The notes under the pieces were generated by a model. The model saw only the letters and a list, made by a program, of their open reading frames with translations. It ran no database searches and was not told the origin of the DNA. From Octopus sinensis (lineage: Eukaryota), in contig NC_043016.1 in the NCBI RefSeq assembly GCF_006345805.1, positions 13,888,001-13,952,000 of the forward strand: 64,000 bases of DNA, in the 5' to 3' direction. Each line of letters starts with the position of its first letter. Position 1 is the first letter of the stretch. The position numbers and the translations under genes are program-made. Positions 1 to 64,000 of this stretch are shown here, in pieces.

Positions 1-645
1 TGTGTGTGTGTAAGTGTGTAAGAGGAGATGATGGAGAAAGATGGGTAGAAATTGAGAACAAAGGCGTTTGGGTTTGAAAAGAGAAAATAGAACACTGCAC
101 TCTGCAGTCAAGAGTTAGCGGATCCATTGTGTAAAACCAAACCAAGCACTATAAGATGTTGAGTTGAGTGGTTCTCTAATTATCAGCTAATTAAGACTGA
201 AAATAGATAAAAATAAAATAACAGGGAATAGACAAAAGTGGAGTTCTGACATAGGATACATGACAGTTCATCATCCTGCTTTTGCAATAATAGGAGGGCC
301 TGTAGTGATGGGAATGACCCACAAATCCCATAGAGTTTAGAAGGTCTGAGACTTCATGTAGGTGTATAACAACTCTGTATCATGATGTTTATTAAACAAG
401 CACTTAAGTGCAAGCTAATATAATTTCTAACCCTTTTTAGTGCTAAGTCAGTAAGACATCTTCCACCAGCTAAAACCAGGCACTCCTCATCACTGACCAA
501 TTCAAACCTTTGTTAATCTTACTATCAGCTACATTATGGACATATTCCACAAGCGATGGGAAGAACCTAAACCTGGGTTTAGAAAAAGAATGTTTATAAA
601 CTGCCTGCCTGCTAATTCACCAGTCAAATAGGAATATGGCACTTA

Positions 646-876
646 ATGCTGCCAAAAGGGATGCTTTTTTTTTTAAATGAAGCAGCACCCAAATTTGACC
701 CTAGTGCAAGGTTCGGAATGGAAAGGGAGCGTACACAAAAACGGGAAATAATTACAAAGGATGCTGACAATGATCGTAATGAGAAGCACCATCGGGAGGG
801 TCATAAAGAACTAGAGAACTATGTAGGCTTTGCTAACTTACCAAATCAAGTTTACCGAAAATCTGTCAAAATCTAA
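646..876 (+). pseudogene. SEPT7: Septin-7 (CDC10/peanut-like) N-terminal fragment, truncated
   Basis: ORF ends ELENYVGFANLPNQVYRKSVK (808-870), the septin-7 N-terminal signature. It is followed by ATC TAA instead of RGFEFTLMVVG. AGA GGG TTT GAT (RGFD) recurs 28 nt later (899-910). No G1 (GESGLGKS) or G3 (DTPG) septin exon seen elsewhere in the window. Confidence 0.7.
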
Positions 877-999
877 GTACATGGCAGAGTACCATTTCAG
901 AGGGTTTGATATTGGCTCCTATATAAACTAACCATTGCTATGAATCTCCTCTATACATTTGTACACTGTGCTAATTTGGACAGTGTCTATCTGGGGGTA

Positions 1000-1250
1000 A
1001 AATTCTGCAGGTGTTCTGAAGTTACATCAAGGGGTGGGGAGACTATGATGCTCCCTATTTACTCCTGCTTTTGATCAGTAATACACATATTGCCAGCCAC
1101 CAAGGGACATGCTCAGCTGGTGAGGGTCAAGCAACTGGCATGCAAATCTGTGGTACTGAGTTGTAGCCCATCTTTTATACAAAGGTAAAATGTGCACATG
1201 TTGATACTTCCAATCAGTTAAGATCAGAAGCCATGAGAATCACTGCATGA
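1000..1250 (-). repeat. Dispersed repeat, inverted degenerate copy of 19290-19520
   Basis: ccaatcagttaagatcagaagccatgag, tgtagcccatcttttatac and ctatgatgctccc are reverse complements of blocks in 19290-19520. Confidence 0.7.
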
Positions 1251-1254
1251 GGGT

Positions 1255-1737
1255 GATTATTTATTTTTATCACAGGTTTTGTTGGAACTCCTTGAATCTT
1301 ACATGCGTAGCGGACTTACCACCTGCAGCCTACAGTGCCATGCTACTTGCTCTTTTCAGCTAATACTTCCCTGATTATTCTAGCCGTGCCAAAGAGGCAA
1401 ACCTTTTATAACAGTTCTACTAGGCACTCTATTCTAATTTCCTTTATATTCCTCTTGATACCTTCTGATACTATACCCAAGGACCCAACAATAATTGGCA
1501 CTATCTTCACCTTTATTTTCCATAACCGGGCTATTTCATACTGAAGATGGTTGTATCTATCTATTTTCTTGCCCTCCTTCTTGACTATTTGTTGGTCAAA
1601 GGGGTATGCAATATCAACTACATAGCACATGTGGTGCATCTTGTCAACCACCACTAGGTCCAGTCTGTTGTGCTCTAGCACCTGATCTATTTGGATTGGG
1701 AAATCCCAGAGGATTTCACAAGTCTCTGACTCCACAA
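1255..1737 (-). mobile_element. Non-LTR retrotransposon 3' fragment with restriction-like endonuclease (R4/Dong/NeSL-type)
   Basis: ORF 1406-1735: ILWDFPIQID..HNRLDLVVVDK..C..VDIAYPFD..KE.KKIDRY..L.YEIARLW..VKIVPIIVGSLG, typical RLE domain. Flanked by TAA-type repeats. Confidence 0.85.
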
Positions 1738-2137
1738 CTATAATAAATAACCTGATGTTACTTATTTTGGATAATGATAAAGAGCCTACAATTTTTCTTT
1801 TTGTTGTATGTTTACTGTTAATACTGACAAAATGAGTTGACTGTATTGTGCTGCATAATATGGTCTACTGGATTATGTAATAGCATCATTTAACTTACAG
1901 AAATGTGTGTACGTTATATAACGCATTAAGTACCAGTTACATTTTCTGTATTCCTTCATGCGTGTTTGTGTGTGTGTGCATGCATACACATAGGCATGCT
2001 GTGTGTGCATATAAACACACACTGAGAAAGAAAGTGATTGATAGATAGATAGATAAATAGATAGATGGATGGATGGCCAGACAGATGGATGGACGAACGG
2101 ACGGATGGACAGACAGACAGACAAATAGATAGATAGG

Positions 2138-2270
2138 TGCGAGGGACGTTCAATAAGTAATGCCTCTGACCCACTTGCAGTTGTTTGATCTAGCTGAAAT
2201 TTTGCATGTGTAATCGTATAGGGGAGAAAGTAGTGGTGCACAAATGACACATGTGGTGTACAATAATTGA
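2138..2270 (+). mobile_element. Possible mariner-like terminal fragment
   Basis: gcgagggacgttcaataagtaatg resembles mariner TIR starts (TACGAGGG..TCAATAAGT). No partner end seen. Confidence 0.35.
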
Positions 2271-2667
2271 TTCCTATTTTGTTGGTAATATGCTGTATTT
2301 AGAAAGAAGCAAAAAGATTGAGAAATGTTTTAGCTCTTAGTATGCATATCCAGTTTTTTTTTTTAATGTTTAAAATCATATATATATATATGTACATAGC
2401 AATGAGTATGTGAGATGGTTTTGTGAAAGAAAAATATGATTTGATCTTTCTGTATTTACAAATGATGCTTGTTGCATTAAATTTTGGTAGGAACCACACT
2501 TGTGCTACTGTAACATGGGGTGGATAAAATTGTATACAAATGAATCTGGGAGCAAAGGGAGAAAATGGCAACTGAGTCAAAGAGGTGTTGGTTCAAAAGA
2601 ATGAATCAAAAGACTGCAAAGTCTATTGAAGGCAAAATGAATTTGATATTGCCTAGCAAAACAAACT

Positions 2668-2938
2668 GGGGAGACACGTAGCTTAGTGGTTATGGTGTTG
2701 GACTCACGATCGTACTATTGTGGTTTCAATTCCTGGACCAAATGATGAGATGTGTCCTTGAGCAAAACACTTCATTTCACATTGCTCCAGTCCACTCAGC
2801 TGGCAAAAGTGAGTAATCCTGCGACGGACCAGCGTCCCATCCAGGTGGGGAATTTAAATGCTATGGAAACCTGGAAACTGGGAAACTGGCCCTTAGGAGT
2901 CGGCATGATTCATGGAGGTAACCTTTACCTTTACCTTA
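2668..2938 (+). mobile_element. tRNA-derived SINE (CORE-like body)
   Basis: A-box-like tagcttagtgg, B-box-like ggtttcaattcc, central tccttgagcaaaacacttcatttcac..ctccagtccactcagctg, ends acctttacc. Related to 34140-34440. Confidence 0.7.
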
Positions 2939-3544
2939 GCAAAACAAACTGAAGCACAAAAGATCTGAAGCACAGAAAAATCATCTTAGACTTTGGAGAC
3001 TGAACCAGTCTTTTTTAATCAGTAAATATTCAGATTTCAGGCCTTCAACTACAATTGAGTTTTGTCATTACATCCATAATTTATTTGTCTCCTCAATACA
3101 ACTAACACAGAACTGGTTCAAAGCAACTAACACCGTATACCGAAACAAAAGACGTCATTACACGTATCACTAATCTGTTGAAATTAAAATCACCACAGTT
3201 TTGTCATCACAACCCTAACTATGCTATTTCCTTACAATCACCACAGAGTTGCGTCATTAAAAACCCTCATTGAGTGGTGTCATTATAAAACTAAGTATTG
3301 CCTGCGTTATTAGAAGTATCACTTTAGCTATATCGTTACCCTCCCCCACTCCTGCCATCCAGATTTAATTTCAACTGCTTACACTCCTCTTCTCTTTTAT
3401 TACCAAACACCACTTTAATGATCTGTATCACTGAAAACCTTGCTGACGAGTTTCAGTATGACCATTACCGAGAATTAGTTTTGCAAACTTGCTCTTAGCT
3501 GTTTCGATACTCCTAATACCGAGCTCAGCTTTGGCATTTAAAAA

Positions 3545-3552
3545 TAATAATG

Positions 3553-3589
<37 letters not shown>

Positions 3590-4094
3590 AATTATTGTAT
3601 ACAGTGCTCAGGTGCACCACAACTTGTCAGAAAGTGCATATAAAGTACATGCAGTAATGTAAAAATGTCTGAGTCAGATACATGCTTGTGTGTGTATGGA
3701 GGGGAGAAAATCAGGTGTAGTGTTGGCGAATCTCAGAAAGCATGGAAGTTTTGAAGGATGCACTGCTCCGACAACTAACAACTGATGCCGGCAGTTTGTT
3801 CCATGCTTCAGCAACTCTCAGCGTGAAAAAATGTTTCCTGAAGTCATGGGAGCTGTGCTGTTTTCTGACTTTGTAAATATGTCCACGGGTATTAGATGGG
3901 TGGAGTTTGAAAAGGTGCTCAGAGTTATTGTTTGTACGATGGTTGATGATTTTATGGGTGTCTGCCAAGTCAGCTGCCAGACGTCGGAGTTTCAATGTGT
4001 CCATGCCCAGGGAAGTAAGACGTTCAGGATATGGCAAATGCCTGATGGAGGGTATTCTTTTGGTTGCACCAGTGACCTGTGTTACTACATCCAA
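3545..4094 (-). mobile_element. CR1/L2-like LINE 3' end with (TTA)n tail
   Basis: ORF 3711-4094: ATKRIPSIRHLPYPERLTSLGMDTLKLRRLAADL..TRGHIYKVRKQ..RKHFFTLRVAEAWNKLP..FK, the CR1/L2 RT C-terminus, followed by (TTA)n. Confidence 0.9.
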
Positions 4095-4545
4095 AATATA
4101 GATGTATCATTACAACAGCCACTAATAAGCTGAAATACCCTTACAACAACCAGCACTGAGTTGTATCATTACAACTATTCTTTTCCTTTTCTGTTTTGTA
4201 GCAATTGATTTTCCTTATAAGTTTTTTTTAAAAATCATTAAATGTTTTAAAACTTTCTTTTTTGTCCTATTGGCTGTAGACCTTGGTGTAGACCCCTAGC
4301 CTGCCATCTCCTATCAAACCATCCAACCAATGACAGCATGGAAGATGAACATTAAACAATAATGATGATGATTTCAATATTTTTACATGTTACACTCTAT
4401 TTTCATTATATATATATATATTGAACGGTACTGTCCAGGTATCGAAACCATAGTGATATCTGTGGGGACAGCTGATGATGGAGGTGTGTTGGTTTGTTGG
4501 AAGGCTGTTATTATATGTGCAGAGTAGTTTTATAAAACATCCACT

Positions 4546-4589
<44 letters not shown>

Positions 4590-4593
<4 letters not shown>

Positions 4594-4850
4594 GCCGGTG
4601 GCACGTAAAAAGCACCATCCGATTGTGGCCGTTGCCAGCCTTGTCTAGCCTCCATGCCAGTGGCACGTAAAAAGCACCCACTACACTCACAGAGTGGTTG
4701 CATTAGGAAGGTCATCCAGCTGTAGAAACACTGCCAGATCAGACTGGGCCTGGTGCAGCCTTCGGGCTTCCCAGACCCTAGTCAAATCGTCCAACCCATG
4801 CTGGCATGGAAAGAAGACGTTAAACGATGATGATGATGATGATGATGATA
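4590..4850 (+). mobile_element. Abundant SINE-like family ending ccaacccatgctagcatggaaagcggacgttaaac(GAT)n (representative copy)
   Basis: Core ggttggcattaggaagggcatccagctgtagaaac. Other copies near 4970-5350(-), 14305-14640(-), 30300-30700, 30740-31380(-), 31688-31985(-), 46830-47240, 47725-48200, 52120-52305, 54650-54950, 58330-58640, 60065-60455. Confidence 0.85.
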
Positions 4851-4884
4851 TATATGTATGTATGTATGTATGTGTGTGTGTGTG

Positions 4885-4915
<31 letters not shown>

Positions 4916-5421
4916 ATATGGTATGTTGGTGCAAACAGGAAAAATAGAACTCAAAATATGAGTATATGTATCATCATCATCATCATCATCATCGTTTAAC
5001 ATCTGCTTTCCATTCTGGCATGGTTTGACAAAGGCTGCACCAGGCTTCAATCTAATCTGGCAAGGTTTCTACAGCTGAACGCCCTCCATAACACCAAACA
5101 CTCTGAGAGTGTAGTGGATATTTTTCATGTGCCACCGGCATGGGAGCCAGTTAGGCAGCACTGGCATCGACCATGCTCGAATGGTGCTTTTTACGTGCCA
5201 CCATCATGGACTCCAGTCAGATGGTACTGGTAACAGCCAAAACAATGATTTCTCTTGACTCAACAGGTCTTCTCAATCACAGCATATTGCCTGATGATTG
5301 AGGGGTACGGTTATGCGACACTGACCTAGGCCATGGCTACAGTCTTTATTGATATTAATATTTAGCAGAAGATTCTACTAAATATTAATAAGTATGTTTG
5401 TATATATATATATATATATAT

Positions 5422-5675
5422 AAAGGAAATGAAGAAAATGCTGACAAAATAATTTAAGTAAGGGAGAGTGTATTTAATTAGGTGAAAGTTCTTTTACCGG
5501 TTGCGCATTTGTTATGCTTATCAAAAGGAACTCTATCAGAAAGGAACTCTATCTCTCTTAAAAAAATATCTTTTGATAAGCATAACAAATACGCAACCGG
5601 TAAAAAGAACTTTCACCTAATTAAATACACTCTCCCTTACTTAAATTATTTTGTCAGCATTTTCTTCATTTCCTT

Positions 5676-5676
<1 letters not shown>
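5422..5676. repeat. Long inverted repeat (about 106-bp arms) flanked by (TA)n
   Basis: 5422-5527 is the near-perfect reverse complement of 5570-5676. The 42-nt spacer contains a direct repeat aggaactctatc. Confidence 0.9.
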
Positions 5677-5707
<31 letters not shown>

Positions 5708-5911
5708 ATATAGATAGATAGATAGATAGATAGATATATACATGGGGGCATCCAGCTGTTGAAACATTGCCATATCAAATTGGAGTCTGATGCAGCCACT
5801 GGCTCTCCAGATCTTAGTCAAACCGTCCAACCCATGCCAGCATGGAAAAGGATGTTAAACGATGATGATGACAGTGTTACCTCACAGTAAATGAGTTTAA
5901 TTCATTCCATG

Positions 5912-6312
5912 ACTCTCTCTTTCTCTTTTACTCTTTTACTTGTTTCAGTCATTTGACTGCGGCCATGCTGGAGCACCGCCTTTAATCAAGCAAATCGACC
6001 CCGGGACTTATTCTTTGTAAGCCCAGTACTTATTCTATCGGTCTCTTTTGCCGAACTGCTAAGTGACGGGGACGTAAACACACCAGCATCAGTTGTCAAG
6101 CAATGCTAGGGGGACAAACACAGACACACACATATATATATATACATATATACGACAGGCTTCTTTCAGTTTCCGTCTACAAAATCCACTCACAAGGCTT
6201 TGGTCGGCCCGGGGCTATAGCAGAAGACACTTGCCCAAGATGCCACGCAGTGGGACTGATCTCGGAACCATGTGGTTGGTTAGCAAGCTACTTACCACAC
6301 ACCCACTCCTAC
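5912..6312 (-). mobile_element. tRNA-derived SINE (ggagtggctgtgtggtaag family) inserted in Tigger
   Basis: Matches family consensus from tRNA-like head through internal microsatellite to gactgaaacaagtaaaag tail. Confidence 0.9.
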
Positions 6313-6849
6313 GCCTGAACCCATTTTATGATTTACTTGTTTGACAAATCAATTTTCCCCATTGGAATAAATTAAAACACAATTAATCCATTCCGTCCCC
6401 TCAAAACCATCATAAAAAAATTTTTTTTATGGGTTTTAAAACAGAAAAGGTGCAGTTTACAAAGAAAATGACAATTATAAAAAAACATAATAAAAGAGAA
6501 TGAAAAAGAAATATGTAAACTGGTTTTTCATTAATTTAAAATACCTTAAAAACGGGACAATTTGTGTACGAGGAAGACGATGGAGTGGGGAGGAGGAGGG
6601 GAGGATTACTGTTTCGAAGGAGAATCTTCTTCCGTTAAGACTTCAGGAAGAACAATTTCTGACACTTTCTCTCTCACTTCGCTTGCAGGTTGTTTCATTG
6701 GAAACATGTCGAGAGAAGTTTGCTTTTGCTTGTCTTTCAAAATGTTTGGAAATTATGCCAGAGCAGTGTCATTAAATAAAGCAGCAGCACGATCTGCAGA
6801 TACTTTTTCAAGATGATATTTTTTGACAGATTCAGAAACATGGAGCATA

Positions 6850-7222
6850 GGCGCAGGAGTGGCTGTGTGGTAAGAAGCTTGCTTTCCAACCACATGGTTC
6901 CAGGTTCAGTCCCACTGCATGGTACCTTGGGCAATTGTCTTCTACTGTAGCCTCAGACTGACCAAAGCCTTGTGAGTAGATTTTGTAGACGGAAACTGAA
7001 AGAAGCCCATCGTATGTGTGTGTGTGTGTATGTTTGTGTGCCTGTGTTTGTCCCCCCCCAACCACCATTGCTTGACAACCGATGTTGGTGTGTTCACATC
7101 CCATTAAACTAACGGTTAGGCAAAAGAGACCAATGGGTTTGATTTGTTCGACTAAAAGTGGTGCTCCAGCATGGCCACAGTCAAATGACTGAAACAAATA
7201 GAAGAATAAAAGAACAAAAGAA
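6850..7222 (+). mobile_element. tRNA-derived SINE (same family) inserted in Tigger ORF
   Basis: Full head-to-tail copy splitting the transposase between KAVLAK and VSESVKKYH. Further copies near 9443-9860, 13400-13790(-), 26648-27030, 27752-28190, 32705-33140(-), 37320-37720, 50600-50950(-), 53355-53765, 57222-57650, 59365-59800(-). Confidence 0.9.
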
Positions 7223-9371
7223 TACTGTCACTTTGCCAACACTGCCTTTATGTCACCCATAGAGATTGCCTTCTCCGCTACACTGTCCTCCTCTCGGGAA
7301 CCTGTCTCTTCCACCACATCCGAATGCTGCTTCTCCTGAAGCTGCAGGAGCTCATCTGTCATCAGCTCCCCTGAGTGTTCCTCGACAAGATCATTAATGT
7401 CCCCATCGTCAACCTCGAGGCCCATGGACTTGCCAAGAGGCACTATCTCCTCAACTATAGGTGTCTTAGACTCAAACTCCTCAAGGTCTCTTTCGGATGT
7501 GCAGTCAGGTCACAGTTTCATCCATGCAGAATTCAGCTTTCTCCGCATTACACTCTGCCAGGCCATATCGATGATCTTCAGGTAGATGACAATATCGTAG
7601 CATTCCTTCCAAAACCCACGAAGGGTTAGATTTGTATTTTCAGTGACTTCAAAGCACCGATGAAACAGGTGTTTGATGTACAATTTCTTAAAATTAGAAA
7701 TCACTTGTTGGTCCATGGGCTGCAAGGTAGGGGTGGTATGGCATGAAAGGGATAGAACTTTTGTGAATTTAAATTCATCCAGGATATCATCTTCAAAGTT
7801 AGGAAGGTGAGCAGGAACACTGTTGAGGATGACAAGGGCCTTGAGAGGAAGATCATTCTCCAGATGGTACTTTTTCACTGCTGGTCCAAAGATAAGGTTG
7901 ACCCACATGGTCAAGAATTGCCTAGTAACCCAGGCTTTAATGTTTGCCCTCCTCCACGTAATCTGTAGCTTCTCCTTCAGGATTTTGTGCGACTTGGACA
8001 TTCATGGGTTTTTCGAATGATAGACAAGAAGCAGCTTAATCTTCAAGTCTCCACTTGCATTGGCACAAAGGGTGACAGTTAGCCTTTTATAGGCTTGTGG
8101 TTTGGCATTTTCTTCTCCTTTGCAGTTATGTAGGCTCTTCAGGGCATTTTTTTTCCAAAAAAGGTCAGTTTCTTCACAGTTGAATTTGTGTTGTGTGATG
8201 TACCCCTCAGCTGTGATGAGCTGACAGAATTCACACACAAAATCTTCACTTGCCTTCATGTCAGAACTCGCTGCTTCTCTATTCCTGACAATGCTATGAA
8301 CACCAGTCCTCTTGAAATTATCAAACCAGCCACAACTAGCCTTAACCCTTTCATTACTGTATTTATTTTGAGATGCTCTGTGTTTCTTTCAGTCATTTTA
8401 AATATAACAAAGAATTTTGTAAAATAACTTAGTTAACATTAAGCTAGTGTTAGGAGCATTAATTGTGACTAAGGCTTCGTGGAAGATTTTAATTCAAAAC
8501 TTAAGAAAACAAGACATTTTACCACAGAGCCAGAGCCAGTTTTGGCTGGGTTAGTAACAAAAAGGTTAAATGTGTCTGCTGATGTCTCCTCTGTCAATGT
8601 TCCAGAGTTCTATTTCAGGAGATCCCCATACAGTGCTTGTGCTTTCTCGCAGATGATGGTCTCCATAATCATATCCCCTGTGAGTTGCTTCTTGTCGATC
8701 TACAGGAGAAGCAATTTTTCCATCTCTTTGTGGACAGATGTGTGTTGCTTAGAGAGCCTTTGTAGTTGTAATGGCCTTGGTTTCATCCTTTCTCTTCAAG
8801 ATGGTGCAGATCGTTGACGCGTTTTAGTCGTATTGATGTGCTATGTCCACTACATGCATTCCTCTCTCATGTTTAGCAATGATTTCTTTCTTTAATTCTA
8901 TCATAATCAGCTTTTTCTTCTTCTCAGCATTGTCCTTTGAACTAACCTTCTTAGGGCCCATGGCTGACACAACTAATTATTATACAATAATAGCAAAAAA
9001 ACACGCTAAAAAAAAACCACTGGAAAAAGCACAGTGGGGATGCTGCCACAATGAGATAAACATGTGAACTGAGCAAGCAGAGGCTGCACTTGTTGGGAGA
9101 GCATGTGTGAGGTCAGTGCTGACCAGTGGTAACATGTATGAAACTTTCTCATACTATGGATTTCCACTTCTACTTCAGGACAAAATTTTGCACAAGCCTC
9201 GGCTCATACAGCAAATTATTTGTATAATAGTGCACTCGTACTGCGAGGTTCTACTGTGTGTATATATATATATCTATATATATATATATATATCTATCTA
9301 TATATATATATATATATATATACATACATACATACATACATACATACATACATACATACATACATACAACA

Positions 9372-9407
<36 letters not shown>

Positions 9408-10562
9408 TATATATATGTAAGTATGTATATATATGTATAGGCACAGGTGTGGCTGTGGGGGTAAGAAGTTAGCTTCCCAACCACATGGTTCCAGGTTCAG
9501 TCCTACTGCGTGGCACGTTGGGCAAGTGTCTTCTATATCCTCGGGTCAACCAAAGCCTTGCAAGTGGATTTGGTAAATGGAAACTGAAAGAAGCCTGTTG
9601 TGTATAAATTGTATCTCTGTTTGTCCCCCACCACTACTTGACAACCAATGTCGGTGTATTTTATGTTCCCCATAACTTAGTGGTTTGGCAACAGAGACTG
9701 ATAGAATAAGTACCAGGCTTTGAAAATTTTTTTTAAATAAGTGAATAAATAAATAAATAAATAAATAAGTACCTATGTTGCTTCATCTAACTAAAAACTC
9801 TTCAAGGCAGTGCTCCAGCATGGCCACAGCTTAATGACTGAAACAAGTAAAAGAAATAAAAGAAGGAAAAGATAAAAGATAAAACGATAAAACGATAGAA
9901 GATAAAAAGATAGTGAGAGATGAGATGATATATATATATTACATAAACGATGAGATACTTTAGTGAAAGATGAGATACTGCACGTATTAGTTAGACTAAC
10001 AAAAAAAGAAGAAAAGGGAAAAAACTATCACAAGGCTGTGTTTCTACTTGGAAACGTAATAAGTATAGAAAAGGAAACAGGATAGCGGAGATCGTAAAAA
10101 AAACATAAATAGAGAGAAAACAGATAGCTATACTTGACTTTCTAAGTTGATAGGTTTGATATATTATTACCAATATTATCCAGAGGATTATGCAGGAAGG
10201 TTATTTGAGAATGACCAAAAAAAAAAAAAATAGATATATAAATAAGTAAAAGTTTTAAAAAGTTAGTTGTTGTTGTTGCTGTTGTTGTTGTTGATTAGCA
10301 TCATTGTTGTGGTTTACTGAAGTGTATTGACGACGGTGGGTAAATAATTTCAAATGTGTTCATCAAAAAAAAAAAAAAAATCAAAGTTTTTTTTGTTTTT
10401 AATATATATTTTTTTATTTTTTATCTTTTATTTGTTTCAGTCATTTAAGGCTGGTACTTCTTTTTTTTTTTTTATCGATCTCTTTTGCTGAACTGTTAAA
10501 CAAACCAATACCAGTTATCAAGTGATAGGTGGAGAGGACAAACAAAAACACAAAAATGAACC

Positions 10563-10611
<49 letters not shown>

Positions 10612-10899
10612 CACACACATACACACACACACACATACACACACACACGTGCGCACATCATTATCATCATCCTCATCATTACCATCACCATTTAGCGTCT
10701 GTTTGCCATGTTGGCATGGGTTGTATGATTTTGACAGGAGCTGGTGAACCAGAGAACTGTAACTCCGTGCTTTCAAAGACATGGGGAAAAACAAAAGGCC
10801 TTTACTTGACTGAAAAACAGGTCAGGGTTAGTAATAGGAAGGGCATCTGGTTGTAAAATAATGCTTCAATAATAAGTATTTGTCTCACCTTATTCCGTT

Positions 10900-11330
10900 T
10901 AGCACCAGACATACATTCATTGCAACCTGTTTTACTGCAGTGCCAATAGATGCTTCCATCAACAGTGTATATCTTCATCATCTGTTTTTGTAACAAATCT
11001 TCTTAGGTAGTATTTCCTTCTCTTGGAAATACCATCAAAGGTAACACATTTATCAAGAACTTCTTTTACTCCAATATTACAACATTACAAACAAGCATTT
11101 TCATGAAACCATCTAGTACCATTGTTGGCCGCCGTGAAGATCTTACCACAATGGAAAAGAAAAAAAAAACTATGGTCGTGTAACAAGTTTCAGTGGTCTT
11201 GCAAGAAACCATTCCACAAGGAACTGCGGGGAAAGGAAGAAGGAGAAATGGACAGAATAAAAGATAGATGGATCAAGAAATGGCCATTAGCAGATATGAG
11301 CTGAGGCACACAACTGTGACAGACGAGGGG
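10900..11330 (+). mobile_element. Degenerate RTE-clade LINE C-terminal fragment
   Basis: Frameshifted K..YGRVT.FSGL..TI.QGT..GKGRRR.GQ.KRW motif at about 11150-11280. Confidence 0.5.
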
Positions 11331-11732
11331 CCAAGACATGCATAAAAATGGTTCACATTCATATCTTTACATATACCTGAACTGTTTGCACAATTTTTTT
11401 TATGAATCATATTTGGATAAAAATACTCCAAGTACTGAACAGTCATTGAAAGTGCCAATGAAAACCATTAAATTGGATGTAAAATTGCCTATGAGTCATT
11501 AAATTTGACAACATCTGGGAAAAATGCAATATGGGTGAACAAGACAGGCCAGTATACCAACTTATAAAGGAAAATATGAAAAGTAATTTCAGACATCTTA
11601 CATCAATGGTTCTCAACTGAGGTCCACAGGAACCTAGGGTAGCGTCTATATAAAATTTTATTAGAAATTACATACAATAAATCAGTTATAATTCTACAAT
11701 ACACAAAATATTTTAACTATTTTTATATACAA

Positions 11733-12258
11733 CTAGCAGTATCACCCGGCGTTGCTCAGGTTTGTAAGGGAAATAACTATATAAGCATTTTTAGAGAGTT
11801 ACTTCCCTTATAGATGCCAATTCGGGCTTTCTTAGCCATTTCTGTTTTGGTGTCTTCAAGCCATGAAGTCGTTGTTCTAAAAGAACGCTGGTCTCCTTGA
11901 CAACGCTTTACGACGTTGATTTCCTTACACTCCCTTCCCCACAGCTTCACGAGGGAGGGGGAGAAAGAAGGAAAGAAAGGGGAGAAGCAAACAGGTGCAG
12001 GGGTGAGCGTGGACGCCAACTCCGCCGCCATCGACACACGAAAAAATTATGCATTAAAATGGAATAAAAAATGATGTTAATTATTTTTAAAATCGTAGAC
12101 TCATCGTAGACGCGCGCTAATACTCAGACGGGCTCGATATGAATCACGACTATAAGATACCCGAATTTGGTTAAACTGCACCGCAAAATGTGGGAGTAGT
12201 TAGGAATCTAAATCGAAGGGGACAGACACTCACACAACTACAGTTTTATATATATAGA
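11733..12258 (-). mobile_element. Non-autonomous Helitron
   Basis: Minus strand begins A|TCtatatatata and ends with GC hairpin cctgagcaacgccggg about 10 nt before CTAG|T, giving an A/T insertion site with no TSD. Confidence 0.85.
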
Positions 12259-12841
12259 TTTCTAATAATATTGAATAATAAAAATATAATAGGATTTTTA
12301 AAACATCAAATGACTATGGGGGTCTTGTAGAGTGTAGTGAGACCATATTGAAGACACACACACATGCATGTGATGGACTTCTTTCAGTTTCCATCTATGA
12401 AATCCACTCACAAGGTTTGATCAGCCTGAGACTATAGCAGAAGCCATTTGCCTAAGGTGCCATGCAGTGGGACTGAACCTGGAACCATGTGGTTGGCAAG
12501 CAAACTTCTTATCACACAGACACACCCATAAATCTGCTTTCTCCTATTCCCTTCTACTATCAATCTTTTATGCATTACTTCTGTTCAAGATGTTGTTGAT
12601 TTATTGTCATTCCAGCTGTGGCCCTTCTATCTTTTTACATAATTAAGACTACATTCTGTTCTGCATCCTTCCTTTGTTTAAATAAGAAGGAATTCAGTTA
12701 CTATTTCTAGTAAGTCAGTGATCACATAGAGGTTCCTTTATTGCTGACTAGATTGGTGTCATTGATTTTTGAGTCCCAGATCAACACTGATAGAGTGACC
12801 TATGGTCAAAGTCATTCTCAAAGTGCCGATTCCGTGTTTAA

Positions 12842-13063
12842 TCCCTTAGCATTTAAACCAGCTCTCTCTGGCCCAAATATTCTACCCTGTTATATGATGA
12901 AATCGGTCAGCTATGAACTTTCGCTCATACCCTGTTCTGTCATTCTAAAATTAAACAATCACATCACTGAAATTTTGTATCTACATGATTGTTCTTAATT
13001 AATTCAAAACAATGTGAACAAAAATGCATTACATTTGACAGAGTAATTCAGAATGTTAAAGGG
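12842..13063. mobile_element. piggyBac-like MITE
   Basis: TTAA|tcccttagcatt ... aatgttaaaggg|TTAA. Second copy at 32030-32250. Confidence 0.75.
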
Positions 13064-13229
13064 TTAAGATATATGTCGACTACGTTATGTAACATGACAT
13101 CTTTACAAAGATAATGGGACGTATCATATTCTATTTTTCCCAAGAACAAGTCCTGAAAATTTACCATCTATCCTAAAGGACAAAGGTTATGTTTTCGTTA
13201 ATCCCAGAGGAAGTTTATTGTAAACTTAC

Positions 13230-13241
13230 TGTGTCTCCATT
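13230..13241 (-). CDS. Candidate 12-nt micro-exon of unidentified minus-strand gene
   Basis: attttcttttactttacag|AATGGAGACACA|gtaagt: strong acceptor and perfect donor in non-repetitive DNA. Confidence 0.4.
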
Positions 13242-15734
13242 CTGTAAAGTAAAAGAAAATAACAAAAAATGCTGTCTGTAGATTGGCAACAGCATTTATG
13301 TGTTGCTAAGTTATTATCAAAACCTCTTGCTAAAGTATTTGAAAGTTCTGAGACTTTGCTCTTGTTAATCTTTTTATCTTTTATTCTATTTTTTGTTTTT
13401 TTTTTTTGTTTCAGGCATTAGATAGTGGCCATGCTGCGGTACCGCCATGAAGAACTTTAGTTGAACAAATCAACCCCAGTACTTATTTTTGCTTTTGAGC
13501 CTCGTGCTTATTATATCAGTGTCATTTGCTGAACTGCTAAGTTACAGGGATGTAAACACACCAGCACCGGTTGTCAAGCGATAGGATGAGGACAAACACA
13601 ACCACAAAGACACATTCATACAGATACATACATACGATAGGCTTCTTTCAGTTTCCATCTACCAAGTCCACTCACAAGGCTTTGGTCGGCCCAAGGTTAT
13701 AGTAGAAAACACTTGCCCAAGGTGCCATGCAGTGGAACTGAACCCTGAGCCAAGTGGTTGGGAAGCAAACTTCTTACCACACAGCCACTCCAGTACTTAA
13801 TTTTGTTTAAAAATTTCTAGTATAAATGAGGGTGCTACTTTTAACTGGAGCATCCCCAATGCCAGAAAATAGTAATTTTACTGAGATTTGGCTACTATTT
13901 CTAGTCAGTTGAGTGACCATTTAGAGGCTGTTTATCTGTGTTGCACTGAAACCTACAGTTAACTAATAAACTTATTCTTCTCTGAAAAGGATAAAAGCAC
14001 TCTTTTTACAATGGTTTCAAATTTTGACACAAGGCCAGCAATTCTAACGGATGCAGTAAGTCAATTACATTGACCCCAGTGCTTGACTGCTATTTATTTT
14101 ATCAATCCTGGGAGGATGAAAGGCAAAATCAACCTTGGTACCATTTGAACTCAGAACATAAAAAGACAGAAGAAATGCTGCCAAGCATTTTGTCTGATGC
14201 ACCAAGGACTATGCCAACCCATTTGATACTACCTGGCCCCATGTCATCAAAAATGATGGATAATTGTAATATTTTATATATAAATATGGACAAAAGATAG
14301 AATCATCATCATCATCATCATCATCGTTTAACATCTGGACGGTTCGACCGGGGATCTGGGAAGCCAGAAGGCTGCACCAGGCTCCAGTCTTATCTGGCAG
14401 TGTTTCTACAGTTGGATGCCCTTCCTAATGCCAACCACTCCGTGAGTGTACTAGGTGCTTTTTACGTGCCACCTGCACAGGTGCCAGGTGAGGCTGGCAA
14501 CAGCCACGGTTGGATTGGTGCATTTTACGTGCCACCGGCACGGAAGCCAGTCGAGGCGGCGCTGGCGTCGGCCACGATTTGGATAGTGCTTTTTACGTAC
14601 CACCAGTCCAAGGGTCCTGGCATCTGCTGGGTGCCAGTCATAGGATTGGTTCAATTTCGATTTCACTTGCCCCAACAATTAAAACACATGTCAATGTTAT
14701 CAAGTGGTTGTCTTTTGAGATTTGACATTGATCATCATTTGTTACTGAAAGAATGCTGGTTCACACATACATTCACACACTTCCCTTGTACACACACACA
14801 CACACACACACACATACATACACAGAGTTGAAACACTGTTTGATTTTTCTTCTCAGCATTGAATGTTCACCATCCCACTTCCATTGTACACACACACACA
14901 TTCACATACTTCCCTTTATATACACTCACACATATACTCACACAGAATTGAAACACTGAATCCGTTCTCATTCATATGTTGTGGCTGAGAAAAACACAAG
15001 ATTATTATTAAGGTAGATATTACCAACAAAATATAATTTAAGTTAGAAAAAACACATTAAAAAAAAAATTCAACCAAAGTAACTTTAAAACATGTCCCAA
15101 CATGATAACATCAAATAATAATAGAGTGCTTTCTGATATAAGCACCACAAGGTTGTAATATTTGGGGCAGCTGGCAGAGTTGTTAGCACACCTGGCAAAA
15201 TGCTTAGCAGTATTTTGTGCATCTTTATGCTTTGAGTTCAAATCCTGCCAAGGTCGGCTTTGCTTTTCATCCTTTCAAGTACCAATTCGGAACTAGGGTT
15301 CATGTAATCTACTTACCCACTCCTCTGAAATTGCTGGCCTTGTGCCAAAATTTAAAACCAATATTTGGGGCAGATATTAAGTTTATTAAATCATTCCCAA
15401 TATTTGATCAACAATAATGATGTTTGTTGGAGGGGGGGGGTTCTATTGAAAGAATTTCTTATAAGGTGAGGTTGTCATTGAATTTGAGAAGTTTATTAAT
15501 GGTGGAGAGGCTAAGTTTAATGGGATTGGTAAAATATCATCATCATCATCATCACCATCGTTTAATGTGTTATCAATGCTGGCATAAGTTGGATGGTTTG
15601 ACAGGAGGTGGAAAGGCCAGGAGATGCATGAGTTTTATTGCCTGTTTTAGCATGGTTTCTGTGGCCGGGTGCCATTGCTAATGCCAACCACTTTACAAAG
15701 TGTATTCAGTGCTTTTTATGTGGCACATTCACTT

Positions 15735-16173
15735 TTGCTTTTTATGTGACACCATCACCAGTGTGTTTTATGTGACACCATCACCTGTGCTTTTTATGTG
15801 GCACTGTCACCTGTGCTTTTTATGTGACACTGTCACCTGTGCTTTTTATGTGACACTGTCACCTGTGCTTTTTATGTGACACTGTCACCTGTGCTTTTTA
15901 TGTGACACTGTCACCTGTGCTTTTTATGTGACACTGTCACCTGTGCTTTTTATGTGACACTGTCACCTGTGCTTTTTATGTGACACTGTCACCTGTGCTT
16001 TTTATGTGACACTGTCACCTGTGCTTTTTATGTGGCACTGTCACTTGTGCTTTTTATGTGGCACTGTCACCTGTGCTTTTTATGTGGAACTGTCACCTGT
16101 GCTTTTTATGTGGAACTGTCACCTGTGCTCTTTATGTGACACCATCACCTGTGCTTTTTATATGACACCATCA
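15735..16173. repeat. 26-bp minisatellite (about 17 copies)
   Basis: Unit cacctgtgctttttatgtgacactgt; grows out of a SINE-like copy at 15535-15730. Confidence 0.95.
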
Positions 16174-17468
16174 CTAGCAGGGTCACGAAGTACATTGCAA
16201 AACAAAAATCCCTCATTTGTTGAATTTTTGCTCTTCATTTTTTATATTTATGATATGGATTGTTTCTAGTATTGTGGGGACTCATTAGTCACCTTTTGAT
16301 TTTATTGAGGAAAAATCAGAGTTTGTGTCTAGGTTTGGCACAATGTTACATATTATAAGGCAGAGTCAGCTTTTAACTAAATAGTCAAACTATATTACTC
16401 TTGTTTATTTTATCAACCTCCAAAGGAATGAAAGGCAAAATTGATCTCTACAAGAGTGGGACTCAGTTTGTAATTTAGGGCATGTAACTAAATACCAAAG
16501 GCCGTTTTGATTCCATAATCCAAATATTATAAAAATGCTGTCACCATTAACTGGTTTATATGATTCAGCCACAAGGAGGTATTTGTCCTATTGTTGTTCT
16601 ATTCTGCAGCTATCACTGGATGATGACTTAAGTTAGTATAGTACAATAAAAAAATATTGGTTTCAAGGTTTGTCACAAGGCCAGCAATTTTGGGCAAGGG
16701 GTGGGGAAGTAGATTACATTGACCCTGGTGCTTAACTGGTACTTATTTTATTGAACCCAAAAAGGATGAAAAGCAAAATTGACCTCAGTAGATTTTGAAC
16801 TCAGAATGCCACTAAGCATTTTGCCCAGCATGCTAATGATTCTGCCAGCCTGCCACCTTACTGTAGCAAAATATTGTTTGAAGACGTGCTTTGCCAGAGT
16901 GTCCTGACTCTTAAAAAACTCAAGATTCAAATATTTCTAATACTGTACTTAATCTAATTCTAATAATTTAAATTACAGGTACGACTCATTTTCGCCAGTT
17001 GGTTTCAAATTTTTGGCCCAATGCCAGCAATTTGGGAAATAGGGAGCCACTTAGTTATTTACAAATTTATTTTAAAAGATTTCTTTCAACATTTTTACCT
17101 GCAAGTAAGTCAACATATTTATCAAGGTATGTGAAATATGAAAAATACTCAATATACATATTATACAAGTGTTGCCCTACTCACCTCCATTCTAAATTTT
17201 AAGTTTCATTTTGTAAGATCTATATGTGAGGTATGTCAATATGTGCGTAATTATGTCCACCAGTTTTGTTTTTGTCTCCCTCATATTAAATCTCAATGTA
17301 ATCATAATCTAAATAATCTGAAAAGTATTTGTAGAAATTTTTATTAAAAAAGTGCAATATTTATGGAAGTTATGAGAAGACAAAATTTACTCATTGAAAT
17401 TTTCTGAAACTCTTCTTCTCCCACTTACAAAAACATTTTTCACAACAAATTCTAATATACATTATTTA

Positions 17469-18746
17469 TTGGGTTGTCCAGAAAGTTTGTGCTGGTTTAT
17501 AGTAGCTTACCTTTCAACTTATTTTATAACATGGTTGAGTCCATAAAATAGGATTTGACTACACCTCCATTTAGAGCACAATTTAAGCTATCTTTTCGTG
17601 GAAGAAGGTTTATGTTCCTATAACCTGTGTTAATTCTGTAACCCTTTAAAATGGATGATAAGAAAGTTCATTTTCAGCACTTGATGCTTTTCTTTTTCCG
17701 TAAAGGGAAAAATGCCTCACAAGCAACCAAAGAAATATGCGCAGCTCACGGTGGTGTTTTTTTTATCCAAACGAACTGTACGGAAGTGGTTCGCAAGGTT
17801 CTGAGCTGGAGATTGTAGCCTTATTGATAAAGAGTGATCAGGCAGACCATCCACCACAGATGATGACCAAATCAAGTCATTATTTGAGAATAACCCACAT
17901 TGCACAACCCAAGAATTGGCAGAAAGCCTCACCCTATCAAAATCCATCATTCATGAGCACCTGGTAAAGTTTGGGTATACAAATTGCTACGATGTTTGGG
18001 TACCACATGAGTTGAGTGAGAAGAACCTTTTGGATCGCATCTCCATCTGTGATTCGCTTTATAAATAGAATGAAAACACACTTTTTTTAAAGCAAATTGT
18101 GACAGGTGATGAGAAATGGATTATCTACTGAAATGTTCAGAGAAAGCGATCCTTGAGTAAGCGACATGAGCCACTTTTAGCCACTCCAAAAGCAGGTCTT
18201 CACCCTAAAAAAGTCTTGATTTGTGTCTGGTGGGATTGGAAAGGAATTCTGTACTATGAGCTTCTCCCAAGTAACCAGACAATTAATTCTGAGCAACACT
18301 GCATGCAACTGGATGAGTTAAAAGCAGCAATTCAAGAGAAACGTCCAGAATTGGCCAACAGAAAGGGTGTTGTTTTCCAACATGATAATGCAAGACCGCA
18401 TGTTTCTTTGGGAACCAGACAAAGATTGCTGCAGCTTGGCTGGGATGTGTTACCCCACCCTCCATATTCACCAGATATTGCTCCTTCGGATTCTCCCTTA
18501 TTCAGGTCTCTGCAGAATAGTCTTAATGGTAAAAATTTCAATTCCTTGGATGACGTAAAAAGATACCTTGATGAATTCTTTGACACACCTCAATTCTGAG
18601 AAGAGGGTATTTTCAAGTTAAAGGAAAGATGGAGATGCATTGTGCAACAAAATGGTTCATATTTGGTTGATTAAAAATGTAATGGCAAGTATTTATTGAC
18701 TTTTTCTTTCCTTTAAAAGTCAGCACGCACTTTCTGGACAACCCAA
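17469..18746 (+). mobile_element. Mariner (D,D34D) transposon, full length, inactivated
   Basis: TIRs ttgggttgtccagaaagt..gtgctg / cagcac..actttctggacaacccaa with TA TSDs. Transposase from ATG 17651 with WVPHEL, TGDEKW, HDNARPH and YSPDIAPSD motifs, broken by stops and frameshifts. Confidence 0.95.
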
Positions 18747-18794
18747 TACATTATTTACATTTGACGGATATTTGTCCTCACCTTGTTTGTTGCT

Positions 18795-18840
18795 AACACA
18801 ATGTTTCAGCTGATATACCCTCCAGCCTTCATCAGGTGTC
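18795..18840 (-). ncRNA. Minimal type I hammerhead motif in PLE pLTR (degenerate)
   Basis: GACAC-CUGAUGA-AG-GCUG[gaggguauau]CAGC-U-GAAA-CAU-U-GUGUU. Helix I GACAC/GUGUU; helix III ACAU probably decayed from palindromic ACGU. Confidence 0.6.
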
Positions 18841-19147
18841 TTGGGGAAATTTCAAACCTATGAACATCGCAAAGCTGTGACACGAGGAGATATTGATAAA
18901 TCGGGTATAGCTGATCTTGTATGGAAAAATGGAGACCACCTCCCCCTGTGGGATGAAGTTAAAATAATAGACAGAGAACACCATTGAAAAATACAAAAAC
19001 TAAAAGAAGCAGCACATCTGCTAGGACACAACAACCTCCTAAGCAGACCGAGTGCAGATATGAACAGCATATGGAAACCGGTATTAAGGAAGGACATGAA
19101 AATATTAGATTTATAAGCCATAAAATTCACTCCATAATTGCCCAAGG

Positions 19148-19220
19148 GCATATGGCGTAGAGGTTAAGAGCACGGGCTACTAACCCCAAGATTCCAAGTT
19201 TGATTCCAGGCAGTGACCTG
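19148..19220 (+). other. tRNA-like SINE head (Ser-like, anticodon loop CT-ACT-AA)
   Basis: tggcgtagagg (A box), gggctactaacc, agtttgattcc (B box), followed by (AAT)n. Not a complete tRNA. Confidence 0.55.
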
Positions 19221-19856
19221 AACCTAAACCTGAACAATAATAACAATAATAATAATGATAATAATAATGATAATGATAATGAATGCCCTCATGCAATACC
19301 AGGCAGTGGCTCTCATGGCTTCTGATCTTAACTGATTGGAAGTGTTATCATGTACATTGTTTTGTCTTGGTATAAAAGATGGGCTACAGCAAATATTCTG
19401 CTCAATACCATAGATTTGATTGTCACTTGTTTGACCTTAACCAGTTGACCATGTCCCTTAGTGGTTGACAATATGTGAATCTCTGACCATGAGCAGAAGT
19501 AGTGGGGGAGCATCATAGCCATGTGTTGAGAGGGTTTCTTTGGGGTTTGGATAATCCACCTCTGGAAACATGGGTGGTTCGTTAAACAACCCTTATTCAG
19601 GGACATTTTGAGTGGGATGGGCTGCTCAACCTGAAGGAAATACTAATTGGGCTCCATCTGCAAGGTCATGTGCTGCTTATCTTGATATGAGATCACCATG
19701 TTGTGCACATATGGTTGCGATGCATGTGCCTGGTGTACCCTTTTCAGACGGGTAGTCATGATGGCTATATTGGGCTTCATATATTTGTACCCCAGTGTTA
19801 CTTTGATGGCATGCACTGCACTCTCACTCAGTAATAATAATAATAATAATAATAAT

Positions 19857-19920
<64 letters not shown>

Positions 19921-20624
19921 GTAACATTGAAAAATACCTTAGGATGAGAACCCCGGAAGGCTGGAGGGTATATCAGCCGAAACATTTTAATAACAATCAA
20001 GATGAAGACAATATCCATCAAATGTAAATAATGTACATATTTCTCATCTCTTAAATATAGAACTGAAATTCTAATATAATTGTAATTTACACCATCTGAA
20101 AGATATCCATAGAAAATTTCATCAAGAAATACCTATTTTTCTTAGAGTTATGAGGAAACAAAGTCAGGGCTACATTTGTGTAGGTATGTCAATTAATCAT
20201 TATATTTTACAAAGATTGCTTACAGTCAAGGAATCTTGGTTTTTATTTTTTTATTTTTTATGTAACAAAATAGCGAGTGGCTGTAATTACAGAGAAATAG
20301 ATAGCCAGAAACTAATTCTGAATGCAAGGAAATATTTTTGTAAATTTGAGAAGTCTATTTTACGCAACATGTAGCCAAGAGATGGTGTTATCAAGATTAA
20401 AGAGATCATGTTACATGTCAGAGATAATAAGAGGATGTTATGTAACTTAGTTAGTATCTAACAAAGTCTACTTTCAATAATAAATTAACGTTCAAGATTA
20501 ATGAAATGTACAGCTATTTTCCTTTTTAAGTCAATGTTTGAAATGACATTAACAATGAATTTCTATTAATATTGAGGATTTAGCAGTTCAATCATTAAAT
20601 AAATGAAAAAAAAAATTTACTTAC

Positions 20625-20648
20625 TTGAAAGATTTGGAAGCAAGCAAT
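20625..20648 (-). CDS. Candidate 24-nt micro-exon
   Basis: attaattag|ATTGCTTGCTTCCAAATCTTTCAA|gtaagt: perfect donor, weak acceptor. Confidence 0.25.
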
Positions 20649-21990
20649 CTAATTAATCTTCAAAATATCACTTAGCTATAGTGTCTCCTTTTGTTTTTTT
20701 CATTTTGATGGTTTTATTTGCAATGTAACTAATATCTTAAAACCCAAAGATTTCTTATCTTTTTCTTTTTTTATATAAGTTTTAAACCAGAATGTTCATT
20801 ACCAAGACAGAATAGAATAGATCTTCTTGTGGGGTGAGTATACGACCCAATTTTTATATTACCACACAATCATTTCAACAAATCTTGTCGCTTATGTCCT
20901 TCCATAAATAGGATATAAAATTCACATAATGTCATTTCCCTTCTGAAAATCTGAAACATTGCAGTTATGTAAGAAATATTATTTTCATGTTGTAATAAAA
21001 ATATATGTATATTTTTATGTTCATATCCTGTTGCAAACATTCCATTCATGGAATTTGAGTTATGATGATTGGTCATTCATTAATTATTCATTTGAATTGT
21101 CAGAAGCTCAAATATCTCAGAAGGTAACATTTTACCAATGTTACTAGAGAAGAAACCCATTTACCATTATGGTAAATCAACCTTCCGATTTCAACTTTCT
21201 AACTCATCTTCATTGCATTCCTTCTCTATTCTTCTCACTTCAGCTCTTTATTAAATCCTGCTATTCAGAGATTGTTGGCATCCTCCAACTTTGTTCTATA
21301 AGACATTCTGTTTCCCATCACTCATAAAGTCTATCTCTTTCCAACTCCACAACAAATACTACATCAAATTATTTATCCTGAGAATTCTTACCCAGGACTG
21401 TCTTGAGGTTTAGGTATTCGAGGCAGCAGTCCATGAATCTCATGGATCCAGGAACCCAGTTCTTACCTATGTTTGTTGTGGTTTGTTGTCAATAAATTGT
21501 ATAGAGCCCAGTGCATTCATTTGTCCAGGGGCCTAAATGATGCTAAAGCAGCTCCTCTCTCATCTTCCAACTATCCATTTTCCTTCAAACCTCTAAGCTA
21601 CATAATAACCACACCAGTCTAATTCCTATCTCTATTTGTCTTGAATTAGGATTTATGAATTGTAAAAGTGTCCTCTTCTTTTAACATAACAATAGAAAAA
21701 GTATTTGATATTAACCAAAGCAAGCTTTAAGAAAATGGACCTTGTTACAAGTAATGAAAGGTTAGAGTAGAATAATAGAACCTTAATGTAAAAAGGTCTC
21801 AACAAATTGTTTAAAGTTGGAAGTTAAATGTCATGGAAGAGGTAGAATGATGGTTCTAAGTAATTTTGAGAAGAATTGGTGTAAACTTGTTAAATTTGAA
21901 AAGTTATAGATCATTGGTACAAGATAAAATGTCAATGCTTCATTCTGCCTTCTGGTAGGATAACAAAAAAATGAAAAAAAAAACCAAAAA

Positions 21991-22491
21991 AAATCTCTGA
22001 ACGAGGTATAAACAGTAACTGCACGACAATGTGAGGTATACTTGCCATCTCAAAATGGCTAACCACTAAGGGTGGGTGTTACTGTAGCTTGTAGCCCCAG
22101 GAGAACATCGTCTCCTACCCCTAACCCTACCTCACATTGTTGTGCAGTTACTCTTTATATCTTGTTCAGAGATTTATTATTGCTTGCATACAGTTTTTCG
22201 AGATCAGTGACGAAAAGTTACTGGAAAAACCATATAAGGATTTGCATTGGAACACCTTTTCATCGAAAACCGGTGATTGTCGTACACTGATGACAGGTCA
22301 ATACCTAGAAACTGCAGTCCGTGCGTATCACTTAGGTTGACGAGGGAGGGGTGACCTCCCTTTGCAAATACCATAAGGGTACAGAAAGTGTGTCTAAAGC
22401 CAGCTGGAGACGATGTTCTCCTGGGGCTACAAGCCACAGTAACACCCACCCTTAGTGGTTAGCCATATTGAGATGGCAAGTATACCTCACA
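21991..22491 (+). mobile_element. Hammerhead-containing 355-nt element with inverted copy of its own head-tail junction (retrozyme-like or PLE pLTR)
   Basis: Monomer 22128-22482 bounded by direct tacctcaca. 22030-22115 is the reverse complement of 22406-22491 (84/86). 21991-22038 is the reverse complement of 22128-22175 (44/48). Confidence 0.75.
22273..22331 (+). ncRNA. Type I hammerhead ribozyme
   Basis: GUGAU-ugu-CGUACA-CUGAUGA-C-AGGU[caau]ACCU-A-GAAA-CUGCAG-UC|CGUGCG-U-AUCAC. GUC triplet, palindromic helix III ACUGCAGU, two point mismatches (C.A at 10.1/11.1, A.C at helix I base). Confidence 0.8.
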
Positions 22492-23008
22492 AAAAAAAAA
22501 CAACATTAAGCAGAAATCATTGATAAAGAAAAATAGTCTTTGACATGTGAAAAGCACCCACTACACCACTTGGAGTGGTTGTTATTAGGAAAGGCATTTA
22601 TCCATAGAAACCATGCTGAATCAGCAAAGTGTAGCTCTCTAGCTGAGCTGTCTAACTCATGCCAGCGTGGAAAGTAGATGCCAAATGATGATGATGATGA
22701 TGATGATGGATACATTTCATTTTGTTCTAATGTTAAATGACCAAACATAAAATTCCACATGAGTTATTTACTGTGAATATTTTCATGATTCAGGAAGGTG
22801 ACTACAATTCATGGAATGTTAATATTCACACATAACTGAAAGGTTTTGGAATAGTGTGATTGTGTGGTTAGTAGCTTGCTTCTCAACCACGTGATTCTGA
22901 GTTCAGTCCCACTGCATGGCATCTTGGGCAAGTGACTTCTACTATAGCCTCAGGCAGACCAAAGCGTTGTGAGTGGATCTGGTAAATGGAAACTGAAAGA
23001 AGCCCATC

Positions 23009-23041
<33 letters not shown>

Positions 23042-23246
23042 TGTATGAATGTGATCACGTGATCACGTGACCGACCAGACCATCAGATGTTGTTACACAT
23101 CACTGGTCACAATGCATACGCATTGTTTTAGCCTTCCAATGACGCCACCCCGCTGGCTAAGCGAGCGGGCCATGTATGTATGTATGTACATATGTATTAT
23201 GTATGTTTGTGTGTGTGTGTATGTATGTATGTATTATGTATGTTTG

Positions 23247-23277
<31 letters not shown>

Positions 23278-23424
23278 TGTGTGTGCGTGCGTGTGTCTGT
23301 GTGTCTGTCTGTGTTTGTCCCCCACCATTGCTTGACAACTGGTGATGCATTAGCATCCCTGTATCTTAGAAGGTCAGCCAAAGAGGCCAATGGAATACAT
23401 ACATAGGCTTTGAAAAATAAGTCC

Positions 23425-24995
23425 TAAGATCGATTTGTTCAACTAAAACCATTTAAGAAAGTACCCCAGCATGGCCACAGTCCAATGACTGAAACAAGTA
23501 AAAGATAAAAGATATACTGGGATTGATTTGTTCAAGTAAAACCCTTCAAGGTAGTGCCCCAGCATGGCCACAGTCCAATGAGTGAAACAAGTAAAAGATA
23601 AAAGATATACTGGGATTGATTTGTTCAAGTAAAACCCTTCAAGGTGGTGCCCCAGCATGGCCACAGTCCACTGACTGAAACAAGTAAAAGATAAAAGATA
23701 TACTGGGATTGATTTGTTCAACTAAAACCCTTCAAGGTGGTGCCCCAGCATGGCCACAGTCCAATGACTGAAACAAGTAAAAGATAAAAGATATACTGGG
23801 ATTGATTTGTTCAAGTAAAACCCTTCAAGGTGGTGCCCCAGCATGGCCACAGTCCAATGACTGAAACAAGTAAAAGATAAAAGATATACTGGGATTGATT
23901 TGTTCAACTAAAACCCTTCAAGTTGGTGCCCCAGCATGACCACAGTCCAATGACTGAAACAAGTAAAAGATAAAAGATATACTGGGATTGATTTGTTCAA
24001 GTAAAACCCTTCAAGGTGGTGCCCCAGCATGGCCACAGTCCAATGACTGAAACAAGTAAAAGATAAAAGATATACTGGGATTGATTTGTTCAAGTAAAAC
24101 CCTTCAAGGTGGTGCCCCAGCATGGCCGCAGACCAATGACTGAAACAAGTAAAAGATAAAAGATATACTGGGATTGATTTGTTCAACTAAAACCCTTCAA
24201 GGTGGTGCCCCAGCATGGCCACAGTCCAATGACTGAAACAAGTAAAAGATAAAAGATATACTGGGATTGATTGTTCAACTAAAACCCTTCAGGTGGTGGC
24301 CCCAGCATGGCTACAGTCCAATGACTGAAACAAGTAAAAGATAAAAGATATACTGGGATGATTTGTTCAACTAAAACCCTTCAAGGTGGTGCCCCAGCAT
24401 GGCCACAGTCCAATGACTGAAACAAGTAAAAGATAAAAGATATACTGGGATTGATTTGTTCAAGTAAAACCCTTCAAGGTGGTGCCCCAGCATGGCCATA
24501 GTCCAATGACTGAAACAAGTAAAAGATAAAAGATATACTGGGATTGATTTGTTCAACTAAAACCCTTCAAGGTGGTGCCCCAGCATGGCCACAGTCCACT
24601 GACTGAAACAAGTAAAAGATAAAAGATATACTGGGATTGATTTGTTCAACTAAAACCCTTCAAGGTGGTGCCCCAGCATGGCCACAGTCCAATGACTGAA
24701 ACAAGTAAAAGATAAAAGATATACTGGGATTGATTTGTTCAAGTAAAACCCTTCAAGGTGGTGCCCCAGCATGGCCACAGTCCAATGACTGAAACAAGTA
24801 AAAGATAAAAGATATACTGGGATTGATTTGTTCAACTAAAACCCTTCAAGGTGGTGCCCCAGCATGGCCACAGTCCAATGACTGAAACAAGTAAAAGATA
24901 AAAGATATACTAGGATTGATTTGTTCAAATAAAACCCTTCAAGGTGGTGCCCCAGCATGGCCACAGTCCAAGAGTGAAACAAGTAAAAGATAGAA
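23425..24995 (+). repeat. 93-bp tandem array (17 copies) made of a SINE 3' tail
   Basis: Unit gggattgatttgttcaa(g/c)taaaacccttcaaggtggtgccccagcatggccacagtccaatgactgaaacaagtaaaagataaaagatatact, continuous with the SINE body at 22845-23420. Confidence 0.95.
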
Positions 24996-25060
24996 AGTAA
25001 AAGATGAGATCACTTTTCAGTGTATGATGAATGTATTATGTGAAAAATAAGCTATTTCAC

Positions 25061-25105
25061 CCACTTGGTCGTTGGAAATTTCTGCATGAAAAACAATGGA
25101 AGTGT
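25061..25105 (-). CDS. Candidate 45-nt exon
   Basis: gaattttttcag|ACACTTCC...CAAGTGG|gtgaaa; phase-1 reading (D)TSIVFHAEISNDQV, no stop. Confidence 0.3.
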
Positions 25106-27123
25106 CTGAAAAAATTCATAATAATCTACACCAATGTAAATACAAACAATAAAGGTGCAATGAAACACATACATCAACAAACAAACATTATTTAAACGAA
25201 TTTCATAGCACCAGTGAATGACATATTACACATATTCACATACATTCAAAATCAATCAAATCAAATCAAAACACATTTTGAAAAACAAATGTCCTGATAG
25301 AGTAAATTTCTGTGTAAATATTAACAAAAGACTAGTCAAAAAACTACTTGTATAAGTACCCACTTTTTAACCAGAGAGAAACACCTGTCCTCTCACTCCA
25401 CAGAATTGATTTCTTTTCAATTTCCTTCTATCAAATGTAGCCTTACTCTGCATAGATTATGTAAATGCATTTAACTTCAGTTTGCCTTTGATGGTGGCCA
25501 CCTGCTCAATGACATCAGATCACTAGATATAGATATGGTAGTCATCAGCTAGCCTAGAATTTTCAGTCCACAAGTAGGTCTAGTGTCAGTGGATGTTAGA
25601 CCTACTTAGCTTCAAGTCAACCAGAGTTGAGAGTTAGAATTGCTGTGTTTGTTTCAGAAAGGTCTAGATCTCATAACATGGACCATCTTTTTGGACAAAG
25701 AAGAAAAGTTAGTGGTACTTGATATGACCAGCAGCAAAGACTATACCTTTAGATGAATAGACATCGACATATATGAACAACATTACCATCATGGTGTCAG
25801 ACACCAGGCATACTACTCTAAGAAACTCCAAGGCAGGGCAGGATGAAAAATCAATCAAGAAAAACTCAATGGATCTGCAGCCCAGCATCTGGAGAGGTAG
25901 GTTCACGCAGTCCAACAGTATCATGGAATACTGGATGGATGAACTGGTTAAATTGCTCAGCTCTGCTCTGGTTTAATTTTCCAAGTGGAGAAGAACTCAG
26001 ATGAGGTGATGAGCAGAATAGCCAATCTCACCTAGAAAGCCATCCATGAAAGGTTGAACAGAAATGGTGAATCCTTATATTGCTTCTATCATATGAGGGT
26101 CAGCTGGAAAGGCATTCAGCTGTAAAAACTTTGCCAAAACAAACTCTGAAGCCTGGCGCAGTCTTTTGCCTAGCTAACTCGTGTCAAACTGTCCAACCCA
26201 TGCCAGCATAGAAAGTGGTCCTTAAATGATATCTTAAAATTGCATTCAAATGAATTTAAATGGTGATATTCTATAATTGAAATCATTTCCATTTTTTGTT
26301 TTTGAGTTATTGTTCAGAGTAAGCAAAGTTGATAATTTATTCCAGGCTAGGAATGTGAGTTATAAAAATCTTAACATTTCCAGTTCTTGTTAATCACCGA
26401 TTATCAGAGGTAACACGCAACAAAACTCCTGTGCAGTTTTGCCATCATTAAGAACTACAGCTCAATACATTGTTGATTTTCTTAAAAGATCCAAAGAAAG
26501 TAGACACCTCATTGTAACATTCAGCTGCGTTAATTTTACAAAAATTCAATCTCTAACATGCTTCTGGGTCAATCAACAGATTGGTTCTGATGACAACCGT
26601 TTTTTATGACCAGACATGCTTCTCCCATTATTATTTTGACCACATTGGTGCAGGAGTGGCTGTGTGGTAAGTAGCTTGCTTATGAACCACATGGTTCCAG
26701 GTTCAGTCTCACTGCGTGGCACCTTGGGCAAGTGTCTTCTACTATAGCCTCGGGCTGACCAAAACCTTGTAAGAGGATTTGGTAGAGAGAAACTAATAGA
26801 AACCCATCGTATATGTGTGTGTGTGTCTGTGTTTGTCCCCCAACATCACTTGACAACCGATGCTGGTGTGTTTACATCCCCGTAACTTAGCGGTTCAGCA
26901 AGAGAGACCGATAGAATAAGTACTGGGCTTACAAAGAATAAGTCCTGGGGTTGATTTGCTCGACTAAAGGTGGTACTCCAGCATGGCCACAGTCAAATGA
27001 CTGAAACAAATAAAAGAGAAAAGATAAAAGACACCAACACCTTCCTTTTGATTCCAGTCAACAAAATCAACGAACTAGATTGTCAGAATTAAAGATGAAA
27101 CATTCATTTGATTTATAAGTCAC

Positions 27124-27187
27124 CTGATCTTTCTCCCAATAAATCATCGTTGTCTGAGTGATGACTTTTGATGCTGTAATAGTCCAT
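27124..27187 (-). CDS. Candidate first coding exon (exon 27232-27124; MDYYSIKSHHSDNDDLLGERS)
   Basis: Acceptor gaattcttcag|, ATG in AGCATGG Kozak context, donor CAG|gtgact, non-repetitive sequence. Confidence 0.35.
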
Positions 27188-27559
27188 GCTGTAATTTTAT
27201 CAACATTGATGGCCTGCATGAAATCACATGTCCTGAAGAATTCAAGATTCATTGATATATCTAATATTATCTAAACATATCTAAAGCACAATGTCTTTTA
27301 CATATATTTTGACTTCATTGAATCCTTTTATTTCTTTTAGTTGATTTATGATTGTACTTTTCCACACAAGAAATAACTTGATAAATTACATTACAAATTC
27401 CCATTAAAATTGTTACTATTTTCTTGCTGATGACTATTTGCTCACTCACTGCTCATAATATTTTGTATTGTCTTATTGGCAATAATAATCTGATATTATA
27501 GTATATTCAAATAAAACATCCATCATAATAACGTACGTCACTTATGTCATTGATGTGTG

Positions 27560-27923
27560 CAGTAATGCCTCAGTAAATGAGTTAATTTGTTCTGAAAGAC
27601 TGCTTGTAAAGAGAAAACTCATGAAGCAGAGCAATGACTCCCCATAGTAGCAATGTTATAAATTGTAATTTGTTCCCAGAAAAATATTTTACCGACACAC
27701 AAATTCGAGAAGCGTTCAATATTTTTCTAAGAGTTTCTTAGAGTTGACAGCATTGGAGTGGCTGTGTGGTAAGTAGCTTGCTTACGAACTACATGGTTCC
27801 AGGTTCAGTCCCACTGTGTGGCACCTTGGGCAAGTGTCTTCTACAACAGCCTCAGGCCAACCAAAGACTTGTGAGTGGATTTGGTAGACAGAAACTGAAA
27901 GAAGCCCATTGTATATATGTATG

Positions 27924-27969
<46 letters not shown>

Positions 27970-28603
27970 AGTGTGTGTGTATATGTTTGTGTGCCTGTGT
28001 TTGTCCCCCCAACATCGCTTGACAACCGATGCTGGTGTGTCTACATCCCCGTAACTTAGTGGTTCAGCAAAAGAGACCATTAGAATAAGTACTAGGCTTA
28101 CAAAGAATAAGTCCTTGGGTCGATTTGCTTGACTAAAAGGCAGTGCTCCAGCATGGCTACAGTCTAATAACTGAAACAAGTAAAAGAGTATAAAATCTAT
28201 AATACTCATAAATAAATGGCAGTAAAACAACAGTAGAATGTAAAGAATATTTTATGCAAAGTAGAAAGAATGTCAAGATCATTTATGATAAAAACCATTA
28301 TTATTATAATCATTTTCTAAATCACTTTTACTTGCATTAGACTTGCTTGTAGACGTGATCGCTGATTCACAAGCACTCCTAGATGGACTTGTAGATTTCT
28401 TTTTAAAAAACATATCTAAAGTTGTTTGATTAAAAGAAGCTTTTTTTTTTGTTCTCTATAAATTTCTCGGTAACACGCAGAAGCATTTGTTATGGTAGTA
28501 GAAAGTTTTCCACTTCATTTGATATTTAGATCTTGCACGTGAAAAATAAACTCATAAACCCAGGGTCTCGTAAAGCATATCCTTGTTAAGTGAGGTATTA
28601 CTG
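27560..28603 (-). mobile_element. Internally deleted Tigger-like element with inserted SINE
   Basis: Ends cagtaatgcctcagtaaatgagt (27560) and cagtaatacctcacttaac (28603, -, TA flank). C-terminal CYREIYREQKK..QTTLDMFFKK remnant at about 28380-28490. Confidence 0.7.
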
Positions 28604-29169
28604 TATCTCATTATTTGTATGACTATAATCATTATAATAATGCAAAGCTTACAGAATGAGGACAACTTCCATTGGTACATGTTTAGACAACTCACTGATA
28701 AACAAACACACACACACACACAACTATATCTACCACTTATATTGTAGATCTGTGTTCCATAATTTTATTTTTTTTTAATGGTTGTGGATCCTCTCGGTAA
28801 ATATCATAGCTGACAACCATTCTTATTAGTTTCTTCTTTTAAGTATTTTGTACATAAATATATTTAATTGTCACTGATACTAACTGTAAGAACAGTTTGG
28901 TTGATCTAATAGCACCAAGACACGTATCTAAGATCCTTACACATCTCTAGGAAGTAAATTTGTACAATTAAAATTCTCAAAATCTCTACAAATGTTAAAC
29001 ACTGCAATCTCTGATGATTTCTCTTGAGCCAACATATATATAACATTGCCAAACCTGCATCACAAAGACCTTGATTCATCTTTAGAACCAGAAAATATTT
29101 CAACCTTGGTCAGTTACTGGCTCTCTATAAACCTCAGGTGTAATCTACTTTGGACTACTGCTACCATAT

Positions 29170-29340
<171 letters not shown>

Positions 29341-32029
29341 CAGACATCATCCAAAAGATGATCATCTGACTGATTGTCAAACACTCACCAATGCATTGCA
29401 AGCACTGGCTTGTAGACATTGGACATTATTCTTGTGTCCACAAAATCCACTGTAAGGAATTTCACTATATAGGAAAATTCAGTGTAAGTCAATTTAACAT
29501 ATGGACAATGATAAAACATATATTAAAAGGAAAAAAAAAATGATAAAAAGGTTTTTACAAAAGTATTAAACAGGCAAGTCTTTATTTAACACCAAGCATT
29601 AAAATGACATGATGAGATCATTTAAAATGAAATTTCTCACAGCAAATTTTCTCATGGCAAAAATGTTCATGGGGAAATTTCCTATAACCATTTTCCCTAC
29701 CTGAATAGCCTTTCACCACTCTAAAAAAAAAATTGCCTGTCTATCTCTTCTTCTTCCATTTTTGTTATCATGTTTTGTGTATCGTATCTGACACGGAGCA
29801 CTTCAATCAGTTCTTCCTCTGAGAAATCTAATCTTCAAGAATTCTCACCCATCCATGCTTTTCCTGCTGGCATCAACCAACAAATATTCAAGCTAAACAT
29901 CAACTCAATAATCTCAGTAATCTAGAAGGCCATCAAAGATCATAACAATTGCTCCCGTATCTTTTGATAATGTGGAACAAATTTCGTTTTATATTCGACT
30001 TTCTAAACAATTGCCTGTTCAAATAAATATCCTTCAATTGTTTTGTTTGATTCAGCCTAGCTGTCAGTTAAAAATAAATATTTACAATTTGAATACCAAT
30101 ATTTGCAGTTTAAATATTTCATTTCCCTGTAGTTGTCACCTTATCAAAACATAACGGCTGCTTTAACTATTTAAAATTTGTAACTGTTTCGGTACAGTAT
30201 TCCAGATCACAGACATTATGATGAAATATATACTTTGCTTAGGCAACCAAGTACTTTAATATGCAATCTGAGTATGCTAGTTATTCAAATTTATAAAACA
30301 TCCTTTGCGTGCCGGTAGCACATAAAAAGCACCATCCGAACGTGGCCAATGCCAGCGCCGCCCCGACTGGCTTCTGTGCCAGTGGCACATAAAAAGCACC
30401 ATCCGAACGTGGCCGTTGCCAGCGCTGCCTTGGCTGGCTCCCGTGTTGGTGACATGTTAAAAGTTCCAGCCGATCGTGGCCGATGCCGGATCCCCCTGGC
30501 ACCTGTGCAGGTGGCACATAAAAAGCACCCACTACACTCGCGGAGTGGTTGGCATTAGGAAGGGCATCCAGCTGTAGAAACTCTGCCAGATCAGACTGGA
30601 GCCTGGTGCAGCCCCTGGCTTCCCAGACCCCGGTCGAACCGTCCAACCCGTGCTAGCGCGGAAAACGGACGTTAAACGATGATGATGATGATGATGATGA
30701 TAGTGTTGTTTTTTTTTTCCTCTCCCATCTTGAATTCACCACCATCATCATCATCATCATTATTAACATTTAACATCCATTTTCCATGCTGGCATGGTTT
30801 ACACGGTTTGACTGGAATTGGTAAGCTGGGGAGCTGCATCAGGTTTCAGTCTGATTTGCATGTTTTCTACAGCTGGATGCCCTTTCTAACACCAACCACT
30901 TCGAAAGTGTAATAGGTGCTTTCTATGTGCCACTGGCACAGGTGCTATTCACATGACACTGGCAATGGCCACGACTACAATTCCACGAGTGCCATTCACA
31001 TGACACTGGCAACGACCACGGCTTCGATTTCACTCGGCTTGACAATTCTTCTCAAGCACAGCATAATGCCAACGGTCTCAGTCGCTGGTCATCAGCTCCA
31101 TGAGGCTCAACATTCGAAGGTCATGCTTCACCACCTTGTCCCTTGCCTCCACGAGGCCCAACATTCAAAGGTCATGCTACTGGCAACAGCCACAATTACG
31201 ATTTCATTTCATTGGTGTCATTTATATGACACCAGCAATGGCTACGACTGCGACTTTACTTGGCCCAATGAGTCTTCTCAAGCGCAACAAACCACCAAAG
31301 GTCTCAGTCACTAACTTCCAGGAGGCCCAACATTTGTAGGTCATGTTTCACCACCTCATCCCATGTCTTCCACAGAGGGTGGAACTTCTTTACACAACTG
31401 CTCTCAGTTTGAAGTTTATTGGGCATTAAAAACATAAGTTTTGATTATTCTGATTATATACAGAATAAACTTAAATTCTACAAGAGTACTTCTGGTTTTA
31501 CAGTCAAATGGCATAAAGCACATGGAACTGCACAGGTGCTTTTATCTGACACCACATGGGCACTTTTACATGGTGTAAAAACCTTAAACTTAAAATCATG
31601 ACAAAAAGCAAAAAAAAAAAAAAACTAAACTAACAAAAAGCGATAATATTTAAATCCTTGTAAAACTACAGATTTTTAATCAAACTATCATCATCATCAT
31701 CGTTTAACGTCCGTTCTCCATGCTAGCATGGGTTGGATGGTTTGACCGGGGATCTGGGAAGCCAGAAGGCTGCACCAGGCTCCAGTCAGTTCTGGCAGTG
31801 TTTCTACAGCTGGATGCCCTTCCTAATGCCAACCACTCCGTGAGTGTAGTGGGTGCTTTTTATGTGCCATCAGTACAGGTGCCAGGCAAGGCTGGCAATG
31901 GCCACGGTCGGATTGGTGCATTTTACGTGCCACCGGCATGGAAGCCAGTCGAGGCGGCGCTGGCATCGGTCACGTTCAGATGATGAAAGAAAAACAGTGC
32001 AGTGAGGTACAATGTCTTCAGTAACTTAA

Positions 32030-32250
32030 TCCTTTTGCATTTTAAACCAGCCATGTCCAGCTCAAATATTCTACCTATGTTATGTTAAAATTGGCCAGAT
32101 CTGGTCTCTCACATCTGCTCTACAATGCTATTATAAAAATAAACAATCATATCATTGAAATCTTACAACTACAAGATAATGTGTGATTAAATGAAAACAA
32201 CGTGAATGAATAAGCATTACATTTGACAGAGAAATCTGAATGCCACAGGG
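32030..32250. mobile_element. piggyBac-like MITE, second copy
   Basis: TTAA|tccttttgcatt ... aatgccacaggg|TTAA; similar to 12842-13063. Confidence 0.7.
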
Positions 32251-33564
32251 TTAAAGAAATATGTATAATTTATCCACTTTAAGACTACGAAACTATCTAA
32301 TAATTGCTCATTATTTATAGAAAGAGTAGAATTGAAATTTGGCCAAGAATGTGACTAGTACTTATTTTATCAACTCCTTACTAGGATTAGGATTATCCTA
32401 ATCTAAATATTTTGTAGACATTAAACTATAGAAGTTTAGTGCAACACCAGAAACAAATACCTGGCAAGCTTGTGACCAGCAGCGGCCCAGATTTCTGAAT
32501 TTTCTGGTTTTCTGTGGACAGTCAAAACGCATGTTTAAAATATAAGCTAAAGTGTGAAAAGTAAAGAACTAAATTAACAGATTTAGATTAATACATTTCT
32601 AAAGCAGGATCTGTTTGATATTTATTAATCCACTTAAATTATATCTTACTGTTCTACGTATAATGTTTTTAGGATGAAAATTAAATGGAGAAAAGTGAAA
32701 AAATCACAATGGTTTTATTTAACAGATACTCTTTACTCTCTTTTACTCTTTTACTTGTTTCAGTCATTTGACTGCGGCCATGCTGGAGCACTGCCTTTAG
32801 TCGAGCAAATCGACCCCGGGACTTATTCTCTGTAAGCCCAGTACTTATTCTATTAGTCTCTTTTGCCAAACCGCTAAGTGACGGGGACGTAAACACACCA
32901 GCATCGTTTGTCAAGCAATGCTAGGGGGACAAACACAGACACACAAACACACACACATATATATATATATACATATATATGACAGGCTTCTTTCAGTTTC
33001 CGTCAACCAAATCCACTCACAAGGCATTGGTCGGCCCGGGGCTATAGCAGAAGACACTTGCCCAAGATGCCACGCAGTGGGACTGAGCCCGGAACCATGT
33101 GGTTGGTTAGCAAGCTACTTACCACACAGCCACTCCTGCACCTATGATACAGTTACAAATTAATACACTTTTAAAGCAGTGTTTGTTTAGTCATTATTCA
33201 ATCCACTTAAAAAAGTGGAGAACAAACCTATTTTTGACATGCCAAATGCAAATTAACCAACTTCAAAAACAGAGTCTGTTTACTCAATATCAGGTACAGG
33301 ATATTGCACAGTATATCACAGTATTTTTAGATTTCTGTAAATTCTGGATATCTGGAAGCCATTTAAGAGATCTAGAACTGTGCATGTGGGCCATAATATT
33401 TTGAGAAATCGGTGTATTATACAATGCAGGGCTCACTATTATATAAAAATAGTTGAATTAAAATAGATAAAATTGCATTCACACTGATTCACACTGAAAT
33501 TTTTAAAATCACACTGCAAGACGAATTCATATTTCAGTTGTGTGTGTGTGTGTGTGTGTGTGTG

Positions 33565-33601
<37 letters not shown>

Positions 33602-33853
33602 AGACTTCAACATTATGGCAGGTTCAAAGGTTGGCATGTCACTAAAATACTTCTCCCTTCTCATGGGAAACATGAAGCAAAATGTTGAAATTGCACAATG
33701 CATGCAGCTAGGATATCCAACAAAGCAAAACCACTTAATAACCTAATAAGTAAAAAAGGGAAGGAGCAAATAGGGAGCAGCTATTTAGACTATATATAAG
33801 TATACATATGTATGAATGTATATGTGTGTATGTGTGTGTGTATGCGTGCATGA

Positions 33854-33884
<31 letters not shown>

Positions 33885-33992
33885 CTTACACACATATATA
33901 TGTATATATGTGTGTGTATATATAGATAGAGAGAGAGAGAGTGAGAGAGAGAGAAAGATACATACATACATACACACGTATATATATGTATA

Positions 33993-34064
<72 letters not shown>

Positions 34065-34139
34065 TATTACAGATAGATAGATAGATATATATAGATATAT
34101 ATCCACATATTTATATATATATGTGTGTGTGTATGTGTG

Positions 34140-34440
34140 GAGGCGCAATGGCCCAGTGGTTAGGACAGCAGACTCGCAGTCGAAGGATTGCGGTTTCGAT
34201 TCCCAGATCAGTTGTTGTATGTGTTTATTGAGCAAAACACCTAAAAGCTCCATGAGGATCCAGCAGGGGTTGGTGGCAACCCCTGTTGTACTCTTTCGCC
34301 CCAACTTTCTCTCACTCTCTCTTCCTGTTTCTTGAGTAATGCTGCGATGGACTGACGTCCCGTCCAGCTGGGGGGGCACACATATGCCACAGAAACCGGG
34401 AAACCGGGCCCATGAGCCTGGCTAGGCTTGATAAGGGCAA
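34140..34440 (+). mobile_element. tRNA-derived SINE
   Basis: tggcccagtggttagg (A box), ggtttcgattccc (B box), ttgagcaaaacac, gtcccgtccagctgggg..ggaaaccgggaaaccggg tail. Confidence 0.75.
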
Positions 34441-34562
34441 CATGTATTGTTTTATATATATATATGACCATTTGTAGCAGTACATAAATCCATAAAGCTA
34501 AACCTCTAATGTGCAAGGAAACAGGGTAATCCCATATATATGTGTGTGCGTGTGTGTGTATA

Positions 34563-35425
34563 TATACGCGATGGATAAATGGTCACCATTTCATATTTTT
34601 AATTTCGCATATGCATATTGTTTGTTTTTGATTTTGTCAACAACACAGTATAGTAGGGTCTGTTGGGCACTGTCTGTGATAAAAACAGCACCACGATGCA
34701 ATTCACTCTGCCAGAAATTTGGAAAGAACATGCTGTACTGCTTTGCATTAGTGCCAGAAGCTCCAATACGAACATTGCAGAGTGTTTGGGTGTCAATCTG
34801 TGGACAGTGCAATCTGAAGACATGTACCGAGAGTGGTAAAAATCAAATATCCAGTGAGCATCATGGTGTTTGGAGTGATCACTAACGATGGTCCATTCAT
34901 CTTCCCATACAGTCTCAAACTCAACTCGGAGGCCTACATCAAGTACCTGGAGGAGGTACTACTGCCCTGGGTCAAGTGGGCGGCTGCTGGAAGACCCCAT
35001 GTCTGGCAACAGGGCTCTGCACCATGCCACACAAACAGGAGAACCTAGTCATGGCTGTTAGACAATTTTGGTGACTACATCACCCCTAACATCTGGCCGC
35101 CTAACTCCCCAGATTGCTTCCCTTTTGATTATTATGTGTTGGGTAAGAGACCAACAAAACTAGTAACACCAAAAAGATGAACTGAAGGCAAGTATTATGG
35201 CAGCATTCACCAACTTAAACAAGGAGACCATCCAGAAGGGTTGCAGGAAATTCTGAAGTCGTCTGGAGGCCATGGTTAAAGCCAATGGCGATTTTATTGA
35301 ATAAATTTACAGTTTGGTATTTCAAGATATTTTTATGTAATTTTGGTAAATATATCTGTTAAAATGAAATGTCAGTGTTATTTTCATTTTTGTGTGATTT
35401 AGATGACAGTTTATTTACTGCACCT
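34563..35425 (+). mobile_element. Degenerate maT/DD37D-like Tc1-mariner transposon
   Basis: KYPVSIMVFGVIT..GPFIFP..LKLNSEAYIKYLEEVLLPWV..GRPHVWQQGSAPCH followed by WL.DNF..ITPNIWPPNSPDC.PFDYYV. Confidence 0.8.
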
Positions 35426-35589
35426 AGAATGTTTATGTTTCTAAAGAGATTACAGCAATTGTTTTAATGCTACAGTGCATCTTCCTCAACTTAAATATAT
35501 ATAAACATTTATATATTTCCAAAAATGAGTTTAAAGGGACACAATATCCTGGCGGCTTCAGTATTTCCTCTCAAGTCAGTTTCAGATAC

Positions 35590-35925
35590 CGGCTAACCAC
35601 AGCAGTTTTTCTGTGGTATCCAAGCTAGTAATAAGTTGCTAGACTCTGGTAATACCTCTCCCACAGGTTCCCTCAACCGCTAGGGTGTGGCACTTTTTCA
35701 CACAGCTATCCTCATCCATTCTCGCCACATGACCATACCAGCGCAATCGTCTCTCTTGCACACCACAACTGATGCTTCTTAGGTCCAACTTTTCTCTGTC
35801 GAGTATGAACACTGACATAACACATCCATCGGAGCATACTGGCTTTATTTCTTGCGAGCTTACGCATATCCTCAGCAGTCACAGCCCATGTTTCACTACC
35901 ATGTAGCATGGCTGTTCGTACACAT
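35590..35925 (-). mobile_element. RTE-clade LINE fragment
   Basis: CVRTAMLHGSETWAVTAEDMRKL.RN.ASMLRWMC..LRWYGHV motifs. Confidence 0.8.
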
Positions 35926-36905
35926 GTGTCATATATATATATATATATATGCACAGGTGTGGCTGTGTGGTAAGAAGATTGCTTCCCAGCCAAATGGCTC
36001 CAGATTCAGTACCACTGTGTGACACCTTGGTTAATTGTCTTCAGCTGTAGCGCCTGTTCAACCAAAGCCTTGTGAGTGGATTTGGTAGATGGAAACTGAA
36101 AGAAGCTCATCATGCATATACATATGCAGTACTGGATTAACCATTAAGCAAAATAAGTACGTGCTTGGGGCCTCAAAGGAAGGCGGGGGCACCACAGAAA
36201 TAGTAAATGGTTTACAGCACAAAAGAAATCACTTTAAACTTGCTAAAATAATATTTGGGATACCTTTAGCTTTACTAAATAATAGATGCAAATGTGTTAC
36301 CTAAGATTAATTTTGAGGATCTGGTCAAAGACTTTACAATTAAAAAAAGTAGAAAACTTTTCAAATTTAAATAAAGTGGAAGTAGACAAAAATTAACATC
36401 ATTTTCCCTCTTACTGTTTTGAAAATTAAAAATTTATTTCATGGTTTGTTATTGTTTATACTTTAAATTCCATAATCTTTTATGGGGCACCCAAAGGACC
36501 TCGATGGGTATTAATCCGGCCCTATATGCATGTATTATTTTTTTTGTATGTGTGTGTGTGCCTGTGTTTGTCCCCCTACCATTGCTTGACAACCAATGTT
36601 GGTGTATTTACATTCCTGTAACTTAGCAATTCAGTCAAGGTGCCTGATAAGTATTAGGCTTACAAAGAATAAGTCCTGGGGTCGATTTGTTCAGCTAAAG
36701 GTGGTGCTCCAGGATCGCTGTAGTCAAATGACTGAAACAAGTAAAAAAATAAAAGAACATATATATATATATGTATGTATGTATGTATGCATGCAAGCAT
36801 GTATGTATGTATGTATGTATGTATGTATGTATGTATGTATGTATGTATGTATGTATGTATGTATGTATGTATGTATGTATGCATGCAAGCATGTATGTAT
36901 GTATG

Positions 36906-36936
<31 letters not shown>

Positions 36937-37277
36937 TATAAAGAGAATGGAGAGTGAACACAGGAAAATTCAATTTATTATATAACAGAGTATTTCATGT
37001 CACTTATTCACATTTCAATCTCTCACCTTCATTCACAAATTAAACAAATTCCAGGAAAATTAATTGATTAAATGGAATTAAATCAGTGAACACCTGAGTG
37101 AAATACATCCCTGTTGAAAGAGCAACTCTTTTCCATTCGAAACCTCATAAACACTCTTTATATATGCAGCTTATATATATATATAAATTCTATAATTATG
37201 AGTATACACTTGGTAAAATTATTAATTATTGATTAATTAATTAATTAATTAATTAATTTTACCCTTTATTATTATTG

Positions 37278-37319
<42 letters not shown>

Positions 37320-37739
37320 GCATAGGCATGGCTGTGTGATATGAGTGGTACTTGTTTCCCAACCATGTGGTTCTGGGTTCAGTTCCACTGCATGGCACCT
37401 TTGGTAAGTTTCTTCTATGACAGCCTTGGGCCGACCAAAGCCTTGTGAGTGGATTTGGTAGACAGAAACTGAAAGAAGCCCATCATATACATATATGTGT
37501 GTGTGTTTGTGTCTGTGTTTGTTCCCCCACTACCATCACTACCACTATCGCTTGACAACCGATGTCGGTGTCCCTGTAACTTAGTGGTTCGGCAGAAGAG
37601 ACCGATAAAATAAGCACCAGCTTCCAAAGAATAAGTCCATGAGCCAATTTCTTCAACTAAAAGGCAGTGCTCCAGCATGGCCACTGTCAAATGAGAGAAA
37701 CAAATAAAAGTATAAAAGAATATATATATATATATACAT

Positions 37740-40460
37740 TTGTCTCTCGCTTTCTCTCTCTGTTTCTGTTTCTGTTTTTCTCTCTCTGTCTCTCTCTATC
37801 CCCTTGCTCTTTTAGGTTCTCTCTATACTCTCTCTGTCTGTCTTTGTTTCTGCTTTCTCTCTCCCTCCCTCCCTCTATTTTTTCAGTCCTTCCTGCCCTT
37901 CCCCACTCTTCCAATCTCACTGTCTTATATCCAATATTCCCAACATATGGTAGACTCCAATATAGATTCCCTCATAGTTTATTACACCAAAGAAAGCATT
38001 GCTTTCAAAAGACTAAAGAACTGGCAGGTTAATGAGTGGAGAATGGTATTCCTCACTTGGAATCTATCTGGAGTGATGGAGGGATATAACTGCTGAACAA
38101 CCTGATTGCAGAGATCCAGAAGAGCCTTGGTTTTCGTAGGACCATGACTCAAACAGAAAGAAAAAAGAAGGAATTTATTAGTTCATATGTCTTGCTCAAG
38201 CTGCGCATGGTGTTGCTGGAGAGTATCCTCAAAGAGGAGGAAAGAAAGGAAACGAAAGGACCATTAACAAACCTCCAGCTTCATGGAATCCAAGAAGATG
38301 GTACCTATGAGAGAGGAAGCTGACTAAGCAGACTACGCCACCACTGTGAAGAACCAGCAACCAAAGGAAGGGCTGCTAGGAAAAGGTGAATTTAAAGGAA
38401 AAATCACAAACAAGCAAGCATGAAAGCACAAAGACAAAGGAAAGAAGAAATGGTAGAGACAGAGACCCTGGGAAAGAGAAAACCAAAGCAATCTGGAAGT
38501 TCTATATAAACAGGATCTGCTAAAGCATAGAGACACTTGGATAGGTGGCTGGTGATTTACCCAATTTGTTCATCTTAAGCCCCATGTAAACAATTCCCAA
38601 TGGAATAAACACTTCCATCAGAATCAGCAAGGACACAAGACCAGGTCAGTACACACACTATCTCCATTTTGGAAAAATGCGGATGTTTCACGTTTCCATA
38701 ACAATATGTAGATGTAGTGCAAAACACTAGCAGCCAAAAAATCAGTTTTTTTCTTATATATGGCATAAAAGATTGTCACATCAAACATGGAATCAAAATT
38801 ATGTGCACTAACATCCAAGAACACTGAAAACAGCGGAAGATCTAGGGTAGATCTGATAGCTCAGCAGAAACCACATATGTTACAATTACTGATACCTCAT
38901 ATGTCTCACCTATATTACAGCTGAATGCCAGAGGCCCTGTAAAACATACCAGCTGGTTTACAATCCCATTCCTGAGAGACCTAGTTATGTATAGTCATGC
39001 AATATACATGGTATTGACAAAAACAATCTGATCACTGACATAATGGATGTATTTCAAAGGAGAGAAAGAACTCATGATTGGGCCATAATGTACATCTGGG
39101 AAGATGTCACACCTGTTGTGTTTCTGTCACACTCAAACTCAGTCTGTGACACTCTAGTAGTACACATTAGGCAAATCAAAATGCTAATCTGTATTCTCCC
39201 TATCACCCACCAGACATACCAAATCGCAAGGATTCATTCAAAGATAGCCAGGAAAAAGTGGAAGAGGCATTAACCACCTTGGATTATAGCCTTACCATAT
39301 ATGGGAGACTTCAACCTTCTTAATACTGAATGGCCCAAGAACCACCTCCTTTCAGGTATGTCACTGCATGAGCAGAGGTAGGCAGACGACTCTCCACTTC
39401 ATCTTAAAAAGATGCCATTCATGGAGCAAATAGTGCTTTACTCAACAAGGGTATGGGTAAAAATGTCCTAAACCTCTGCCTCACAATATAGTGATTGTTC
39501 ATAATGTTAAGGTGACACCAATGATTTTTTTCAGGCCATAATTCATAAGCACAAATAATTGTCCGAGGCAAACTGTACAAACAGAAGCCAGACTGTAGCG
39601 GCCAATGGAGTTCTATCCAAGAAGACATTAACAGCGAATGGATTGCCTCAGGGAACTTATCTTAGAACCACTATTGTTTGTGCTATATAAGCAGCAACTC
39701 TTGCTAGCTATGCTGAGATACAAAAGATGCACAATCAGTCAAGAACTTTTTTTTATGCTGATCTTGTACAGAAAAATCTAGATGCAGAATTCTGAGTCCT
39801 TTGATATCAGCCATCTTGTGCCAACACCCTGCAACAAAGATACTTCAGACCAGAAGGAACCACAATCCCAGAATCAAACGCAGTGTATTAGTTGGGGATT
39901 GATATGAGCAGTAATTCTTCATTTTATATCATGAAGGAGGTAGTAATGGCAAATGGCAAATGGCAAGAAAAATTCTGAGTACTTTCAGATCAACAGACCA
40001 GGAAACTATTCTGGTTCAATGGAGGATGTTTACCCTATCTGGATTGCTGTTCTCAACTATGGTCACCACTGTGTCAATTTAATAGTGTAACTTGAAGTAA
40101 TTCAATGGTACTACACCAAGAAGATTGCTTTAATGAAACAATTGAGCGAGTGGAAGAAGTTGAAAGAATTATGACTCAACTCGTTGGGACAAAGGCAGGA
40201 GAAATATGCAGTGATATACATAGGAAAGACCCCAGAGTGGGTGGCACTAAACGTTAGCACTGAGAAGTATATCAATCACAGACCAGGACGCCCCTATACT
40301 GTGCCAAAGATCCCAATCACTCCCTGTAGATGCAGGATCAGGCACTGCAATGGCTTGGATCTCAAGTGTCCACACTGTCTAATCTCTTGTGACATGGACT
40401 TGTTAGGGTTGGGTGAAAGATGTTGAGTATCCATTAAGTATCCAAAACAACAACAACTTC
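37740..40460 (+). mobile_element. Heavily degenerate CR1-like LINE (APE + RT remnants)
   Basis: MGDFNLLN.EW (about 39300), EQIV..TR..NVLNLCL, GLPQGT.L.PLLFV.Y (about 39640), LSEWKKLKEL..L.QRQEKYAVIYI.K..HR.GR..VPKIP (40145-40330). Ends near (AAC)n. Confidence 0.7.
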
Positions 40461-40479
40461 AGAATTTTTTTGAAATATG

Positions 40480-42200
40480 TGATGTAAGTGGCTTGGTTAG
40501 TTGCCTTGGTACATCTGATGCAAATATGAGAAAATTCATTTTGTGTATAGTTGTGAGTGGGGAACTGACTTAGAGCGTAAGAAGATCCTCTGCTAGTTGT
40601 TTTCTTATCGAATCATGTGGCGATATCACTTTCTTCTGCAAGGTTGAGTACAAAGTAGTCTAGTACGCGGAGAATTCCTAATTCTTCAGTGAATTCAACA
40701 GTGAAATCACTGGAAAAAAAAGTGTTTGTTCCAATGAAATCAATGTGTTTGTCAATATTATTGAATATATCAAAGACAGGATCAGTTTCAGTGCAGGAGG
40801 ATGTAAAGACAAATGTGTTTTCACAGTACCCTGTAAAGAAAGAATAAAAATTGCAGTTGTTGCATATCCAACTTGCCAAAACAACAATGTATGTTATGGC
40901 AGAAAGCCTGAAAGACTGGATCCTATATATAGACAAAGAGTTGTTGAAAGATGCGTTGGTTGAAATTGATGTGTACTTGTGATAATGATGGAAGTTTGAT
41001 AAATGAGACCATAAGAGTGAAGGTTAGAAGAGATTGTATAGACTGTTATAAGGTAGACAACTATGAGGACAAGTGCCAAAGGATAGAAAGATATTATGAC
41101 TATAACCAATGGTGTTTGTGTGTATTTGGATGGAGTCAGTGAAGTCTCCAAATGACTTCATCTGAGCTGTCTACATGTCAGAAAGTAGGAGAGGTTTAAG
41201 GCCATGAGAGAAGAACCAAGAAACTTTGTAAAGAGGTCTGTTGAGGTTAGAGGCAACAGGTCTTATTTAACTAGTTTTATGTAACTAGATTGTAATATTG
41301 TTGATATTCTTTAGAAGAATGGGTTCTGAGGCTGCAAATATGAATCCTCAATGTTGTACTCAATCTTGGAATATTTTATTAAGGTGTTCAAATGCTAAAC
41401 TGTTGTAACTATCTTGGGTAAGGATTCCTTTCCTTAGTCCAAGGGAAAATAGATAAGATCTTTAGACCTGATGCTTTTCAGAGCTAGACATTGCGAATGA
41501 AAGAGGTTGCTTTTGCAGGATTTTGAAAGTGGAGCTTTTTAATCTCTCAGGTTTGGGACTAAGATAATGTCTGACAGGGGAAGGGAATGAGTTATCAAGG
41601 CGGTAAATAGGTAATTTGTTGGGGGTAGCAGCAGTGTCGATCATAGTGGTGGCATAGCTGTAGTGGGAGTTGAAGTTAAAAACCCATTTTAATCAGTAGG
41701 TTGTACAACAGAAATTTGTCATTGATTCATTGTGTTAGAATGAGTTTGGAGTGGGAGAAGCATCCAGTTAGATCTGTTCCAGTTGGTTGCAAGGCGGTGT
41801 GGGAAAGTATGTCGTTAAATTCTTGACATCACAGTAAGTGTTTAATATAGATTCAGAGAAATTTCCGTTCAAGCTGTGATTTTTCAAAGATGGTGCGGTT
41901 GTGGTAGCGGTGGTCCAATGTAGATACCAGATTGTGCAATTAGTTATACATCTGTGGTTGGGTCAAGGTGGAGTATTAGTCCCAAGATTTGAAGTATGTG
42001 TCGGGGGAAGTTGGGACTGTTGATGGTGTAGAAGTTTCTTAGTGCAAAACCTGTACAGGAAATTCTAGTAATCTTTAAAATGGGGCAATCGAAAACATGT
42101 GGATAAATGCATGTTGTGGATGGTGTTGGGGAGGATATCAGGTTTCAAACAGAATTCAAGAAAATTGATTTGGCTCATTTCCCTGAAAGAGGGAATAATT
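40480..42200 (-). mobile_element. Degenerate Penelope-like reverse transcriptase
   Basis: Frameshifted minus-strand motifs TSTH.F..RIFQQL..YIGSSLSGFL and .YCENTFVF..DIFNNIDKHIDF, corresponding to PLE RT QxxGxAMGSPLSP and RYVDDxFV..FNSxHxxIxF. Confidence 0.6.
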
Positions 42201-43575
42201 TTTCTTAGTCACAAATTTAGCTTGAAATAAAGAAGCATTATATATTTCTTTACTACCCACAAGGGGCTAAACACAGATGGGACAAACAAGGACAGACAAA
42301 CGGATTAAGTCGATTACATCGACCCCAGTGAACTGGTACTTAATTTATCGACCCCGAAAGGATGAAAGGCAAAGTCGACCTCGGCGGAATTTGAACTCAG
42401 AACGTAGCGGCAGACAAAAACGCTAAGCATTTTGCCCGGCATGCATGCTAACATTTCTGCCAGCTCGCCGCCTTACATAAAGAAGCATTATAATTTGCTT
42501 GAAGCATTGCATGATGTGTAATTGAGATGTTTGAAAATCCTTTGGGCATGCAGAGGAAAAGTTAGACAAAATTTGAATAGTGGTGTTAATGAATGAAAAC
42601 AAAAAAAAAAAATATTATTTTACCGTAATAATTTGTTTGATGACCCTATAATATTTTGAGAAAAATTACCCTTCTCAAATAGAATAAAGAAAATAAAGAG
42701 TTTGGAGCAATATATTATTATAGGCTGGCCATTGTCATGTAAGGAAAATTTTTGAGTGAACCAGAATAAATCACATATTTGCTTCTCGTCCACAGGCATT
42801 ATACATGGAAACAAGGAAGGAAAACATTGTCATTAAGAAAACTCCTCCTCTCAAGATTTTGAATCATTCCGGTTAAAGATCTGGAATTACAGGAGAGATT
42901 TCAACCATAAGGTATTGTGGCTAAATACAATTAGAAGAGAATACTGCACCAGTATTGATCTGAAAACCTGAAACTTTCAAATAGCTGAAGGAAAACTACA
43001 CAATGGAAAGGCACCAGGAAGAGACCTAATAGTTGGGTACTGGTATAAGAGGTTGACTGTTTACAGAATGCCATTAATATGTATACTCAAAAGACTATGG
43101 AAGGCCAGACTGACATTCCTGTAGCACAGATGAATCTTGAAGCCAAAAATAAAATCACTGAGCTAGCAGGAAACTATGAACCCAATGCTTCCCTAAACAT
43201 TATGTACAAGCTGTGCACAATCTGTCTCAACCAATTTCTCTAGAATCATAGTGAGTTCAACAACACAGGGACTGATAAGCAGACAGGTGGAAAGAAGGAA
43301 GTCTGGTGATAAACAAAGCCATGTTGTTTGAAGTAAGAAAATTCTCTTATGTTATTCTTTATGTTATTCAATGATAGCTTGCATTTCATGAAATATTTTC
43401 TGCTTTATTTTCCCCTTACAATATTATATTTATTACTGAAGTGGCGAACTGGCTGAATTGTTAGCACACCAGGCAAAATGCCTAGCAGTATTTCATCCGT
43501 CTTTACGTCCAGAGTTCAGATTCCACTGAGGTCAACCTTGCCTTTCATCCTTTCGAGGTTGATAAATTAAGTACC

Positions 43576-43807
43576 TATTTCTTTACTACCCACAAGGGGC
43601 TAAACACAGAGAGGACAAACAAGGACAGACAAAGGGATTAAGTTGATTACATCGACCCCAGTGTGTAACTCGTACTTAATTTATCGACCCCAAAAGGATG
43701 AAAGGCAAAGTCGACCTCGGTGGAATTTGAACTCAGAACGTAGCGGCAGACGAAATACTACTACGCATTTCGCCCGGTGTGCTAACGTTTCTGCCAGCTC
43801 GCCGCCT
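43576..43807 (-). mobile_element. tRNA-derived SINE (ggcggcgagctggcagaa family) nested in a plus-strand copy of the same family
   Basis: 12-bp TSD aaattaagtacc at 43564-43575 and 43808-43819. Other family copies near 14020-14210, 15165-15360, 16670-16860, 42243-42475, 50085-50300. Confidence 0.9.
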
Positions 43808-44658
43808 AAATTAAGTACCAGTTGCATACAGGGGCTGATCTAATTGACTGGGTCCTCCCCCCAAAATTTTGGGCATTTTGCCTAGGGTAGAAAAGAATAT
43901 TATATTTATTACTGTGGACCATTCATGTAGGATGTATAATTGTAAATAACCTGTTTGTCCCAATCTCCTCTTTATGTTTAAATGCCTTTTTTTTATGTGC
44001 ATTAATGTTTCCTGCTGTGTCTGAGTTATTTCTGTTTTCTCTCTTAAATTATTTATCATTAAGATAGCTTTTCCTGTTGCCCTAGTAGCACATTTAGTTC
44101 AATCTCTTATTCTATACACATTCCAATGGGCAGTAAATGTTTAAATACACAAAAAGACATTTTCCTGAACACACCTTTCAGAAATTAAGGTGCGTCTTCT
44201 ATTCCCATGCGCCTTATAATGCCATCAGAAACGGTATGTGTGTGTGTGTGTTGTGTGTGTGTGTGTGTGTCTGTGTGTGTCTGTGTGTGTGTGTGTGTGT
44301 ACGTATATACATATACATACATAATGTGTATATGTGTATGTATATATGTTTCTGTATATGTATGTATACATACACACATTACATTTTAGAAGCTCGACTA
44401 CAGCCACTATGATTGCATGATCTTATCATCTGTGAAATCGATCAGATCATTCAATTGAAATAGTCATAATGTACTTATAAAATATAAAGTGTAAAAACTG
44501 ACTATTCTCTTATTATTTAAGTCTTTAGTATTAAGTTATAAAGAAGTCTCCTTCATTCATTGAATCAAAGAGACTCAATGAAAAGAATAGAAGCATTATG
44601 CATGTATGTGTATATGTATGTGTGTGTATGTATGTGTGTATATATATATATATATATG

Positions 44659-44696
<38 letters not shown>

Positions 44697-44699
44697 GAA

Positions 44700-45025
44700 A
44701 TGCATATAAAAAATTAGAAAAAAAACCCTTTTATCAATTCAAAATAAATAATCAAATTACACCATCTAGAAAATTACATATAATAAAATTAAAATAACAA
44801 TAAAATATCAATGATTAAGTAAATTGCAAAAAAAATAATAAAAACGTATATAATTGGTAGAATAACTAATTATATATGTTTTTATTATTTTTTTGCATTT
44901 TACTTAATCACTGATATTTTATTGTTATTTTAATTTTATTATATGTAATTTTCTAGATGGTGTAATTTAATTATTCGTTTTGATTTTATAAAAGGTGTTT
45001 TTTTTCTAATTTTTTATATGCATAT
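44700..45025. repeat. AT-rich long palindrome (about 150-bp arms) flanked by (TA)n
   Basis: e.g. attacaccatctagaaaattacatataataaaattaaaataacaataaaatatca versus its reverse complement at about 44912-44968. Confidence 0.85.
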
Positions 45026-45795
45026 ATATTATATTGTGTGAAATTTGATTTAGTATTTCTAAATTGAATTTTTTTCCGTGTAAGTTTGGATTTATATTCC
45101 CTCAAATAATAAATATATATATGCATATATACATATGTATATGTACATACTCACATCTATAGTCTATATATATATATATATATATATTATGTATGTATGT
45201 AAGTATGTATGTATGTATGTATGTATGTATGTATGTATATGTGGGCACAGTATGTCATGAACCGTGTACAACAAAAAAATACGAAGTACAAGTACATGGA
45301 ATATGAACTATTTTTTCGAACAACAAAAGACACAAATGGAAAACAAGACAAGCAACATAAAGAACGACCCTTCATCAGTTGTTGACTGTTTTTCTGCTCT
45401 CGTATTTTGAGCATTTAACAACAATATACGCTTTCGATAAAACAGTTGTTACCACAAAGCAAATTAAATAAAATTTGGGATTTTGCAGAGGGTCAAAATT
45501 AGTAACTCAAACAAGACTGTAAAAACAAACAAGAAGGGATGCTAAGCCTAAACGAGGTTGTAGTGGCGAATGTGTAAATCAAGCTAGGACAGGAGACAAC
45601 AGAGAGAAAGAAAGAAACACAAGTTAGGGGAAGAAAGATGGCCAAGTAGGAGCCATGTGAGCAAGTGAGGAGGAGAGAGGGAGAGAGAGTCACACACACG
45701 AGCGCCATACTAATACAATTGTTTGTTTGTACTCCACCGCCTTCATCTTTTGTTTATTTTCATAAAGCTTCCCGTTATATATATATACACAGACA

Positions 45796-46680
45796 TATGC
45801 TGATGACCTTTATGCTGATGACCTCTATGCTGATGACCTTGCTTTAAAAGTCGAGTCACTGCCAGAACTAAATACGAAGTTTAGGGTGTGGAAGCAAGGT
45901 CTAGAATCAAAGGACCTTAGGGTTAACCTAGAAAAAACCAAAGTCTTAGTAAGTAAGAAGGCTGACAAATCACAACCCACTTCAGGTAGATGGCCCTGCT
46001 CAATCTGTACAAAAGGCATGGATAGAAACTCCATATGATGTTCACAGTGCAAGCTATGGACACATAAGAGATGCAGCAATATCAAAGGAAGGCTAAATGG
46101 GAAGATAGATTTTGTGTATAGCAGATGCAATAAACACTGAAGATGTACAAAAAATAGATTCCATAACATGCCAGGGGGATAAACTAGAAGTAGCTGATAG
46201 CTTCTGCTACCTAGGTGATCAAGTCTGTGGATGCTCTGAGAGTGTAGTAACTAGAGTAAGAATAGCCTGGACAAAGTTCAGGGAGCTCCTACCTCTGCTG
46301 GCAACTAAGGTCCTCTCGCTCAGGATGAAAGATAGATTGTATGATGCATGTGTGTGAACTACCATGCTACATGGCAGTGAAACATGAGCCATGACTGTTG
46401 AGGACATGTGTAGGCTTGAAAGAAATGAAGCTAGCATGATCCACAGGAGGTGTAATGTCAGTGTGCACACATGACAGAGTGTGAACACTCTGAGAGATAA
46501 GTTGGACATAAGAAGCATCAAATGTGGTGTGCAAGAGAGATGGCTGCACTGGTATGATCATGTGTTACAAACGGATGAAGACAGCTGTGTGAGGAAGTGG
46601 CACACCTTAACTGTGGATGGAACCTGAGGAAGAGGTAAACCCAGGAAGACATGTTGGGCTTCTCAGAGGCAATGACAGGA
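45796..46680 (+). mobile_element. 5'-truncated RTE-clade LINE
   Basis: YADDL..L..KF..WKQGLESK.LRVNL.KTKVL, KLEVADSFCYLGDQV, AW.KFRELLPLL, YDACV..MLHGSET motifs with stops. Confidence 0.9.
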
Positions 46681-47207
46681 GACTGAGACCTTTGGAGATA
46701 TGCTGTGATTGAGAAGACCTAGCAACTAAAGTGAGATCGCAACCATGGCCAATGCCAGTTTGCATGTCCGGCCCATATAAAAGTATCCTTGATGCATCGA
46801 GCAATATGATATGTTTGAAAAGACCTGCTGAGTCAAGTAAAATCAAAATCGTAGCTGTGGCTAGTGCCACCTAACTGGCACTTGCTTTGGTGGCACATAA
46901 AATGCATCATCCAAACATGGTCGATGCCAGTGCCCCCCGACTGGCTACCATGCCAGTGGCATACAGAATGTACCATCCAAACATGGTCGATGCCAGGTCC
47001 ACTTGAATGGCTCCTGTACTGGTGGCATGTAAAATGCAACCACTACACTCTCAGAGTGGTTGGCATTAAGAAGGGCATCCAGCTGTAGAAACATTGCCAG
47101 ATAAGACTGGAGTCTGGTGCAGCCTCCTGGCTTTGCCAGTCCTCAGTCAAATTGTCCAACCAATGCCAGCATGGAAAGCAGACGTTAAACGACATGACGA
47201 CGACGAC

Positions 47208-47240
<33 letters not shown>

Positions 47241-47529
47241 ATATTTAAATTTAATTAGAGGTTGTGTTAACCACATGAAGGGATGGTTTCATCCAAGGAA
47301 ATACTGGTTCAGTACAAAGCATTTTGGGGGAATGAATTTCCATAAAATAATAAGAATATCTCTCTCTCTCTCTCTCTCTATCCGCTCAGTCGAAGTTGAC
47401 TCTCGGTTACTCGATGGATCAGTGTAGAATTCTTACACTTTTGATCCATTGAGTATATTGGCCAGAATATATATAAAAACTTATATTCATTTAAAAGAAG
47501 AAAAAGAAAATGGAGAGTGGGAAGTTAAT

Positions 47530-48345
47530 AATTGTTTATTATTAAAAGCAATTTGGTCATCTTCACTTACAGCCGTTTCTATTAATACTCAGTAAACATT
47601 AAATTTACATTTATGTGACATGAACATAGTATCATCTGAAAGAAAATGATGTACATTTGGAAGCTATATGCGTGTGTGTGTGTGCATTCTATATATGAAT
47701 CTGCACTAAATCAATTTACAAATACACATGTGGTACCAGTGCCGGTGGCACGTAAGAAAACCATCCGAACATGGCCGTAGCCAGTACCGCATTGACTAGC
47801 CTCCGTGCTGGTGGCACATAACAAACACCATCCGAGCATGGCCGTTCGCCAGCCTCGTCTGGCACCTGTTGTCCGTGGCTCATAAAAAAAAAAAAACACC
47901 ATCCGAGCGTGGCCGTTCGCCAGCCTCGTCTGGCACCTGTGTTGTTGGCACATAAAAACCACCATCCGAGTGTGGCCGTTCGCCAGCCTTGTCTGGCACC
48001 TGTGTCGGTGGCACATAAAAAGCACCCACAACACTCACGGAGTGGTTGGCGTTAGGAAGGACATCCAGCTGTAGAAACATTGCCAGATCTGACTGGAGCC
48101 TGGTGCAGCCTTCAGGCTTCATAGACCCCAGTTGAACCGTCCAACCCATGCTAGCATGGAAAGCAGACGTTAAACGATGATGATGATGATGATGATGATG
48201 ACATACAGCATCCAAAGGTACATTGTTTTCTCTCAGATGATATTATGCTCATGTTACACAAATGTAAATTTAAATCTTTATCGAGTGTTGATAGAAACAG
48301 CTGAAAGTAAAGATGACCAATTTGCTTTTAATAATAAGCAATTAA
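47530..48345. repeat. Diverged inverted repeat (about 140-bp arms), each arm a degenerate hammerhead, SINE in the middle
   Basis: 47530-47670 is approximately the reverse complement of 48200-48345. Both read CAGAUGA-UA(U/C)UAUG(C/U)UC..GAGU(G/A)UU(G/A)AUA-GAAA-C(A/G)GCUG-(U/A)A-AGU(G/A)AAGAUG. Confidence 0.65.
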
Positions 48346-49237
48346 TTACTTCCCCATTGCCATTTTCTTCTTCGGTTGAAGGAGAGGATCATAAACCTTT
48401 CCTGCAACCAAGAGGCTTTTGATGCAGCAACCCCATATTATAATTAGGCCCTAATGTCCACAGTAGCAAGCCTGATGATGCCTATAGCAGCAGTCCAGTG
48501 CCAACACCAGCGATGATGGTAATAACAGCAGCAGCCATATAGCTAAACCCTTTATGGGCATGAAATCTAGGGTAATCCCATAACCAGCCTTCCCCATTTT
48601 TAATATATGTAAAAATATCATAGGATTGGAAGCAAGGGAAGCAGTGCTTCCCTTAAAAATTATAGAAGCAAAATAGAAACTATATTATTTTTTCATAACG
48701 CTCTGTAAAATTAATATAAACTACATGACATGATAAGCTTCAGACCTTTATTGTCGGAATTAGCATGAGACAACAAGCAGTGGCAGATGACACACAAAAA
48801 AGAAAAGAAAATATGTGCAAGGGAAGCAACATGAGCTGTTGCATCCTTTTCAATATATTTTAACATTTTTTTCCCAATAATGCCACTAAGACAATTTTTT
48901 TCTAGTAAGAGCTGATAATGAATAGTTTTAGATGCTAATAAATACTTATATGCTTAGATTATGCTTCTGTCAATTTACAATACCTATGAGATATATAATC
49001 TTACATTGTTACGTAACACATAGGAGGGAAAGGGAAGCAAGTTGACATTCTGCTTCCATCAGAAAAAAGGTGGAAAGATAACACACGTGTGGTTTCTTGC
49101 ATACAGAATGCCCTTAATATAAAATGTGATTTTTACTTTTTTAGAAAGAGCTATATAACATGAAAATGTCAATTTGATTCAAATATCTATGTGACATTGC
49201 TTCCCCAGTCAGAAAGATCACCACACACCCTTGGTTG

Positions 49238-49280
<43 letters not shown>

Positions 49281-49598
49281 CACACACACACATATGTATT
49301 GTTTAAGGTACACAAAATAGTTATGAGCTACTAATATATCATAAAATTTACTAGCTGCAATTAGTAATTTTTTAATTGCTTTATAAATACAAGTTCTCTC
49401 AGCATAATGCATTTCCTCTTATAGTCTTATATTTTCCATTATTGATGTTCAAGTTTCATTCATGCCGCATGTGTTGCCAGCATTCTTCTCATATGAATAC
49501 CACATGTATATGTATGCATATACACAATAGAGTATATGATACAATGACATCAAACCAATTTAAAACATGTTATCTTAAAGATAATGTGTTTGTACAAG

Positions 49599-49656
<58 letters not shown>

Positions 49657-50395
49657 TCATGTTGATTTTATGTTCAGTTACAATAAAACAAGGGGAGAGA
49701 CCACATGGTATGGAGTATCACTGAAGAGGTCACAGCATGTGTGATGAAAGATTTCCAGACAAATGACATGAAATAAGAACAATAATAAATCTGAAATGAA
49801 GAATGAAATATGTAGTGAATGTGTTTATTTGGCAGATAAGAAATAACCACCCCTGAAATGCAACTATATAATGAAAACTATTTTAAATTAATCTGACGGG
49901 TTCCTCAATACTTTTATAGAGTACAAATTTATTATCCGTAAACAAGAATGTTGTTGACAGTCTCCATCAACCAATTTCACTCACAAGTTGTTGGTTGACC
50001 TGAGGCTATAATAGAAGACATTTGTCTAAGGTTCTATGCACTGAATCTAAACCCAAGACTAAGCAGTAATAAAATGTTTATAAATATTTCCTTATTGCCC
50101 ACAGGAGGCTAAACATAGAAGGGACAAAGGGATTAAGTTGATTACATCGACCCTATTGCATAACTGGTACTTATTTAATTGACCTCGAAAAGGAGAAAAA
50201 AGAGTGACCTTGGTGGAATTTGAACTCAGAATGTAGTGGCAGGCGAACTACCGCTAAGCATTTCACCCAGTGTGCTAACGATTCAGCCAGCTCACCACCT
50301 TTTATTGGTTACAAAATGGATATTGTAACCACATAGATATGCCTGGACACACACATACAAACACACGTGTACATAAATGCACATACATACATACA

Positions 50396-50426
<31 letters not shown>

Positions 50427-51046
50427 GTACGTACGTGCATACATACATATGTATGTACATATATACATATGTGCATGTGTATGTATGTGTGTGTCGATGT
50501 CTGTAATTTAGTAGTTAGGGAAAAGAGGCTGATAAAATAAGTAGTAGGCTTAAAAAAAAAAATCCTGGGGCCAATTCATTCAACTAAAATGCCTCAAGGT
50601 GTTTCTTTTATTCTTTTACTTGTTTCAGTCATTTGGCTGTGGCCATGCTGGAGTAACACCTTTAGTCAAACACATTGACCCAAGGACTTATTCTTTGTAA
50701 GCCTAGTATTTATTCTATCAGTCACTTTTGCTGAACCATTAGGTTACGGGGATATAAACGCATCAACATCGGTTGTCAAGCAATGATGGGGGGGACAAAC
50801 ACAGACACACAGATACATACATACAACAGGTTCCTTTCAGTTTCCATCTACCAAATTCACTCACAAGGCTTTGGTCGGCCTGAAGCTATAGCAGAAGACA
50901 CTTATCCATGTGGTTGGTAAGTAAGCTTCTTACCACACAGCCATGCCTGTGTGCCAAACACACACATAATATTATTATTGAGTTTGGAAACAGAGAGATC
51001 TAATGGATACAAATTATTTATTAATTAACATATTCACCATATATAT

Positions 51047-51079
<33 letters not shown>

Positions 51080-51203
51080 TTATATGCACATACACATATA
51101 TATATATACATACATCATAACATGCAACATAATATACATACAACCGTCTAAACCCATGCCAACATGGAAAGCAGGCGTTAAATGAGGATGATGATGATGA
51201 TGA

Positions 51204-51257
<54 letters not shown>

Positions 51258-51364
51258 AGTATCTATCTATCAATCTATCATCTATCTATATATCTATCCA
51301 TATATCTATCTATTTATCTATCTATCTACCTATCTCTCTCTCTCTCTCTCTATCTATCTATCAT

Positions 51365-51401
<37 letters not shown>

Positions 51402-51413
51402 ATATCTATCTAA

Positions 51414-51465
<52 letters not shown>

Positions 51466-51545
51466 TGATCTGTCTGTCTAGCTGTCTGTCTATCTAACTA
51501 CACACACACACACACATATATTAAAGTGTACAGTTTTATATATAT

Positions 51546-51661
51546 CCATTATGGCTGCTGATCTTACCAATAGGTTTCGCCACAAGAAGTTTAACGGAGT
51601 ACTAGGTAGCAGTCACAGTCCAATTATGTAACTCTGCATTCATCAGAGATAGCCATTATGG
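51546..51661 (-). ncRNA. Type I hammerhead-like motif with long helix II
   Basis: CCAUAAUGGCU-AUCU-CUGAUGA-[61 nt]-GAAA-CC[uauu]GG-UA|AGAU-cagc-AGCCAUAAUGG. Helix I 4 bp + 10/11 bp; helix II pairing poor. Confidence 0.55.
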
Positions 51662-52267
51662 AATGAAATATCCTAATCTTTCAAGCTTGTGGATGCTGGT
51701 GCCATGTAAAAAGGATCCATATCCGTGCTGCATAAAAGCACCCAGCACACTGTGTAAAGTGCTTGGCGTTAGGAAGGGCATCCAGCCATAGAAACCATGC
51801 TAAAATGGGTATGAAGCCTGGACAGTTCATCATCTGGCCAGCTCCTATCAAATCATCCAAGCCATGCCACCATGGAAAACAGATGTTAAATGATGATGAT
51901 GTATATAAACATACATATGTGTGTGTGTGTGTGTGTGTATGTGTGTGTGTGTGTGCGTGTGTGTATGTATATATGTATGTGTGTGTGTATATATGAAATA
52001 ATATTATTATGGAGGCAACACAGGCGAAGTCTAAAAGAACATAACTGAAATATGCATCCAAAACTTATATAAATACATATATTCTCTATAAAATGGAAAT
52101 AAAATTCCAAAATACACAAATACACTCTCGGAGTGGTTGGCGTTAGGAAGGGCATCCAGCTGTAGAAACTCTGCCAGATCAAGATTGGAGCCTGGTGCAG
52201 CCATCTGGTTCACCAGTCCTCAGTCAAATCGTCCAACCCATGCTAGCATGGAAAGCGGACGTTAAAC

Positions 52268-52307
<40 letters not shown>

Positions 52308-52889
52308 TATATATCCTGTTTGTGGGAGTTGTGAAAAAGATGAAAGAAATCGTAACAGACTTATATATAACACTTATATATAACACTTATATATAACACA
52401 TATCCCTAAGTGAGTTGTGATGCAGTAAAGCTGTGATGGACTATGGAGGGGTGGGGTCTTGAAGGGGTTGATATGTATGTAGGGTTTTATGTTTGTAGGG
52501 GGAATTTTGGACAGGGAATTGCAGATGTGACCGCCATTAACAGAGAACAGTAAACATTTTTTCAGCACCTACTACCTCTGAAGACCTAATTTTCTGGTTA
52601 CCCTATATTGAGTGTGAAACCAACTGATAAAATCAGCAGAAATAGGTCTATAATAATGTATACTTTAATTAATATACTCAGTCTGTTGACAAATTTGCAA
52701 AAGAGGTTATAAGAGAGCTATATATCAAATTACATGTGTATGTATGTATATATAAATATGTATATGTATGAACCAATGGATACATATACATATATATGTA
52801 TGCATGTATGAATGTATGTATGCATATATGTATGTTTATATCTAGGTATGTATGGAGAGAGAGAGAGAGAGTGAGAGATGGAGTGCAAG

Positions 52890-52944
<55 letters not shown>

Positions 52945-53882
52945 GAGGGAGGAATAATTTTGCCATTTTGTCCTATCTTCTGACAGAGAGACCTAGCAAC
53001 AGAGATGATCCCATTTTTATCCTTGGCCAATGGGCTGCGAAGGGGATTGCCTCACACCATCGCCCCTTCATCATGACGGCTACAAAAAGGACCTTTGCTA
53101 CTGCTTGCGACCAAGACTGACCAGCTATTGTATGTCCCATGCAATATTCTGACCTAGCTATATACTGTCACCTCTGTCGCACATTGAAAGAAATCAAATT
53201 TAAATAAATGCATAATGCAATTTCATTTTTCTTTTCTCTGATAAAAGGAAAAAAGAAAAGGCAGGACCATCCTCTCCTTTGCCATACAAATGAAATACCA
53301 ATCAAGCAACTAAGAACTCTTATAAATAAACATTTTAACTGAAGTTAAAAGTTATAGGCATAGGAGTGGCTGTGTGGTAAGTAGCTTGCTTACGAACCAC
53401 ATGGTTCCAGGTTCAGTCCTACTGTGTGACACCTTGGGCAAGTGTCTTCTAATATAGCCTCGGGCCGACCAAAGCCTTGTGAGTGGATTTGGTAGACGGA
53501 AACTGAAAGAAGCTTGTCGTATATATGTATATATGTATGTATGTGTTTGTGTGTGTGTGTGTTTGTCCCCACCTAACATTGCTTGACAACCGATGCTGGT
53601 GTGTTTGCATCATCCCCGTAACCTAGCGGTTCGGCAAAAGAGACCGATAGAATAAGTATTAGGCTTACAAAGAATAAGTCCTGGGATTGATTTGCTTGAC
53701 TAAAGGAGGTGCTCCAGCATGGCCACAGTCAAATGACTGAAACAAGTAAAAGAGTAAAGAGAAAGAGAGAAGTGTTGTCAACATATTAACAAGCACATTA
53801 ACAACTGCACTGGAAAAGATTCAGAATAGAAATTTTGAAATGTGAAAAGAAATGTATAATAACATAAACTTCTTTACCAAGC

Positions 53883-53925
<43 letters not shown>

Positions 53926-54055
53926 ACACACATACACACATACACACATACACACACACACACATACACACACATACACACACACACACATGCACGCACA
54001 CACACACACATACACACACACACACATACACACACACATGCACACACACATACCA

Positions 54056-54092
<37 letters not shown>

Positions 54093-55033
54093 CACACAAC
54101 TGAATCCCTTTGGTTTCGTTCTAATGATCATCTCATAAACTTGTGAATAAACATGGTTGATGGTATTATATGTAGATTCTATATTTGTGTGAGGCAAGCA
54201 TAAGAGTTGAAAATTCTACAAAATATTTTTGCAGAGTTATTACATATCAAAACAGGAGACTGGAAAAGACATTTTTGTTATTATTTACTCACCATTACAT
54301 GTGCTTCATTTGCTAATAGGAAGTACAAAGCTGTACATGTGGTAGAAAACATGTGAGATATCTCCTATTAGAAATTCTTCAGACATATATTATTTGATTC
54401 TTTGATAATTGATGGATACTGACAACTCCATGAAGAAGTGCCAATCACCCAAAGTTGATTGAACTCATGGAAGAGGGAGTCCCAAAAAGACCTAAGTACT
54501 GAAGGATGATCTCAGGACACTGGACCTTACACATGAGATTACAAAGGACCAAGATATCAGGTACCTTGCTGTACTCAAAAAGGCCTGTCCTCCACAGCAG
54601 AAGTGTTAAAGCCACATCCTCTGGTGAAGAGGGTTAGCCAACAAGATTCTTTTGCTGGTGCCATGTAAAAAGCTCCCATACTGGCACAATGGTAAGAGCT
54701 ACAGTGTCGGCATCACATAGAAGCATTCATGCTGGTGGCACGTAAAAAGCACCCAGCACACTCTGTAAAGTGGTTGGCATCAGGAAGGGCATCCAGCTTT
54801 AGAAACCAGGCTAAACCAGATTGGAACTTGGTGCAATCTCCTGCTTACCAGCCCTGGTCAAACTGTCCACCCATGCCAGCTTGGAAAACAGGCATTAAAG
54901 GATGATGATGATGATGATGATGATGATTGATGATGATGATGATGATGGTGCACTATTGTCTTCAGACAATATCATTTTGGATGTGATGTGTATAGAAACA
55001 ATATATATATGTATATATATATATAATATATAA

Positions 55034-55072
<39 letters not shown>

Positions 55073-55095
55073 TTTATTTAAGCAGCAGAAAATTC

Positions 55096-55150
55096 AACAA
55101 AAATCTGTTACTCTGAGTTTCTCGTTGCCGTTCATCAGACAGTTTTTGCT
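55096..55150 (-). ncRNA. Minimal type I hammerhead ribozyme
   Basis: AGCAAAAACUGU-CUGAUGA-A-CG[GCAA]CG-A-GAAA-CUC[A]GAG-UA|ACAG-A-UUUUUGUU. 12-bp helix I with one bulge, GUA triplet, palindromic helix III. Confidence 0.75.
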
Positions 55151-56173
55151 AGAATGGAACTGATATATCAATTCAATCTATACTCTTACAATGCTACACT
55201 TTAAAAAGAAATGGACTTGTTTGATTGGCCCTTTAGAAAAAAACGGTCAATCTTCGAGCGATAAACAAAAAGGTAAAAATATATGTATTATATATATAAA
55301 AAACTTATAAAAATTATAAAATCCGAGGAAAAAACCTATTGACATTAATGAAGACAGTGCAAATTAATGCATAGAAATTAAACCTGTTATAAATACTGCA
55401 ATACATATTTATATTAAAATCTACATATATTATCAACATACACAAAAGGATGCGCGTAAACGCCATACATACATATACAGACGTATGAATATAAATCTAA
55501 ATATACACATAAAAGCATGTGTACATATATTCACGCAAACCGTCTCGCACGCAAGCTAAAATTCATCTATGTAGCAATTCTCATATACTGAGCAAGGAGG
55601 GGGAACGAAAGAAAGGGAGAGAGAGAAAAAGGAACGAAGGAGGGGTGGGGAAAAAACGAAATAAGAAAAAAATTATGTAAACAAGCAGTGTAACTGTATT
55701 ATTGGCATATATAGAGACCAGTATACATACACAAGTTTGAATGGATACATATACATACAATCGTGTATATGTGTGCTTAAGCACAAACATACTTTCACTT
55801 ACACATACACAGATACGCATGCTTACAAATACATATGCTTTGCTATACACATACTTATATAAACATTCTAATTTTGACAACATTGCTTTTTTTAAAAAAA
55901 ACATTGCTTTTAAAAAATGGGTGCATTAATTAAAAATATATACGAAAGACATATAAAATAAAATATAACATCCTATTTTGGGTCATTTATAAATAATCAA
56001 GGTAATATAAATAATCAAGGTAATCCTATGCAATACAATAACATGAAAACAAAGTTTGTAGGTTTTTCCTAATATATATGTAGAAACATAAGACTTTGCT
56101 ATACGGATTAAGATCCGCATAGCTTGGAACACAAACAAAATCCATCGTAGCGCTCATCGTTCAAGAGTCAAAA

Positions 56174-56700
56174 TCAAAAATACAAAATATATACTCTATC
56201 CATATGGTATATTATATTCAACATTTTAAATTTAGCCGCGTGCCTACATAAGTTCATTAGCTCACTTCTTTGATTCAAGGAATTATTGTCTTTGAATAAG
56301 ATGTACATTTTTTCTAATAGACAAAGCCTGCACTTGAAATTATTTTTGTAAGCTCCATGCCTGTATGGTGCCGCCCTATCCAGAATGCTCCATGTCACGT
56401 TGAAAGGTGGGGCTTCCTTTTCTTTTAGTTCCCAGACATATTTTGCTAGGCTGGTTTTCTTCCTATTCTCTGGGTATTTAAATGAATTTTTATGAGAATA
56501 AAATCTTGTTTTAAATGAATTTTCCAAAGCCCCTGTGTATGTCTTGTATTCCGATGAGCCTTCCACTTGCACCTTGGCTCTATAAACTACTCCTTTCACT
56601 AGACATTTCCCTTCTAACGGACAGGAGCTTTCGTTTTTGAAATTACATTTCTTAATGGGCTCGGCACCATGTCTAATCTCAATTAGCTTCCTATTATGCT
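56174..56700 (-). pseudogene. PLE GIY-YIG endonuclease fragment
   Basis: CN(C)KNESSCPLEGKCLVKGVVYRAKV..KTYTGALENSFKTRFYSH..TSLAKYVWELK..V.WSIL..CRLCLLEK..LNQRSEL..CRH; one frameshift near 56630. Confidence 0.85.
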
Positions 56701-56780
56701 TCCTATATATAAACGGTAAGATAACAAAAGAAAGAAAGAGACCTCAATATTATGTAAATAGAGGAAATTTATCTATAAAA

Positions 56781-56962
56781 TAATATGTTACATTTACTCA
56801 ATAGTCAAGATAAAACTCTGAGTTTCAGATGCCGAAGTGGAAATCCACAACACTCATTTACATGTTTTTCAGATGGCCAGATAACCGAAGAGATGGTGTT
56901 GTGGATTTCCACTTCGGCATCTGAAACTCAGAGTTTTATCTTGACTATTGAGTAAATGTAAC

Positions 56963-56968
<6 letters not shown>
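56781..56968. repeat. Perfect 73-bp inverted repeat with 42-nt spacer
   Basis: 56781-56853 is the exact reverse complement of 56896-56968. Confidence 0.95.
56879..56941 (+). ncRNA. Hammerhead-like motif (mutated core)
   Basis: AGAUAA-CCGAAGA-GAUG..GUGG[auuu]CCAC..CAUC-U-GAAA-CUC[A]GAG-UU|UUAUCU. Perfect 6-bp helix I, same helix III as 55096-55150, core U4>C. Confidence 0.5.
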
Positions 56969-57022
<54 letters not shown>

Positions 57023-57383
57023 GTATTTTAACATGTATAAGGAACCCTTTTTTGTCAAAAATTGGGTTAAAAAAATATGGAAGTTTCTTATACATGAATA
57101 GTATTATATTCCCTTACAAAACCTTTTTTCCAAATTTTAAGCTAAAAATATTAGGGATTTCTTTATACATGAGGGTTCCTTAAAATATTGTGTGTATATA
57201 TATATATATATATATGTATAGCCGGAGGAGTGGCTGTGTGGTAAGTAGCTTGCTAACCAACCACATGGTTCCGGGTTCAGTCCCACTGCGTAGCACCTTG
57301 GGCAAGTGTCTTCTACTATAGCCTCAGGCCGACCAAAGCCTTTTGAGTGGATTTGGTAGACGGAAACTGAAAGAAGCCTGTCG

Positions 57384-57438
<55 letters not shown>

Positions 57439-58079
57439 TTGTGTCTGTGTTTGTCCCCCCAACATCGCTTGATAACCGATGCTGGTGTATTTACATCCCC
57501 GTAACTTAGCGGTTCGGCAAAAGAGACCGATAGAATAAGTACTAGGCTTACAAAGAATAAGTTCTGGGGTCGATGTGCTTGACTAAAGGTGGTGCTCCAG
57601 CATGGCCGCAGTGAAATGACTGAAACAAGTAAAAGACTAAAGAGTAAAGAGAATATATATATATCTATTGGAGGAGATGAAAATCGTCCCAGCAATGACT
57701 AACAAGATTGCCAGATGCATTTTAGCCTTTTTGAGCCTTTTCAATTGCTTGTACTCATAGCCAGCCACATGCATAAGCAAGATTTGTCACCAATAATATA
57801 TAGGGAAAAAGCAATGTAACATTCATTGATATTGCAAATAGTTGCCAATGAGGCTGAAATGCAAGTGGCATTCTCGCTAGCTGCTGCTGCTGCTGCTGCT
57901 GCTGGGACAATTTTCATCTGTCTCCAATATGTATTATGCTTTTAAAACCAGGATGTCTGTAAGAGATGTTATCTCTGTGCAATTACTGCAGTAAATTTGC
58001 CTTTTCAATGATGTATTTACATTAAGTATAATATTTAGATGGCAGTGTGTGTGTAGTAGTGGTGGTGGTGGTGGTGGTG

Positions 58080-58128
<49 letters not shown>

Positions 58129-58697
58129 AAAGAGAAAGTTCTTGGTACAGTATTATAAATTTGAAAAAAAATGAGTAGAGATGGCATTTGTTGGATAATT
58201 TTTATTTCAGTAATGATGTCTACAAAGAGTGACTCTGGTATGAGTTTCTAGCTTCAAAATAAAAATAAAAATTATCCCCAAAAGAACATCTCTACTCATT
58301 TTTTCAAATATATATATATATGTATGTATGTGGGCACGTAAAAAGCACCATCCATTCGTAGCCGTTGCCAGCCTCACCTGGCCCCCATACCGGTGGCACA
58401 TAAAAAGCACCATCCGATCATGGCCGTTTGCCAGACTCGTCTGGCACCTGTGCCGGTGGCACGTAAAAAGTACCCACTACACTCATGGAGTGGTTGGCGT
58501 TAGGAAGGGCATCCAGCCGTAGAAACATTGCCAGATCAAACTGGGCCTGGTGCAGCCATCTGGCTTCCCAGACCCCAGTTGAACCGTCCAACCCATGCTA
58601 GCATGGAAGTGGATGCTAAACGATGATGATGATGATGATGATATATATGCATGCATATGTATATATGTTTATGTGTGTGTATATATATATATGTTTA

Positions 58698-58753
<56 letters not shown>

Positions 58754-58871
58754 GTTTAAATATTTGTTGTGCAAGATTTTTTATGTGAAGTCATGTGTTG
58801 AAACAGATATTGTTATATATAGTGCGTGTGTTTTTATTGGCTAAACTGGCAATATGACCATTCCAAAATAT

Positions 58872-58915
<44 letters not shown>

Positions 58916-58930
58916 GTATATATATATATT

Positions 58931-59185
58931 TACAAAGTCTAGACAGATATCTTCAGCTAGCAGGCCTTGCTACTCTAGACTGATGATGGGCAAGACCCAG
59001 AAACATGCATGTCTCTAGATGCAGGCCTAGCTGTTGGGGGTGTTTGTCTCCCCTTCGTAAATATATAAGGACACAGGAAATGTGTCAAGGCCAACAGGAA
59101 GCGTCGATGCTTCCTAGGGCTAAATAGCAGTGGTGTAATTCCCTTTATGGGACTGTCACGTTAAGTTGACAGTATACAACCACTA
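58931..59185 (+). mobile_element. Hammerhead-containing structured non-coding element between (TA)n tracts (retrozyme-like)
   Basis: HHR followed by stacked hairpins. About 70% similar by eye over about 80 nt to 22356-22429, with conserved pairing. Confidence 0.7.
58954..59033 (+). ncRNA. Type I hammerhead ribozyme, apparently intact
   Basis: CAGCUAG..GCC-U-UGC..UCUAGA-CUGAUGA-UGGG[caaga]CCCA-GAAA-CAUGCAUG-UC|UCUAGA-U-GCA-GGC-CUAGCUG. All core nucleotides present; GUC cleavage after 59013. Confidence 0.9.
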
Positions 59186-59242
59186 TATATATATATATGG
59201 CCACAGCTCATTAGCTGAAACTGGAAAAATCAAAATCAAAAT

Positions 59243-59304
<62 letters not shown>

Positions 59305-59599
59305 TATACATACATATACACACACGCACACACACATACACACATATATATACTTACATTTATATTCTTTTATTTGTTTCAGTCATTTGACTGCGGCCAT
59401 GTTGGAGCACCGCCTTAGTCAAACAAATCAACCCCAGGACTTATACTTTGTAAGCAGGGACCTTTATACTTTGTATTCCGTCGGGACCTTTTACCGAACT
59501 ACTAAGTTATGGGGACACAAAGGCACTAGCAACGGTTGTCAAGTGATGTTGGGGGGACAAACACAGATACACACACACACACACATACACACACATACA

Positions 59600-59642
<43 letters not shown>

Positions 59643-59846
59643 GACGGCCTTTTTTCAGTTTGCATCTACCAAATCCACTCACAAGGCTTTGGCTGGTCCA
59701 AGGCTATAGTAGATAACACTTACCCATAGTACCATGCAGTAGGACTGAACCCAGAACCATGTGGTTGGTAAGCAAGCTACTTACCACACAGCCACTCCTG
59801 CATGCATGTATGTATGTATGTATGTATGTATGTATGTATGTATGTA

Positions 59847-59881
<35 letters not shown>

Positions 59882-59991
59882 CACATCACATGACCGACCA
59901 GACCATCAGATGTTGTTACACATCACTGGTCACAATGCGTTCGCATTGTTTTAGCCTTCGAATGATGCCACCCCGCTGGCTAAGCGAGCAG

Positions 59992-60038
<47 letters not shown>

Positions 60039-60491
60039 TATATATATATGTGTATGTATAGTCTCATCTGACTGGCATGTAAAAAGCACCATTCGAGTGT
60101 GGCTGATGCCAGTGCTACCTGACAGGCACCCGTTTCTGTGGTACATAAAAAGTACCATTCAAGCATGGCTGATGCCAGTGCCATCTGACTGGCTCAAGTG
60201 CCAGTGGGACATAAAAAGCACCATTTGAGCATGGTCAGTACCAGTACCATTTGACTGGTTCCCATACTGGTAGCATATAAAAGCACCCACTACACTCTCG
60301 GAGTGGTTGGCATTAGGAAGGGCATCCAGCTGTAGAAACTTTGCCAGATCAGATTGGAGCTTGGTGCAGCCATCTGGTTTGCCAGACCTCAATTAAACCG
60401 TCCAGCCCATGCCAGCATGGAAAGCGGACATTAAACAACGATGATGATGATGATTTTTTTTTAATATTTAAGGTCGAAGGACTGTTTGTTC

Positions 60492-60888
60492 ATATAGCTG
60501 TTGACAAATAAATATATTTCCCTGTGGAATGTTCTAGAACGAATCATAATGTTACGTGGATAATTCAAAAAGTTTGCCCGCTTATAGCATTCAATGAACA
60601 AATACATAGATAAATATAAAAAAAAAAGAAATAAAGAAGAGAAAAGAAAAAAATGAAATTTTGTGCATGTCACCACACACGCATGCACACACTCACATAA
60701 GATTTCTTTTTTTTCTTTTCCTCTCTTTATTTCTTTTTCCCTCTTTATTTCTTTTTTTTCTTATTTATCTATGTATTTGTTCATTGAATGCTATAAGCGG
60801 GCAAACTTTTTGAATTATCCACATAACATTATAATTCATTCTAGAACATTCCACAGGGAAATATATTTATTTATTTGTCAACTGCTAT
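60492..60888. repeat. Long inverted repeat (about 170-190-bp arms)
   Basis: gttgacaaataaat..ttccctgtggaatgttctagaa..aaaaagtttgcccgcttatagcattcaatgaacaaatacatagataaat mirrored at about 60700-60888. Confidence 0.85.
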
Positions 60889-62489
60889 ATAAACTCACAG
60901 GCAGAAGGCCAGTGACAAGTTTGACAATTGTCAACACACAAAACTCTCAGACTTTAAGTCATTCTGTTACTTCTGCTAAATATTAATAAAAATATACATA
61001 AACTCACATTTTGAGTTTTATTTTTACCCTATTTGCGTCAATATACCTGTGAGTGTGTGTGTGTGTGTGTGTGCGCATTTGTGAAAGTGTGTGTGCATGC
61101 ACGTGTGTGTGCATGCACATGTGTGTGCATGCACATGTGTGTGCATGTGTGTTTGTACGCATGTATGCATGTATCTATGTATGTGTGTATAACATCATCA
61201 TCATCATCATTTAATGTCTATTTTCCATATTGGCAGGATCCAATAAGCTGCAAGGTGGCGTCAAGTTCCAATTCCTTTATTCTCTTATTCTTTTACTTGT
61301 TTTAGTCATGAGCATGCCAGCATGGAAAACGGACATTAATCAATAATGATGATGATGATGATGATGATGGTGACAGGCTTCTTTCAGTTTCTATCTACCA
61401 AATCCACGCAGTGGCACTGAACCTAGAACCATGTTGCTGGTAAGCAAGCTACTTACCACACAGCTGCTCCTGTTAGTTTTGGGATCATTTCTAGCCTGGA
61501 TGTCCTTCCTGACACCAGCCGCTTTACAGACTGAAATGGCTGCTATTTTTCATGCTACCAGCACCAGTGAAGCTGAGAGGTAAACATGCAAGGCAGAAAA
61601 AGAAAAGAGGGAAAAGGGAAAAACTCCCTCTACTGAGGGAGAGATATTTAAGAGGAGAAGATGGAGGTGGGTGGCTTTACACCCTGGTATTGAAATACTA
61701 AAGTATGACAGAGGGACAAGTGCAGGTGTCTTCCTGTAGAAGAAATTCATGGCTGAAGGAGATAAAAGGAAGATAATGAGGGTGTGCTGGTGTAAGCGCT
61801 CAAAGTGCAAGTGGGTGAGCATAGGGGTGGATACAGACAGGGGTTCATGAAGGGAGAAAGAGAGTGGGATACGTTCCTAAAAAGGTGAGTGGGGAGTAAC
61901 AGGCGGTTGTAGACAGATGAATGTGGTGAGTAAGGAAAAAGGGTGGAAATGCAGTTGAAAGGAAATACCAATATGATAAGGGATAAGGGGAGAGATATAG
62001 GGAGGGGCTCAGGAAGGAGAATAGGTGAGAAAGAAGTAGGGTGATGTGCAAGATATAGGAGCAGTGGAGAGAGAGAGAGAGAGGTATATAAGGGGCTAGG
62101 GTATTGAGAATAATAGAAAGTAAGGGAGATGTTAAGAATAGGGTACACTTGCAGTTGGGGGTGGGGGAGAAGTAGCTGAAGGCACAGCAAGAAAGTGATT
62201 AGCAGAAATAGGGTGGGCAGGGATGACAATGAAGAATGTAAGTGGTTCCAGAGGGAATGGGGGGGGGGGCGTAATCACCAGAAGGCTGGGTATGTAATAT
62301 GTGACAATTTCAAATGATTGCAGCAGCAGAGTAGTAAGTACTTTAGATAGGAGAATGGTAGGTTTTAGATGAGAATTGAGGGAAATACTTCACATGACAG
62401 AGAGAGAGAGAGAAGGGGAGTGGAGAGTGGGTCCCCACATGTACAAGAATACAAGTGGTTTTAGAATATCATGCTTGCTTTGATGGACA

Positions 62490-63260
62490 AGCAAAGCAAA
62501 TCGCCACTGACCTCAGTCCTCTGCCCTCTCATCTGTAACACTCAGCATCTTGGGATCAACCTTCAATATTTCATCCCACATCTTCCTCGGTCTCCCTCTT
62601 CCACAAGTTCCATCCACTTTAAACAATTTGTACTGTCCTCTCCCATATTCATTGCACAACCAAACTAGTGTGGTTTTTCTCTCTTGCACACTACATCTAA
62701 TTTCTCTCATTTTTTCTCATTACACTAGCACTCTGCCATACACGCACAGTCTGACATTGTACATCCAGCAGAGCATACTAGCTTCTTTTCTTTTTAGCTT
62801 TCACATGTCCTCTGCATTCGGGGTCCACGTCTCTCTAACATGAAACACTGTTGTACGTAGACAAGCATCATGTAATCTGCCTTTCATTCAGAGAGAGAAA
62901 GACCTTTTACAGCCAAAAGAGATAACAGCTCTGTGAATTTACTTCATCTTATTCTATTCTAGCAACTACACTTTCAGAACATCCTCCTCCTCTGCTAATT
63001 AGGTTACCTAAGTGACAGAGACTACTTACTACTACTAGGGAGCCTCCACGTCATTTGATAGAATCTATTTTCCATGAATCTATTTTTCTTGATCTCTATA
63101 GCACCTGTGCATCTTCCAAGTACAAACACTATTTTCTCCATTAACTTTCCTGTGGTCCCACTGCACCCCTTGTCTGTCTATAGTTTACACTGGGTACTCG
63201 AAATGGAATACCTGCCTACACCTTTCCTGCATAATGAGCAGGGCTGTTTACTGAAGTGGT
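62490..63260 (-). mobile_element. RTE-clade LINE fragment
   Basis: Same family as 45796-46680: GTCGRGRPRKMWDE, and upstream G.SL.V..S.CHLGN..SRGGGCSESV.ARI-like blocks. Confidence 0.8.
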
Positions 63261-64000
63261 TAAAGTCTTATCTGTTGTCCTGTTTACTACAACTGTGGTA
63301 TATACATATACATATGTATTATGTATATGTATACATATATCATGTGACAATGATTGACCAGATCATTGAATGTTGCTATACCTCACTGGTCACAATGTGC
63401 TTTACATCGTTTTAGCTTTTGAATAATCCCACCCCATTGGTTAGGCGAGCAAGTCAACATTCTCCCTAACGAGAAGGCTAGACTGCTGCATTGCTACCTA
63501 TTTACAGCTGAGTAAACTGGTGCAGTGTGAAATGAAGTGTTTTGCTTGAGCAGTGAGGCAGTAAGTAAAGCATTTGAGGGAGGAGAAGGGATAATTAGAG
63601 CGGTTAGGGATGATTGAAGAGGAAATTGCAGGATGAAGAGATCAGTTGACGAAAATCAGAGAGAGAATAGATAATGTCTATGGTGTTAGCCTCAAAGTTG
63701 TTGTGTAGTCAGTATAAAACAGTGGGGATGCAAGTAGTAAACATTAGTAGGGAGAGATTAGGATATATATATACTGGTCAACTGTCTTATCTCAAACCAG
63801 TTGCAGAGAAACAATGTCAGTGACCAGGTCACTGTTAGTGTGAGGAAAAAGTTTTGACACCAAATACTAAATGATTAAGTGAAGTTAATGAGTTTTGCAT
63901 GCTTTTGATTGGTTAATATGCATCGTCACACTGCAACTGCTTACTTAAATATTACAAGGTAATTAAATTTTGTCTTTTATTTTATAAATTCTGCCAAATG

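What the first reader, a model, noticed from the sequence alone, without database searches (positions are those of the whole stretch)
22332..22491. Covarying secondary structure shared by the 22-kb and 59-kb elements defines one diverged RNA family
Seen: downstream of their HHRs both elements share, in order, a G/C hairpin, AAAUA..AUAAGG, hairpin GGUACA[GAAAG]UGUGUC vs GACACA[GGAAA]UGUGUC, nested stem GCC..GGAGA/UCUCC..GGC vs GCC..AGGAAGC/GCUUCCU..GGC ending GGGCUA, hairpin CCAC[ccuua]GUGG vs UCCC[uuuau]GGGA, hairpin GCCA[uauugaga]UGGC vs CUGUCA[cguuaagu]UGACAG, then GUAUAC. Identity is about 70% by eye over 22356-22429 / 59048-59122 and lower elsewhere, yet pairing is retained. The HHR helices also differ in sequence but keep palindromic helices I and III. 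Inference: selection acts on RNA structure beyond the ribozyme (RT recruitment, circularisation or promoter signal). I know of no description of this motif in cephalopods, but I cannot search.
Basis: partly seen in the sequence, partly recalled or inferred. Interest (0 to 1): 0.88.

Follow-up and report, generated by a model that had tools for sequence, protein, structure and literature searches.

The report
Hammerhead retroelement 3' module, two copies
Two diverged copies of a short, ribozyme-carrying retrotransposon of the Penelope-like or retrozyme kind share a roughly 160-base hairpin-rich tail that probably tells the reverse transcriptase where to start; this is a known kind of element, and two copies are too few to prove covariation.

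Summary
Each follows the only two hammerhead-descriptor matches in the window (0.025 expected). Hairpins 1, 3, 4 and 6 form at homologous columns in both copies; hairpin 5 is one column out of register.

The shared fold is better than column-shuffled alignments (z -5.2) and neutral-divergence simulations (z -4.0 and -4.6). With substitution positions held fixed the excess disappears (z -1.15; p 0.12-0.27). So stems are depleted in substitutions, but compensatory change is not significant (3 double changes in 28 pairs, n=2).

No further copy was found in the window, in metagenome, viral or prokaryote collections, or in Rfam.

The anatomy is that of a Penelope-like insertion. The 22-kb locus has an inverted 5'-truncated copy, a 39-nt tail, one ORF-less 355-nt permuted unit and A-rich flanks. 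The 59-kb copy sits in (TA)n. Both end in AC-rich sequence 170-172 nt after the ribozyme cut, which resembles the internal initiation site mapped in an Anolis element.

Best reading: this is the 3' recognition and initiation module of a non-autonomous, hammerhead-bearing retroelement. It is a new member of a known kind, of modest interest.

The parts
21991..22115 (-). Inverted, 5'-truncated copy of the 22-kb element. It comprises the last 86 nt of the module (22030-22115) plus a 39-nt 3' 'tail' (21991-22029).
   Evidence: Inverted repeat 22030-22115 / 22406-22491 is 98% complementary. The whole stretch aligns to the permuted direct copy (module end followed by 22137-22175) with 6 mismatches in about 125.
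22116..22127 (+). 12-nt filler (tacccctaaccc) at the junction of the inverted and direct copies.
   Evidence: Read directly from the sequence. It matches neither copy.
22128..22491 (+). Direct copy: one ORF-less 355-nt unit plus a 9-nt terminal redundancy (tacctcaca at both ends). It starts with the tail (22137-22175).
   Evidence: The inverted copy shows that ...GTATACCTCACA runs straight on into TTGT(C/T)GTGCAGTTACT..., so the start of the direct copy continues its end. Only short stop-limited ORFs are present. GC is 0.43.
22272..22331 (+). Type-I hammerhead of the 22-kb element. Helix I 5' strand ends at 22286; CUGAUGA 22287-22293; helix II 22294-22307 (AGGU/ACCU); GAAA 22308-22311; palindromic helix III CUGCAG 22312-22317; U-C 22318-22319. 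Predicted cut is after 22319. Helix I 3' strand is 22320-22331.
   Evidence: Descriptor scan. No Rfam hit.
22332..22491 (+). The finding: the structured module of the 22-kb copy.
- H1: 22342-22349 / 22355-22362
- Linker AAAUA..AUAAGG: 22366-22378
- H3: 22378-22383 / 22389-22394
- H4 outer: 22398-22401 / 22425-22428
- H4 inner: 22406-22410 / 22417-22421
- H5: 22446-22449 / 22455-22458
- H6: 22462-22465 / 22474-22477
- GUAUAC: 22480-22485
- AC-rich end CCUCACA: 22485-22491
58931..59183 (+). The 59-kb copy, bounded on both sides by (TA)n microsatellite. The 3' edge is ambiguous by about 2 nt because it runs into TA repeats.
   Evidence: The 48 nt upstream of its ribozyme show no similarity to the rest of the 22-kb unit.
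58974..59019 (+). Type-I hammerhead of the 59-kb copy. Helix I UCUAGA 58974-58979; CUGAUGA 58980-58986; helix II 58987-58999 (UGGG/CCCA); GAAA 59000-59003; palindromic helix III CAUGCAUG 59004-59011; U-C 59012-59013. Predicted cut is after 59013. Helix I 3' strand UCUAGA is 59014-59019.
   Evidence: No Rfam hit.
59020..59183 (+). Structured module of the 59-kb copy.
- H1: 59036-59040 / 59049-59053
- H3: 59070-59075 / 59081-59086
- H4 outer: 59089-59092 / 59118-59121
- H4 inner: 59096-59102 / 59109-59115
- H5: 59140-59143 / 59149-59152
- H6: 59153-59158 / 59167-59172
- GUAUAC: 59172-59177
- AC-rich end ACAACCAC: 59176-59183

Best explanation
Both loci are insertions of short retroelements that carry a sense-strand type-I hammerhead. 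They belong to the Penelope-like element (PLE) / animal non-LTR retrozyme kind. The shared roughly 160 nt after the ribozyme is the 3'-terminal cis module of the transposition RNA.

Shown here:
- The two modules are homologous.
- Their stems carry fewer substitutions than their linkers.
- Both copies end at the same homologous point, in AC-rich sequence, 172 nt and about 170 nt after the predicted ribozyme cut.
- The 22-kb locus has the composite architecture typical of PLE insertions: an inverted 5'-truncated copy abutting the direct copy, a 39-nt tail at one outer end only, a permuted unit-length direct copy, and an A-rich target. The 59-kb copy lies in (TA)n.

Inferred:
- A PLE reverse transcriptase supplied in trans binds this folded module.
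- It starts cDNA synthesis internally, at either of two sites 39 nt apart. One site follows ...CCUCACA and the other is at the end of the tail. This explains why copies end there and why the tail is optional.
- The module is therefore kept by selection on the active master copies, not on the inserted copies.
- The 22-kb unit has no ORF, so it is non-autonomous. Its template was an uncleaved multimer or a religated circle, because the copy contains an intact ribozyme and spans exactly one unit.
For: Homology: score 30 against 8.5±1.3; 69.7% over the core.

Ribozymes: only two matches in the window, at these two loci, against 0.025 expected.

Constraint on the fold:
- Alifold -31.2 against -12.8±3.5 for column shuffles, with structure conservation index (SCI) 0.57 against 0.31.
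- Neutral-divergence simulations give z -4.0 and -4.6, 0 of 400 each.
- Cross-prediction of hairpins gives p about 0.002-0.004.
- 96% of cells are paired, against 28-53% for slid controls.

PLE-type anatomy:
- Inverted repeat, 98%.
- Inverted copy continues 39 nt past the end of the direct copy, and the same 39 nt open the direct copy.
- (TA)n on both sides of the 59-kb copy.
- A-rich flanks at the 22-kb locus.

Literature:
- Inverted 5'-truncated copies, 30-40-bp tails, hammerheads in pLTRs and AT-rich or (TA)n targets are PLE hallmarks (PMC8557442).
- In the Anolis PLE, the RNA needed for insertion extends about 146 nt past the ribozyme cut (first 172 nt of the ORF, cut at +26). RT starts internally in an AC-rich stem-loop, and the tail is the stretch between two start sites (PMC11167929).
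- Non-autonomous PLEs share their 3' ends with autonomous partners (PMC8557442).
- Animal retrozymes derive from PLE pLTRs (bioRxiv 10.64898/2026.07.22.740005).
- Octopus vulgaris has recently active Penelope families (PMC13282606).

Age: the inverted and direct copies differ by only about 5%. The 22-kb copy has therefore changed little since insertion, so most of its roughly 38% difference from the 59-kb copy probably separates two lineages that were each able to retrotranspose. No equivalent clock exists for the 59-kb copy.
Against: - Only two independent sequences exist, and compensatory change is not significant once substitution positions are fixed. A sequence-specific rather than structure-specific signal fits equally well.
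- No PLE reverse transcriptase or GIY-YIG ORF is in the window, so the partner is assumed.
- The distance from cut to 3' end (about 170 nt) is about twice that in the Anolis element (about 85-92 nt).
- The AC-rich stem-loop at the 22-kb end is not more stable than shuffles (z -0.3 to -0.9).
- Folding does not favour the + strand. Orientation rests on the ribozyme and the 3' ends.
- Neither ribozyme reaches any Rfam hammerhead model, even at E up to 10. The 22-kb copy has a C·A mismatch in place of a Watson-Crick closing pair at the base of helix II.
- Neither locus is a tandem array.
Confidence: 0.6

Rival explanations
1. The module is a retrozyme circular-RNA scaffold. The hairpins are kept because the ribozyme-cleaved, ligated monomer must be a compact, self-paired circle, for stability, ligation or blocking of re-cleavage. 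They are not kept for RT recognition.
For: - The unit length of 355 nt and GC of 0.43 fit animal non-LTR retrozymes: 150-450 bp, low GC (below 45-50%), highly self-paired circles (PMC7229834).
- The direct copy spans exactly one permuted unit plus 9 nt, as expected from copying a circle.
- The unit folded as a circle has z -3.4 against shuffles.
Against: - In the circular fold about half of the module's paired bases pair outside the module, and hairpin 1 is lost. Yet the rest of the unit is not conserved in the 59-kb copy at all.
- Neither locus is a tandem array, and each has a single ribozyme.
- This reading does not explain why both copies end at the same AC-rich point, nor the optional 39-nt tail.
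Confidence: 0.18
2. There is no selection on structure. The two copies share ancestry, the ancestral sequence happened to contain hairpins, and the better-conserved block is a primary-sequence signal (for a protein, or an internal promoter acting on DNA) or a mutational cold spot.
For: - With substitution positions fixed, neither the consensus energy (z -1.15) nor pair retention (p 0.12-0.27) exceeds chance.
- 19 of 28 pairs never vary.
- The minus strand folds with the same z-scores.
- PLE pLTRs are reported to hold an internal promoter (cited in PMC8557442).
Against: - Three or four double changes (A-U to G-C, G-C to A-U, C-G to U-A) and four wobble-compatible single changes fall in stems. 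There are only two breaks, both in helix 1 (pairs 1 and 7 of 8), and none in the other helices.
- Slid controls give 0-1 double changes.
- The inner stem of H4 differs in length and sequence between the copies (5 bp against 7 bp) yet is kept between invariant anchors.
Confidence: 0.17
3. The region is the decayed 5' coding end of a Penelope-like ORF, as in Anolis where the ORF starts inside the ribozyme. On this reading the conservation is protein-coding.
For: In the Anolis element the ORF begins in the ribozyme (PMC11167929). The 59-kb copy has a 40-codon ORF starting in helix III.
Against: - The two copies differ by indels of 1, 1 and 2 nt within the best-conserved 80 nt, so no reading frame is shared.
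- The 22-kb copy has stops in the corresponding frames.
- The 22-kb unit closes on itself after 355 nt with no ORF.
- The 81-aa antisense ORF has no homologue.
Confidence: 0.03

Closest known systems
Pseudo-LTR / 3' end of Penelope-like elements (Penelope/Poseidon, Neptune, Hydra clades), including the RNA segment mapped in the Anolis carolinensis Poseidon element (PMC11167929; PMC8557442; PMC4209133)
   Same: - Sense-strand type-I hammerhead with a short palindromic helix III.
- A required or conserved RNA segment directly downstream of it.
- Copies that end inside that segment in AC-rich sequence.
- An optional 30-40-nt tail (39 nt here).
- An inverted 5'-truncated copy abutting the direct copy.
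- AT-rich or (TA)n targets.
   Different: - No RT/GIY-YIG ORF; the 22-kb unit is only 355 nt.
- The cut-to-end distance is about 170 nt, against about 85-92 nt in Anolis.
- No sequence comparison with any catalogued PLE could be made, because Repbase and Dfam are not available.
Animal non-LTR retrozymes (Cervera & de la Peña 2020, PMC7229834; Li, Clavereau & Pollet 2026 preprint)
   Same: A non-coding unit of a few hundred nt with one type-I hammerhead, low GC, a predicted self-paired fold, and derivation from PLE pLTRs. Dispersed monomer copies are described.
   Different: They are defined by tandem arrays and circular-RNA expression. Here each locus has one ribozyme and about one unit, and expression is unknown. 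No retrozyme from a cephalopod is described in the papers searched.
SINE/LINE 3'-tail sharing (stringent LINEs recognising a 3' stem-loop that their SINEs copy). Recalled from general knowledge, not tested.
   Same: It works alike: unrelated bodies share a structured 3' module that recruits the partner's reverse transcriptase. The two copies here share only the ribozyme and the module, not the rest.
   Different: The enzyme class differs. There is a ribozyme. Initiation is internal and not at a 3' poly(A) or microsatellite tail. No tRNA, 5S or 7SL head is present.

Membership tests
Hammerhead ribozyme, type I (metazoan form with short palindromic helix III) | Catalytic core CUGANGA ... GAAA with a cleavage triplet (U-H) and helices I, II and III in type-I order | tested here: met
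   Both loci match a full descriptor: 2 matches against 0.025 expected, and 0 of 200 random windows had two or more. Both use GUC. Helix II is 4 bp. Helix III is the palindrome CUGCAG or CAUGCAUG.
Hammerhead ribozyme, type I (metazoan form with short palindromic helix III) | Match to a curated Rfam hammerhead covariance model | tested here: not met
   No hammerhead family was reported at gathering score or at E up to 10 in the two local searches.
Hammerhead ribozyme, type I (metazoan form with short palindromic helix III) | Self-cleavage (as monomer or dimer) | not testable with these tools
   This needs in vitro transcription of monomer and dimer constructs.
Penelope-like element insertion | Single ORF with telomerase-like RT and GIY-YIG endonuclease | tested here: not met
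   There is no long ORF in or next to either element. No GIY..YIG motif occurs in any frame of the window, and the only YxDD match is a LINE-like fragment at 45.8 kb. Pfam hits are mariner and pogo only. The elements can therefore be at most non-autonomous derivatives.
Penelope-like element insertion | Inverted 5'-truncated copy adjacent to the 5' end of the direct copy | tested here: met
   21991-22115(-) against the direct copy: 98% over 86 nt and about 95% over 125 nt. This applies to the 22-kb locus only.
Penelope-like element insertion | [quoted passage not shown] | tested here: met
   A 39-nt extension lies at the outer end of the inverted copy (21991-22029). It is absent from the 3' end of the direct copy and present at the 5' start of the direct copy.
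Penelope-like element insertion | Partial tandem (pLTR) organisation | tested here: inconclusive
   The direct copy is 1.0 unit plus 9 nt. This shows a permuted or tandem template but is not itself a partial tandem.
Penelope-like element insertion | AT-rich or (TA)n target | tested here: met
   The 59-kb copy lies inside (TA)n. The 22-kb composite lies between A-rich runs. The target-site duplication cannot be resolved in low-complexity sequence.
Animal non-LTR retrozyme | Short non-coding monomer (about 150-450 bp), low GC, one type-I hammerhead per unit | tested here: met
   The unit is 355 nt with GC 0.43 and one ribozyme. This holds for the 22-kb element. The unit length of the 59-kb element is unknown.
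Animal non-LTR retrozyme | Head-to-tail tandem array with at least two ribozymes | tested here: not met
   There is one ribozyme per locus and no tandem repeat at either locus.
Animal non-LTR retrozyme | Expression as circular RNA | not testable with these tools
   No transcriptome data are available here.
   Only two independent sequences exist. There are 3 double changes in 28 pairs, and the controls are not significant once substitution positions are fixed. No further members were found.

The most novel reading that the evidence does not exclude
The module is a discrete, conserved RNA fold: four or five hairpins, and possibly a pseudoknot between the invariant AUAAGG and the loop of hairpin 5. 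It would serve as the binding and internal-initiation platform for a cephalopod Penelope-like reverse transcriptase and would be shared by otherwise unrelated non-autonomous elements. That would make it the first structural (covariance-model) definition of a PLE 3' recognition element, and a handle for tracing which autonomous PLE drives which retrozyme.
Probability: 0.35. Interest if true: 0.5.

Novelty: new member of a known kind. Interest (0 to 1): 0.3.

Why it matters
How Penelope-like elements choose their template and start reverse transcription is known from a single in vitro study of one lizard element. If the hairpin module seen here proves to be conserved by covariation across a mollusc family, it would give a sequence-and-structure signature for that step. 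It would link ORF-less ribozyme elements to their autonomous partners. It would also help annotate a class of repeats that generic pipelines tend to leave as 'unknown' or 'unclassified SINE' in repeat-rich cephalopod genomes. As it stands, the finding is a well-formed example of a known element type, not a new kind of RNA.

Tried and rejected
- **Rfam.** No family reached gathering score in the whole window. Local E≤10 searches gave only chance microRNA and snoRNA hits and no hammerhead.
- **More copies in the window.** blastn at word size 7 found none. A covariance model built from the two copies and run with filters off found only the two copies and the inverted partial copy. The next hit, 4544-4652(-) at 15.9 bits, is a TA-repeat artefact.
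- **More copies elsewhere.**
  - Two metagenome pattern scans gave 0 hits.
  - The prokaryote genome scan gave 3 hits and the viral scans gave 1 and 28. All are chance matches: the model matches only the 25-nt pattern itself, in 2 of the 32 loci.
- **Reaching cephalopod DNA through spurious or transposon ORFs.**
  - The 81-aa antisense ORF over the element has no homologue.
  - The pogo ORF is not on record.
  - The mariner ORF finds only hits of about 78% identity or less, mostly from unrelated metagenomes. The host genome could not be sampled this way.
- **tRNA-derived SINE head.** None found.
- **Coding explanation.** Rejected because of frame-breaking indels and stops.
- **Strand from folding energy.** Uninformative.
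- **Repeat library in a paper's supplement.** Not held.
- **Pfam scan of all stop-free fragments.** Prepared but not run. A motif scan for GIY-YIG and YxDD was used instead.

Full report
**What is there**

The stretch 22332-22491 and its counterpart 59020-59183 are homologous. A local alignment scores 30, against 8.5±1.3 (maximum 14-15) for shuffled sequence and for 1,500 random windows of the same genome piece. It is about 45% over the ribozyme and over the 3' third. Standard blastn scoring missed the match.

Each module directly follows a type-I hammerhead. I scanned both strands of the window with a full descriptor: CUGANGA, a closed helix II, GAAA, a closed helix III, U-H, and at least 5 of 6 bp in helix I. 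It matches only at 22287 and 58980. First-order Markov windows give 0.025 matches on average and never two.

Both ribozymes have a 4-bp helix II, a GUC cleavage triplet and a short helix III that is a palindrome (CUGCAG, CAUGCAUG). This is the metazoan form thought to act as a dimer (PMC4209133). Rfam reports no hammerhead, even at E up to 10.

**The hairpins and the covariation claim**

- On the MAFFT alignment, 28 pairs in six helices have 96.4% of cells paired.
- Sliding the 3' partners by 1-3 columns drops this to 28-53%.
- Hairpin 5 is one column out of register between the copies and shares only two pairs.

Three tests support a shared, constrained fold:
- The consensus energy is -31.2 kcal/mol, against -12.8±3.5 for column shuffles that keep the conservation pattern (z -5.2, 0 of 500). 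The structure conservation index is 0.57 against 0.31.
- Simulated neutral descendants with the same number and kinds of substitutions at random positions give z -4.0 and -4.6, 0 of 400 each.
- Local hairpins predicted from one copy alone are kept in the other at 79-83%, against 55-56% expected (p about 0.002-0.004).

The signal lies in where the substitutions fall, not in what they are.
- Only 13 of 58 paired columns differ, against 45 of 94 unpaired ungapped columns.
- With positions fixed and base identities randomised, the consensus energy is unremarkable (z -1.15, 78 of 500).
- Pair retention is also not significant under that control (p 0.12-0.27).
- There are 3 double changes, 4 wobble-compatible single changes, 19 invariant pairs, and 2 breaks, both within helix 1.

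Two sequences cannot separate constraint on pairing from constraint on sequence. 'Covarying' is therefore suggestive and not shown.

**No further members could be obtained**

A covariance model built from the two copies and run over the window with filters off finds only the two copies and an inverted partial copy. The next hit is a TA-repeat artefact. Pattern scans of metagenome, viral and prokaryote collections gave nothing real. Attempts to reach cephalopod assemblies through ORFs also failed.

**Anatomy of the loci**

The 22-kb locus is a composite, read left to right:
- An A-rich flank.
- An inverted, 5'-truncated copy (22115 down to 21991). Its first 86 nt are 98% identical to 22406-22491, and it then continues for 39 nt (TTGTCGTGCAGTTACTGTTTATACCTCGTTCAGAGATTT).
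- A 12-nt filler.
- A direct copy, 22128-22491. It begins with TACCTCACA plus the same 39 nt and ends with TACCTCACA.
- An A-rich flank.

The inverted copy aligns to 'end of direct copy followed by start of direct copy' with 6 mismatches in about 125. The element is therefore a 355-nt unit read from a tandem or circular template. The direct copy is one unit plus 9 nt. It has no ORF, and its GC is 0.43.

The 59-kb copy (about 253 nt) lies between (TA)n tracts. It shares only the ribozyme and the module with the 22-kb unit; the 48 nt upstream of its ribozyme are unrelated.

Both + strand copies end at the homologous point, just after the conserved GUAUAC, in AC-rich sequence (CCUCACA; AACCAC). 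These ends lie 172 nt and about 170 nt after the predicted cuts.

**How it most likely works**

These features are the published hallmarks of Penelope-like element insertions:
- hammerhead in the terminal repeat;
- inverted 5'-truncated copy at the 5' side;
- a 30-40-bp tail at one end only;
- AT-rich or (TA)n targets (PMC8557442).

For the one element studied in vitro (Anolis), three points are relevant (PMC11167929):
- The RNA needed for insertion runs from the ribozyme region to about 146 nt past the cut.
- Reverse transcription starts internally, in an AC-rich stem-loop.
- The tail is the stretch between two start sites.

The module here occupies the same position. It ends in AC-rich sequence, and the two ends seen at the 22-kb locus are 39 nt apart. 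I therefore read it as the 3' recognition and initiation module of a non-autonomous element mobilised in trans by a Penelope-like reverse transcriptase. Non-autonomous PLEs that share 3' ends with autonomous ones are described, and so are retrozymes derived from PLE pLTRs.

The inverted and direct copies differ by only about 5%, so the 22-kb copy has changed little since insertion. No such clock exists for the 59-kb copy. Most of the roughly 38% difference between the two modules therefore probably separates two lineages that were each able to retrotranspose. That is why depletion of substitutions in the stems is meaningful.

The steps 'RT binds the fold' and 'starts at these two sites' are inferred. 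No RT/GIY-YIG ORF is in the window. The AC-rich stem-loop is not unusually stable. Strand preference cannot be read from folding.

**Rivals**

- *Circular-RNA scaffold.* This fits the unit size and the permuted copy (PMC7229834). It does not explain the common 3' ends or the tail. It also relies on pairings with parts of the unit that the 59-kb copy lacks.
- *Sequence-only or DNA-level signal.* The statistics cannot exclude this.
- *Coding explanation.* Frame-breaking indels and stops exclude it.

**Comparison and novelty**

By mechanism and architecture this belongs with Penelope-like pLTR ends and animal non-LTR retrozymes. It is not an autonomous PLE, because it has no ORF. It does not meet the tandem-array criterion for retrozymes in this window.

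None of the papers I could search describes hammerheads or retrozymes in cephalopods. Octopus vulgaris is, however, reported to have dozens of recently active Penelope families and hundreds of unclassified SINE families. Whether this family is already in Dfam or Repbase could not be checked.

I rate it a new member of a known kind, with interest 0.3. The most novel reading still open is a definable, covarying RT-recognition fold for PLEs, at probability about 0.35.

Noticed in passing
window 22116-22127: The 12-nt filler between the inverted and direct copies reads tacccctaaccc. It contains CCCTAACCC, about 1.5 units of the reverse complement of the TTAGGG telomere repeat. This is curious because Penelope-like reverse transcriptases are telomerase relatives, and endonuclease-lacking PLEs carry reverse-complement telomeric repeats next to their hammerheads (PMC8557442). 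It may be chance.
   Followed up: no
window 22372-22378 with 22450-22454; 59064-59068 with 59144-59148: The invariant single-stranded AUAAGG is complementary to the loop of hairpin 5 in both copies (UAAGG:CCUUA in one, AUAAG:UUUAU in the other). This could be a pseudoknot or an alternative long-range helix. The MFE fold of the 22-kb copy uses it in place of hairpin 5.
   Followed up: partly
window 58974-58979/59014-59019 and 22281-22286/22320-22325: Helix I of the ribozyme is itself a palindrome in the 59-kb copy (UCUAGA on both strands) and a near-palindrome in the 22-kb copy (CGUACA/CGUGCG), in addition to the palindromic helix III. Two palindromic helices would allow several intermolecular pairings between ribozyme copies.
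   Followed up: no
window 4983-5011(-), 5843-5871(+), 22669-22697(+), 58604-58632(+): A separate short interspersed family ends ...TGGAAnnnGATGCyAAAyGAT followed by a (GAT)n tail. There are four copies within 3 mismatches against 0 expected. Two of them lie within 300 nt of the two hammerhead elements.
   Followed up: partly
window 7510-8001(-) and 18153-18599(+): These are transposase remnants: a pogo-type DDE_1 ORF (E 3e-18) and a mariner Transposase_1 ORF (E 1e-22). The closest database relatives of the mariner ORF are at most about 78% identical and come mostly from metagenome assemblies, with some from insects and a bat.
   Followed up: partly
window 45796-45900(+): A LINE-type reverse-transcriptase fragment (…YADDLALKVESLPELNTKFRVWKQGLESKDLRVNL) has its 15-bp YADDL-coding segment triplicated in tandem.
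   Followed up: no
window 23428-24000: A 93-bp tandem repeat, at least 6.2 copies at 96% identity, starts about 940 nt downstream of the 22-kb element and reaches the end of the stretch scanned.
   Followed up: no
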